A DNA stretch of 64,000 bases, from NCBI GenBank assembly GCA_946965045.2, contig OX337241.1, positions 1,240,001-1,304,000 on the forward strand. Direction: 5' to 3'. Positions 1-64,000 of this stretch are shown in pieces. The notes below the pieces were generated by a model, which saw only the letters and a program-made list of their open reading frames with translations, had not been told where the DNA came from and made no database searches. Made by a program: the position numbers and the translations under genes. Positions within the stretch are counted from its first letter, which is position 1; each line of letters starts with the position of its first letter. This stretch comes from Epithemia pelagica (Eukaryota; Protista; Bacillariophyta).

Positions 1-1561
1 TGCATTCAATGGAACCTTGTGCGTTTCGCATTGTGTTGTAAAGGTCCTTTGCGTAAACGCCAGAGTCAAGTCTCTCTCCGTGACATTCATGAGCTCGGCC
101 AAGTCGGCAAGCTCTGCCTTGGTACTAACCACTGAGTGATCGTGATCGGCTGGATCGGGCGAAAACCCAATGTTTCCCAATTGCAATACCACACATACAG
201 CCTGCATCAATGTCGTGAGGAGTTGGTCCTTGACATTGATCAATTTCAAGGCACGCAAGGTTTCTTCAAACTGCGACTCATCATCAAGAGGATCCATATC
301 GGACGTATCCGTTCGGCGCTTGTGCAAAGGATTCACTGGTGCCGTGGCGCCGACATATCCAAAAGATGAGGCCGTGGCATGGTCCAATTTGTGCCAAAAT
401 TGTGCCCTGTCCGGACTGGCCAAGAGTTGGTAGAAAATGTGAAAGTTGCGTTCTGAATCTTCATGCTGTACGACACGATTCTTTTCCAACAAGTATACCT
501 CACACTTGCTTCCCACCAAGGCACAATGACGGCTGCGATTGCCCGTGTCCAACATGGAAGAATCATTGCCACTGCTACTGGTCTTGGACCAATCAAATTG
601 CAACTGCAAATACTTTCCGAATCGTGAAGAGTTGTCGTTGCGACGCGTCTTGGCATTGCCAAAGGCTTCCAACAAGGGATTTGAATCCACAATACGCTGG
701 ACAATGGGGTCATTCTGGTTGCTATAGTCCGTGCCGTATTGAGCCTCTGGTCCCCGTTGTGTGCTGGCAATGTGATTCAAGCAAATCTTGACCGTTTCTG
801 TCTTGCCTGCTCCCGATTCTCCAGATACAAGAATCGACTGATGCTCTCTACCGTACTCCCCACCAATGGTCAAACCCTTGTAGGCCAAGGCCGATACTTC
901 GTAAACATGTGGCTCCATACTCGCTCGTGGATCCTCCTCAAGATTCTGATCCCACACAAGGCGATGAGAGTAGTAGACACGCTTCTTCTCCGTGTACAAG
1001 TCCGAATACCATTGGTACGGATTAACGGCAATCACAATATCTCCTGTACGTGTGTATGGCTTTTCAGACAGATGACGCTTCTTAAGATTGTACAAGAGAG
1101 CAGCCTGTCGGAGCGTACCATGCAGCAACGAAAAGGTTGTGAGAGACACTTTTCGTACAAGGACACAAAACGACAACAACGACGACGAAATGCATTTTGA
1201 CACTAGAAAAACGTACCTCGTGCATAAACGGAAGGGAAACCATGTCTGGGAAATCTTGAAGGTTTCCATTGACATCGACATTTTGCATGGGCAACAAACC
1301 ATTGGGATAGTCGGAAAGATCCACCTCTTCTTCCCTTGAGTATTTTTGAGTTTTGCGACTTCCGCATTGAACCATTTGTTGCTCTGTCTTGAACAAGGGC
1401 CTCACAACCGTCGCTCGGGATGGTTCGCCATGCTCATCTGTTGTGGCCTTGACCTGAATGGCTGGAATCCAGGAATGATCTTTGGAACGAAGGTACACAT
1501 ACGTGTTCTTGTTGCCCTTTCCGGCTGCTTCGTCCTGTTGATTTCGTGACGTTCTTGCCAT
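1..1561 (-). CDS. Myosin heavy chain, paralog 1 (3' part runs off window). Exons 1561-1217 and 1104-<1
   Basis: N-terminal SH3-like exon ends LPFMHE|GTACGT; acceptor CAG at 1107-1105. Exon 2 reads AALLYNLKKRH...GESGAGKT (P-loop)...NPLLEAFGNAKTRRNDNSSRFGKY (switch I)...YLLEKNRV and is open to position 1. Confidence 0.93.
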
Positions 1562-2374
1562 GGTAACGAGTCGATCAAACCTCCTTGTGTCCTGTAATAG
1601 AATTTATGGAGGGAAAAGTATGCAAGAGGAGCCAAAGAAGCAAACGTCGAGACTCTCTAAATCAATGAATGGGTGAAGGGATCTTGCCAGATCCAACAAA
1701 AAATGAAGATGATTGGGATCGATTGATTCCTTTTTTCTGTTATTGCCCACCCAATTCATTATGGGACCCTGGGAATGAGCGGGCTTAGCTAAAACGATGG
1801 TGCCAACTGGTTGTCATCACTCGCAACAGGTTCACTTAGCCGACGCGATTTCGCAGGGAAAGATTGTCCTACACAATAATTATACAAGCTCTGTTGACTG
1901 GTTGGGTGGGGAGTACTTTTCTCCCAAGACAAGACATGAATGCGAGGCTGATTTGTCTCTTGGGCAATTCTATTTTGGTCTTGATCTTGTATCATTAAGA
2001 GATTTCTCGATCCTTCTCCACTACTTATTACTTATGGAATGCATCCCCCAACCACTATGCGAATTTTGATAGATCCGGATTCTCATTCAAAGAAAGAGCG
2101 AAACAACAAACAACGTCTTGTAACACAAGGCATTTCTTTGTAAACGGATCTGTCGGGACGCAGCTAAGCTCAGGAACTGCTTTGCGTTTTCAATCTATGA
2201 ACAATCCATCTCAGAACAGAACAAAAGAGGCAGCGATGTGTATTGATTTGTCTTTTTTATCAGGCTAGAGTATTCTTTAACGATCATATGTATGTAGTTG
2301 AGTTTGGTAGTACAAAAAGAGGTGCACTAGGCTCAGCCTCATAGTTACGACATGGGAAAGGAGTGCGTGCTCGG

Positions 2375-5300
2375 TTACATTCCTTCTCCAGTTTCGGCTT
2401 CCAATGCTGCCATGATTGCCTTGGCTTCGGCCTCGCATTCCAAAGCAATGACAACGGTATCTTCGACCAGTTGTTGTTCTTTGCTCTTGTCTTGGATCAT
2501 GTTCAAGATCCGTGCCATGGTCTTTTGGTATTCCAAACGTGTCTCTGCTTGTGCCATGTAGTCTTCTTGCTTGGCCATGCACTTTTCTTTCAACTTCTTG
2601 TTGTCCTTCTTGGCCTTTTCCAACGTTGCTGTCAAGTCCTCGTTCTTACTGTGAACGCGTCCAGTAGTTTCGTTCAAGTCATCAAAGTCGTTTCCAGTTG
2701 TTTCATTCGCTTCGATGAGTTTGTCGTTATTCTCCTTGACAACATCGTACTTGCTCTTGACCTTCTCATTGTCCTTGCGAACCTTCTTGTTTTCTTTCTT
2801 CAAGAACTCAATAAGTTTGGTGTTCTCTTCGATCTTCTTCTTTTGTTGTGCCGCAAGCTTCTTGGGTTCCATGAGAGCTTTCTTGGCTTCTTCGCTCGTC
2901 TGTTCTCGAAGAGCCTCAATCTCTTCTTGGGCCTTGGCCTTTCGGTCCGCGATTTCAGCGAGTTTTTGACGCTTTTCTTCATCGGATTCTTCCATTTTTC
3001 TCTTGATATCATCGATCTTGCCCTTGTATTCTGATCGTTGGCTCTTGCGCTTTTGGTCGCGTTCCTTCTTTTCCGCCTCGAATCGAGCTTTGCGTTCGGC
3101 CGCTTCCCGTTCTTCGGCTTCTTTCTGAGCCCGGATTTTGTCGGCATTGCCCCTGACCAAATCCGCAAGTTGCTTTCGGACCACGTAGCCACGTGCATAC
3201 TTTTGAATGGTTGTGGCTTGGGAGTCAAGACCAGTGGATCGGTTGGATTCGAGGTATTCCATGGCTCCGGCACGGAAAAATGTCTTGGTCTTTCCAACGA
3301 TAAAGGCTTTCTTGACATTTCCATTCTTGTCAACTGTTTCCTTGGGTTTGAGGGCGCACGACAAAATAGCGTCGGCGTCACAGGCCGCAGCCTTTTCATT
3401 GTCCATACTCAGAGTCTTGGCCGACGGGTACGCGTTCTTGTCCCACATGTTACCGTATCGGAAACGGACACCGTTGTTGTCCAACCGATTGGGAAAGGCG
3501 GAACGAGCCAAGGTCACGGCAGCGACCACACCAGCGCATCGAAGCTGTTCCACAGTAGGAATGTGTTCCATAAGAGTAGGCTTCTTCTTCATGTTGGGCT
3601 TGATGCACCGAATGTAACGCGATTGAGTCTTGCGAAGGTTGGACATGAGGGAGGCCAATTGCGTCTTGTATTTGCCCCAAACAGTTTCGGCCACAATGTT
3701 ACTCTTTTGACGCTTGGGAGGTCCGCGACGGCCTCCACTGGACTCCTTTTGCGGTTCCGCAACTTCAATCTTTTTTGAGACAATTTCGTTGGACGACTTG
3801 TGCATGAGGTCCTCAAGATCGGTGGGCAAGGTATCTTGATTGCTTGTCACAAAGCCTTCCGCGTCGTACATGACCTTACCGGCATAGTGATGGATACCAA
3901 AGGACATGCGGTCCGTCTTGTTGGTGATCAAGCAAGGCGATGTCTTGTTTTGTTGGAGGGCCTTTTGGACAAATTCAAAGTCGTTACCCTTGGGACGGAT
4001 ACATTCTTCGTTGAGCATGGCAAGGAGACCAGTACGGCCTTCAATCAAGTCCAACACATCTGTGTTGTCATCGTATTGAATCTCGGCGAGGGCAATTCCT
4101 TCCGCTTCGTATTCGGCTTGGACGGAACGGAAGACGTCCTCGGTAAACTTTTGCTGAAGCTTCTCGTTGGCGTAGTTGATACAGAGCTGTTCGAAACGAT
4201 TGCGAACAAAGGATTCGAAACCAAAAATATCCAACATACCCACAATACCAAAGTCATCCATGGAGCCATTCTTGTAGTTGTCTTCGGCGCATGTGGCCGC
4301 GTTAATTTCCTTGACCACCCACAAGAAAATCTTCCCGTACACCTCCTTGGCAAAGGCATCGGCGGCATCTTGGGCAAACTCCTCACTGAGAGGGACCTTG
4401 TAGGTTTCCGTCTTGGTCCTCATGGTACGTTCCGTGAAACCCAATGTAAGATCTTCGGCCGTCACTCCCATGAGGTCCGCCAAATCCGCGGCAGCCTTGG
4501 CCGATGTGATTTCGGACTTGTCCTTGTCTCCACCCTTGGCACCAAAGGTCAAGTTCCCACTTTGCAAGACGACGCAAATGGCGCGCATGAGGGCGGTCAA
4601 CTTGGCCCCTTCCACACCCACCAGGGCCAAGGTTTTGACGGTGTGTTCAAAATGTTCGGCATCGGTCTTGCCTTCGACATCCTTGGTGGCCGAGGGTCCC
4701 ACATACTTGAAGGAGTTGCGGTTGGTCCCCTTCATGGGACCCCAGAATCCACCCTTGACATCATCGGGAGCGGCAATGATTTGGTAAAAAATGTGAAAGG
4801 TCCGTTCCTTTTCGTCGTGGACCGTAACACGATTCTTTTCCAACAGGTACACTTCACATTTGGACCCGGCCAACTTGCAGTTGGAACTCGCGGTACTGGC
4901 CATGCCACCCTTGTTGCGGTTATCAAATTGGAGCTGCAAATACTTTCCAAACCGAGACGAGTTGTCATTGCGACGAGTCGAGGCATTGCCAAAGGCTTCC
5001 AACAAGGGATTGGATTCCACGACACGTTGGACGACCGGGTCCAAGTGGGCCGAGGCCGTGTCCCCGCGAAGGAGATCAATCTTTTGCGGACCACGTTGGA
5101 CACTGGCCATGTGATTCATGGCAATCTTGACCGTTTCGGTTTTTCCGGCTCCCGATTCACCCGACACGAGAATGGACTGATCTTGGCTGCGGAAGGCTAA
5201 ACCCTTGTAGGCCAAGGAGGAGACTTCGTACACATGAGGCTCCAAGCCGTCACGGGGGTCCTTTTCCGTGGCCTCCCAGACCAATTTGTTTGAATAATAC

Positions 5301-5800
5301 GTGCGCTTATTTTCGGTATACAAATCGGTGAACCATTGAAAGGGGTTGACCGCAATCACAATATCACCCGTTCGAGTGTATGGCTTGCCAAGAATGTGAC
5401 GACGTTTCAAGTTGTACAAGATACCAGCCTGTAGTGACAACCAAACAGGAAACAAGGGTTAACAATATGGCCACAGATAAAACTTTAGGTTCCGAAAGAA
5501 GAACAAACTCACCTCATGCAAGTAGGGCAACTTGACCATATCGGGAAATTCTTGAATGTTTCCATTGTGATCGACATTTTGCAAGGGCAAGACATTGGCG
5601 GGATAATCCTTGAGGCTGACGCTTCCCTGTTCGCCCTTCTTTCCCGTATTGGCACCGCACATCATGGATTGTTCATCCTTGTATTCCGGCACCGCCACAA
5701 TGGCTTGGTCACCACGAGTTTCCTCCAAAATGGCCGGTCGCCATCCATACTCGGGATCCTTAATAAACACGTAGGCGGTTTGCTTGTCCTTCTTTCCCAT
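2375..5800 (-). CDS. Myosin heavy chain, paralog 2 (~1113 aa): SH3-like, motor, one IQ, charged helix/coiled-coil tail. Exons 5800-5513 and 5428-2375
   Basis: GESGAGKT, NDNSSRFGK, LDIFGFE, CIKPN and IQ-like IQKYARGYVVRK. Phase-0 intron 5512-5429 (GTGAGT...CAG) after LPYLHE; joined length 3342 nt is divisible by 3. Confidence 0.96.
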
Positions 5801-6447
5801 GATGATGCTGCTAGGTTTTGGCAATGGAACAGCAATTCAAATAGTCGACGAGTATCAATAGAGTGGGAGGTGTTGCCAAAATGTGACTATCTTGCGTTGG
5901 ACCTTTTCGAGAATCTGATGACCGACCTGTGACAGTTTTAGTTTCCTCAAGGGCCCCTTGGTGGAAGTTGGGGAGGACGGGAGAATTTCGTGTCGAACCC
6001 AAAACGCCCAAGCTTACAAAGCACCCTTCACGCTTCTTCCTGGGCAATAGTCAATGGTTGGTCTTGCCCCGTATTCGACTGTCCTTGGGACCCAAGACAC
6101 GACAGAGCCCGGTCAACAACTCCAAAACAAGAACAAGACCAAATCGTATCTTGTCTTTTCGCAGTTTCCCAACCAGCTTCCGGAAATACGGGCGGGGCAG
6201 GCGCGATAAAACTCCCCATCTAGCTAAGTTCTATTCAATTTACAAAATTCATTGTCGTATCGCTCTGGATTTCGATAGGGTGTACACCCATGTGATGTGT
6301 GACGTAGGTATTGTTTGATGGTTCAATGAGAGATTCAATGATGGTCATGGATCTTTTGACAGGTCGATCTTTCTTCGATTGGATACTGGTTGCTGTCGTC
6401 TCCTCTCCTTCTCTTGTAGTACTTGAAAGCGACGAAATCCAACAAAC

Positions 6448-7389
6448 ATGACGGCAGCTCTTCAATTGCTTTCCTGGTATGCATTCAGTTTGGGCCGTGG
6501 CATCACTCCACCATGGCATCGGTGCGTCGTCGTGTACCACCTAGGACCATTCCGTCCGGCCAGTCTGGTTCACGCACCGTCATGTTCCACATCCTCCTCC
6601 TCCTCTGCGGTTTTCCATGCCACGACGACCGTCTCCCACCAAGACCCGAACGAAGAAACCAAAGAATCGTCTTTCAAGGACTCTTCTTCTTCTTCTACCC
6701 TGAAACGGTATTACTTGCAAGGACAAACGCATCCATCCAGTCCCAGTGGCGTTGTCGTCCAAACACGGAATCCATCCTTGTCGTCATCGACCACCTCACC
6801 GTCGGGTGGTCCTTCTTCTCCTACGCATGTCATGGCCACGGATTTGCCTAGGGCCATGGGAGGTCACAATTTAGCACCCCAACCGGTCGAACTGTTGGTG
6901 GCCTCGTGGATGGGCTGTACGCAAGCCACGGCCTTGTTTGTCGCCCGTCAATTGCGTCGGTCACCACCATCATCACCATCACAAAATGACGACCACAAGG
7001 ACGACGACAAGGACGACGTGTTCTTCCAGTGGCGTCATGTTTCCTTGGACCGATTGGAATTTGTCAATATTACCGCCATTCGCGATGAACGCGGAGCCTT
7101 GCACGTGCCCCTGTCGGAACCCCCTCCCGTGCCGTCGCGATTGCTGGAAATTCAAGGAACGATTCGTGTCCATGTCCGCTCTACCCAACGACGACGACAA
7201 CGACCAACCACTGCCACCAAACCAGTATTATCCCAGGCCTCGCTCGACGTGTTGCGGCATCAAACGGAACAACGATGTCCCGTGGCCAATATGATCTTGG
7301 CCAGTGGATGTCCCATCCATGTCGATTGGATTCTGGTGCCAAACGACGACAACAACGACCAAAAAGACGACGACGACGACGACAATTGA
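6448..7389 (+). CDS. OsmC/Ohr-like peroxiredoxin-family protein with low-complexity N-terminal extension
   Basis: ATDLPRAMGGHNLAPQPVELLVASWMGCTQATA (first Cys) and QTEQRCPVANMI (second Cys), the OsmC/Ohr Cys-pair pattern. Confidence 0.8.
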   Translation: MTAALQLLSWYAFSLGRGITPPWHRCVVVYHLGPFRPASLVHAPSCSTSSSSSAVFHATTTVSHQDPNEETKESSFKDSSSSSTLKRYYLQGQTHPSSPSGVVVQTRNPSLSSSTTSPSGGPSSPTHVMATDLPRAMGGHNLAPQPVELLVASWMGCTQATALFVARQLRRSPPSSPSQNDDHKDDDKDDVFFQWRHVSLDRLEFVNITAIRDERGALHVPLSEPPPVPSRLLEIQGTIRVHVRSTQRRRQRPTTATKPVLSQASLDVLRHQTEQRCPVANMILASGCPIHVDWILVPNDDNNDQKDDDDDDN

Positions 7390-8986
7390 CGACTGGTCCG
7401 AAACATTATGGCTGGGATGGATCGATCGTCTCTCGGCACTCTCGTACTGGTTGTGGACACCCCCAACATCCACATCGTTGCGAGAGGAGGAGGAGGAAGA
7501 TGGGTCGCCAGCAAGCAAGAGCTCCACCGAACCATTACGGGCCGGGGTCAAGAGTCTCTCCAGGGCACACTCCTGCCACGGAGCCAGGACAACATCCTAT
7601 GCTATACTGTAACGCCTTGTCTGCCAGTGGATAATCTTTCCTCACCCCATGGTATTCGCCAGTTATTATTGAACCGTGTCGGGGTCCCAGGAATTGGAAT
7701 CTATATTATATTAGAATAATCCTGCTCTATATTTAGTTTGATCCAGTTTCCAGCATAAAGTCCAAGCACAGTCGTTTGGTCCCTCCGGAATTTTCGGGGA
7801 CAAGCTCGAGAGACACGGTTCTGTTGGACCGCAGTGATGGGTTCTGCCCAGGATGGAATCCTCCAGTGTTGTGGAACAACAAGATGCGAGTGCCCGTATC
7901 GCACGTATGTTTCCCAAAACGCTACTTGTGTTGGTGGGAGTCGTGATCGAACAATTGTATATAGGTCGTCGGTTTTGTTCGTCGTGTCCATGGATCGAGA
8001 CTGCTGCAACGATGGACCAACCAATGACCGAAACACACGACACCAAAAAGAACCAACCAACTCGATGTCGGCAATCCGTCAGTCGCAGTCCCAACGAGTG
8101 TTACCACCCATGAGGGCTTTTGTCGTGAGACTCGACGACGACAACAACAACAAGACTGTGTATCAGGAGGATAACTTGTCGGATCCAGTCGTGTTCTCCG
8201 TCGTACGTGTTGGTCCGTTCCGGAAAGAGAGACAGAGTACAGTTCTCGAAAGGAGAGGTTGGTATGGGTGGTTGGCTTGAGGAAAGAGACTTTCCCTTGG
8301 TGGTTCGGATTCTTGGATTCCACGACGAGTTCTGGACGACTAAAGAAGCGAAAGGACGGAGATGATACTACCAGCGTTCGGTTTTCGTCATGAACTCGTC
8401 ATTTGTTCCACCAGTCTCCCCTCATTCCAAACGTCCCTGTCTGGATACGTTCGTAGTTCAATCATAGTAGTAGGCTTGCCGAAGCAGTATCTCGGTTGGA
8501 TGGATCCAAGGAGGAGGATCTCTTCTCGACGACGCGGTCGAACGTCGAACGATACAAATCCCCAAGGAAACGAGAGTGTCACATAATCAGAGACTTGGTT
8601 GGCTGGCCTGGCGCACCGATACAAGATCAAGACTGCATGCTCCGTTCGGTACTATTGCCCCCAGGAGAGTTTTGCGCTTGTCCCTTCGTAACCAATTTTG
8701 TACTATCTGTATATCAACCCCGACCAAGTTTGAGGGGAGAAAAAGTCTACTGGGTAAAATGCCAGCTGTGTAGGTCATACTTCGCCCCCAAGACCCCCAA
8801 CAAGAGATCTTTTCTCAACATGTCCACACACAAGGCCCTGACTTTTTTCTCGTCGTTCGGGAGACAAAGACCACGAGGTCACAAATTTCAGTGATTGACC
8901 AAAACACACACACACAACCCTCCTCTTTTTCTTGAAACACCGGTCAACACAGTGACATACCAGAACGAAGCAAGATCAACATCATC

Positions 8987-11900
8987 ATGGGTGAAGGAAA
9001 GAAGAAAGATCCCCTCGTCTTTATCAAGGACTCCACCTATGGTTGGATTCCCGCCCAGGTGCAAAGTCAATCCGGTGACAAGGCGGTCGTCAAGGTCTTT
9101 AATTACCGGGACGAACAATCCATTACCTGCGATGGCGGAGCCAACGCCTCGGGTGCCGATGAAGAAACCATCAACCTCAAGGATTACGCACATGGTGTCT
9201 TGCCCTTGCAAAATGTCAATGGCAGCAACCGTCTCGTGGCCTACCCCGATATGGTCAAGCTCCCCTACCTTCATGAGGTACGCACGCTCTTGTCTCTTGT
9301 TATGTCTTCTCTCGTTCAAAAAAAGACTCTTCTCTGGAGCGGAACCATGAGTGATGCAAAGATTCGTCTTGTTGTTGCCTTAACTCACATATTCCTTGTC
9401 TCCTTTTTCCTTTTTCACAACAACAACAACAGGCTGGTATTTTGTACAACTTGAAAAAGCGCCATGCCGACGGAAACCCCTACACACGTACGGGTGACAT
9501 TATCATTGCCGTCAATCCCTTTCAATGGTTCAATGACTTGTACACGGAAAAGAAGCGTTCCTATTACTCCAACAAATTGGTCTGGGACAAGGACGATGAA
9601 AAGGATGCTCGAGAGGGCATGGAACCCCATGTCTACGAAGTCTCGGCCTTGTCCTACAAGGGCTTGGCCTTTGGCGGAGAAGATCAATCCATTCTCGTTT
9701 CCGGTGAATCGGGAGCGGGCAAGACGGAAACGGTCAAGATTGCCATGAATCACATGGCCAGTGTGCAACAGGGACCCGCCGGGGCCTCCTCCGGTGGATT
9801 GGACCCCGTGGTGCAACGTGTCGTGGATTCCAATCCCTTGTTGGAAGCCTTTGGCAATGCCAAGACCCGTCGCAATGACAACTCGTCCCGGTTTGGCAAA
9901 TACTTGCAATTGCAATTTGACAATAGCGAAGCAGCCGTCATGGCCTTTGGCGACAAATCCGTGTCCAAATGTCGTTTGGCCGGATCCAAGTGTGAAGTCT
10001 ACCTGTTGGAAAAGAATCGCGTCGTGGGTCATGATTCCGAAGAACGAACCTACCACATTTTCTACCAACTCCTCTGTGCGCCCGAAAGTGAAAAGACCAA
10101 GTACTGGGATGGCCTCCGCGGAACCAATTTGGACTCGTTCAAATACGTGGGTCACACATCGACCAAAAAAATTGAAGGCAAGACGGATGCCGAACATTAC
10201 GAACACACGGTCAAGACCTTGCAATTGATCAATGTGACGGGCGACAAACTCAAGAGTATGATGCGGGCCATTTGTGCCGTCATGCAACTGGGGAACATCA
10301 ACTTTAAGGAAAAGGGTGGCGATGCCGATTCCTGTGAGTGCAGTACGCCGGCCGAACTCAAGGCCTTGGCCAGTATCATTGGTGTGTCCGAAAATGACTT
10401 GACCTTGGCCTTTACCGAACGTACCATGAAGACCAAAACCGAAGAATACAAGGTGCCCTTGAACAAGACCTTTGCCAAGGATGCCTGTGATGCTTTGGCC
10501 AAGGAAGTGTACGGAAAGGTTTTCTTGTGGCTCGTCGAAGAAATCAACGCCGCTACCTGCGCCGAAGACAATTACAAGAAAGCCAACGTGCACAGCTTTG
10601 GGTTGATTGGTTTGCTGGATATCTTTGGGTTCGAATCCTTTGTGGTCAATCGCTTTGAACAATTGTGCATCAACTACGCCAACGAAAAGTTGCAACAAAA
10701 GTTCACGGAAGACATCTTCCGTTCCGTCCAAGAAGAATACGAATCCGAAGGAATCGAATTGGCGGAAATCTACTACGATGATAACACCGATGTCTTGGAC
10801 TTGATTGAAGGACGCTCGGGTCTCTTGGCCTTGTTGAACGAAGAATGTGTGCGTCCCAAGGGTAACGACTTTGACTTTGTCCAAAAGGCTCTTCAACAAA
10901 ACAAGGCCTCTCCTTGCCTCATCATCAACAAGCTTGACCGCATGTCGTTTGGTATCCACCATTACGCTGGAAAGGTCATGTACGACGCCGACCAATTTGT
11001 CTCGCGCAATCAAGACACCTTGCCCACCGATTTGGGAGATTTGTGCTCCAAGTCGGACAACTTTATCATTTCCTCCAACATTGATTCCACGGCGGCCCCC
11101 GCCAAGGAATCCTCCGGTCGGAGTGCCCCCAAGCGTACCAAGTCCAACCTGGTGGCACCCACGGTTTGGGGCAAATACAAGACGCAATTGTTCTCCCTCA
11201 TGTCCAACCTTCGCAAGACGTCATCTCGCTACATTCGATGCATCAAGCCCAACATGAAGAAAGTCCCCGTCATTATGGAACACATTCCCACCATTGAACA
11301 GCTTCGATGTGCCGGTGTGGTTGCTGCCGTGACCTTGTCCCGCTCTGCCTTTCCCAATCGAATTGAGAACTCGGTGGTCCGTTACCGCTACGCTTCGCAA
11401 TGGGATCCCAATGCCTGTCCCTCCAAGCGTAGCAGCAGCATGTCTCCTCAAGATGGTCAACGTGCGGATATCGATGCCATTCTCACCTATGCCCTCCGCG
11501 AGAAGGAGGTCCACGAAAAGGGACGCGTCGTCAAGGCCTTTGTCGTCGGAAAGACCAAGACGTACTTCCGTGCCGGTGCCTTGGAATTCTTGGAATCTCA
11601 CCGTTTGGAAAATGGTTTGGATGCTCCCGCCACTATTATCCAAAAGTACGCTCGTGGATTCCTGGTCCGTCACTCGTGGCAAGACCGGATGAAGGAGGCC
11701 ATGGAAGAAGAACGCCGAAAGAAGGAAGAGGAAGAGAAAAAGAAGCTCGAGGCAGCACGACGCAAGGCCGAGGAAGCCAAGAAGAAGGCTCAAGCCGAAG
11801 CCAAGCGCATGCGCGAAGAAAAGGCCAGACGCGAACGGGAAGAACAAGAGCGCCTCAAACGCGAGGAAGAGGAACGAAAGCGTCAACAGGAATTGGCCGA

Positions 11901-12612
11901 ACAAAAAGCCATCGAAGCCGAAGAGAAAGCCTTCCAGAAGGAGATCAAGAAGCTCAAGGAGCAGGTGAAGCAGATGGAACATGAACTCGAGGCTCGTGAG
12001 AAATCCAACTTGCAAAAGGTGAAAAAGGCCGAGGCTGAAGTTGATGCCATTGAAGGAGAACGCACTGCTCTTGAAGAAGAGCACAACGCGATTATGCGTG
12101 AGGCTGCCAAGATCGACAAGGCCGAAATTGCTACCGCACGTAAGAAGATTGAAGAGAGTGACAAGATCATCTCGTACTTGCGCAAGGAAAACAAGAAGGT
12201 TCGGGACGGCTCGGAAAAGATGAAGGACGACTTGCAAGAGTTGAAGGAACAAAACAACCGCCTCATCGAGGCCAACGCTTCAGCTGGTGCTTCGTTGGAT
12301 TCCTTGGAGAAGCAAAAGAAGAATATTGCCACTCACAACGCCAAATTGGACGACAACCTCAAGAAATGGAAGTCCCAGAACTCGCAACTCAAGGCAGACT
12401 TGGAAAACCGAACGGCCTATTACAAGGCAGAAACACGTATTCGTCAAGAGTACGAAAAGGCTATGGAGAAGATTGTAGAAATCATGGAAGGCAAATGTGA
12501 TGATGCCAGACTGATCGAAGATGTCAGCAACGCACAATTGCAATGTGAGGCAATAGCAGCGCAAAAGGGTGGTGGACCAGGACTCATGAGTTCCGATGTA
12601 TCGGACTTGTAG
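8987..12612 (+). CDS. Myosin heavy chain, paralog 3 (~1156 aa): SH3-like, motor, one IQ, ER/K helix, coiled coil. Exons 8987-9277 and 9433-12612
   Basis: Same motor motifs; intron 9278-9432 (GTACGC...CAG) after LPYLHE; IQKYARGFLVR; long E/K/R tract; joined length 3471 nt is divisible by 3. Confidence 0.96.
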
Positions 12613-12792
12613 ACACTTTTGGTGTTCATCTTCCTTTTGTTCAACTACCCCTCTGGTACCCTTACCCTCGGTGTATTAGCACCACCCCCTAAAATCCACG
12701 GTTCCCACGTATGACAAATATATTGTGTTAACTTATCACTTAGTAAAATTTGAATACATTACATCTCGATCAATTTACAATCTTGCGCATAC

Positions 12793-12885
12793 GATGTCGT
12801 GGATGACAACACAACCTCGTACGTGAGAAGAAATGTAGATAGGATGTCGTGGGTGACGACGCATCCTCGTACGTGAGAAGAAATG
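12793..12885. repeat. Imperfect tandem duplication, 43-bp unit with period 50
   Basis: GATGTCGTGGATGACAACACAACCTCGTACGTGAGAAGAAATG (12793-12835) and GATGTCGTGGGTGACGACGCATCCTCGTACGTGAGAAGAAATG (12843-12885). Confidence 0.85.
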
Positions 12886-13293
12886 GGATACAATTGGTCT
12901 GGATTGGCTATGACGGGGTGCACTTGAAGTAAATTCAGACGGAGTTCACAAATACTTCATTCGACATCAACTGTCAACATGACGGAGATTGTGTGCATGA
13001 TGCTATCATTTAGAGACTTGAACGCTTGGTGTCAACGTTCAATCGAGCATCTCTTTTCTCAATCATGAATCTCGCTTTGGAGATAGCGGATTGAGTGTGA
13101 ATGTACCCCCAGGATAAAAAGCATCTGCGGGATCGTTTTTCTTTCATGAAGAATTGTGCAACGCGTATCTTGAACCTGTGCCCAATGTTGAGCTTCCGCA
13201 ATGTCGTCAATAAAGCAGTAACTCACGTATTGCATCGAGAAAGTTCAACAACCGACAAAACTTAGCGAATCCCGTATCGTCCAATTCAACGTA

Positions 13294-16200
13294 TCAACGC
13301 TCCTCCATCCTGTCTCTCTTTTCGAACTGTTCCCTAACAGTTCGGATAAGTTCCTCCAGAATCAAGATTCGTCTCTCAATCTCATTCATATTGTCAGCGT
13401 TTCCTCCATTGGCATAATCTTGACAACATTTCAAGTCTTCCAATACTTGATTGAAAATCGCCAATGCAGCCTGGGTGTTTTCAGGCTTTTCATGCCACTT
13501 ATGCCGAATAATTTGCTCCAGTACGAACTCGGAACGACGCATTCGATCCTCTGCGGAGGAAGGATTTTCCGACCGTCGCAATGGAGCTATTGCGACTTGT
13601 AGCAATCCCCGATATGTGTCCTCATTGGGCTCGGCATAAAACGGAGCTTCCTCCGATGACATGCGTTTGAAAATATAGCTCGCATCCGACATAATTTCAA
13701 ACACGTCGCATGCCTTTTCAAAGGCATCCTCTGACTCTAGCGGAGTCATTGCGAAAGCCCAAATGGCTGTGTTAAAATGCCGCACATCCGGCCTATCGCT
13801 GAGTGTACCGTTTTCACACAATTCACAAAATCGTTTCAAGACATGAAACGATTCATGGGGCAAGTGACACACTTTCAAAAGGTTCATATAGCAAAGGTAG
13901 GTATACAGATCAGGCTTTGGAGCGCTCCCGTCCATTTCCATTCTTTCTAAAAGTGAACGTGCCACCGCCAACAATTCTTCAACAGGAACCGTATCTTCAT
14001 TGCCACTGGACCCGGCAATTGTCGTTGTCGCCATTACGAAACATTCCAAAATCAGATTGTAGGTGGGTAAATTGGGTTCCAACCTTGTCGAGGCATCCAG
14101 TTTCCCCAGAATTTCAATGGCGCGTTGAGCTGCCTTGACGGGTTGTGACGAGAAAACCCATCCGTGGAGAATGGAGTTCCAGCTGTCGATATCACTGTAT
14201 ACACCTCCGATTCCAGTATCCGACTGGCCAGCTGGAACAATATCATCCATTGCCATTTGTTGACCTATCTCGTCGGCCTTGTCTACTTGTCCATGTGCAC
14301 AATAGGCTCGTATCAATGCGTTGTAGCAAGACGTCGTGGGTCGTAGAGCATCACAGTTTAATTCCAGGGACAAACGGTGCACTTTGTCAATGGATGTTTG
14401 AAGAATGAGCGGATTTTGTCCACAGTGTCCCAGGCACTCCACCAAGGGAAACACTAACACTTCCGCATGTTGCAAGAAAAGCGGATATGTTCCTTGACGA
14501 CAATGATCTAGAATCTCATCCAAGAGAGTCTGGGCTCCCTGGATGATTGTGGCCATATCGGAAGGAGAAATGGGGACACGAGAAACCATGGAGTAGGCCC
14601 GAACGACCCCATTGTACAACTGCAGGACCTTTGTCTCGTCGTCGCCACCAACACTAACAACCGAGGTTGAATCATGCGAGTGGTTTGATTCCTCCATCTT
14701 GGACAATGGCATGGCGGCGGTCCTGTTCAATGTCTTCCAACTCTTGAGTAACTCGTACGACCGTCGAACAACCCGCTGTGGATCCACCATGCCCAAGGAA
14801 TCGCACCAAATCTCGACCAGGTTCGCGTACATTTCGGCATCGGGTCGATACTTGTCCATTCTGGTTTCCAAGTACCAGAATCGTAACTGTCGAACCATGT
14901 CGTCCACAAGGTCAATTTCTTCTCGTGACGTCGTGCTGGTTCCTCCCCCGACCATGCGATGCTCGGTGTGGTGGTCCACCGACGTATTATCATGGGACGC
15001 GGCCGCGGCTCTCCATATTTGAATGACATAACGAACAGGTTCCCGATCGGGAAAGTGTGGGTCTTGAGCGGGGTCCCCACAATGTTCGTACAAACATTCC
15101 AAGAGAGCCAACGTGAGAATGGCAGCGTCGTAGGTATTGTTCTTGCCGGCACAGGTTACCACCAATTCCAGCATGTCCTGGAGAGATTGACCCGAGGGCC
15201 GAAACAAGCCCACCGCGCAGTAATTGTTGAGTCGATTCAACAGCCATCGCGGATCCGCCAGGGGTGGTCGACATTCCGGTCCCCAAATCAAGGGTCGGTT
15301 CGCTTGTTGTGCCGCGTGATTGTTGGTGGATTCTTTTTTCTTGTTTCTTCGTCGTACGACCTCACGCATCCACTGCCAAGCCTCCATGGCGCGCTCCAAA
15401 ACGTGGTTTGGCCAGGGCAAAAAATCACGATCCACGGCCGATCCATGGCGAAACGATTCGGCGGCAACCTTATCCAAGAGAGAAAAAACGTTGCGAACAG
15501 CAATCGAAACATCTTGTTCAACGCTTTTGGAGAGGGGGGATTTGAGCAAGGATGCCTTGGTCATGGTTTCCGGCACGAACATGGCACGTTGCAAATCCTG
15601 TTCCAATTGTCTCCATGTTTGTCTCGCTGCTTCTTCCCACTGGGACGACGACGCTTCGGGAGTGTTGGACAGAGACCATTGCAAAAAGGAACAGCGTGGA
15701 TCATGGTCTCGTCCATGAGCCTGAACCTTGCGAACAAGTGCCGATTCAATGAGGGCAAAACATCGATCGTCCGGTGCCACGGCGGGTTGATTGGTTTGAC
15801 GCGCCACTTGTTCCATGGAGTACAAGAGGGACAAGGCTTGATGCACTTGTCCCGATCGGACCAACCCTTCGGCCAATGGTTCATAGGCAGATGTGGTGGG
15901 TTCCAATCGATCCACGGTTTGCTCGAGTTGTTTTTTATTCCGAAGACTATACTCTTGTTCGGATGCCACTTGGAGCTGTTGTTGCATGGTTTCCAAGGCC
16001 CGACGCCAGTCGGCCACGCGTTGTCGAAACAAGTCCAAGGCCTGTTTTTGACACTTGGCATTGTAGGATTTGGTCAAGCATTTGAGAATGACATTGTACA
16101 AGGGTTTGGTCAGTTCGACTTGGTAGTTCCGTTGAGATTCGGACCACAATTGCAACGCCACGGGTCCGGCCAAGGCCGCCAGTTCGGCTTGTGTCGGTGA

Positions 16201-17700
16201 GACGGGGGAGGACTCGTCGTCGTGCGACACGAGACGGTTCTTGGGTGCGGCCGAACCACGTGTTCCGGAAGTGGTGTTGGTCGGTGTCGTCGTCAGGGAC
16301 GCCCAACACCGGAGGACGGCAGTATACACTAGAGCATCGGGAAGAAACTTGTCGACCGTGGGAAAAATGGCACTGACATCCACCAGTAGTTGCAACAATC
16401 TCAGAGATTGTTGAGGAGCTTGGAGATCGCCACTCCGAGACCAGAGGGACACCAGTTTGGAGATGGTATCTCGATCGGGATATCGGTGCCACTGGTTCCA
16501 ATCTGGCAATTCCTCCACCGTTCCCAGTTCCAGTGGACTCGACGACACTGAACGACCCAGGACCAGGGTATCAAAGACGGCTTGGGCCAAGTGGGCAGCC
16601 TGTCGCAAATTGGGTTGCACAAGGGGAATGACATCGCATTGAAAATTCACCAAATGAGAACTCCAGGCAAAGATGCGATGGTCCAAACAGGCCGCCACTC
16701 GCGGAAGGACATCTTCTACCCGCGGCAATCGGGATTGCAACGTCGTCGGACGACCTTCATGCATCCAAATGGTCCGCCAGGTTTGCAAGACCCACGGCTG
16801 TAACAAGTCCTCGGGATGGTGGTCGTTTGGGGGAGAAGAAGGTACCCCAAACAAGCCGTGGGGTTGGGGCGCGTGTTGCATTGGCGAAGACGACAAGGAT
16901 GACGACTGCCCTTGGTGTTGGTGATGGTATTGATGTTCCGCCACGATGCGATCCAACAAGAGCCATCCTTCCAATACCAAATCGGTGAGATAGGGCCAAT
17001 CCAGAACGAGACTGCCACGAACCACTTGTTCTCGTCGTTGTCGTCGTCGTCCGACGGGGTTTTTGGCATTCCAGTGTCGTTGTCGTTGATGACCGTCATC
17101 CTCTTGTTGTTTGTCGGGAAACTCTTGTTGCAAGGCCACCAATGCGTGACCTCGTTGATAGGCGGTTCGCAAGGCCTCGAGTTGGACGGGTGTCAAACTC
17201 CCTCGAGGCGCTTCCAGCAAGGCCAAAATCTCTTCGTCGTCATTTGGTTTCAACAAGGTATACGTGTGTGGCCAGGAAATGTCCGAGTGCTGCAGGGGAC
17301 CAGGATTGTCACCTTGTTTGGTTCCCGGAGGAGTGTTGTTGTTGTGTGAGGGTGGTAGTTTCGTGGTGGCCATGGTTCGATGACACCACGATAATACGGT
17401 TGGGTTCCTTTTCATCATCCTCTCACCAGGCATGGCAGGACATGTTCTTGAATGCAACCAAGCAGGGGGTGAACCATTACGCCACTGCACACTACTACAA
17501 GACTTTGTCATGGAATGGGACGAACCCCAGGAACCATGATTCCAGGATCGACCGTGTTGTGACATGGGTGGTGGATGGTAAAGGTGGTGTCTTGGTGGTC
17601 TCTTGTCGTAGTAGTAGAGATGTTTTGTCCGACATGAATCACGAATGATTCGAGTAGAGCTTTTTCCCAAACTCGGTACTCGAAAAAGGAGACTTGCCAT
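13294..17700 (-). CDS. Pentatricopeptide-repeat (PPR)-like protein, 1468 aa, probably organelle-targeted
   Basis: Intronless ORF with repeated PPR-type motifs: PDALVYTAVLRCW, PTTSCYNALIRAYCAHGQVDKADEI, SWNSILHGW, PNLPTYNLILEC, PDVRHFNTAIWAFA; R/S-rich N-terminus. Confidence 0.85.
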   Translation of the reverse strand: MASLLFRVPSLGKSSTRIIRDSCRTKHLYYYDKRPPRHHLYHPPPMSQHGRSWNHGSWGSSHSMTKSCSSVQWRNGSPPAWLHSRTCPAMPGERMMKRNPTVLSWCHRTMATTKLPPSHNNNTPPGTKQGDNPGPLQHSDISWPHTYTLLKPNDDEEILALLEAPRGSLTPVQLEALRTAYQRGHALVALQQEFPDKQQEDDGHQRQRHWNAKNPVGRRRQRREQVVRGSLVLDWPYLTDLVLEGWLLLDRIVAEHQYHHQHQGQSSSLSSSPMQHAPQPHGLFGVPSSPPNDHHPEDLLQPWVLQTWRTIWMHEGRPTTLQSRLPRVEDVLPRVAACLDHRIFAWSSHLVNFQCDVIPLVQPNLRQAAHLAQAVFDTLVLGRSVSSSPLELGTVEELPDWNQWHRYPDRDTISKLVSLWSRSGDLQAPQQSLRLLQLLVDVSAIFPTVDKFLPDALVYTAVLRCWASLTTTPTNTTSGTRGSAAPKNRLVSHDDESSPVSPTQAELAALAGPVALQLWSESQRNYQVELTKPLYNVILKCLTKSYNAKCQKQALDLFRQRVADWRRALETMQQQLQVASEQEYSLRNKKQLEQTVDRLEPTTSAYEPLAEGLVRSGQVHQALSLLYSMEQVARQTNQPAVAPDDRCFALIESALVRKVQAHGRDHDPRCSFLQWSLSNTPEASSSQWEEAARQTWRQLEQDLQRAMFVPETMTKASLLKSPLSKSVEQDVSIAVRNVFSLLDKVAAESFRHGSAVDRDFLPWPNHVLERAMEAWQWMREVVRRRNKKKESTNNHAAQQANRPLIWGPECRPPLADPRWLLNRLNNYCAVGLFRPSGQSLQDMLELVVTCAGKNNTYDAAILTLALLECLYEHCGDPAQDPHFPDREPVRYVIQIWRAAAASHDNTSVDHHTEHRMVGGGTSTTSREEIDLVDDMVRQLRFWYLETRMDKYRPDAEMYANLVEIWCDSLGMVDPQRVVRRSYELLKSWKTLNRTAAMPLSKMEESNHSHDSTSVVSVGGDDETKVLQLYNGVVRAYSMVSRVPISPSDMATIIQGAQTLLDEILDHCRQGTYPLFLQHAEVLVFPLVECLGHCGQNPLILQTSIDKVHRLSLELNCDALRPTTSCYNALIRAYCAHGQVDKADEIGQQMAMDDIVPAGQSDTGIGGVYSDIDSWNSILHGWVFSSQPVKAAQRAIEILGKLDASTRLEPNLPTYNLILECFVMATTTIAGSSGNEDTVPVEELLAVARSLLERMEMDGSAPKPDLYTYLCYMNLLKVCHLPHESFHVLKRFCELCENGTLSDRPDVRHFNTAIWAFAMTPLESEDAFEKACDVFEIMSDASYIFKRMSSEEAPFYAEPNEDTYRGLLQVAIAPLRRSENPSSAEDRMRRSEFVLEQIIRHKWHEKPENTQAALAIFNQVLEDLKCCQDYANGGNADNMNEIERRILILEELIRTVREQFEKRDRMEER

Positions 17701-18415
17701 GGTCTTTTTATTAGGAATGGTTCACGAATGACATTGCCAAAAAGTATGGATCGGAAGTGCCAAACAAAATCTTCCAGCGACGGCAAACACTGGTGGTCTC
17801 ACAAACACCTTTATGCCTTTTTCGTTTGACGTTTCCGAAAATCTGAGACTCGAGTGAAGCTTGATTCAATTTCGTTTCTCTCTTTCTGTGACCAGGATTG
17901 CCAATACCTTGCAGTAGGAAGAGACGGAGGAAGTCTTCAATGCAAAAGGAGATTTTGTTTCTGCGTTGGTCGTTGTTAGCATCTTCCTGACCTTGAGGCA
18001 TGGAGAAAAATACTCTCTATCTCTTTGTACAATTATATTATTATTGTCTCTATTTCCCAAAAGAATGCAAAATCGTTAGAGATTTTGCTTTTCCGTGCCA
18101 ACCCTTTTACGACTCAACAGCGACGGACACCGAATCGGCATGGTTGGAGCGCGCAAGATAGCTCCCAGGGGGGTTATTACAGGTCGCAGTTGAGTCAGCA
18201 TCTTCGATGCATTCTCTTACTCAAAAAATGCGCATCGCGCATTCGACTCATGAGCGACCTGTACTCACCCCCGCTGGGGAATAGTGCGCAAGTACATCAC
18301 AGGCTTGGCACTTTGGGCATCCGACCTTGGGGACAATACGACGACAACACCAACGATTCCAAAACCAACCACAACCGAAGAGCGGGGATTCCAGTGCACA
18401 CACACGTGTCTGTGA

Positions 18416-19963
18416 ATGTTGGTTCGTCCCACCGTCGTGGCGACTGCTACGATTCCCTACTGGGTAACGACGACGAGTTCTCTACGGACAGTGGCGGCTG
18501 CTGCTACGGCTGCTTGGGTACCCACCCCAACCGTCTCATTCCATCCTCCATTTCGACGTGGGGGTGATCGACGATTGACCAATCACCACGGTGTTCCACA
18601 ACCGCTCCACGGTTCCCGTCCAAAAATCATCCACCACATGTCGTCGTCCTACTCCACGACGACCACCTCATTGTGGCAGGCGTCGGCCGACGACGACGAC
18701 CAAAAGGACGACCACCGAGTATCGCTGGGATTGGTCGATGTCGATTGCAATTTGTGGCACCCGGATTTGCAATCCTTTTTCCTAGAAGGGACACCGGGTA
18801 CCACTACCGAAGAAGCACCACCAGCCGAAAACAATGAACCGGATCCGCCGCGGTTACTGCCCAATCCATGGCACATGTTGCAATCCGATGACCTGACGCA
18901 CATTGCCGCCATGGTGACACCCTCGAGTACCTTGACCGAATCGCGAGTGGCGGCCGCCACCTTGGACCATTACTCCAACAACCCCTTGTTGTCCTCATCG
19001 TCCGTCCTGTTGCGAACCACAGTCGGTGTGCATCCCTATCATGTCACGGACGCCGATGTCACGACACAAACGACCACGACGACCGTCGAACCCTCGTCCT
19101 CCGAAGAACCAACGGTTCCCGCCGTGGCCAATCCGGACGCGATTTCCGCCGGCATGGCCGAATTGCAACGCCTCTACGAGCAACATTCCTCGTGGATTGC
19201 CGCCGTGGGAGAATGTGGATTGGATCGGGCTCCGGGATTTCCACCATTGGACGAACATCAAGTGCCTTGGTTTCGAGCCCAAGTGAACTTGGCCCACCAA
19301 TTGCAACTCCCACTGTTTGTGCATGAACGATGGGCCTTTGACGAAACACTTGAAATCTTGCAAGAGGCACACGAGAAACACTCGCCCTCCAAACAACAAC
19401 AACAAGCACTACAACCACCAATACCCGTTCTCATTCATTGCTTTACCGGCACGGTCCACGAATTGGAAACCTACCTCCAGTGTGGCTATTATATTTCCTT
19501 GGCCGGTGGCTTTGTGGCCAAGGGAATGGCCGCACGGGCCACACGACACGAGTCAGAAACCAAGGACACGACTACTACACTGGATCCCACAACGCACAAT
19601 GCCATGGAGGTGGTCGAGGCCCTCCCTCGCTTGTGGCAGGAAACGGCCTTGTCGGACCGTCTCTTGTTGGAAACCGATGCCCCCTACATGGGCTTTGGCA
19701 ATGGTCGACGAGCCTATTTGCAAAAACACGAGGCGGCCATTCAAACCTTGTTGTCGTCCAAAAAACGCAAACGCTTGCACTCCTCCACCTATCCCAATGT
19801 CCCCTCCTCCTTGACGCAAGTCTTGGACCTGGTGCACACGTGTCTGGTTGAATCGTCGTCGTCCTCCACGAGTGTCGTCGTCTCGCGCCACGAATTGGCC
19901 CACATCACCACGGCCAATGCCCAACGATTGTTTGGATTCTCACTCGGGTCGGCAACTCCCTGA
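18416..19963 (+). CDS. tatD: TatD-family metal-dependent nuclease
   Basis: TVGVHPYH, AVGECGLD, LPLFVHERWA, VLIHCFTG, LLLETDAPY; start codon uncertain. Confidence 0.9.
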   Translation: MLVRPTVVATATIPYWVTTTSSLRTVAAAATAAWVPTPTVSFHPPFRRGGDRRLTNHHGVPQPLHGSRPKIIHHMSSSYSTTTTSLWQASADDDDQKDDHRVSLGLVDVDCNLWHPDLQSFFLEGTPGTTTEEAPPAENNEPDPPRLLPNPWHMLQSDDLTHIAAMVTPSSTLTESRVAAATLDHYSNNPLLSSSSVLLRTTVGVHPYHVTDADVTTQTTTTTVEPSSSEEPTVPAVANPDAISAGMAELQRLYEQHSSWIAAVGECGLDRAPGFPPLDEHQVPWFRAQVNLAHQLQLPLFVHERWAFDETLEILQEAHEKHSPSKQQQQALQPPIPVLIHCFTGTVHELETYLQCGYYISLAGGFVAKGMAARATRHESETKDTTTTLDPTTHNAMEVVEALPRLWQETALSDRLLLETDAPYMGFGNGRRAYLQKHEAAIQTLLSSKKRKRLHSSTYPNVPSSLTQVLDLVHTCLVESSSSSTSVVVSRHELAHITTANAQRLFGFSLGSATP

Positions 19964-20584
19964 CACTCCGAACAATAAAGGAGGACGTTCCAACACAGAG
20001 AAACACGAATTGTCCCAGAAACGTCTCTTTGATGGGCCAATGCTTTCTTTGATTGCCTTTTTTGTCTTGATGTAAAAAAAGGATGACGAAGAAAGCTCGC
20101 GATTCGGCTCGGTGTGTTGTTTTTTTTAAAAAAAAAAAGACAAAAAGTGCCATACAACCACTCTGTGTCCAACAAAGCGATCCTGTTGTTAGAACCTTAA
20201 CCGTAACCGACCCATATACTGTTACGAGAACCATTCTTTGGTGACGATAGCGGTTTGGTTTAACGAAATAAGAAAAGTTATGTTTTGGTGCTACTAGTGC
20301 CTTGGACCTGACGTCTTTAGGGTTCCTCCTCCTCCTTCAAGCTTTCTCCTCGGAAACGGCCTGGTAGGTAAAGGCATACATAAAGATGGTACCGTCCAAT
20401 CCGATTGGGAACCATATCCAGTGCTGTTTCGTGTCCAAAGGACGACCCACACAGCACCTCAGAAACGGAACCATTCGTGGGACATTCTGAATCCGCGGCT
20501 ATCCTCCACCATATACATCACAAGAGCCACGCTGCACAAGTCTGTGAAGGAAGCCGGGCACAATATTCCGGTCAGGGCAAGTTC

Positions 20585-22678
20585 TTAATGTTGAGCAAGA
20601 TTTACATGGGGAACATAGGGTCGTTCGACATGATCCACTTGTCGATCACGTCCTTGATCCAAAATAGGAAAGGCGCGTACTTGATCCAAAACAGGAAAGA
20701 TGCGCATGGGATGGGCTTCCGTATTAAATACATGCTTGTGCAACAAATCGATTTCGGTATCGGGGTCTTGAAGCAAATACAAATACTTGAGGGTCTCCGC
20801 CAAAAAGAAGGATTCCATTTTATCTCGTGGTCGCCCATTCACGTCCTCGACCGTGCTCAATTCACCGTAGGCAATGCGTGTTTTGCAATATTTTTCAATC
20901 GATTGGAAGCATTCCCAACCCCAATCTCGGTACACGGGATCGCCCGTCAAATGATTCAAAATGAAAAAGGATTCAAAGGCTTCTGGTCGCAACAAGTAGT
21001 GTGGTGCGCCACGGCCAATGAAAAAATCTCGACCCTTTTCGAATTGGACAAACTCGGCCGATATTCCAGTGTTCATGCGCGCGTACATTTGATAACAGGT
21101 ATACGTCAAGGCACGAGCAGTCTTCAAATCACGCTGTGCCCGTGCCGAGTTCAAACCCAAGGGATCCGTATAGGCCCCCAAGGCCAAGGATCCACCCATG
21201 AAACATACCAAATGGTCCATTTTATGATTTAGTCGGCCATCGTTTGAATCTGCAATGTATGTCAAACCAGATGGAGTGGAGGTTTGCAGCAGTGAATCAT
21301 GCATCCCTTGAATGGCCTTGTCGTACATTTCTCGGTACATGGATTCTTTCTTCCCACCCTGTAGCCAGATTTTGAGCATGTATTCATAAACGGAATCTCC
21401 CATGGCACCAAATGTAACCATTTTGTTGGTGAACTGCGGTCGAATGTCTCCGTTGCTCAATTTGGGCAAATCGACTGGAGCACCGCGAAAAGAATTTTTG
21501 ATGTGATAAGGAAATAGGCCATTGGGTGGACTGATTTCGTGCAACACTTCAAACACACGCTCCGTTTTCTTGGCAAATTCAGGGTGGTTCGTCATTTTGG
21601 AGAGGTATCGATTTTCAAGTTGCACGGTTCCCACCTCTGCCAAAATGGCATTGCCGCCAGACCAGGGAATATTACCGGTAGTGCCATCTTTCAATGACAC
21701 TTGCCCAAACGGAATGCCAGTTTCTGAACCATCAAAGGATCGGAGTAACCTGGTTCCCAAATCCAGAGCCTTGTCCAAGAATGCCTGGTCATGGGAAAGG
21801 TCGTAGGCCGATAGCAATCCTCCCAAGTCACGAATTGTGGTTTCGAAGACAGACACTTTGCCTGTTGTAGAATGATCCAAATGGTCTCGCACCCAATCAC
21901 GAGCTCTCCAAAATTCTTCTTTCATATCCATTAGCCACAAGGTATCCAAGGAATCCACCAAGGTGATGCCCTGTTTCCCCCAATTTTCATTGCCCCTGCC
22001 GGATTGCGGCAACAACTCATCGGATCCAAAGGCATACTTTTCGTATCCACTCCACGCATATTGCATGGCTGCTTTAACAAAGACACGACGACTGCGAGCT
22101 ACCGTGTCAGACTTGGCTTTCAATTCGTCGGTAATCAAGTATGGGACACTGCCGTCTTTGTATTCTTCGAAACGTCTTCCTCCCAAAGGTTTGTATTCAG
22201 TCGATATATCGTAGTTGCTAGGAACCACTTGTAATGGATAGGGATAACTTTTCTGTCCCTTTTGTGGATGCTGAGCGGCTTGCGGTTCGTCATGGTGATT
22301 CACTGCCACTGTCAATGGTTGTTCAGCCGCGTGACGAATATGGTCGTGGTGTTCCTCCTGGTCCATTTGCTTGACCTCATTGCCCACATCGGAACTAGGA
22401 AATTTGCGCCCCCGAAGTAGATTCGGTACGGCTTGCACTTTGTGTCGCAAACTATCCACGTGCATTTGCTTTTCTTCTCCAGTCATTTTCAAAAACATGC
22501 CAGCCACCACCCCGCACATGGCCACAAACACGAGCAAGAACAGCAATAGAAAATGACGGACAATGGGTGGAAGATTTTCGTGTTGTCTTCTTCTTCCATG
22601 TAAACCACCACCGATGCGCTTCGTCGTTCCTCTCCGACGGCTCAGCGACGGTCCTGTCGATCCATTCAAACCCTGCAT
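20585..22678 (-). CDS. Class I alpha-1,2-mannosidase (GH47), type II membrane protein
   Basis: N-terminal TM (FLLLFLLVFVAMCGVVAGMFL); VFETTIRDLGGLLSAY, HLVCFMGG, LLRPE, MESFFLAETLKYLYLL, HVFNTEAHP. The extreme C-terminus may be spliced differently. Confidence 0.95.
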   Translation of the reverse strand: MQGLNGSTGPSLSRRRGTTKRIGGGLHGRRRQHENLPPIVRHFLLLFLLVFVAMCGVVAGMFLKMTGEEKQMHVDSLRHKVQAVPNLLRGRKFPSSDVGNEVKQMDQEEHHDHIRHAAEQPLTVAVNHHDEPQAAQHPQKGQKSYPYPLQVVPSNYDISTEYKPLGGRRFEEYKDGSVPYLITDELKAKSDTVARSRRVFVKAAMQYAWSGYEKYAFGSDELLPQSGRGNENWGKQGITLVDSLDTLWLMDMKEEFWRARDWVRDHLDHSTTGKVSVFETTIRDLGGLLSAYDLSHDQAFLDKALDLGTRLLRSFDGSETGIPFGQVSLKDGTTGNIPWSGGNAILAEVGTVQLENRYLSKMTNHPEFAKKTERVFEVLHEISPPNGLFPYHIKNSFRGAPVDLPKLSNGDIRPQFTNKMVTFGAMGDSVYEYMLKIWLQGGKKESMYREMYDKAIQGMHDSLLQTSTPSGLTYIADSNDGRLNHKMDHLVCFMGGSLALGAYTDPLGLNSARAQRDLKTARALTYTCYQMYARMNTGISAEFVQFEKGRDFFIGRGAPHYLLRPEAFESFFILNHLTGDPVYRDWGWECFQSIEKYCKTRIAYGELSTVEDVNGRPRDKMESFFLAETLKYLYLLQDPDTEIDLLHKHVFNTEAHPMRIFPVLDQVRAFPILDQGRDRQVDHVERPYVPHVNLAQH

Positions 22679-23362
22679 CGTTGTGACTGAGAATGCTTGG
22701 CTCCACTCAGTCGCTTCCGAATGTCCTCAGCAAATGCGAGCTTCTACACCCAAGTACTGTTCTTTGTAATCCTGCTATCGTTGGAAACAGAACGACGAAA
22801 ACAACGTCAGGAGTCTGGAGGCCGATGAAGAGAGGGAGAAAGACCCGAAAGAGCGATGAGAAAAAATGTGGTGAGAAAGTGAAAGGAGAAAAGACCGTCA
22901 CGCACGCGCGCCGTGACACACGTTGAACCGGCTCATTGAATGGGGCCAATTTATTTGGTCATTGGCGATATGAGTACGAGTATCTGTCGAGATCGTGCCT
23001 CTTTGCCGGTAAAGATGCACCATGGATGAATTGCTCCAGACATAATCTCTTTTTCCATACAAGACATCTCATACCTTTATGAAAGATGAAAGATGTATCA
23101 CCAGACTCTCATGGACGAAACAAAATAGTGTTGAACGACGCCGAACTTGCATCGTGCGACCGAATGGGTCCGGGAATCAACCAATCCCAATTGTCATGCG
23201 TGTCCCCAACTCTATTCTAGACAGAAAAATGTTTGTCCACGTTTGGAAAAAATGGTGCAAGACTCGATGAAACCAACCATCGATGTCAAGTCTGTGTGAG
23301 TCTTTTGCCACGCACACATAAAAAGAATCGTTTGATACTTGGATCGGCTGCAGCAAGCAAGG

Positions 23363-24007
23363 ATGAGTGAGTTTGAAACAGCACCCAAAAATTCTTTTAC
23401 CCCAGTTGACGCTACGATGGTCGAAGCCACTAATGGCAAAGATCAAGTTACAGCAGCGACGGAACATGACAAGGAGGACGAGAAAACCAGGTTTCACTTT
23501 TTTTGGGAAACAGAATCTCCCTTTTCCCAATGGCACAGGAGTCGGTATACTCTCAATGGATTCTCCTATAGCTGTGCCGAACAAGGAATGATGCACGGCA
23601 AGGCACTCTTGTTTGACGACCAGGAGGTTGCCGCACTCGTACTGCAAACCAACAATCCGAGGAAAATAAAGAGTCTGGGCCGAAAGGTGCAGGGCTTTGA
23701 CGAAAAGGTATGGGAACAAAATAGATGGAAGATTGTCTACGAAAATTCGGTGGCCAAGTTTACCCAAAACGCCCACATGAGAAAAGCACTACTCAGCACT
23801 CAACCGAATTGTCTCTTGGTGGAGGCCTCACCCTCGGATCGGATATGGGGCATTGGTCTTGTCGAAGCCGAGGCTCGACAATTGCCGCCTTCGCAATGGA
23901 AAGGTCTGAACTTACTGGGGCAGATTTTGACGCAAGTTCGTGACGAAATCGCTACTGGAATGCACAATGATTGTATGATTCAACCAGAACACAATGACAA
24001 CAACTAG
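23363..24007 (+). CDS. NADAR-family (YbiA-like) N-glycosidase
   Basis: FSQW, AEQGMMHGKALLF, IKSLGRKV, AKFTQN, LVEASPSDRIWGIG. The ORF track starts at a TTG; first ATG is 23363 and an upstream exon is possible. Confidence 0.9.
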   Translation: MSEFETAPKNSFTPVDATMVEATNGKDQVTAATEHDKEDEKTRFHFFWETESPFSQWHRSRYTLNGFSYSCAEQGMMHGKALLFDDQEVAALVLQTNNPRKIKSLGRKVQGFDEKVWEQNRWKIVYENSVAKFTQNAHMRKALLSTQPNCLLVEASPSDRIWGIGLVEAEARQLPPSQWKGLNLLGQILTQVRDEIATGMHNDCMIQPEHNDNN

Positions 24008-24426
24008 GACGACGAACGACTTTCTCAATCTATTCAAGAACTAGGTTGAATAACATTATGATGCCATCTCTGAGCAGGGAATTGCTAACATGCGCCATTT
24101 TCAGCAACTTTCTAGGTAGTAGAGTAGATGGACGGGGAGACAAGGTGAATTGTTTCATGGAGCTTCATCTATTCGTGTAAGGCATCATTTACTTCTATGA
24201 TCCAGAAGCATCAGATGCTATTAAGCTTTTTATGAAGAGTTTATTTCTTATCGTCTATTGTATTGTGGCTTTGATGAAAATGGGCACCCAATCAACAAAC
24301 CCCCTTTATTGTATTCTCGGGATCACCCCCGTTCCACCACGACCCCCTTCCATCCGGTCGCGGTTGATCGGATCATGAATCATGAAGTCCCGCCCAGGAA
24401 ACACGACACACAAGATCTCTCGACAT

Positions 24427-24640
24427 TGTTAGGACAAGTGGATGCGAGTAAGGCAAAGGAAACGAAAAGTGCGACTGAAGAGGAAAAGGCCCAATGGACT
24501 TTGGTGACACGTCAGAGTCATAGGCACAAGATCGAGGCGAAACAAACAAATGAGCCAAGAGGAGGCTCATTCTTTTTAAAATAACACGAGATCATCTCTA
24601 GTGGTTACTTGTACGGTACGACCGGAGTTGTGTTTCAACA
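24427..24640 (+). repeat. 5' LTR of Copia-1 (214 bp)
   Basis: TGTTAGGACAAG...GTTTCAACA; differs from the 3' LTR by one substitution and a 2-bp indel. Confidence 0.95.
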
Positions 24641-24677
24641 TATTTTAAAAAGAAAACAATCATTCAGCTTACACTGA

Positions 24678-25280
24678 ATGTCAACTAGTGAAGGCCCGTG
24701 TTCTGAAGGTCCCGCGGATGGTCCAATCTCAAGATTGATAACTGCCTTTATACGCCTCCAACGAACAGAAAAGCGCAAGACCGGCCAGCTGGAACAAGCC
24801 CACGAAGACCGTCTTTGTGCGGTGGACCGCCGGTACTGGGCTGATAAAGCCCAGTTAGAACAGCGCTATCAAGAGGAACGTGCTACTGAGAATACGCGGT
24901 ATAGACAAGCGCTTCGTGAAGCAAGAAACCAGTTTGAAGCCGACTCAGGAGCAGTATACAGAACAGCACTTGAAGGAGAAGAACATCTTTTGGGACAAGC
25001 AGAACGAGGTGAACTACTACCTGAAGCAGCAGCAGTTGAAGTTGAAGACACAGAAGAACAAGAAGTAGAAGACGTGATTCAAGTTCACTCGAAAGTCTCA
25101 GTCCTCACTCCTGTCAAGTTGGCGCAACACGCTAGGGGGATTTCGAATCTTCAAGGGACTGTCGTGAGATACACAAAGTCGGGCGAGCAAGTTTGGGTCC
25201 GCATTTGGAACAAGATCACGAACAAGTTTGAAGAACATCGAAGACAACTCAACAACGTGAAACTCATCCAAGAATCATAA
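24678..25280 (+). CDS. Copia-1 extra ORF (200 aa), unknown function; charged coiled-coil then a predicted beta-rich C-terminus
   Basis: Intact ATG-TAA ORF starting 37 nt after the 5' LTR and ending 2 nt before the gag ATG. Confidence 0.7.
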   Translation: MSTSEGPCSEGPADGPISRLITAFIRLQRTEKRKTGQLEQAHEDRLCAVDRRYWADKAQLEQRYQEERATENTRYRQALREARNQFEADSGAVYRTALEGEEHLLGQAERGELLPEAAAVEVEDTEEQEVEDVIQVHSKVSVLTPVKLAQHARGISNLQGTVVRYTKSGEQVWVRIWNKITNKFEEHRRQLNNVKLIQES

Positions 25281-25282
25281 GC

Positions 25283-28200
25283 ATGTCAGAAGCAAGACCT
25301 GACCAAGTGGACTCAGGTGGTCGAGGACGAGGACAACAAGGACGAGGTAGAGGAAACCAAGGCCGTGGTCGTGGCGGACGCAACCGAGGAGGTACAACTA
25401 GTAAATTTGAAGGACAAGAGCCCTTGCTCAAAGGGTGCATTTTCGATTACGCTGAAGACTCCCAAGCGAAGAGATACTTAAAAGACATAGAACTATTAAT
25501 CGGTTACATCGGAACCAAGTTCTCGAAATACAACCAAGATTTTCAAGTCGCTGTGGAGAACCTCAACCTACAAGACCCAGTTGCACCAACGGAGCCAGGA
25601 CCTACTGCAACCAACATCCAAGTCGAAGCTTGGAAGATGGAACATAAGCGAATGATGGATAAGCGAGATGCAGTGGCAGATTTTCGATCTGCTCTATATA
25701 GTATTATATTGGGACAGTCAACAGAACTCCTCAAGGATAAACTTCGTGCTCACAAAGACTTTGGATCAATTCAAACCAAGAGAGACGGGATTGAGTTATT
25801 GCAGCTCATAAAAACAACTACCTTCACCTACCAGCCTGGGAGGAGTTTACACTGGAATGGCAATGGATCAAATCCGGTTTGACTTTTATCACTTGAAACG
25901 GCATCCCGGTCAGAGTGTCCACCAGTTCTATGAAGTGTTTAAGGCGAAGGTGAAAGTGATAGAGGAACTTGGAATTATCCTTTGTGATGCTGCCTATGTT
26001 GAAGAGATTGCTAAGAAAAATGGACGTTCTGGCAACGCCATCGATAAGGATACAATAGAAGCTCAAGAAAGAATGATCGCCAATCGCTTCATTCGAGCAT
26101 GCCAGCAGAAGGAATATGAAGCTCATCTTCATAACAACTCCCTAGATGGACAGAATATTTATCCAGCTACCTTGGCCGACGCTAGAGCAATCATGGATGC
26201 AAGAATGTCAAGAAAACAAGAACAACAGAGTCAACATGATACGACAAATGCAAATGGAGGTACTGGTGTTGCATTCATCACCGATTCAACAACAACTACA
26301 AATCAAGGCGACACCCAAGGTGGTGCCAATCAACAAGGTTCGAATCATACTGACCATATATCAACTGTTATTCCAACCTCACCTGTTCTTTCTCTTTCAA
26401 CTTCCCAGACTAACATACCCAAGACCTGGATCCTACTCGACAACCAGGCAACAGTCCATGTCTTTTCAAATCCACAACTTCTACGAAATCAACCATCCAA
26501 GGCCCCACATCAGATAACAATACGGGGACATGGGGGATCCAGGACAACAGCACTTCAAGGCAAATTTGACCCTTATGGAACGGTCTGGTTTGACCAAGGG
26601 GGCTGGGTCAACATCCTCTCATTCTATATCATTACCAAAACCCACAAGATCAAGTACAACGACGACAACGATACATTCACAGTAAATGGAGACCAGGTGG
26701 ACTGCTTCAAATCAAATGGAGAGGGCTTGTATTATACTGAGTGTAATTCAGATAATAAATCATGCCTAGTCACCACAGTGTCTAAGAATAAGCAATGATA
26801 TACGGAGAATGAAGTTGCTCGTGCTAAGGGAGTCCGGTCGCTTCAAGCAAAAGTAGGGCGACCAAGTGACCGTGAACTGTGTAAGATTCTGGACTCAAAT
26901 TTACTTCCGAATTGCCCATTCACGAGTCATGATGTCAAGTTAGCAATGAAAATCTTTGGACCCGACATAGGGATCCTAAAAGGAAAAACAACGCGAAGAC
27001 GCCCACACAAAGTGGAATTCCAAGAACTCGGCGACGTCCCCATCCCGGACAAACACAAAGATGTTGTTCTCAGCATGGATGTCATGCATGTTAATGGCGT
27101 GGGTTTCCTTGTCACCATCTCTCAGAATATCAAGTTTGGGACAGTCCATACCCTACCGTCAGTTACAGATCAGTCTGTCATTACGGCAATCAAACAGGTA
27201 GCGTCAATATATCGACGAGGAGATCTGAGACCACGTGTTCTCTTAGCTGATGGAGCCTTTGATACGACAGAGATCAATGCAGCACTCAACAACATTGGGA
27301 TCAAGCTCAACCCAACTTCAAGAGAAGAACATGTTGGAGAGGTGGAGCGATACATACGAACGCTCAAGGAACGAATGCGTTGTGTTTATAACACACTCCC
27401 ATTTCGCTATGTCCCAAGAATTATGGTGATTGAACTGGCAAAGTATGCTTGTTATTGGCTGAACGCTTTTCCAGCATCCCAAGGACTTTCCAACACGCTC
27501 AGTCCTAGAACTCTCGTAACTGGGAAAATGATTGACTTTAATCGTCACTGCAAATTTGAATTTGGTCAGTACGTCCAAACCCACGAGCAGCATTCAAACA
27601 ACATGGGCCCAAGAACAGTGGGAGCAATTGCCCTTCGCCCTACAGGGAACCGCCAGGGAGGATACTACTTCATGAGCCTGGTCACTGGCCGAATCATCAA
27701 CAGGAATCATGCAACAATTGTGCCAATGCCTGAAGGCATCGAAAAACGCGTGTATGACTTCACCAATGCGCAAGATCCGTACCCTAATTTGGCATTTGGC
27801 AACCGTGACAACCGAATTGTAGCCTCGAATTTGATGATGATGATGAATCAAACGATGAGGAATTCATTGTTGACGAAGAAGAGCAAGATATTGATCTTAG
27901 GTATGATGAAGAGTATATTGACGGCGAGCTAGAAGAAGTGGATGAAGAGGTAGACGAGGAAGATGAAAACCATGGATTGGGTATGGAGGTCATCGGTGAG
28001 GAAGAGGAAGGAATAGGTGATCCAATGGAGGAGATGGAGAAAAATCAAGGAGTGGGGGATCAAGGAGTGGAGGATGTGGAAAATGATGATCAAGTATTCG
28101 ACCAACCATCAGTAGAAGGAGAACCTTTCGATGGTCCGATCAATGCTCCAGCTGAAAATCCAGGAGTGGAGCAGTATCACGAAGGAGAACTCAATGAAAA

Positions 28201-30193
28201 TCCTGTATTGGCAAATGAGATTGACCAACAGGACGAACAAAATATAGTATATTTTGTTGATCAAGCCGTGGCAGACAACAGGTTAGCAGAGAACCAAGCT
28301 GAGCCGGCCCTGGAACCAGAACCCAGAACAGAACCCACTGCAGCACCAAGTGGCGACAGAGACCCATCTGAACAACGATACAATCTACGTACAAATCGAG
28401 AACGTAGCTACGTGCATAGATATGAACATGATATCTATGTGACGAGCGCTACCAACGAAACTCCACAGATGGGTATGAAACAAGGAGTGAGGATGTTTGG
28501 AGATCTGGGAGTCTCGGCAGTAAAGAAAGAAGTTCTACAACTTCATGACCGAGAAGTGATTTGGGCAATTCACAAGAGCCAACTTACAAAAGAACAAATA
28601 CGCCAAGCCTTAGGATACTTGATGTTCCTAAAGAGAAAAAGGAATGGGAAAATCAAAGGTCGTGGTTGTGCAGACGGTAGAAAGCAGCGGGGTCATATTG
28701 CAAAGGAAGACACAGTCTCACCAACAGTATCAACCGAAGCGGTATTTATCACGGCAATAGTTGACGCGATGGAGAAGCGAGAGGTGGCAGTAGTTGACAT
28801 ACCAGGTGCATTTATGCAAGTAATCATGGACAAGGACGTCTATATGCGCATAACGGGACTGATGGTCGACCTCTTGATCGAAATTGACAAAAGCTACGAA
28901 CAATTTGTGGTTTATGAACGTGGAGAAAAAGTTATATATGTGGAATGACTACGAGCTCTATACAGTACACTCAGAGTAGCAAGACTATTTTGGGAGAAGC
29001 TCACAAGTGTTCTGAAAAGCTGGGGCTTCGAGATTAATCCATACGATTCTTGTGTGGCAAACAAAACAATCAACGGCCATCAGTGTACTCTTACCTGGCA
29101 TGTGGACAATCTTGAGATCTCTCACAAAGATCCTGCCGTGGTAACGCAAATCATTAAGGATTTGAAGAACACTTTTGCCACCCTTGGTGAACTGTCCATT
29201 TCACGTGGCAAGCGTCATGATTATTTGGGAATGTGGTTGGACTTTAGTGAGCCCGGTACCCTTATGGTCGATATGCAATTATACATCCAAGGATTGATTG
29301 AGGAAGTGCCAAAGGAATTTCATGGCAAAGCCTTGACACCAGCAGCTAATCATCTCTTCATGGTGACAGAAGAGTCCCCAAAACTGAAACAAGACCAAGC
29401 CGACTATTTCCATAGTCTCACTATGCAGCTCATGTATTTGGCCCAACGGGCACGACCTGATTTGAGAGCAACTCTGGCTTTCTTGAGTACTCGAGTTTCT
29501 GAGCCAACTGAGGAGGACTGGAGGAAACTCTCCCGACTGATGAAATACCTGCAGTCGACAAAAGACCTCCTGTTACGCCTCAACTGTGATGGGAGTGGCA
29601 TTGTCAAATGGTGGATTGATGCGTCATACGCAATTCATCCAAACATGCGTGGACATACTGGAGCAGTCATGTCAATGGGACAAGGGGCCGCTCTGAGCAT
29701 GTCAAGCAAGCAAAAATTAGTTGCCAGAAGTTCGACTGAAAGCGAACTAATTGGGGTCCACGATGGACTTCCATTGATCATGTGGAGTAAGCAATTTATG
29801 GAGGCCCAAGGCTATCCAATAAAGGACGTGATCTTGTATCAAGATAACAAGAGTACCATCTTGCTCGAGAAAAATGGACGTGCGTCAAGCGGCAAACGAA
29901 CAAAACATATCAACATCAGATATTTCTATATCAAGGATCGTGTTGACAAGAAAGACTTACGAATTGAATATTGCCCGACTGAAGAAATGATCGCTGACTT
30001 CCACACGAAGCCGTTGCAAGGATCCATCTTCTATACTTTTCGTGATGCCCTAATGAATATCCCGAGAACTAGTAAATACCATTCCTCACGAAGGAGTGTG
30101 TTAGGACAAGTGGATGCGAGTAAGGCAAAGGAAACGAAAAGTGCGACTGAAGAGGAAAAGGCCCAATGGACTTTGGTGACGTCAGAGTCATAG
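25283..30193 (+). pseudogene. Copia-1 gag-pol with disabling lesions
   Basis: Frameshifts near 25855 and 27820; in-frame TGA at 26796 and 28946 with homology continuing on both sides; RT motif WHVDD reads WHVDN (29102-29110); RG-rich gag N-terminus. Confidence 0.9.
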
Positions 30194-30310
30194 GCACAAG
30201 ATCGAGGCGAAACAAACAAATGAGCCACGAGGAGGCTCATTCTTTTTAAAATAACACGAGATCATCTCTAGTGGTTACTTGTACGGTACGACCGGAGTTG
30301 TGTTTCAACA
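30099..30310 (+). repeat. 3' LTR of Copia-1 (212 bp)
   Basis: Direct repeat of 24427-24640, preceded by purine-rich GAAGGAGTG; the pol frame reads into it. Confidence 0.95.
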
Positions 30311-30410
30311 GGAACACTTCCTTATCTTGGAGCTCTCGGTGGGAAGTCAAAGAAGGGAATAGGAAAGCTCGAATAGGAAGGTCTCCAGAGAAGAACCAAA
30401 GACAAAAAGG

Positions 30411-32624
30411 ATGACAGAAGGGGGCGATGTGAATCTGGATCAAATTAAGCGCAAAACAGTTGCCTTTCAAGATCCCGAGCAAGACGGTCATGGCCCAAAC
30501 GATTCCTCGTCGTCCCTCGTAGGGAAGAATGACGAGAATAACAGCACCCACCCCAACCGCACTATGCTTCCAAGGGACAATCCTACTCGAAAAAGTGTTC
30601 GTGACATGGCCAATTCGATTCAGCATCATGCGACAGCGGCAGCCAGTGCCGTCACCAAATCCATTTTATTGGGAGCATGCGACAAGGATGTAGTGGGAGT
30701 TCGAGAAGCGGGAGATCACATTGATTTACGAACAGGCATGACGACGACTCGGTACCAAACCATCCATATGGTGTCTAAAGAGGATCAGCAACCCATGCGT
30801 GCTACTCTCCGAAGACGACGAGGGACTCACAGTAGTGTGACGACTAAACCAGACCAGGCATACATGAACAGTGATAACGATCAGAACAATGCTCCCAATG
30901 CTGGAAGCTCTGCGAATCAAACCGGGTCCTCTCCTGTCGAGGATACGAAACGCTACCGAATCATCTCTGGCACCAACTCCATGAAAACATCTCGGCTGCG
31001 AAAAATCATTCAACAAGACGAAGATTTTATTCTTGCTTCCATTACTGGATTCTTTCGTTGGACCTTTACAGCAACCTTTATGGAAGTGTTTTTCGTCAGC
31101 TTTCTGGGATTCATGGTGTTGATCATCATATTTGCCCTGTTTGTGTATTGGATCGACCGTCATCAACCGGAGTGCGTTGCTGGGGTAGACCGTGAAAACG
31201 GTGCACATAACATTGATTTTGTGGATGCATACCATCTTTCTTGGACCGTAAGTAAAAATTACAACAGTGGCACTGCAGTGAATCTTTTTCTCTCCTGCCA
31301 CCATTACCTCATCGCCCCTTTCTGGTGCTAGACTCTCAGCACGGTCGGATATGGTATCGTTGCACCAGGTCTTACGAGTGCTGTAACAGACAGCAAACAT
31401 TCGTGTCGCGGCATTAACATTTTAATGGCGTTTGAATCATTTGTGGGGGTGCTGTTTGCCAGTATTATTGGAGCAACTCTATTCGGCAAAGTCGCCCGAA
31501 TCCAATCCATTGCCCCGGTCAAATTCAGTGATCCAATTGTGGTCCGTTATGATACGGGCTGCGACCAACCGGATCCACAAGACCCAGCGGATCGATCCAC
31601 ATTGATGGATGAATGCATGGTCGATGGTGAAATTCCCTGTCCAATTCTGGAATTCCGTATGATCAACACCATATGGAATCTCAAAGGAGGCGAAATCATG
31701 GATGCTACTGTTTCTTTGGTTGTTTCGAGATTAGCCAATGCAAGCAAAAGTGTCGCCAAAGATAAAATCAAACAACAACCGAAGCGAAGACGGAAATTGC
31801 GTCCATTAGCATTTCAAAACACGACGACTTCTGCAGACTCAAAGTCTTTGTCTACGGTCTCGTTGTTGGGTCCAACACACTCTAGTTTGTCGCAATCGGG
31901 CAGTGTCATTCAGCGCTTGAATAGAAGTCTCGTGGCAAGTGCGATCCTCCAGTCTCGTCTTCCCGAATCAGCATCACCTCATGCGGAAGAAGAGGCAGCC
32001 TACAATATTGCGAAGATGGCCGCTCTGAGTGTTCTGGAACCCCCTTCTGTAATTGCGGTGGAGGAACATGTGGGAAGTGACGAATTGGCCCCCTGTTCCA
32101 TTTTTGAACGACTGGAGGTGGAAACCGATCGGCACCCATTCTTTCGACGGCTTTGGACAATTCGGCATGTATGCAACGAAAATTCACCATTGTTGCCCAA
32201 TCGTATACGAAGAAAGATCCAAGAAAACAATGGATATTGGCCTCGGGAGCTAAACAGTTATGATGAGGTGCGACGAGTTCTCAATTTTCACGAAATCATT
32301 GTAAGCTTCTCGGGAACCGCCAATGCCAGTGGGTCCTCCGTATTTGCGCAAAAGGTGTACTCCTATGTCGATATGGTTGTTGGATACTCCTTTGCCAATG
32401 TGCTGAATAAGGATAAGGAAGGCAAGTTGATTGTAGACGAGCACCTGTTGAATGACGTGAAGGAACAAATTGGGGGCGGTGCGGAACCCATCAACACACA
32501 GGATGTACCCATTTTCTCGGGTTACGCCGCTCCCACGGATTCCATGTCACCAATCATCAGCCAACTGACACTTGTGGACGAAGATCTACCGTCCAGTATT
32601 ATGGACGACTTGGAGGATACATAA
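30411..32624 (+). CDS. Inward-rectifier (Kir)-like K+ channel, paralog 1 (~709 aa). Exons 30411-31247 and 31332-32624
   Basis: TM1, ECV, pore helix plus TLSTVGYG filter (formed by splicing GTAAGT...TAG), TM2 FESFVGVLF, and Kir cytoplasmic motifs FSDPIVV, ILEFRMIN, IRHVCNENSPL, EIIVSFSG. Confidence 0.88.
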
Positions 32625-32791
32625 ACCTTGGAAGCAACCTTCGACATTGGTGATGGTTGCCGTGTTGGACCTTGTCAAGGTGCATTGTTATCAGATGGGG
32701 AATCATACATTTGAGACTAGGGGGAGTAGAAAATTAGAGTGCAATTGAACTTTTGTATTTTGTGTGCCAAAGGGAACAGACAAATTCATGT

Positions 32792-34111
32792 TTATTTTCG
32801 TTTCTTGGCATCCCCACTTTTTCTGCCGTCCGTGACGTTCTTGTCAGCTGTTCCTCGTACTTCCCTTTCTCGAACGATTCGTTTCGTGCTTTTGCTGTAA
32901 GTGACTCGTCGTGGCGGGTTTCGTAAAGAGTTGTGCCCTGACGAGTTGAATACGAATCGGCTCATCAAGAACCACACAATGGCTCCCATGGTACAGCCAA
33001 CAATACCAATCATGCTCAATCGAGTCTTGAGCAAATGTACGAGTCTGACGGGCATGTGTAACTGAGACCATGCATCAAAGTAGGGAGACGTTTCCAGTAA
33101 TTCCGCTCGTTGACCATCCGATAGAACAAAGAAAAAGAAAAGTCGAGTGTGCAGTAGGGTTCCTTCCAATACAATGGCTTGCCACAGCGCATTCAAATCG
33201 GCCGGCGAGGCATAATTTTCCGTGACACCAATGCAATCTTCAAAGTTGTACACGGAATGCACTCGACCATAGGGCAAATACAGCGTTTCTCCTGGTTTCT
33301 GTAACACGTGTATGGTATCACTAGAGATCTTATGTGTATTGTTGCCGACGGCAGCATACCAGTGTTTGGTAGTGTAGTTCGAAGCTGAGCAGGACGGATC
33401 GCAGACAAGCTCATCCTCATCTACTTCCCCTGGTGGGAACAGGATCCACCACTTGTATCCCTGAAGGGCGGTATTCCAGGCATCGGTCGCTGACGGATCC
33501 AAGTGAGGATTGGTGCCACTTGTTTTACTGCCCATGACAAACCAGCGTCGAGGTCCATAATTCGGTGGAAAGTCTCTCAAGTTGGCATAGAGATCGACCT
33601 GTCGAAACGGCAACGGAACTTCAAACTCGTCCTTCAATGCCCACACACCAGCCGTTTCTCGAAGTTGATCAAAGATATAGAAGAATTTATGGTTTTGAAT
33701 GGCATGTCGAATTTCATTCCAAGTTGCCATTTTCCATTTTTCTTGTTGCACATCAAAGGTTGTCTTGAATTTTCGAGCCATCGAAAAGTTTCGCTCTGCC
33801 AAGCGATCAAATTGCCATTCTCGCAGTGCCGGCCAAGAATCGGCACAACCTTGCAATATTACTGGTATACGAGGCAATTCGTATCTGTGATAAAACTCCT
33901 GCCGAGAAATATTGCAGGAAATTCTTTCCAACCCGTCCATGGCTTGGACTTGCTCCGCAGTCAGTAAGGGCTCATCATGACGACAACAAATGATGTTCGT
34001 TGCTAAATCTTGATCGTTTCCACCTGAATTTAATGTAGACGCATCTTCGACCGCAGACGTAATCACAAATAATGTGAACGCTACCAAAACGAAGACTTTG
34101 AATAACGCCAT
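32792..34111 (-). CDS. JmjC-domain 2-oxoglutarate/Fe(II) oxygenase (JMJD6-like) with signal peptide, C-terminal TM helix and KKRK end
   Basis: MALFKVFVLVAFTLFVITSA signal; GTNPHLDPSATDAWNTALQGYKWWILFPP; QKPGETLYLPYGRVHSVYN; hydrophobic SMIGIVGCTMGAIVWFLM. Confidence 0.88.
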   Translation of the reverse strand: MALFKVFVLVAFTLFVITSAVEDASTLNSGGNDQDLATNIICCRHDEPLLTAEQVQAMDGLERISCNISRQEFYHRYELPRIPVILQGCADSWPALREWQFDRLAERNFSMARKFKTTFDVQQEKWKMATWNEIRHAIQNHKFFYIFDQLRETAGVWALKDEFEVPLPFRQVDLYANLRDFPPNYGPRRWFVMGSKTSGTNPHLDPSATDAWNTALQGYKWWILFPPGEVDEDELVCDPSCSASNYTTKHWYAAVGNNTHKISSDTIHVLQKPGETLYLPYGRVHSVYNFEDCIGVTENYASPADLNALWQAIVLEGTLLHTRLFFFFVLSDGQRAELLETSPYFDAWSQLHMPVRLVHLLKTRLSMIGIVGCTMGAIVWFLMSRFVFNSSGHNSLRNPPRRVTYSKSTKRIVREREVRGTADKNVTDGRKSGDAKKRK

Positions 34112-34449
34112 TTCCCGGTCAAGGCAAGACTGCGTCAACGTCGAGAGTGCAAAAAAGGAAAAAGATGAGGCGACAAAAAAATTTGTATCAAACACAGAAA
34201 GCGGGGTGATCTTTCTATGACCCCCCAAATTCTATGTCGTGACTGAATCGAAATGCAAAAATGGGACTGAATTAGCCGAATCTCTACCATTTGTCTGTTG
34301 AGAGTGTGTCAAAGATTGGGATGAAGAGAGCTGACGGAGTATAGTATGGGACCAAAGCATAAATATGTTTTGATAAACAAACAAACATTAAAGTTAAAAG
34401 AATGACAATTCCATCAATAATCCTCGAAAAAGAGAAACGTCTCAGTTTG

Positions 34450-36850
34450 CTACACCATGTCCTCTCCTTCCTTCTTTTCGTCATGAATATCTTCGTCGTC
34501 GGCATGGAGTGCGGAAGCGCTCGATGAGTATCCGGCAAAAATGGGAAGATCCTTCTCCGCAATTGGTTCTGCTCCACCTCCTCGTTGCTCCTTTACGTCA
34601 TTCAAAAGACTCGTGTCCACATAGATTTTACCTTCCTTATTCTTGGCCAGAACGTTGACAAAAGTATATCCCACCGTCATGTCGACATACTGATAGATTT
34701 TTTGACTGTAGACAGAGGAACCACTGACATTGGCAGTTCCGGAAAAGCTTACAATAATTTCGTAGAAATTGATAGCCTTTCGGACCGCATCATAGCTGTT
34801 TAGTTCAGATGGCCAAAAGCCATTGTTTTCGGCAATTCTAGCCCGAATACTACTTGGAAGGAGGGGAGAATTCTCGTCGCAAACATGGCGGATATTCCAC
34901 GTTCGACGAAAGAAGGGATGGCTGTCGGTTTGGACTTCCAAGGTATGGAAGATACGACGTGGAGCCAATCTATGATCTCCTACTCCTTCATCAACAGCCA
35001 CCTCTCCTTGAGGTTGAGTCACACCAACAGCGTCCGCAACGAGACTCATTCGATGGTGCACTTCCTTTTGTACAGCTTCTTCCATTTCCCGCTTTTGCTT
35101 CGCTTCGGCTTCTCGCTGTGCCCTGTTAAAGGGTTGAGCATGTTCGTCGCTATCTTCTTGTGGTTCGTGGCCGTCCGTACCGTCGTTGCTGTCGGTCGGT
35201 TTCGGAACAAGGGCATTGGCCGCTGCAGTCGCACTGGAAATGGCGCTTTGATTGAACCGCTGGGCCAAGGATCCTTTCGCCATCATGGCACGTGATACTC
35301 CACTCAACGACACGGGTTTCTTTTGCTTTGGTTTTCGGGGTTTTCCCTTGCGCTTCACCTTGTTCTTGGCAATCCGCTTATCCACCTCGTGGGTTGTTTC
35401 CAGACGCGACACAACTAGCATTACACCGGCATCCATAATTTCCCCTCCCTTTTGATTCCACATGGTATTGACCATTCGGAATTCCAAAATGGGACATGGG
35501 AGTTCCAAAGCCGCTTCATCCTCGTTGACCTCGGATATTTCAATGTCCCCAATTGTGTCTTGGTCTTTGGCGACCTGAATGCATCCAGTGCCGTATCGCA
35601 CTACGACGGGATCACTAAAGGCAACAGGGGCAATGGACTGGATACGAGCAATCTTGGCAAAAATTACCGCACCCGTGATTCCACCAAACAACACACCCAC
35701 AAAGGATTCGAAAGCCATGAGCATGTTGATGCCGGCACAACGCGATTGGTCAACTGTCGTAGCTGGCAATCCAGGTGCAATGATACCATAACCCACTGTG
35801 CTCAACGTCTAAGTTCAGGACAAGATCAAACGTTAGAGGTACGTTCTTCACAGGGCACTGAGCAGAGCAGAAACCAAAACTATCTTGACCTACCGTCCAG
35901 GACAGGTGATACGCGTCACCAAACTTGATATGTTCTGATGGTTCACGATCAACACCGACAATGCATTCAGGTTGATAGCGATCAATCCAGTAAACCAAAA
36001 TTGCAAAGAATGTGATCAACATCATGAAGAGCACAAAACTAAGCACAAACACGTGGAAAAAGTTGGCTCGAAAGGCCCAATGCAGAAATGTAGACAGCCA
36101 TGACACAAACTGTTGTTCCCCTTGCTGAATCGTCCTTCTGAAATTGTTGCTTTTCTGCATCCAGGACTGTTTCACAGTATCATCAAATGGTTTGGAAGTG
36201 ATACGATATTGCTTGATAGGAGGACCATCCTCCTTTTGTTCGCTTTCATCCTTAAAGCCTCCCGCATGTAGGACACCTGGAGTATGCGTTCGAATTTCGT
36301 GTTGCGCTTGATCGGCAGACTTTTTGGCCATTTTGGCAAGACGCGTGTGAAAGCGATGCTTCATGGGAATTTGATCTTGCGTCCCAACAGTGCGAATATA
36401 CTGGCACCGTGTGGAGACAGCACCCGTTGCCAAATCGACATGTTGTCCTGGCATTTTCATGTGTTTGGTACTCTTATCCCAGCCCCGTACCGCGTCATTA
36501 TTCGACAGTACACGACGCAAAAGAGGTGCCGAGCTTCGCAATGTGGCTGGTGGATTGGCCCGTCGTACGGGAGAGGGGATACCGGAAGCAAACGAGACTT
36601 TGGTTTCGGCTGTTCCGCTACTTTTGACGGAGGGAAGGGGCGGTGGTTGTTGATCCATGGTTGGATCTTCCACTATCACCGACAAGTACTTTCGCTCCAC
36701 TTTTGGTTCTTGAAACGAGACTGATTTAGAAACTGAGCCCTCATTTTCATCTTGAAAGACAACTTCGGTTTCGGGTGAAGTCGTCGCTGAAGCATTCTCT
36801 CTTGAGTTCACTTCCTCGATATTGTCCTCTTCCCTCGTTCCTTGCTCCAT
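34450..36850 (-). CDS. Kir-like K+ channel, paralog 2 (~771 aa). Exons 36850-35894 and 35808-34450
   Basis: Same motifs as paralog 1; intron 35893-35809 (GTAGGT...TAG) at the identical WT|TLSTVGYG position. Confidence 0.88.
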
Positions 36851-37532
36851 TTTGTGCTCGTTGCTGCACTTGTCCAACGTCTTCAATGGACTTGATGCGA
36901 ACCAAATAAGTTGGAAGACTGCAAAGATGGACGATGTACGATGTATTGGCAACCCGGTCACCTGGTAGTTACGCAGTTCTTGATGTAGCAGACCAAAGAT
37001 GGCTGGCACTCTGGCGGATCTTGTAAAGACTTACTAAGATTGACCTTGTGTCTTAGGTTGCGAAACGCACAAATCCATCATATACCCGCCACCCGCCTCG
37101 GAAAATGTGGCTCGTCAACGTCAACTTGATTGCAGGATCAACTTTTCCTTCCATCTTGGCTCTTGGCAAGACAGTGTCCCTACTTCCTGTTCTATACTCT
37201 CTTCCTACTCGCTCTTTTGGGAGTACACAGGCGTGACTGACCGCGCGAATGGTGCGACGTGCGACGCCAATTGCGCACGTGCGTTTTTAATACACGCTTT
37301 CCCTTCAGTCTTGTGTGCAAAAAGAGGGTATCATGTCATGATCAACCGGGGTAGTCTAACTTCCAATGGATAGACTCTGTTCTCTAGGCCTCCAAGGGGA
37401 CACGGCGTTGAAAGCAGTCACTCCTAAAGAGATAGAAATATACAAATATTGAATGACGGCGAAAGGACAGCCAGAATCAACTCCTCTTATTATTTATGAT
37501 TAGCATGCAAGCGCATCTTCTCTTTTGCACAT

Positions 37533-38736
37533 CTAGGCACCAATAGGCTCGGCCTTTTGAGCCGCAGCCTCATCCCAAAGACTCTGGAAGAGTGCCGTCG
37601 AGAGATAACGCTCTCCAAAGGATGGAATGACACAAACAATACGTTTACCGGCATTTTCCGGACGACTGGCAACTTGGGTGGCGGCCAAGACGGAAGCTCC
37701 ACTCGAGATACCGCAGAAGATACCTTCTTCCGTGGCCACTCGACGCGCCATGGCCATGGCATCTTCGCCCGAAATTTGAATGATTTCATCCAACAAGGAA
37801 GTTTCGCAATTGCCTGGCACAAATCCGGCTCCAATACCTTGAATCTTATGGGGACCTGGCTTGCCGCCAGACAGAACAGCCGATTCGACGGGCTCAATGG
37901 CAATCAACTTCAAATTGGGATTCAAGGGCTTGAGGTATTGGCCACATCCAGTCAAGGTTCCACCAGTTCCGACGCCACCAATCAAAATATCGACCTTACC
38001 TGTTGCGCAGAGTCGATATTAAAAATGCAGTTAGACGACCATGATGTTCGACATTGAATCACAAATAGCCACCACTTGTGGCAATCAACCATGAAGAACA
38101 CCCCAGGGGCAACACAAACTTACCATCAGTGTCGCGCCAGATCTCAGGGCCAGTCATTTCACGGTGAATCTTTGGGTTATCAGGGTTGTTGAACTGCTGC
38201 AAAAGCATGGCATCTGCACCCAAATCCTTGACGAGTTCTTCTGCCTTGGCAATGGCACCTCCCATACCCTTGGCAGCAGGCGTAAGAACAACTTCAGCTC
38301 CGAAAGCCTTGAGAAGCACTCGACGTTCCATAGACATGGATTCAGGCATGGTCAATTTCAAAGTGTATCCTCGAGCGGCGCATACCATGGCCAGACCGAT
38401 TCCGGTATTTCCTGAGGTAGGTTCGACCAAGGTGGTCTTTCCTGGGACGATATCCCCACGAGCTTCAGCTTCCAAAATCATGCTCATGGCAATACGGTCT
38501 TTGACGCTATTAGCAGGGTTCTGTGATTCCAACTTGGCGACAACCTCCGCCACACAGCCCTCGGTGACTCGATTCAACTTGACCAAGGGAGTATTGCCAA
38601 TCAAATCCAAAATGTCCGACGCAATGTTGTCTTGAAGAACCAACTTCGAGTTCTTTGAGGATGGTGCCACTGGAGCGAAAGCATTGCTGGCTGTAGCCAA
38701 GCATGAGAAGAGTGTCAACGTTAGACTTAGCTTCAT
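37533..38736 (-). CDS. cysK: Cysteine synthase (O-acetylserine thiol-lyase), plastid-targeted, 359 aa. Exons 38736-38124 and 37999-37533
   Basis: Signal peptide plus ASNAFAP motif; [18 protein letters not shown] (PLP Lys), [31 protein letters not shown]; the GT-AG intron restores the frame. Confidence 0.96.
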
Positions 38737-39329
38737 GGTCAGGACACAAGATACAAGATACTTTGAATTATGACGACTTGTGTGTGTGTGTGGAGGAGAG
38801 CGTATCTTTTTTCTTTTTACCACAACTGTGTCATGTCTCATGTCATGTACCATACCATGCGCGTTTCTGTACGCCGCAGAAAATGCCCAGGCACAATTGG
38901 CATCCTCCCCAGTTCTATTGGCGCGTATCTTTCATAATTCAATCTTATCATTGAGATGGCAAAGCCGATGAGGATTGTTCGCCAGACGGAAGGCGGGTCT
39001 TGGTCTTACTTGCAGGCCAGACCGTCGACCGCTTCCCCCCCCGAGTTCCGAGTGTTATTGCACTTCCGATATACACGACGTATTCCTCTATGATGACCTA
39101 CTCCTCTATATCTTGCTATTTTCGATGTGATAGGCTCAAAGGAGACCAGTGACCAGTGAGGAGCCCTCCTTGCAGAAAAGCAGGATACATGCATAGAAGA
39201 ATGGCCACTGATTTTAATATAATTCAACTAAAAGAAGAAAATCGATCGAGAACTTTATCTAAGAACATCATTCACCCATCGCATTCGTTTCATCGCCGTC
39301 AATGTTTGTCAGCTACTCCTAGTCAACTC

Positions 39330-40582
39330 CTACCAGAACTGATACCAGGGCTTGGTGGCAGGGAAGGGAACGCCAAGCTCCAACAGTTTTGCAAAGGCCT
39401 TTGCGAAATCAGTAGCGAAGCGATCTCCGTTCTTGGCATAGACTTCAACCCACTTTTTAAATTCAGGATCCGCAAGGAGGGCCATGTCACTAGGCAACAT
39501 CATGAGCTGCCCAGTGGCATCTTCATACTGATCGGGGCCAGTCCAAGGCTTGCCATTGTGAGTCAGTTTGGGAGACCAGCGTTCCTCCACCAAAAGGCGG
39601 AAGTACTCGTTGCTGAAGGTTGTTTCTGCATTTGTCCAAGGTCCCCTGTTGCGTTCACGATAAGAAGCAGATGATTGAGGTTTCGAGGTAACAGATCGAA
39701 AAAACATTGCGGCGTTGCAGTGTGCACACGTACCAGTATCCACTGCGGTCCGTGTAGCATCGGCCCATGGCATGAGCACCTGATAGGGCAACAATCTGCG
39801 ACAAAATAAGTTCAGAGAAGAGGAATTTAAGAACCAAATACGATGGACAAGACTCCATTAGGAAATGTGGCCATATCTGCGTACCTCTTGGTCATTAAAT
39901 CCCATGCGGTAAAAAATATCACGCAAATGCTGCACGGTATGGACACGTGATCCCATGTCTGCGTTGGGAAGAACATCTGTTTTGGGAGAGGTTTCACCTG
40001 TTTCGAAATCCCCACGTCCGGTGCGAAATGAAATAGTCGGCCCACCGGCTTCCTCAACGGCCACAACACCAGCATAGGTGTACAGATCGGCATAGGTCAT
40101 GGTTGGAAATTTCGCCTTGACTGGTTCCAAGACCGTTCGGGCAATGTTCAAACCAGCATTATTCCCATAAGAGGCTTCGGGATTAAATCGTTGACGGGCT
40201 CCGTTGGATCCACCCGAATTGTCCTTGGCACTGTAAGTACCACTGCAATGCCACGCCAAACGAATAAAGGTCCCCGCCAAGCTCGAGCCGTCACCCCTCT
40301 TTTCAGCATCGGCATCAATCACGTCCAGAATAGCTTGTCGGACTTTTTTCAAATCGACGGCAGCAGACGACCCGTCGTCTTTGGCGTGAACCACCTGGAA
40401 ATCTTGCGCATAGTAGTTCACAGCAACCCCCGTGGCGGCAAGGGGCACCAAGGTTTGCTACACGTGTGGAAAGTGGTGAAATGGACATATGGTAAGAAGT
40501 CAAACTGGAACCAGGCTCGTCAACTGGATTAAAAGTGGGATGGACAACATATGTTTACCATAGGAGGAACATCCATTGCCAT
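39330..40582 (-). CDS. Class I heme peroxidase (cytochrome c/ascorbate peroxidase-like), ~324 aa. Exons 40582-40559 (tentative), 40457-39885, 39795-39734, 39645-39330
   Basis: Distal IRLAWH, proximal [27 protein letters not shown]; all introns GT-AG and the spliced length is 975 nt. The first micro-exon is less certain. Confidence 0.92.
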
Positions 40583-41132
40583 CCATTGCTCCTCTCACTC
40601 AGACGAAAACGAGAAATGTATGGGTTCAACGTACCAATCCTCGAATCGATGCGGTGTGACGGAACGCGCTGAACATGGTGAATGATACAAGTAGCTCTCT
40701 CTATTCACGATGATGAGAACCAAGATGGTTTGTTGACAGTTGACAACGTATCTTGAGAATCTTTTCCTGGGATTGGGATAGATCTTGTTGATCAGGAGAT
40801 AATACTACATACCTACAGATAATATATATAGTAAAAAGTGCTGTATGTTTATAAGTACTCCTGTATATTCGTGACTCCTTCATCATCGAATCATACAAGC
40901 ATTGAGTTCAGGGAGTGTGTTCCTGTCGTAGACTCCTGTATAATTAGTACTAGAAGCACAATCCTCGATAGCGTTTTGCGTTATTAGTGTCCGACTCGCG
41001 ACTTCCCAGTGGCTTTAATAAGTATTTTATTACCTGTAATGCTATGTGTGACTTCTTCCGAACGCTAGAATTTCGTCAAAAATGACGAAAAAACGGTTGA
41101 TTGTTGACCATGGTGGAGGGCCATCCCGACCT

Positions 41133-41214
41133 GTTGAACTGTTGCCGAGTTGCATCCAGCTCCCTTAGGCCTTAGGGTGTTGTTGGACCACCACCAATGG
41201 GGCAACAGTTCAAC
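41133..41214. repeat. 14-bp perfect inverted repeat around a TTA-GGCC-TTA core
   Basis: GTTGAACTGTTGCC (41133-41146) and GGCAACAGTTCAAC (41201-41214). Confidence 0.7.
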
Positions 41215-41806
41215 GCATCGGCATCATCCTCAATAACATGATCATCGGACCCCGCCCACACACGATAGTCTCGTACAAAACGAAGTTTTTCTGGGAGAAC
41301 GCGAGATTGTCGAGTTTCGGAAGCACTTTTCACATGAGAGGCATAATTAGAAGGGCTTTATTCATAAGATGGCTGGCGTGATTTACGTAGATTTCCTACT
41401 GGAGCGCTACGACAGGAACATTCTGTCTGAACTCAGCTTGTAGGAGGGAGGAGGGTAGCTAGGAGTACCTAGGAGTAGTAAGGCTATCTCCACCCGGGGC
41501 CGCTAAAGGTCCAAAAACCGCTATTGAACTCCACGACGTCCTCTAACCGCTAAACGTAATGTGCTAAAGCTAAGATGGTGGCGACGACTGACAAGTCAGT
41601 CACAAGTTCTACCGACGCATACCTACACGACAAGCTTGCTGATTGAACTGAATCCAAGTGCGTATGAGGCAATCAATAATGACTCTGGATTTGAGGTGCA
41701 AGAGGCAAGCTCATCGGTCACACTGTCTTCAGACTGATCGTTTCAAGAAGGTGCTCTTCCCTGCAGGTCTAGCATCCATTGACTGTGTATCGTTCTGAGT
41801 TTACGG

Positions 41807-42597
41807 TTGAAGAGACTGATGCTGGGGAATCCTACGAAACGCGACAACGTATTTAGATGGTATCGAGTGGTGTTAAATCTACCAGGCACCAAGTCCTATC
41901 GTCCGGGAGAGCCCTGGATTTCAAAACGGAGACAGAACGGGGTGTTGGCTGCGGATGCTCACGCTTATGTAGACGACCTGCGGGGGACTGGCCCCACGTC
42001 TCATGATGCATGGCAAATAAGCTCTGTTATCGCGAAAACTGCGTCGTTTTATGGGGTTCAAGACGCGGCTAGGAAACGACGTGAACAGACTCAGCGCCCT
42101 GGTGTGTGGGCCGGAGTTGTTTGCGGCACAGCACCCGACAGACCATTCATTTCTGTCACCTGGGAGAAAACGAAGCGAGAAGTAGCAAGATTGATAAAAC
42201 CGGCTACCTGCTCTAGCACCTTGCGTTGGGCAGAGCATACCCAACTCTGTTGTTGTATCTCAACGGGGTGTATGCCACAATTAACATTTGGCGCCCTGGA
42301 AGAGATGAAGATGGTTGGCGAGTGAACTTGGATTCTGACAATTTAAGAAACATTGGAGACGAACAGAATGCTCCAGACAGAGTTCGCTTGGTGGATCGAA
42401 TGACTTTCGACGTATCAGCGATGGAAGAGCTGACCCAGGCGGACCACCCACCCGAGAGATTTCTGCGACCAGAGAAGGACACGTCGCAAGTCCGCTATTA
42501 TTTCGGTGATGCCTCGGGCGCAGGTTTCGGTATGTCGGGCTGGTCGCCAGGAGACGAAGAAATAGAAGTTGACTTTGGTGCATGGGAAGCTTCAGCC
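41807..42597 (+). pseudogene. DIRS-like reverse transcriptase fragment (5'-truncated, frameshifted) and RNase H N-terminus
   Basis: VLNLPG...AHAYVDDLRG...GVQDAARKRR...WAG; frame change near 42200; AYPTLLLYLNGVY...WRPGRDEDGW; YFGDASGAGFG. Confidence 0.8.
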
Positions 42598-43381
42598 TGT
42601 TAGAATTCTCACCGTCTATGGTGGTTAGATTCTACATCTCATCGATTCCCCATGTCACATAGCCTCGTGCTATCGCATCATGCCATCTAGCTTCGAGCTA
42701 TGTTCCCTAGCTTCGCGCTATATCGACCTAGATTTCTTCGTAAATCATGAAAAGTGAGAATAGATTGACGAACTCACTCTCAAGACTAAACTGGGTCGTG
42801 CGGTATTACAACGGACGTAAATTTGGCCGTTGCTCGGACACTATACGAACGCCCTAAGCGTACGCGCCCGAAATCATCGAGCGCGCCCAAGCGACATCCG
42901 AGCGCTGTCGGCATCTATCCGACCCAACGGTCTAAGTATCCCAAGCACGACACACGATCACGCGAGACCATATTTCCATTCCCACAATCTCCAAATTGTC
43001 AACAAGCTGCGCGCCATGAAAACAACTATGCCAATCCAAAGCAAGAGCTGTTGACCCTGTATATGTTATCCGTCCACATATACATGTCATATACATCACA
43101 TGAATCGACTCCAATTATTCCAAACCTGTTGCCGCCAAGAACCTATGACACATGACCCTTGGCAGGACCGAACATTTCACGTAGACCTATCGTAGTAATC
43201 AACACACAATCTAACAATATCACCATTTATCACATCCTCTTTTGTGTCCCGACTATCCTTTTGATAGACTACGACTTGCTTTCCTCTCTTACCCGTGGAG
43301 AGGTTTGTATCGGTTGGTGACTACCTGATTGTCTGCTCTACCGAGCATCAACGCCACTGCAATTCCAAGAGAATTGTAACA
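42598..43381 (+). mobile_element. Solo LTR (784 bp) of the Copia-2 family inserted in the DIRS RNase H
   Basis: TGTTAGAATTC...TTGTAACA, homologous to 46584-47366 reversed; TSD CAGCC at 42593-42597 and 43382-43386; removing it restores WEASA-MQGSSSNFREL in frame. Confidence 0.95.
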
Positions 43382-43386
43382 CAGCC

Positions 43387-44286
43387 ATGCAAGGGTCATC
43401 CTCCAACTTCCGTGAATTAGCGAACATTGTCATGAAGATTGAGGATCTGGACCAAGAAGGCAGAGTCAACGCCAAGACGGAATTCTTCATATTTACTGAC
43501 AACGTGCATGCTGAAGCGGCATTCTACCGAGGCTCTGCGAAGTCTCCCGAGGTGCTGCATCTCATGTTCCGGTTACACAAGATATTGATGAAAGGGGTCG
43601 CGTTCATTCATGTTGTGTGGGTCACCGGTAAGCGCATGATCGCGCAAGGGAGTGACGGTCTTTCTCGGTCCGACCTCACTAGCGGGGTCTTACGCGGGTC
43701 TAATATGTTGGACTACGTCCCTCTCCACCTCACTGCGGGAGAAAGACAGCCCGCGAGAATTCAACGCTTGTTGGGAGATGTACTTGGACCCCGGCTCAAG
43801 GAGGTAGTCCTTATGGAGCCCGAGCAGTGGTTTACTGCACCCCAAGACACCAATGGGGTATTCGTTTGGCAGCCACCTCCTTGTCTGGCTGATGTTGCAA
43901 TCTACATGCTCAGCGAGGCATGGCACATACGGCCTTGGAATGTACATGTCGTATTGATACCTTCGCTAATGAGCGGCAAATGGCGAAAGATGCTTTTCAA
44001 GATTTCGGACGTGATTTGTGTTTTACCGTTTGGCGATGAGTGGTGGCCGCGAGATCAGGAGTTCGAACCTCTCACTCTCGCGTTTATCTTTCCATTGTTG
44101 AACAGAACTCCGTGGCGAGTTAAATTCGAGTCACTTTTTTGCAACCAAGGACATAGTTTGCGCACGTTGCACAGGCAACCTGTCCCATTCGCGAGGAATT
44201 ATCTGCGCGAACTATGGTCATCCGCGTGGGCACTGGAGGGCGTGTCGTTCGGCCTTCCATCCCCATTGTTACACCGTGGGATGTGA
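43387..44286 (+). CDS. DIRS-like RNase H C-terminal half plus DNA adenine methyltransferase-like (MT) domain
   Basis: SSNFRELAN, FIFTDN, HVVWVTGKRMIAQGSDGLSR (RNase H); WF...FVWQPPPCLA...VVLIPSLMSGKWRKML resembles the DIRS1 MT pattern. Confidence 0.72.
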   Translation: MQGSSSNFRELANIVMKIEDLDQEGRVNAKTEFFIFTDNVHAEAAFYRGSAKSPEVLHLMFRLHKILMKGVAFIHVVWVTGKRMIAQGSDGLSRSDLTSGVLRGSNMLDYVPLHLTAGERQPARIQRLLGDVLGPRLKEVVLMEPEQWFTAPQDTNGVFVWQPPPCLADVAIYMLSEAWHIRPWNVHVVLIPSLMSGKWRKMLFKISDVICVLPFGDEWWPRDQEFEPLTLAFIFPLLNRTPWRVKFESLFCNQGHSLRTLHRQPVPFARNYLRELWSSAWALEGVSFGLPSPLLHRGM

Positions 44287-45691
44287 ACCGGATCCGTTTC
44301 CAAGAGATCTTCAACCCAAGCGAACTGAGTTCAATGAAAACGGCGAGCTGGTCGAAGAAGCGAGGGGATGGGAAACGACGGACAAAGAAAAGAAGGACAT
44401 GGCTGGTTGGTTCACATGTGCACGCGCTGGGGATCACTTGATGACGACGTTCCAGTGCACCCTATGTCACTTTCGGAACATCTACAAGAGGGACCCAGAC
44501 ATATCGTCTCGAGAGGACGATTGGGCAATGAAGTGTATTACAAGAGCGAATCTCGACGCGTTCTGGGCACGGAGGTCCAGTACTGTACGAAGCAATTTGA
44601 TGGAAGTCTCTCGGGTGATGAGGATTCTTAAGGACCTACGAATCGAGAATCCGTGTCCCAACAACCCTCGAGGACCCGTTCCGTTGAAGGACACTGTTGG
44701 GATGGCGGTAGCCATGATATCTCTACAACGCTCATTGGACAAGGGCAAAAATTCAACCACCATCCAATGGGACACTATGCGTGGGATTCGATCGAGTTTA
44801 AGCAATTTGGTCCATACCACACCCTCTGGATCTGAGGGGTCTATTCTATCAGATGGTCGTCGATCCACTCACATTACTACAAGTCCCACTAACTCCTTGT
44901 GGCTCAAGAGATTCATGATTGGCTGCCACGAACGCATGGGAGACGTGAAGATTCAAGATGTCACAGTCTCGATTGAGTTACTCCTCGCTCTCCAGACGTT
45001 GTTGGAACAAGGATGGCGGCTGGAGGGTGAGAGGTCTCCAGGCTTTTCAAAAAGAAAGTTTGAAACGGCGCTTTTGGGTGCAGTGTTGACTCTGGGTTTC
45101 TCGTCCGGCCTAAGAGGAGAAGAGTTAGGTCACATTCGATTGAGCGAATCAAGACTGTGTACAGAACTTGGCCTAAAGCACCCAACCAAGGCTCACGTGG
45201 TGCTGGCATTACAAGGCCGATTTAAAAATACAGCTGTGTATCGGCGTCACAAGATTCCTCTTGTGCTAGTAACCAAATCAGGAATAAGGAATGCAGATTG
45301 GATGATTCGACTTTTGGATCTCTACTCAGTTGTGGGAATTGAAGAGGGGCCGCTTATCCGAATGGATCCTCGTCATGACCAAGCGGCAAGCATTTGTGAA
45401 ATTGACATATTGTGGCATAAGAGGCTGCATATGTTACAGGTGGTGCATCCCTCCCTGATACCAGACTTGTCGGAAACTGGGGCGACCTTCAGTGTCCGGC
45501 GCTCACTGAGAAGAGGCTCAACCACCCAAGCGAGGAATCAAAAGGTTCCAAAGGATGTGGTGAAGCTGAACAACAGATGGAGATCGGAAGATCAGGCTGG
45601 GAATCGGGTTGCTCAATCAGAGATGATAGAAGTATACACCGACGTCGTGGCGGCCTTAGGTACACTTTTGCAGTACTCAGAGGCTCTGTGA
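44102..45691 (+). CDS. Tyrosine recombinase of the DIRS-like element; frame open from 44102 and overlapping pol
   Basis: GLRGEEL (box I Arg), RRSLRRGSTT, NNRWRS, MIEVYTD (Tyr nucleophile); Cys/His-rich N-terminus (CANYGH..W..CRSAFHPHCY; FQCTLCHF); start codon unclear. Confidence 0.85.
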   Translation, partial: TELRGELNSSHFFATKDIVCARCTGNLSHSRGIICANYGHPRGHWRACRSAFHPHCYTVGCEPDPFPRDLQPKRTEFNENGELVEEARGWETTDKEKKDMAGWFTCARAGDHLMTTFQCTLCHFRNIYKRDPDISSREDDWAMKCITRANLDAFWARRSSTVRSNLMEVSRVMRILKDLRIENPCPNNPRGPVPLKDTVGMAVAMISLQRSLDKGKNSTTIQWDTMRGIRSSLSNLVHTTPSGSEGSILSDGRRSTHITTSPTNSLWLKRFMIGCHERMGDVKIQDVTVSIELLLALQTLLEQGWRLEGERSPGFSKRKFETALLGAVLTLGFSSGLRGEELGHIRLSESRLCTELGLKHPTKAHVVLALQGRFKNTAVYRRHKIPLVLVTKSGIRNADWMIRLLDLYSVVGIEEGPLIRMDPRHDQAASICEIDILWHKRLHMLQVVHPSLIPDLSETGATFSVRRSLRRGSTTQARNQKVPKDVVKLNNRWRSEDQAGNRVAQSEMIEVYTDVVAALGTLLQYSEAL

Positions 45692-46210
45692 AAAGAAAAA
45701 TCTTCGAGATGAGAGCAAGCTGACAGATTGCTTTTGGATATTCATCCAGAGAAGTGGACAAGGTGGGGGATAAGGATAAGCCATCGCAAACATGGTTTGT
45801 TCGTCGTTTGAGATTTGGCTGTTGGACATTGAAAGCTGAGAACGTGTTCGAACTTCAAAGGGATCTCACAGTGGCATGTGACGATTTCAATGAATGGCAT
45901 CTAGCGGTGGTTCGCCCCGCGTGCCGACTCGCTTTGGCGAGGGTTCCGGACTGTTCATCCGGTGGACGAGTCTACGGTCAATGAAGGCGTGTCGTGACAC
46001 TTGACAGTGGTCTGGCATGCGTCGATCCCAAAGAGCAGTACATTTATTTGATGTCTGCTTTACTCCTGTGGGTTGGAGTTCCCCTATCGATAATGTACGT
46101 AGACAGTACTATACGTGCAACTGCAAACCCTTTCCCGTTCTCTGGTGGTGACCATGCCAACGTGTAGGCAGCGAAGTAAACGGTGACTCGCGCGGATGTA
46201 CGAGATACCA

Positions 46211-46279
46211 GCTCCGCTATCCGCTATTTTTGCCGCTATTCGGGGCCCCAAATAGCGTCAAAATAGCGGATAGCGGAGC
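46211..46279. repeat. GC-rich hairpin in the right subterminal region of TIR element A
   Basis: Perfect 20-bp arms GCTCCGCTATCCGCTATTTT (46211-46230) and AAAATAGCGGATAGCGGAGC (46260-46279), with further inner pairing. Confidence 0.9.
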
Positions 46280-46583
46280 AATCGCTAACCGTCGGCATAA
46301 ATGAAATAACGCATGATGCCAACAGTGTGTTTTTTGAATCTCTCGCGTGACGACGTTGTTTGATTCCGCAACTTCCGCGCCCGCCACCCTTTTTTAACCG
46401 AATCAACAGAGGGCATATGCGTAATGCGTACGACCTACGCGCGGTATATAGAGATAGTGGCAAGAATAGCGGAGATCGTGTGGAGTTTATTTTCCCTTGG
46501 CTCCGCTAATCCGCTATCCGGATAGCGAGGCCAATCAGAAAGCCCCGATACGTCAGCATAGCGGCGCTCGGGTGGAGATAGCC

Positions 46584-47366
46584 TGTTACAATTCTTTCTG
46601 AATCGTAGGGACATTGATGCTCGGTAGAGCAGACAATCAGGTAGGTCACCAACCGATACAAGCTTCTCAGGGTCAGAGAAGCAAGCAAGTCGAAGTCTAT
46701 CAGAAGGATAGTCGGGACACAAAAGAGGATGTGATAAATGGTGATATTGTTAGATTGTGTGTTGATTACTACGATAGGTCTACGTGAAATGTTCGGTCCT
46801 GCCAAGGGTCATGTATCATAGGTTCTTGGCGGCAACAGGTTTGGAATAGTTGGAGTTGATTCATGTGATGTATATGACATGTATATGTGGGCGGATAACA
46901 TATACAGGGTCAACAGCTCTTGCTTTGGGTTGGCATAGTTGTTTTCATGGCGCGCAGCTTGTTGACAATTTGGAGATTGTGGGAATGGAAATATGGTCTC
47001 GCGTGATCGTGTGTCGTGCTTGGGATACTTAGACCGTTGGATCGGATAGATGCCGATAGCGCTCGGATGTCGCTTGGGCGCGCTCGATGATTTCGGGCGC
47101 GTACGCTTAGGGCGTTAGTACAGTGTCCGAGCAACGGCCAAATTTACGTCCGTTGTAATACCGCACGACCCAATTTAGTCTTGAGAGTGAGTTCGTCAAT
47201 CTATTCTCACTTTTCATGATTTGCGAAGAAATATAGGTCGATATAGCGCGAAGCTAGGAAACATAGCTCGAAGCTAGAGGGCATGATGCGATAGCACGAG
47301 GCTATGTGACATGGGGAATCGATGAGATGTAGAATTTAACCACCATAGACGGTGAGAATTCTAACA
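46584..47366 (-). repeat. 3' LTR of Copia-2
   Basis: TGTTAG...GTAACA on the minus strand; the gag-pol stop TAG lies in its first 6 nt. Confidence 0.96.
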
Positions 47367-50300
47367 CTCCCCACAACTCGTCGTTTCAGCCTTGTCATCA
47401 TTGGATTTGTTGAGGTCTTGAACTTCTCCTTTCCAAAACAACAATGGCTTGAGCATGGGCCAGATAGATACGAAATCCCAATGTTTGCTAAGGATATCGG
47501 CGGGGTTGGTCTTTCCATCTTTCCAGTAGAATGCAACATACTTTGCTGCGATGGCTTCACGAACTCGGTGGTATGACAGAAGATGGTGTCTCTTGGATAG
47601 TATGGAATGAGGAACGGTTGCATTGAGCACAACAGATCTGTTATCTCCGTACATGTAACTTCGCTCTCGGATAGGTACTCCAAGGTAGCGGAGAGAATGT
47701 CGTAATTCTGTAATCTGATCTATTGCTGTCCTTGCAGCCACGAACTCGGATCCATAGGTAGCAGTTTCCACTGTGCTCTGTCTCTTGCTGTACCAGTCAA
47801 TAGGTGTTCCGTTCAACAAATGTAGAACAGCAGTGACGGATTTACCAGTGACTATGTCATGCATGAGATTGGCATCAACATAATGAGTTGTAGTAACATA
47901 GCGGCCAAGAGGTGTTGGGCAGTCTTCAGGAATACGTTCACTTGCATTCGAATAGACAGTGCGAGTCCAATCAAATTCTTGGGTAGGAAGACTTGAATAA
48001 TCAGGCTCTCCAATCCTAAATCTGATTGCGCCTTCTGGGAGATGTGCAAGGTATCCATAGATACGCTTGGCTCTATCAAGATGTCCTTTCCTCGGAGCAG
48101 CACGAAAGCGTGATAGCGTCATTGTAGCGGTGAAGACGTCGAAACGACCAATAGTGATCACCCATTGAAGTTGTCCAATCAGAGTTTGGAAATGGTTAGT
48201 ACCTTCTTCATCAAGGAGCTCAGAATCGTCCAATTCAGGATGGTCTCCACCAATAAGAGGTGTTTTGGCTTTCTTGGGTTTCTCCTTGAAGATTCGTTCG
48301 AAAGTGTCCATCATCTTACCAATGTAGCGTCTTGGATCTGCTACTAATGTTCCATCAGAATCCTTGGTGTAACAACATCCCAAGTGGAAATCAATAGGTC
48401 CATCTCCTTTGAGTTTGAAGTTGTATTTCTCCTTCAGGATCTTGCAGATATTCCCAGGATCAGTAGAAATAATGGCTAAGTCATCAACGTATACGGCAAT
48501 GTATTCGTAACAGTCTTCTCCAGGTGCCTTCCTCATCCAGATATCCGGATCTGCTTTGCTTGGTGAAAATCCCATGTCTGTCAAAACATCGAATAAGACA
48601 TCATGCCAGCGTGCGCCTGATGACTTCAATCCATAAAGTGCCTTGTATATAATCAGGATGTGACCTTCTAATTCCTTGAATTCAGGTCCTGCGACAATGA
48701 AAAGTTTCTCCCCTGTCAAGGCTTCCAGATATGCGTTTCCAATATCTGCTCCCCATATTTCCAAGTCATTCAAAGTACCCAGGAATAAGGCAATGCGGAG
48801 GTTGCGAATGGAAACAACACCTGAATAGATTGTCTCAACAGGTTCTTTTGTGAGATGTCCATCTGCGACAAGTCTTGCTTTATGTCGTCCATCATGTTTT
48901 ACGTCAAAGACAAGATGTACACGTATCTTATGATATCCTTCAGGTGCATTGGATACTTTCCCTTTAATGAAGATGGCTTTCCCAAAATCCTTGAATGTCT
49001 TGTAGGACTGGATCTGTGACAATTCTAATTCTGTTGCATCTTGCCACTTTGTGTTGCCATGTTGTTTATCAAGAGTGACAGCTTCCTCATAATTGCGTGG
49101 TACTTGGAATCCAAACTTATACTTGACGGAATGGTGAACTTGTTTAATCCTTGACTGTTTGGCTGCTCGAATGAGACGTTTGCTTGTTTTGACATAACGT
49201 TTCAAATGCTTCCATCCAGGTTCGTTGAGTAAATCATGTTTCTTTCCATAAATTGCTACAGTGATCGGATCATCATTGGCGATGAGTGATAAAGGTTCAT
49301 AGGTAGTCTCCCCAGTTTCCCAATCAACAAGCAAATTATATTTGCTCCCCTTGTAATCTGGATCAGTTGTGTTCAGTGGGCCTTGATGGGCAATGACGTC
49401 CCTGAACCTGAAAAGATTATCTCCAGAGGTTTGAGCTTGGTTATCTCGTTCGATATACTCCATGAGTTGATTATAGGATATCATCTCATCAACATCAGAA
49501 TTTGTCTTTCGGTAGATATACTTGACACGTTCTTCCTGTTTCGTTGCTTCTTCATTAAGATCAATGACTCGTTTGATGACACGTGCACGGTGTCGCTCCC
49601 CATTTTCTTCTGTGTCGCATAGGAATGTGCGTCCTATCATGTCGTCAAAATCGATCGTGGGCATTGGTTTGGATGGATCTTCACTATCACTGCGAATGAA
49701 GACAGTGTCAGCTTGCGTATCATTGTCATCCTTGTCAGACGAATCCTCCCCTGAAGGTCGATCCACACGTAGGTTAGGTGTAGTGGATTCAACACGGCGA
49801 ACGGCAGAACGGTAGATGATCTGGTTATCCTGGGTGAGAATCTTCCAAGTAAAAGAATCACCAACGTTGTGAGCAAAACCAACCCAGTGGCCAAGTTTCT
49901 CATCAGAAGAAGATGGATATGAACCGGAATTGGGTTCAGCGGGATCGACACGATAGTAAACCTCATCCCAGAAAGGAAAGAACAAGAGATGAGTAATGTC
50001 GGGTGGGCGTCCGGAGAGAGCCTCAAGAGGAGTGCGACCGGAGTGGGTGGGTGATGACGTATGGTTCAATAAGTCACAGACATACTCAAGGCAAAGAAGC
50101 CAGGTGTTGGCAGGGCAACCAGTGGCATTCATGAGAGCGTTGGTCATACGTTTAACGGTCTGGTAACGGTTTTCAGCCTTATTCTGGTGTTGATGATAAG
50201 GTTCGGATCGATACTCCCCAATAAGCAAAGTGCGAAGAATGTCTTTAACCTTTTGAGAGATGAGAGATGAACCACCATCACTGATAAGAGTCTCCATGGC

Positions 50301-53048
50301 ACCACGAAACCGGATATTGTCCTGAAGAGTATTGACAAACTGTTTGGTTGACTTGATCCCATAGATATCAGTAACCAGAGTATCTCGACCAACAAAGATT
50401 TGTGCGACTTTACCGCCATGGTCAACAGCAGGGGTGTCGGAGAAAACCGAGTCAGTAGCAACGGGTTCATGGCGTCGAGGTATATTAAGGACCGGATTGC
50501 GAGCCTTGAAATGTTTCTTGAGGGTGTCGTGGTCAAAAGTAATGCTACCATTACGTGTAGTGTGCTTGAACGTATCGGCAATAACATCTTCAGATTGCCA
50601 ACCAAAGAATGGACGGAACTTCTTCCAGTCATACGCTTCCTGGTAACGACGGTGGACAGAGGCATGAAGTGTAGGATCATTACCTTCTGCGTCAGCATAG
50701 ATAGAAAAGAAGGGTGCGTCGTCAGGTCCATGATCGTATGGGAGATCCAAAAGGAGATTGAGGTTACAAACAACACGATCAGTGTACTCCCCATAGTTGT
50801 CATATGGATGGTTCGACATACTACCATCAGTCTTGACGTGTTTCCAATCAGGATCATTGTCAGAGGGTGTGGGAGAATACGAATGGTCCAGAACACCAGG
50901 ATCCCATGTGTCGGGTGACGTGAAGATGATCTGAGGTAAGGTATCCATGTCATCGTCGCTGGGGATACCCAAGGAGTGGATGTAGGCTAACCCATCCTTG
51001 ATGTGAAGGGGTATGGCACGACCATCAAGTGTAGTGATGCGTTGTTTACCATCAACTTTAACAGATCGTTCATCAACAGCAAGTCCGAAATGCTCGAATT
51101 GACCAGGAGCATGGATAGATAAGCCCTTCCCATAATAAGCATATTCATTGAAGATGCCGACAATAGGTCCATCATTGGTCTCAAACTTTGCGGCACATGT
51201 GACGACAGGAAGTCCAGTAAGTTCATGGTTATCAATACCCACAATAGTGATATGGCGGCCAGTCTTAGAAAGGATGCGCATGTCAGAACCAGCAAGTCCT
51301 CCATTAGCACCACGGTCAATCAATTGATTCCCTGGTAAAGTAGATTTCCTGGAAAACAGATAGCGTGGAACATGTCCTGCTTGTTTATGCATGTTGGCTT
51401 TGAAAGTAACCTTCTTGCTCGTCTTGGACTTGGCGTTAGAAAGAACACTAGTCAGGTCAGTTGCCGGGTGATTGATATCAGTCGTCATGGCTTGGTTGAT
51501 AAATTGTGTAACCGGATCTGAATCATCTGAATGCTCAGTGACTACGCCAGGTGAGTCGTCATCAGATACAACTTGGTTGGGATCAGGATCAGGTTCCGGA
51601 TCAATGTCGAGGGCATGTGTTTGCACTGTCCTCGGTGTTGTTGATGAAGGTGTTTGAATCATCTTGTTATATTCAATGATCAACTTGCGATCTTCTTCAG
51701 AAAGTTTGAACCATAGGTCACGCGGTAGACTAACCTTGGACAAAGAGGATGGAGATTCAGATGTCGCTGTGGTGTTGTGGACATGATACTCCATATCATC
51801 TTGTGAGGTTATGTCAGCATCTGTATCTTGGCCATATAGTGATTCATGTTGTTTAACATGTCGACGGCGACTATGAACAGATGACTGGGTTGCTTGATCA
51901 TGGTCATAAGCTGCGTCTAGAAGGAGACGGAAGTATGATTGATAGCAAAGGGATTTTGCACCGGATTTGGTGTTCACCACATTATCCAAGATCTTGACTC
52001 GGCGGAGATCAGGTACCTTTTCTACAGCTTGCATGAGGAAGGTCATCCTGGTATGATCAGGGATGCGATCAGACAATGTCACTAAATTGTCTAGCAAACG
52101 TAGCTGCTCTTGAAAGTGTAGAAGAAATTGACGTGTTGTTCCGCGCCATGTGTCGTCAAGACGTAGATTGGAAATGTAGTTGGTTAAGCGGAGGACTTCT
52201 CGCTTTGCTAGGTCGGATTCGGTATGCAAAGAGTGTAACTTCTGCAATACGGCACGCGCATCTTCATCATGTTCATGTTCACGTACATAGGCTCGACCTT
52301 GGTCAGTCTGAATGATACGGACAAGAACGGAGTAAAGAAATACTTGTTGCTCTTGAAAAAGTTCTTCGGCATACTCATCATCATGGGGTGGTGTGTATTT
52401 GAAATTCAGAACGTTGGATAGGCCTTGAGCCTTAGCTGTAGTCTTGAATACACGCCAGAATGAATCGTAGTATCGTTCATCCTTGAATACCTCATATGCA
52501 GTTGCGTCGCGCTTAGTTCCCTTTCTGAATGCTGTAAGGTCTTGTTGAGATTGGGATGCGGCAGTAACTGTGCTGACAGATTTCACAGATGACGGTGACT
52601 TCATTGGCGAGACTGGGACTTGGCTAGGTGGTCCCTTAGAGAAATCTGTGTTGATCCTCCAAGTGTTGAACTCTTTCCTCGTTAGGTTCATCCAGTCGCT
52701 ATTGGATAGCTCGTCTTGAATTTCATTGGTCTTGTATGTGGCCCAATAAGCCAAGAGCTTGATCTGCTGTCTTGTGGGGCCTTGTAGATCATGTGTCTGT
52801 TTGTTGACCTTGTATTGTGTCAGTTCCTTCATGGATTCCTCGGTATTAGTTTGCATATACGAGATAACATGGGTAATGTTCTCAAAACCATGGTATTTCA
52901 TCCACTTCATTAAGTAGTCAGCCCTTTCTTTGGTAAAAAATTGGCAGACAGTAAATATGATGTGGTCGAATAGGTCTGTGTCCGAGACATTGTCTTGGTT
53001 ATCTTCTCCCTTAGGAGTCGTAGGTGTCTTGGGTGATTGAGGATCCAT
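47361..53048 (-). CDS. Copia-2 gag-pol polyprotein (1895 aa)
   Basis: PR LIDRGANGG; INT VATDSVF/LISDGG/HQNKAENRYQTVK; RT ADIGNAYL, KALYGLKSSG, AVYVDDL; RNase H YVDAN, TYGSEF, YGDNRS, NPADILSK. Confidence 0.97.
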   Translation of the reverse strand: MDPQSPKTPTTPKGEDNQDNVSDTDLFDHIIFTVCQFFTKERADYLMKWMKYHGFENITHVISYMQTNTEESMKELTQYKVNKQTHDLQGPTRQQIKLLAYWATYKTNEIQDELSNSDWMNLTRKEFNTWRINTDFSKGPPSQVPVSPMKSPSSVKSVSTVTAASQSQQDLTAFRKGTKRDATAYEVFKDERYYDSFWRVFKTTAKAQGLSNVLNFKYTPPHDDEYAEELFQEQQVFLYSVLVRIIQTDQGRAYVREHEHDEDARAVLQKLHSLHTESDLAKREVLRLTNYISNLRLDDTWRGTTRQFLLHFQEQLRLLDNLVTLSDRIPDHTRMTFLMQAVEKVPDLRRVKILDNVVNTKSGAKSLCYQSYFRLLLDAAYDHDQATQSSVHSRRRHVKQHESLYGQDTDADITSQDDMEYHVHNTTATSESPSSLSKVSLPRDLWFKLSEEDRKLIIEYNKMIQTPSSTTPRTVQTHALDIDPEPDPDPNQVVSDDDSPGVVTEHSDDSDPVTQFINQAMTTDINHPATDLTSVLSNAKSKTSKKVTFKANMHKQAGHVPRYLFSRKSTLPGNQLIDRGANGGLAGSDMRILSKTGRHITIVGIDNHELTGLPVVTCAAKFETNDGPIVGIFNEYAYYGKGLSIHAPGQFEHFGLAVDERSVKVDGKQRITTLDGRAIPLHIKDGLAYIHSLGIPSDDDMDTLPQIIFTSPDTWDPGVLDHSYSPTPSDNDPDWKHVKTDGSMSNHPYDNYGEYTDRVVCNLNLLLDLPYDHGPDDAPFFSIYADAEGNDPTLHASVHRRYQEAYDWKKFRPFFGWQSEDVIADTFKHTTRNGSITFDHDTLKKHFKARNPVLNIPRRHEPVATDSVFSDTPAVDHGGKVAQIFVGRDTLVTDIYGIKSTKQFVNTLQDNIRFRGAMETLISDGGSSLISQKVKDILRTLLIGEYRSEPYHQHQNKAENRYQTVKRMTNALMNATGCPANTWLLCLEYVCDLLNHTSSPTHSGRTPLEALSGRPPDITHLLFFPFWDEVYYRVDPAEPNSGSYPSSSDEKLGHWVGFAHNVGDSFTWKILTQDNQIIYRSAVRRVESTTPNLRVDRPSGEDSSDKDDNDTQADTVFIRSDSEDPSKPMPTIDFDDMIGRTFLCDTEENGERHRARVIKRVIDLNEEATKQEERVKYIYRKTNSDVDEMISYNQLMEYIERDNQAQTSGDNLFRFRDVIAHQGPLNTTDPDYKGSKYNLLVDWETGETTYEPLSLIANDDPITVAIYGKKHDLLNEPGWKHLKRYVKTSKRLIRAAKQSRIKQVHHSVKYKFGFQVPRNYEEAVTLDKQHGNTKWQDATELELSQIQSYKTFKDFGKAIFIKGKVSNAPEGYHKIRVHLVFDVKHDGRHKARLVADGHLTKEPVETIYSGVVSIRNLRIALFLGTLNDLEIWGADIGNAYLEALTGEKLFIVAGPEFKELEGHILIIYKALYGLKSSGARWHDVLFDVLTDMGFSPSKADPDIWMRKAPGEDCYEYIAVYVDDLAIISTDPGNICKILKEKYNFKLKGDGPIDFHLGCCYTKDSDGTLVADPRRYIGKMMDTFERIFKEKPKKAKTPLIGGDHPELDDSELLDEEGTNHFQTLIGQLQWVITIGRFDVFTATMTLSRFRAAPRKGHLDRAKRIYGYLAHLPEGAIRFRIGEPDYSSLPTQEFDWTRTVYSNASERIPEDCPTPLGRYVTTTHYVDANLMHDIVTGKSVTAVLHLLNGTPIDWYSKRQSTVETATYGSEFVAARTAIDQITELRHSLRYLGVPIRERSYMYGDNRSVVLNATVPHSILSKRHHLLSYHRVREAIAAKYVAFYWKDGKTNPADILSKHWDFVSIWPMLKPLLFWKGEVQDLNKSNDDKAETTSCGEC

Positions 53049-53368
53049 GGTGTTATTTGGTTGGTTCGATGTTTATTTAATGTGCGGTGTGATGTGGTTT
53101 ATTTAATGTGTGATGTGATGTGAACCCGGATGTACCACGTGTGCCACGTATGTACCACGTATGTAATACCCGGATGTGTGTTGTGATGTGCGACTCCTGG
53201 AAATTTCCGTTGATTTCGACAAATTTTCGCCGAGTTTCAACAAATTTTCGCCGAATTTTCGCGATTTGACGGGAATGTGTGGCGTGTTGTGCGACCAAGG
53301 GTACCCGGATGTGCGTTGAGTTTAAGTCTTGGAAAGGTTTTGAGAGGACGGGAGTTAACTATGAGTAA
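53049..53368 (-). repeat. Repeat-rich spacer between the extra ORF and gag-pol
   Basis: Plus-strand TTTATTTAATGTG x2, CCACGT x3, ACCCGGATGT x3, ACAAATTTTCGCCGA x2. Confidence 0.8.
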
Positions 53369-54148
53369 TTAAGCTTCGGTCTCTGAATCCTCACCCTCTT
53401 CCGAATGATCAGAGTCGCTTCCAGGCTCAGATGGGGCAGCACAAGCAACAGAAGAAGGGGTATCACCTTCAGCCAGGTGGTTCTCGACCTCGGTACGCAA
53501 AGGGTAGATAGTTGCACGATGGTCCTCGATGGTATGGACCTCGTGGATGTAGGCAACGTAGTTATCTAGGCGTACAACGTTAGGAGGCAGAGGGCAAGTC
53601 GTCGCGTTCACGACGTGGATGGTATTGTAGTATCCAGTTGGGCGCTCGAAGGTTAGGAAGCGGAGGTGGACAGTACGGATGGGGTTGCCCGAGAGGGCGG
53701 CAAAGATGAGGCGACGCCTCGGAGAACGATGAAGTTGGTCGTTCAGACGGTCAATGTCTTCTTGGTCGACGATGTGGGTCACCGATTGGAACTGGCGTTC
53801 GATCTGGGTCTCCCCACGGATGATCTCGGGATCGAAGGTCGAACAAGTTGGTTGGCGGAAGTACTTGATATGATCAGCAATCAACCGGGTGGTACGACGG
53901 GATCGAGAAGGGACGAGCCGACGAGGCGGACTCGGGGGCCGAAGCAACGGCGCAGGGATTGGAGCGTGAGGCTGGGTTGGAGTCTCGAATGGGTTGCTGT
54001 TGGAACTGTCGACGGAGATGTTGACCGATGTGTTGGCTGCCTTCGGCGTCGGCACCAGTTCCTGCTGCACCAGGGTATCGGGCTGCCCGGGATGCAGGTT
54101 GGCTCGATAGATCTGTCGTACAGGAGTGATAATCTCGTTAGTATCCAT
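53369..54148 (-). CDS. Copia-2 extra ORF (259 aa), unknown function
   Basis: Intact ATG-TAA ORF starting 36 nt after the 5' LTR, same sense as gag-pol; Pro-rich N-terminus, acidic C-terminus, no TM helix. Confidence 0.7.
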   Translation of the reverse strand: MDTNEIITPVRQIYRANLHPGQPDTLVQQELVPTPKAANTSVNISVDSSNSNPFETPTQPHAPIPAPLLRPPSPPRRLVPSRSRRTTRLIADHIKYFRQPTCSTFDPEIIRGETQIERQFQSVTHIVDQEDIDRLNDQLHRSPRRRLIFAALSGNPIRTVHLRFLTFERPTGYYNTIHVVNATTCPLPPNVVRLDNYVAYIHEVHTIEDHRATIYPLRTEVENHLAEGDTPSSVACAAPSEPGSDSDHSEEGEDSETEA

Positions 54149-54170
54149 GAAACCACAAGGAAATAAGCTT

Positions 54171-54184
54171 TGAGACTGTTAATC
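54171..54184 (-). promoter_or_regulatory. Putative primer-binding site complementary to a tRNA-Asn(GUU) anticodon arm
   Basis: GATTAACAGTCTCA directly follows the LTR CA; its complement is TGAGA-CTGTTAA-TC, i.e. stem, canonical loop with GTT anticodon, and two correctly pairing stem bases. Confidence 0.7.
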
Positions 54185-54967
54185 TGTTACAATTCTTTCT
54201 GAATCGTAGGGGCATTGATGCTCGGTAGAGCAGACAATCAGGTAGGTCACCAACCGATACAAGCTTCTCAGGGTCAGAGAAGCAAGCAAGTCGAAGTCTA
54301 TCAGAAGGATAGTCGGGACACAAAAGAGGATGTGATAAATGGTGATATTGTTAGATTGTGTGTTGATTACTACGATAGGTCTACGTGAAATGTTCGGTCC
54401 TGCCAAGGGTCATGTATCATAGGTTCTTGGCGGCAACAGGTTTGGAATAGTTGGAGTTGATTCATGTGATGTATATGACATGTATATGTGGGCGGATAAC
54501 ATATACAGGGTCAACAGCTCTTGCTTTGGGTTGGCATAGTTGTTTTCATGGCGCGCAGCTTGTTGACAATTTGGAGATTGTGGGAATGGAAATATGGTCT
54601 CGCGTGATCGTGTGTCGTGCTTGGGATACTTAGACCGTTGGATCGGATAGATGCCGATAGCGCTCGGATGTCGCTTGGGCGCGCTCGATGATTTCGGGCG
54701 CGTACGCTTAGGGCGTTAGTACAGTGTCCGAGCAACGGCCAAATTTACGTCCGTTGTAATACCGCACGACCCAATTTAGTCTTGAGAGTGAGTTCGTCAA
54801 TCTATTCTCACTTTTCATGATTTGCGAAGAAATATAGGTCGATATAGCGCGAAGCTAGGAAACATAGCTCGAAGCTAGAGGGCATGATGCGATAGCACGA
54901 GGCTATGTGACATGGGGAATCGATGAGATGTAGAATTTAACCACCATAGACGGTGAGAATTCTAACA
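54185..54967 (-). repeat. 5' LTR of Copia-2
   Basis: Direct repeat of 46584-47366; only difference seen is GGGAC vs GGGGC near the U5 end. Confidence 0.96.
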
Positions 54968-54975
54968 TAGCCTAA

Positions 54976-55100
54976 GGTACGAAGTACTCCTAGTAGGAGT
55001 ACGATGTACTGTTGTAGGAGTAGTAAAATGATACTCCTAGGAGTAGGAGTAGCTCCTAGGAGTAGCTATGGTAGTGAATCTCGAACTACCCCCTCTAGAA
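54976..55100. repeat. TAGGAGTA/TACTCCTA palindromic low-complexity tract; the left part is at about 41440-41478
   Basis: For example TACTCCTAGGAGTA and GTACTCCT-AGT-AGGAGTAC; continuous with the left flank once element A is removed. Confidence 0.7.
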
Positions 55101-55254
55101 GTAGACCAATCGGATATAAGGAGATTCTCACTTCTCACCCTGTTTTATTCTCTATCCTTCCCTCCTTACCTGGTCTAGAACTAGAACTCTTCTGCTGTTT
55201 CTGTTTTGAAGCAGTGCGTGGCTTCGGCCTTCGGCACTAACACTAGCTAATCGA

Positions 55255-55308
55255 CGCAGATGAAGAAACATATCATCTAGGCGCAGATGAAGAAACATAT
55301 CATCTAGG
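55255..55308. repeat. Perfect 27-bp tandem duplication
   Basis: CGCAGATGAAGAAACATATCATCTAGG x2. Confidence 0.9.
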
Positions 55309-57067
55309 TAGTACGCACATATATTCAAGAAGCATCATCATTCATCATGCTTTCGTACGCCTCTCATAACTCATAACCGGGAATGAGATACTCATGACTG
55401 ATACTTTAATGGTGAATTTTTGGAACGGAGAAAAGGAGTAGAGATGATGAATTAGGACTTCATCACTTCTTCCGCCTCGATTAATTTATTTCCATCATTG
55501 CGGATGGTGGGTTGTCCGCATCTCGCAATTCGCAATGTCATGGCCGTCCAAAACAACACCAAACTCGTACCGAGACGATTGACGACCCAAATCCCAAGTC
55601 CCAAGTCCCAAGACGTGCGCACTAGCATAGTCCAACAACCTAGTGGTCGTACTCCGAACAATGCGGCGGATGAAACGAGAAAAATGGAAGGTTCAGAAGA
55701 CGCAGCTATGCAAAGCTAAAATTCTCTATTGGAAGCTGAGAAAGAAGGAAGGAACCTCACTTTTCGCCTTTCGGGATTCACCGGTCATCAAGGCGATAAA
55801 CCGCCGGAAGTTAATAGCCCATTCCCTCCGACTAGATGTCCGCTTCTTAGCCGTCCGCGACCAATCCTTTTCATTTTCGTTTTTTTTCGTTTATGAAGAA
55901 AATTTCTGGTCAAAATGAAAATGATCACGCCGGCCTTCTGGATCACCCTTTCGAAATCTTGTGAGCAGACGTGCGCGCTTTGACCGTTGGTCTTGGTTCG
56001 TCTTCACTTTCCCCTCTTCCATGTTCCAATTCTTCACACAATTTTTTCTCTTCGTCTTTTCTCCTCTTCTCTGTTTGTCATGGACAATGGACATGACCAT
56101 GCATTCTCCATCATGCATACCACTGACATTTTTTGACATGAATAGACCATAGATAGAGTTTGGCTGTGCCCCCATCCCTCCTTTTTCTAGTGTTGTTTTT
56201 TCTCGTGTAGTTCTCGGTTTAAAAGAACACCCTCATCCACAACACCTTGTCTATGCCGTAGGCTTGTCTCTTTGCGAGCAATTGACCTACAACTACACAC
56301 TAAACCCCTATTTTAGGATGACTCTCTTCCTGCTTTTGTTATGGAACATGCAGAGTCCCACATGCTGCTGAGAAACACCAGGCATGCTCCGGGCAATAAA
56401 AGCAGACCAAGAGGAGCAAGTCGACAACACAAGCAACTGAAGACTCAAACTGAGCAACAGATGAGAAATGGATGGTTTGCTCCACTAATCCTATCTCACT
56501 GAGCTCTAAAACTCTATGGAATACTAAAAGAATCCTACAATTGATTTTAGCTGCCGCCCATTGAATGGACCAAAAATGGTGTTATACGGCACAAACACAT
56601 GGCAATGTGGCAAAGAAGTGAGAACCTATCCCAAACCATTGTCCAATTCCAATGCAGTGATTAAGCTTTGTGGAACTTACCATGCTAACAAAGATGAGAT
56701 GCTCAGTGCTCAGCGACGAAGCATGAGGCCGTTTTGGTGTGTTGTTGGTAGTCGTTACCTCATTTTGTTGTGTGCGTCGATTTTATGACCCCTGACCGAA
56801 CAGGAATATTTTGAGTCTTGTTGAGCAGAGCGCCTGCCAACTTCCAACTGCCAAAACACGCCAGCCACTCCAGACGGAAGTCAGATTTTTTTCTGGCGGA
56901 GTTGGAGTTTTTGGTGAGCGGGACAGACCATTCAAGAGTTGACAGGCAGACCACTAAAAAGCGGACACCTAGTCGGTGCCTTCATTTGGGGGTATTTGTG
57001 TCTCCCCCTTTTCCCTTTCCTACTCCCAGTCCATAGACATAAAGGTGTGTGTCTCTGGATTCACTTA

Positions 57068-57544
57068 GGCCGTTCCTTGATATTCTGCAAAAACAAAAGT
57101 TGGAGGGTGACACGTCACAAAAAACCCGGAAATATGGCTTCAAATCCGGGTTCGACGCTGTTTCAGCTTTTGAGGCTTCCAACTTTTGCAGGCCGGCAAA
57201 AGCTGAACAGACATTAGGGATAGTGCTTTCTTCTTGCTAGTGTACATGGGGCCCTACAGAAACAAAAATGACGGTTTAGGATTTGAACGGCGCGCGTTCG
57301 ACTCCAACGGTCCCCCTAACCTCAATGAAGAGGAAGACGGAACGTCCTCCTAATGTCTTACTTTGATAATTGTAGTATTCAAATCATGGAAGTGAATATG
57401 GGGACTATTGGGGGCCTTGGGGGAAAAAGTGCGGTTATAGGTTTTGGTTTTGTAAATGCCAAAGGACGGCGTGTCGCGCAATTGTGTACAAAAAGGTGAT
57501 GTCATGTGTCGATTTTTGTTTTTGCAGAATATCAAGGAACGGCC
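57068..57544. mobile_element. PIF/Harbinger (Tourist-like) MITE, family B, 477 bp
   Basis: 31-bp perfect TIR GGCCGTTCCTTGATATTCTGCAAAAACAAAA; TSD TTA at 57065-57067 and 57545-57547. Confidence 0.92.
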
Positions 57545-58095
57545 TTAGAAGTATGCTGGGACTCTAAACTTCCTCGGATTTCGTCTTTGGCTGATCTTTC
57601 GACGAAGCACAAAATAATGGGGGTAGGGTGACATACGACGATTAGAAAGGGGAAAGGCAAAGAAGGACCCCTTCGATCGGGATCGGGGCCATCTTGCCAA
57701 AGACGACGTTGTGCAGTTGTTGCCGTCAACTACATAGTCAAGTTCAATTGTTTTATGTGCTCTATGTCCGAATTCGGGGTGAGACGTCTCTGGCGATTAA
57801 AAAATAGTCGCATCATTGCCCCGTATGTCATGAAAGAGAGATGAGGTATGAAGCGGGCACAGTATGTTTTGTACATGTGGTTGAAAATATGATTTTTTTA
57901 GGCCAATGGTGTGGGTTCCCTCTCACTCATTAGTCTGATGCGGCGGCAAAGCGCAACTTCTAGAGCTCCGAGCTCCGAGGCCAAAGTTCCAAAGGCCAGT
58001 GGTGTTCCTCCCATCCACCACTCCCTCTCCATCCGATACGTCTACAATATCTTGAACAGTTTTCCAACCACCTTATCTCTGATCTTTGGAGCAAG

Positions 58096-59019
58096 ATGAC
58101 AGAGGCATCTGATCAGATCGGAGCCATGTTGGGGCAAGAGGTGTTGGCCTACGGTACTTCTGACTATCTTGCTCCTTCGTTCAGGCCGAATCTCTCTTTT
58201 CCAGGGATGGGAGAAGCCGAGTCCACCTCTGTTTCAGTGGATTCCTCCTCGTCAGGTATCACAGAACTTTGGAGAGAGAAGATCTGCGAGTGGTGTTATC
58301 AAGTTATTGACCACTTTGACTTTTCCCGAGAAGTCGTTTCCATCGCCATGAACTATCTGGATCGGTACCTAGCCACCAAGATAGTGAACAAAAAGGTTTT
58401 TCAACTAGCAGCGATGACTGCCCTCTTCCTCGCTGTAAAGCTGCATGAACGCTCCAAGCTAAGCATGTCATCTATGATCGAGCTTAGCAGAGGTTGCTTT
58501 ACGGTAAACCAAATGGCTGCCATGGAGATCTCTCTCATCAGAAGCCTTCGATGGAATCTTCATCCTCCTACTTCGCAAAGCTTTGTTCAACGCTTCCTTC
58601 TATTGCTTCCAAGCACCGGTGTCAACTCTGATATCCTCTATGATGTCTTGGAGCTCTCTCGATTCCTTACCGAGTTGAGTGTAATTGACTACTTTTTTGT
58701 TTCTCATCGCCCCTCCAAAGTTGCTCTGGCAGCACTCGCCAATGCAATGGAAGATATCGCTTCGGTTCCAGTGGATGCACAGATACAGTTTGCTGAGATT
58801 CTAAGAAGCCAATATGATATTGATGTAGTTTCCTCATCATCGATCTTGGAATGCCGAAGACGCCTTCGTGCCCTCTGCGCTCTACAAGGAAATCTTGCTG
58901 CTACTAATGGTTCCTCCTTATCCAGCCCCTCAAGTGATCAACATGGACTTGGTGCCTCGCCGGTTTGCGTATCATACGGCGTTTCGGTCTATCAAGAACC
59001 TACAGGGACTCTCAAGTAG
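58096..59019 (+). CDS. Cyclin, diatom-specific (dsCYC) type, 307 aa
   Basis: Cyclin box WREKICEWCYQVIDHFDFSREVVSIAMNYLDRYL...FQLAAMTALFLAVKLHE...MEISLIRSLRWNLHPPT. Confidence 0.92.
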   Translation: MTEASDQIGAMLGQEVLAYGTSDYLAPSFRPNLSFPGMGEAESTSVSVDSSSSGITELWREKICEWCYQVIDHFDFSREVVSIAMNYLDRYLATKIVNKKVFQLAAMTALFLAVKLHERSKLSMSSMIELSRGCFTVNQMAAMEISLIRSLRWNLHPPTSQSFVQRFLLLLPSTGVNSDILYDVLELSRFLTELSVIDYFFVSHRPSKVALAALANAMEDIASVPVDAQIQFAEILRSQYDIDVVSSSSILECRRRLRALCALQGNLAATNGSSLSSPSSDQHGLGASPVCVSYGVSVYQEPTGTLK

Positions 59020-59463
59020 AATGACTTTCATTCTTGACCAATCTTTCGTAACTTTCGTCTTTCCGATTCTCGTGTTCTTTCTCGGATTGGGTGCGTACAA
59101 GTGGAGATCTACGGCACAACATGACTACATAGTTCTCCTCAGCTTGCATGACTACATTCAAAATTCCCCATGCACGCCAAAACCTACCAGGTCCACCTCC
59201 CGTTCCCTCCGAGAGCATCTTTCTTCAAATTGATCTAAACCGCTACTTGATGAAACACTCCTCAAAGTTAACTATTGCTAGAGTCTTGAGTTACTTCCGC
59301 TTGACCTTCATTGTCACTGTCGTAGAGAGCCATTGCAGGGGAGGACAATCTGCTTCACTTGACAGTATCTCCAATCATGAGAATATTCTTTTCACATGGA
59401 AGATCCTTACCGATATATTTTCTTCAGTCGTGGTGGCAATACCAATACAGGTCCTACTCCTAA

Positions 59464-59905
59464 GGCCGACCCTTAAGCCTCTACGAAACGAAAGTTGAGA
59501 GCTGACATTTCGTTTTGGCGGGATTTTGCTTCCTTACGCGTCTGCGAAACGAAAACTAGAACCGCGCCTTGTCCCCCATTCATCCCCCATTCCCCCCCCA
59601 TTTTCACTTCAATGAATTGAATACTAAAATAATTCTCACAGAATTGTGACGTACACAGGACGCACCGACCGTTGGAGCTGAACGCCAGTCGATCAATACT
59701 CTTGAGCGTTATGAACAACTTCACATTCATACATTGTCTAAACGCTTTGCACATCTGGAACGCCTTCTACTTTCGTTGGCCTACGAAAGTTGGCGCCAAC
59801 TTTCGTAGCCCCGAAAGCTGAAACGCAAGAGTACCCGGATATAAGAGGTAAAATGATGACGTGTCAGCTTTCAACTTTCGTTTCGTAGAGGCTTAAGGGT
59901 CAGCC
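59464..59905. mobile_element. PIF/Harbinger (Tourist-like) MITE, family C, 442 bp
   Basis: ~44-bp TIR GGCYGACCCTTAAGCCTCTACGAAACGAAAGTTGARAGCTGACA with 2 mismatches; TSD TAA at 59461-59463 and 59906-59908; internal perfect 28-bp palindrome at 59781-59808. Confidence 0.92.
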
Positions 59906-60706
59906 TAAGAAGGATGTGATGTTCGTGAGATGAATCTAGTTTCTAGTGTACCCCCAAGCAGGGGCGAGAATCTGGTCGCACAAAAAGAAGTATTCTAAGA
60001 ATCACGGAAATGATTGACGGGCAGACTGTAAAAATCTCACCTCGCTGGGGAGTAGTTTCCAGTGATGCCACATGGGTAGACGAAATCCATGGCCTGAGCC
60101 CTCATCCCTAGCTTTCGGATCGGATCTCGGATCTCCTTCCATTTTTCTCGACTCTCGACGTATCCCCCGAATCCACGTAGTAAGGACTCATGTTCTTTTT
60201 AGTCGTTCGCTTGGTTCGTAGAAAATTCCTTACGACATTCACCCCACGCGCAGTCCACGCGCTGCATAAGGCTAACTCGTGCCAGCTACTTGTTCCGGTT
60301 TCCGGTGGGGTGGGGGGTGGGGGATGACTTGGATATTGGATGGGAGTGTGAGACCGTAGCCACTACCCACACCCACGCCCAAAACGAAAATCCTTGGGGA
60401 CAATTTTTACAATAATATATATAAAATTTCTACACTAATGCTTCTACCTCTAGCTAGCTACTCGTACTCCTCTAGCTCTCTAGAGCTAGCTACCCAACGA
60501 TGGAGACGGGGGATCCCTATCCCTATGCAACTCTCTACGTGCTGAATGTTGTGTGGTTAGCCAGTGCTCTAGCTACTCCTAAAGTACTCCTACTCGTGTT
60601 AGCAAAGTTCGAGATTCAAACCTGCCACCGCGCCCGCATAACGGACGTCGAATAACCCATAGAAACGAATTGTGTGTTGGCCTACCGATAAAGATTATCA
60701 TTGACG

Positions 60707-61651
60707 ATGGATTATCTGGCTTCCACTGGTGCCAATCTGACCAGCTGGTACTGGCTGATTGATAAACTGAGCGAGGCAGCTGAAAGGAACGAGGCACTGG
60801 ACGTTCAACCGTCGAGAACCGTCATTGTCGCCAGCAATTCCGTCATAGCATTTGTGAATCGCTACATCCAAGCAAACCCGGGTACAACATACATTTGTTA
60901 TGGTCGTTCGGGGACTGGGAAAACAATGGCGGCCTTGCATTTGATTCATGGTGAACACGATAACCGCCCAAGGCGCGCTATCATGGTCAATGCTGGTGGA
61001 GACAATGACTTCCCGGAATATTTTGCGCGGATGCAGAATGCCCCCGAGGCTGCCCCTTTCCTCGCAAACATCCTCTGTGCTGCTCTAGTGTTTGATGAAA
61101 AGAAAAAGGAATCCGCAGATGGGATCGGAGTTTACGCCTGGACTTTATTCACAAAAATACGTCGTTTGATCAAGGACTGCCACGAACGAACAATTGACCA
61201 ACCTAGTATTGCATTGCAGCAATCAGATTTGCTGGAGATTGGAGTTGTCCGCGCAAGGCAAACTCGTACTGATCTACCTCTCTTGATCATTGATGACTTT
61301 GCAGAATCATCACCTAACCGTAACTTTCTCTCGAGCCTTTATATCCAAGCATCGGCACTAGAAATAACCGTTCTCGTGTTGACCAAAGATGCCGATTGGG
61401 GTACCAGAATGGTTGAAATCAATGGCGGGGTCAAGATCCTACCAATGGACGAAGTTATAAGGAATCCGCGAGGAGATAGCGTGGAACCCTTTGAAGAAGA
61501 ACCTGACTGGACAGGGATGGGATGGAATCTTAGAGACTTGCAGAATTTTGCGGCCACATTGGGCCACCCTGACATATCGGAAGAGCTCCATGAGGGCATG
61601 ACGCCTCAAGCCGTTCAAGAGCTACATATACGACGTACACGCTTGTTTTAG
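60707..61651 (+). CDS. Orphan P-loop NTPase (AAA+/STAND-like), intronless, ~314 aa
   Basis: Walker A YGRSGTGKT after a hydrophobic strand; Walker B PLLIIDDF; following strand VLVLT. Confidence 0.72.
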   Translation: MDYLASTGANLTSWYWLIDKLSEAAERNEALDVQPSRTVIVASNSVIAFVNRYIQANPGTTYICYGRSGTGKTMAALHLIHGEHDNRPRRAIMVNAGGDNDFPEYFARMQNAPEAAPFLANILCAALVFDEKKKESADGIGVYAWTLFTKIRRLIKDCHERTIDQPSIALQQSDLLEIGVVRARQTRTDLPLLIIDDFAESSPNRNFLSSLYIQASALEITVLVLTKDADWGTRMVEINGGVKILPMDEVIRNPRGDSVEPFEEEPDWTGMGWNLRDLQNFAATLGHPDISEELHEGMTPQAVQELHIRRTRLF

Positions 61652-61664
61652 GAGACAGTGCCTG

Positions 61665-61806
61665 GTTGAGTGTAATTGACTACCTACTTTTTTGTTTCTC
61701 ATCGTCCCTCTCAACTCTCAAGTTCCTCTGCCAATGCAATGGAAGATATCGCTTCGGTTCCAGTGGATGCACAGATACAGTTTGCTGAGATTCTAAGAAA
61801 GCAATA
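61665..61806 (+). pseudogene. Duplicated internal fragment of the upstream cyclin gene (source about 58674-58812)
   Basis: 70 bp identical (61730-61799 = 58738-58807), preceded by a segment with small insertions and a ~10-bp deletion relative to the gene. Confidence 0.92.
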
Positions 61807-62373
61807 TTTATCAAGGAGTAGCAGGTAGCATAGGGAGTCTACCTTTTCCATTTTCCACCCTGGTACTCGTGGACGTCTAGAGTCTAATTGTAGCTCTCTA
61901 GAAAAGTCCGTAGTGTTCGAGATTGAAAATTCAGCTTGTCCAAGGCAGGTTGGCGGAAAAGGTCGTAAACTCTACAGCAACCTAGTCGGTATGCGGACCC
62001 CTATCTCCCCTGTTTAACCTACTTTCAACATGGGGCTAGGAAGATTGATCATTGCATGATTTTGATTTGTCCAATCCACTAAGAACTTGGAGGTGGTGCG
62101 CTCACCAGTCACCCGAACAATCTAAATCAGAAGTCACCCGACAACAGCACACGCATGTGGTATTTTCGCTCCCAACAGGAGAATTTCAAGCGTGGTCAGT
62201 ATCTTCACTTACACCCCCAAAACTGTCTCACCGTTCAACGAGGAGCGCACCACTCAAAAGACACAGCATATGGTGATGGAATCCGATCACTTTCATAACC
62301 ATGATATTCGAGATGCGAAAAAGAATGGCCGGTCCATGCAATCATTGCTGTGTTGACTTGATGAAAGGATGAC

Positions 62374-63702
62374 TCAAAGCGCGCGATCTTTGCTGATTAT
62401 TTCGATAAGGTAGCTGCTGACGACTTGGCGCAATTGAAGGAGCGATTCGTCATTGATTCTTGATCGACGACGACCCGTCAAAAGCCTTGCTAGGCTTTTT
62501 CCCAGACGGGAGTTGAATCGCTCCAACCAGGAATCACTTTCTTTTCGATTCGATGGAGCAACGGGTGTGAGGTGCGTACCTCGTATTCGAGAAAAGTAGA
62601 CAGACGAGGCTTCCGCCAGGGCAGACGCCAATTTTGAACTTTGATCCACTTTGTCGTCGTCAAACTGAACAATAAGGGTGTTCGAAATGTTATATCTTCC
62701 ATCCATCGTCAGAGCCTTCCAAAGTTGATCTGGTGATGGGTAAAACTCGAGAGAGTCTTCTGACGGGGTAAGGGCTGACTTCAGCTTGCTTGCTTGTTGC
62801 TGGAGTACATCTCCAAGATCGGACAACACTTCACCCCAATCCTCCTCATCCTCGAAATCGTCACCGTACAAGTAATCCGACTTTCTTCGTCTCTTTTCAT
62901 CCAGGCTTTCTCTGTTTTGCATTGTTTCTCTTCTCAGCTGACGACTTGCCCTATTCAACTGATAAATTCCAGGGATGCCAGCTGCCGCCCCATAATTCGT
63001 AAAGCTCAACACAACCAGCGCCTTGAAATCAGGCGGAGGAGGGTACGACCGTCGACGCCTCTCCCCTGACCTGGTCCCAAGAGTGGCCAAGACAACCAAC
63101 AAACGAGAGCCAAGAGAATGTCCCAAGCCACAGACTGCCACGTCCGCCATTTTATCACCATATTCATCCACCAGCACATCGCGCCAGGCAACCTGGAACT
63201 GCCGATCCAACTTTTTGGCCAATGCCACATGTTCCAATGGTGACTGGAAGACTGTAACAGGAATGCTTGTAGCCACCACAGCCATTTGGGTATTTTTGAC
63301 GAGTTCTTCCAGAAAGTTGTTGTACCAGAGCGCCGGAGCAGATCCAAAGAATGTGCCTCCCACAAAATGAACGACCGACGTCGGACATGCGACACTCACA
63401 GGTGGCAACATCACATAAGCTGTTCCTGCGTCACTGGAGCAGGTTTCCCATTCAAGAGTTTCTTGATTTGATTGTGATGAACTATAGTATCCTTCGTCAG
63501 AAGACGGAGGTGCCTGTTCTCCATTGCGGTCGTCCCAGTAGTTGTTGATTCTGGATACCTTGTATGATCTAAGAACCGAGGTCGACAAATCGTGGGAAGC
63601 AAAACTGCACCACGCCCGTGCCAAGTTGCCATGTATAAGTTGTAGTACAACATAACATAAACATGACCTCCATCGCTTGCTGATGAATGTCATCAACTCC
63701 AT
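62374..63702 (-). CDS. DUF1350-like alpha/beta-hydrolase, probably plastid-targeted
   Basis: VVHFVGGTFFGSAPALWYNNFLEEL, nucleophile elbow GLGHSLG, IVQFDDD, RGTHLTP; hydrophobic N-terminal segment ending ARA-W. Confidence 0.8.
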   Translation of the reverse strand: MELMTFISKRWRSCLCYVVLQLIHGNLARAWCSFASHDLSTSVLRSYKVSRINNYWDDRNGEQAPPSSDEGYYSSSQSNQETLEWETCSSDAGTAYVMLPPVSVACPTSVVHFVGGTFFGSAPALWYNNFLEELVKNTQMAVVATSIPVTVFQSPLEHVALAKKLDRQFQVAWRDVLVDEYGDKMADVAVCGLGHSLGSRLLVVLATLGTRSGERRRRSYPPPPDFKALVVLSFTNYGAAAGIPGIYQLNRASRQLRRETMQNRESLDEKRRRKSDYLYGDDFEDEEDWGEVLSDLGDVLQQQASKLKSALTPSEDSLEFYPSPDQLWKALTMDGRYNISNTLIVQFDDDKVDQSSKLASALAEASSVYFSRIRGTHLTPVAPSNRKESDSWLERFNSRLGKSLARLLTGRRRSRINDESLLQLRQVVSSYLIEIISKDRAL

Positions 63703-64000
63703 TCTGAATTCTAAACGAAATCCAGTTCAGTGATGGATTGGCCAAGTCCCTTCCACGCGTCAACCTCTCAGGGCACGATGGGTATCACGCATGCCAGGTA
63801 AAGTTTACTATTGCCTTCGCTGCCATACTATCCGTTGATGATGCCAAGGCAATAGTCTTTGCAGTGGGAGCAAGAACAAATCCGGCGGAGACGATCATGT
63901 GGGTTCACAAAAGTTGGAATCCAGTAACCGCCAACTTTGTGAGCTCCTCCGCAATGCCGACGAAAAATTTGTACAAACAAAAGAGACAAGACTCCGACCA

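Follow-up and report, generated by a model that had tools for sequence, protein, structure and literature searches.

Pack-MULE and Pack-TYPE transposons are known from the plant literature as carriers of captured host-gene fragments that are found as transposed copies. Among tyrosine-recombinase (YR) retroelements, a Dam-like methyltransferase (MT) domain after RNase H divides the DIRS and PAT groups from Ngaro and VIPER. Both Harbinger-like elements (PMC2806351) and MITEs (PMC5859163) have already been described in diatoms, and the repeat order A1-X-B1-A2-B2 is that of PAT-like and Ngaro elements (PMC6681497, PMC4157794).

The window analyzed here is a 64,000-nucleotide stretch of Epithemia pelagica DNA. 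A preliminary description had identified in it a TIR shell, a YR retroelement, a solo LTR and a full Copia, an anatomy that proved real, and had offered two alternatives for its origin: a DIRS-type piece that landed in a ~0.5-kb MITE, or a Pack-type Harbinger that carries YR and MT sequences as cargo. The boundaries and order of the insertions are shown, as are the families to which they belong and the fact that this locus is unique. The nesting at 41479-54975 is very probably ordinary and not a new hybrid transposon; with equally high confidence, we regard the locus as a single case of nesting, in which four insertions occurred independently and have no joint function. It comprises the following features:

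41479..41481, no strand: left copy of the MITE's TAA target-site duplication, read directly; matches the TAA at 54973-54975
41482..41555, plus strand: MITE left arm with the 15-bp TIR (41482-41496) and CCGCTA subterminal motifs
41556..46208, plus strand: internally deleted YR (PAT-like DIRS) retroelement of the form A-X-B, without target duplication
41556..41803, plus strand: repeat A, the 5' split direct repeat
41804..42193, plus strand: RT remnant, pol residues 171-303, YVDD motif kept (tblastn query: the 758-aa L062 pol)
42226..42597, plus strand: connection and beginning of RNase H (pol residues 334-457), shifted to a different frame by a short deletion/frameshift (tblastn)
42598..43381, minus strand: Copia solo LTR, with the CAGCC duplication at 42593-42597 and 43382-43386
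43381..44280, plus strand: pol residues 456-754, the second part of RNase H, then an alpha/beta domain at the C-terminus (putatively MT-like; tblastn)
44276..45691, plus strand: open YR ORF of 471 codons, in a different frame from pol, whose end it overlaps
45768..46208, plus strand: repeat B, the 3' split direct repeat, ending in ...GAGATACC
46209..46583, plus strand: MITE right arm with a palindrome (46211-46279) and the right TIR (46569-46583)
46584..54967, minus strand: full-length Copia with LTRs at 46584-47366 and 54185-54967
47361-53048: Copia polyprotein ORF
53369-54148: extra Copia ORF near the 5' LTR
54973..54975, no strand: right TAA target-site duplication of the MITE, displaced 8.4 kb from the right TIR by the Copia

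The shell is a single copy of a PIF/Harbinger MITE family. Its 15-bp TIR, GGCTATCTCCACCCG at 41482-41496, is inverted at 46569-46583, and the 449-bp shell has 12 CCGCTA/TAGCGG motifs, compared with a mean of 0.23 and a maximum of 4 in shuffles. The TIRs, TAA duplication and CCGCTA subterminal repeats described earlier are thus all present. A profile search for DDE_Tnp_4 found no match in the window, in agreement with the reported absence of a transposase from the element. Genome-wide, the TIR pattern marks 123 termini (62 + 61 matches, versus 1 + 0 for a control pattern), 100 of which underlie the TIR pairing census. Pairs longer than 1.2 kb include one at C3:3281813-3294270, and unpaired termini lie on C4, C5, C9 and C11. 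The family consists of ~60 short, non-coding, multi-copy elements, mostly of 750–820 bp, plus a 455-bp subtype; matching TTA/TAA duplications flank 31 of the 32 complete copies (18 TTA, 13 TAA). The cognate transposase is encoded by at least six copies of 3.0–3.15 kb that are bounded by the same TIRs and contain, within an open frame of 495–545 aa, a PF13359 (DDE_Tnp_4) match that exceeds the cut-off; the six reside on C5, C6, C10, C11 and C13 (two). These autonomous copies also hold a second ORF of 319 aa (L028:1962-2921), the place of the Myb/SANT-like DNA-binding protein of the PIF/Harbinger superfamily; its best Pfam match, NAM-associated, falls below the cut-off (E 0.0016). TIRs are therefore common to the MITE copies and the DDE_Tnp_4-bearing autonomous elements, and the TWA duplications together with these partner copies bear out the Harbinger-type assignment of the shell. 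DIRS1-like elements carry inverted terminal repeats (PMC4157794), and the 15-bp inverted repeats could be read as the retroelement's own, with no DNA-transposon shell at all. This reading has virtually no probability, as the TIRs and the adjoining 449 bp occur ~60 times without a retroelement and with TTA/TAA duplications, the same TIRs also flank a DDE_Tnp_4 gene, and elements related to the insert carry direct A/B repeats instead of these TIRs. The retroelement-free and the DDE_Tnp_4-bearing copies of the family refute it.

The insert interrupts the MITE without a scar. More than 30 genomic copies match the left arm at 91–97% identity, and all matches end at base 75–76. Once the insert is taken out, the two arms (75 bp on the left, 375 bp on the right) match an empty 455-bp copy on C16 from end to end at 94.7% identity; the MITE reads through the insertion site, with no base duplicated and none missing. 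The 5' end of the insert is the first base of repeat A, the same start as in eight other copies, and its 3' end is the last base of repeat B, ...GAGAT(A/G)CC, as in B1 and B2 of the C11 and C7 elements and in the C4 copy. The boundaries that other DIRS copies define thus coincide with those of the insert. The preliminary description had considered a DIRS "fragment" in a DIRS-like cassette of about 4.4 kb. The insert is indeed DIRS-like, but it is not an arbitrary fragment because both ends are canonical element ends; the retroelement measures 3.86 kb, and the remainder between the TIRs is MITE. Exact A and B ends, the lack of a target duplication and the lack of MITE loss fit ordinary recombinase-mediated integration rather than cargo capture. 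With a shell that restores the 455-bp MITE and an insert that has true YR-retroelement termini, the first alternative, a DIRS-type piece in a ~0.5-kb MITE, is borne out. A preference of the retroelement for MITE targets was also considered and rejected, as the 5' flanks of the eight other copies are unrelated to the MITE.

Recombinase-mediated integration has to be weighed against repair or gene conversion that patched a random fragment of DIRS-like DNA into a break in the MITE. A patch would accord with the defects of the copy, which has a 5-kb internal loss and no A2-B2, and with the target site, which has no clear sequence similarity to the B|A junction. However, both ends match the family repeat termini to the base, a second A-X-B copy with the same exact ends is present on C4, and the MITE neither lost nor gained a base, whereas filler DNA rarely gives exact ends and an intact target. 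These observations make a repair patch very improbable.

The integrated element is a tyrosine-recombinase retroelement from a diatom family with split direct repeats, PAT-like in organization. Its closest relatives are elements of ~9.6 kb on C11, C7, C2, C4, and C3, which are colinear with it at 63–75% identity across the parts read, all of each element but ~2–3 kb in the middle. The full relatives (C11, C7, and C3) have the order A1-X-B1-A2-B2, with A1/A2 identities of 98.8–100% and B1/B2 identities of 99.8–100%. The window copy and the C4 copy have A ... B alone, the one-unit A-X-B form with exact ends; in the window copy, the lack of A2-B2 requires either that B1 and B2 recombined later or that a one-unit circle integrated. 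The window copy also lacks ~5 kb, with the deletion junction at 41803/41804; gone are everything upstream in the element and, from the RT, the fingers and most of the palm. The copy is dead: besides this loss, it bears a frameshift, and its RNase H is interrupted by a solo LTR. A search with the family proteins gave 781 matches at E ≤0.001 among 8000 candidates scored, and Epithemia clementina is the only source name among the matches listed.

Pfam searches of the window ORFs and their intact relatives found no match for pol or YR, including RVT_1 and Phage_integrase, and 32 family members gave a single RVT_1 match (E 0.052). PDB sequence and profile searches returned nothing for pol and chance rows only for the YR. 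The pol model of L062, a relative, contains an RT fold (Foldseek E 4e-16 to MMLV RT; VIA Z 12.3) and an RNase H fold at residues 421–553 (VIA Z 12.5); together with the C-terminal domain these take up the model, and no integrase was seen in the 758-aa protein. Residues 1–170 of pol are gone from the window copy, which keeps only 171–754. Leads for the C-terminal domain are weak: Atlas neighbors with Dam or PCIF1_WW (scores 0.87–0.96) and a PCIF1 methyltransferase (Z 6.8); PF05869 (Dam) had no match in the proteins or across the whole genome. Placement with PAT rather than Ngaro would rest on this putative MT-like domain. The AlphaFold model of the YR (pLDDT 85.6) has Cre, XerH, and lambda integrase as its top Foldseek matches (probability 1.00, E 2e-3). 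Its catalytic residues R280, K317, R409, R412, W435, and Y454 are conserved, and the HxxR box reads RxxR. Of the RT-RH-MT plus YR content proposed earlier, RT (as a remnant only), RNase H and YR stand, but the MT was found by no sequence test.

An open YR ORF with its catalytic residues kept, enclosed by intact TIRs, CCGCTA subterminal motifs and a TAA duplication in a genome that holds autonomous transposase sources, would suit a Pack-type or composite Harbinger, in which the MITE ends and the YR cassette form a transposase-mobilized unit with a recombinase as cargo. The distribution of copies argues against such a unit. It exists once, and the other listed left-arm matches pass directly into the MITE at base 75–76; among the matches listed from the 60.5-Mb genome, no locus besides the window has MITE ends adjoining DIRS-like DNA, and no DIRS-like locus has MITE flanks. 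No copy more than 75% identical to the insert is present elsewhere in the genome. The insert ends are the exact termini of the retroelement, with scar-free junctions unlike those of cargo acquisition, and the 8.4-kb Copia now stands between the unit and its right-hand duplication. Confinement of the insert to one locus, named beforehand as the result that speaks against a hybrid, is what we found among the matches listed. Together with the distance of the nearest relatives, it contradicts the hybrid reading, and the second alternative, with its YR/MT cargo, falls with the single locus and the missing near-identical copy. This assessment concerns one genome, in which past movement that left no other copies would not show. 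We consider a composite Harbinger very improbable, and there is correspondingly little chance that the 5.1-kb unit is a continuing substrate of the Harbinger transposase that could spread a recombinase gene by cut-and-paste. If it were still mobile, it would represent a DNA-transposon/YR-retroelement chimera in the making.

Two later insertions altered the nested pair. As proposed, both belong to the same Copia family: the solo LTR is ~96% identical to the LTRs of the full copy (751–752 matches, 30–31 mismatches, 3 gaps). Its insertion point, pol residue 456/457, falls within the RNase H fold (421–553), and CAGCC lies on both sides; the LTR thus splits RNase H as described. The LTR pair of the full copy is identical at 782 of 783 positions. 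Its TAGCC duplication, at 46579-46583 and 54968-54972, corresponds to the final 5 bp of the right TIR, which upholds its reported position there. The polyprotein contains RVT_2 at residues 1365–1584 (E 1e-24) and, upstream, a below-cut-off match to rve at residues 899–952 (E 0.0011, 19.6 bits). The genome has 569 candidate LTR matches of this family, and all 40 that were scored are at least 99% identical. Given this abundance, a double insertion in one place is unremarkable.

The order of events can be recovered, as had been suggested, from the target duplications: TAA for the MITE, CAGCC for the solo LTR and TAGCC for the full Copia. First, a MITE of the 455-bp type entered a TAA site, presumably moved in trans by the autonomous 3.0–3.15-kb Harbinger copies. 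The PAT-like YR retroelement with its split direct repeats then integrated between MITE bases 75 and 76, probably by its own recombination mechanism and from a circular intermediate opened at the B|A junction. Next, a Copia entered the RNase H region and was later reduced by LTR–LTR recombination to a solo LTR, with CAGCC retained on both sides. Finally, and very recently, a second Copia of the same very active family inserted into the terminal 5 bp of the right TIR.

Nested insertion is routine in repeat-rich DNA, and the mechanistic weight of the locus is small. Its by-products have modest value for diatom annotation: a defined Harbinger family with MITEs and autonomous copies, and a large family of PAT-like YR retroelements that Pfam misses. 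The two exact-ended, one-unit A-X-B copies in the window and on C4 inform the integration mode of such elements.

Compared with known systems, the shell resembles PIF/Harbinger (Tourist-like) MITEs in its short TIRs, its 3-bp TWA duplication and the abundance of non-coding copies of 0.45–0.8 kb, and its autonomous partners resemble theirs in a DDE_Tnp_4 transposase and a second ORF, with no essential difference. The retroelement family shares with PAT-like DIRS-order elements (Pat1, Toc, Kangaroo), and then with Ngaro and VIPER, an RT–RNase H pol followed by a YR ORF; like PAT-like elements it has split direct repeats A1 ... B1-A2-B2, the internal ones downstream of the YR, and the insert is like them in its integration without target duplication. 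It differs from PAT-like elements in proteins that have diverged beyond the reach of Pfam and PDB sequence searches, in the RxxR form of the HxxR box, in a Dam-like MT that is only hinted at and is missed by PF05869, and in the one-unit form of the window copy. The window Copia is like diatom Ty1/Copia elements (CoDi groups, PMC2806351) in RVT_2, a weak upstream rve and TG...CA LTRs, and its family is like them in 5-bp duplications, solo LTRs and high recent activity; it differs in the extra ORF near the 5' LTR. The locus matches Pack-MULE and Pack-TYPE elements in that a non-autonomous DNA transposon encloses foreign coding sequence within its intact TIRs. In contrast to theirs, the "cargo" here is an entire mobile element that has termini of its own and occurs a single time, and the arrangement represents nesting, not capture.

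The nest was mapped with a repeat finder and by reading its junctions; its features are listed in window positions.

Features of the nest
41479-41496, left TAA and TIR (junction reading)
42593-42597 and 43382-43386, CAGCC flanks of the solo LTR (junction reading)
42598-43381, third LTR, solo, inverted (repeat finder)
46583, right TIR end (junction reading)
46579-46583 and 54968-54972, TAGCC flanks of the full LTR element (junction reading)
46584-47366 and 54185-54967, LTRs of the full element, direct, 783 bp each (repeat finder)
54973-54975, second TAA, directly after TAGCC (junction reading)

The repeat finder returned a perfect inverted pair of 16 nt (41481-41496 / 46569-46584), which, read against the family copies, gives a TIR proper of 15 bp (41482-41496 / 46569-46583). 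The 449-bp shell contains CCGCTA/TAGCGG 12 times, as compared to 0.23 expected from shuffles, in line with the subterminal repeats of the preliminary description. The minus strand of the full LTR element encodes a 1895-aa ORF with RVT_2 at residues 1365-1584 (Pfam) and a weak integrase core match, below the Pfam cut-off, at residues 899-952; its placement ahead of RT follows the Copia order. The repeat-finder layout, the junctions, the Copia order, and the motif count thus confirm the nested arrangement described earlier, with the TIRs, TAA, solo LTR, and full Copia all at read junctions. Both MITE flanks (41440-41478, 54976-55075) are made up of CTCCTAGGAGTAG-like palindromic motifs, and a 29-nt inverted pair (40903-40931 / 41407-41435) is located near the left side; another repeat or small TIR element may host the MITE.

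The window spans C17:1240001-1304000 of a genome of 60.5 Mb in 23 contigs, which we searched with the shell. The left 75 bp of the shell have more than 30 matches with 91-97% identity, all ending at base 75-76; matches to the 375 bp preceding the right TIR fall at the same loci. A 455-bp copy on contig C16, flanked by TAA in the shell orientation (TTA on the opposite strand), consists of exactly the two shell arms abutting; joining the window arms gives a sequence that aligns with this copy over its full length (94.7% identity). The 15-bp TIR has 62 + 61 matches genome-wide versus 1 + 0 for a control pattern. Most TIR pairs are spaced by 750-820 bp, and comparison of target sites revealed identical 3-bp flanks, TTA or TAA, in 31 of the 32 complete MITE copies read. 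Six pairs lie 3.0-3.15 kb apart (C5, C6, C10, C11, and two on C13), and each encloses an open frame (495-545 aa) whose DDE_Tnp_4 match exceeds the Pfam cut-off; these copies also carry a second ORF of 319 aa, putatively Myb-like. These DDE_Tnp_4 copies are bounded by the same termini, so the genome does contain the matching autonomous Harbinger, and the shell belongs to its MITEs. The 64-kb window lacks a DDE_Tnp_4 match.

The insert (41556-46208) is colinear with ~9.6-kb elements on C11, C7, C2, C4, and C3 (63-75% identity). In these relatives the first 250 bp (repeat A) recur near the 3' end, and the last 450 bp before the second A (repeat B) are found again downstream of it, which gives the order A1-X-B1-A2-B2. 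A1/A2 are 98.8-100% and B1/B2 99.8-100% identical. These copies define the boundaries of the insert. Its 5' end is the exact first base of A, as in eight other copies (GTAATGTGC in the window; GTCATGTGC or TAYATGTGC in the others), and its 3' end is the exact last base of B (...GAGATACC in the window and C4; ...GAGATGCC in C11 and C7). The MITE has neither lost nor duplicated a single base at the insertion point. Because the element ends are exact and the junction is conservative, integration by a tyrosine recombinase is favored. Repair filler and cargo capture were also considered as origins of the insert; neither would yield exact termini together with a conservative junction. The window and C4 copies lack A2-B2. 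This A-X-B form may have arisen by B1 x B2 recombination after insertion, or from a one-unit circle that opened at its B|A junction and integrated. At a further locus (L082, C2:5290870-5291366), a lone repeat A precedes short, oppositely oriented pieces of repeat B.

The insert ORFs and the intact 758-aa pol and 500-570-aa recombinase (YR) ORFs of the relatives have no sequence match in Pfam or PDB, and predicted structures were used for their identity. In Foldseek, the pol model (pLDDT 86) hits RTs of retroviral, caulimoviral, and Ty3 type at E 4e-16 and below; structure comparison assigns an RT fingers/palm fold to residues 1-286 (Z 12.3) and an RNase H fold to residues 421-553 (Z 12.5). The recombinase ORF is open in the window copy (44276-45691), and its model (pLDDT 85.6) is best matched by Cre, XerH, lambda integrase, and Tn1549 integrase (Foldseek probability 1.00, E 2e-3). 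R280, K317, R409, R412, W435, and Y454, retained across 36 homologues, are the recombinase catalytic set; in these homologues the HxxR box of the usual tyrosine recombinases is RxxR, with Arg replacing His. An N-terminal Cys/His motif, GDHLM-x-FQC-x-LCHFRN, is also conserved across the 36. Given the fold matches and catalytic residues, the RT-RNase H and YR labels of the preliminary description hold at the level of predicted folds. For its methyltransferase label, the domain after RNase H yields weak leads, namely Atlas neighbors with Dam or PCIF1_WW (scores 0.87-0.96) and a PCIF1 methyltransferase match at Z 6.8; the Pfam Dam profile has no match across the genome. For the pol of the C11 relative (L062:130-2406 = C11:1058506-1060782), at least 781 relatives reach E 0.001 or better, many of them ~1250 aa in length. 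Those named are all from Epithemia clementina; the others are ENA/JGI/Logan records, many on contigs of a few kb. None of the 120 homologues listed (P0001-P0120) carries a precomputed Pfam domain, and the whole family seems invisible to standard domain annotation.

Compared with the intact pol, the window copy retains residues 171-303, 334-457, and 456-754 only. The first two pieces lie in different frames, and the solo LTR is at residue 456/457, inside RNase H. The YVDD motif persists; the RT fingers and most of the palm (residues 1-170) are missing, as is everything upstream of residue 1 in full elements, and the deletion junction directly follows repeat A (41803/41804). The insert is a retroelement with complete ends and a gutted interior.

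The preliminary description offered two readings, a DIRS fragment in a ~0.5-kb MITE or a Pack-type Harbinger mobilizing the recombinase and methyltransferase-like domain as cargo. The search for other MITE copies bearing the insert, set beforehand as the test of the hybrid, returned only the window among the matches listed. As this is the sole locus where the MITE left arm leads into DIRS-like DNA, no MITE flanks surround DIRS-like loci elsewhere, and no insert relative above 75% identity was found in the genome, the nest is a one-off nesting, as judged from one genome and 100 of 123 TIR matches listed. The hybrid thus finds no support; a MITE-plus-insert unit could possibly have moved in the past and left no other copy. 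The first reading is supported by the arms, which rejoin into a 455-bp MITE, and by the canonical ends of the insert.

Some other MITE copies also contain insertions, but of other kinds. In a second copy of the 455-bp subtype (L002, C16:1049689-1050823), the internal palindrome is interrupted in its middle by a palindromic, AT-rich element of 680 bp that has long inverted ends (GGGTGCTTACTGAAATG...). The same Copia family (LTR identity 98-100%) is nested in a MITE on C7 (L018, C7:1902971-1906045) and lies 0.8 kb from one on C2 (L045, C2:4957500-4960716); on C3, a MITE (L030, C3:3280312-3283386) carries a nested LTR that is 73% related. This co-occurrence, in loci sampled around MITEs and hence biased, may reflect TE-island clustering or target bias. 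In the window, the full-element LTRs differ at 1 of 783 positions, and the solo LTR is ~96% identical to them. The LTR has 569 candidate genomic matches, and all 40 scored are at least 99% identical; many are spaced by 7601 bp, which indicates full-length copies. The family is large and currently active, so two insertions at one locus are unremarkable. Between the Copia 5' LTR and the polyprotein ORF lies a 259-aa minus-strand ORF (53369-54148) with no Pfam match.

The nest itself is ordinary. The split-direct-repeat order of the ~9.6-kb relatives is shared with PAT-like, Ngaro, and VIPER elements, for which this layout has been described (PMC6681497; PMC4157794). In diatoms, Harbinger-like elements have been reported (PMC2806351). 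A further report covers MITEs together with DIRS-class elements, of which it counts 14 in Phaeodactylum (PMC5859163), and DIRS is among the TE categories listed for Fragilariopsis (bioRxiv 10.1101/2025.04.02.646770). The Harbinger and tyrosine-recombinase retroelement families found here are new, but of known kinds.
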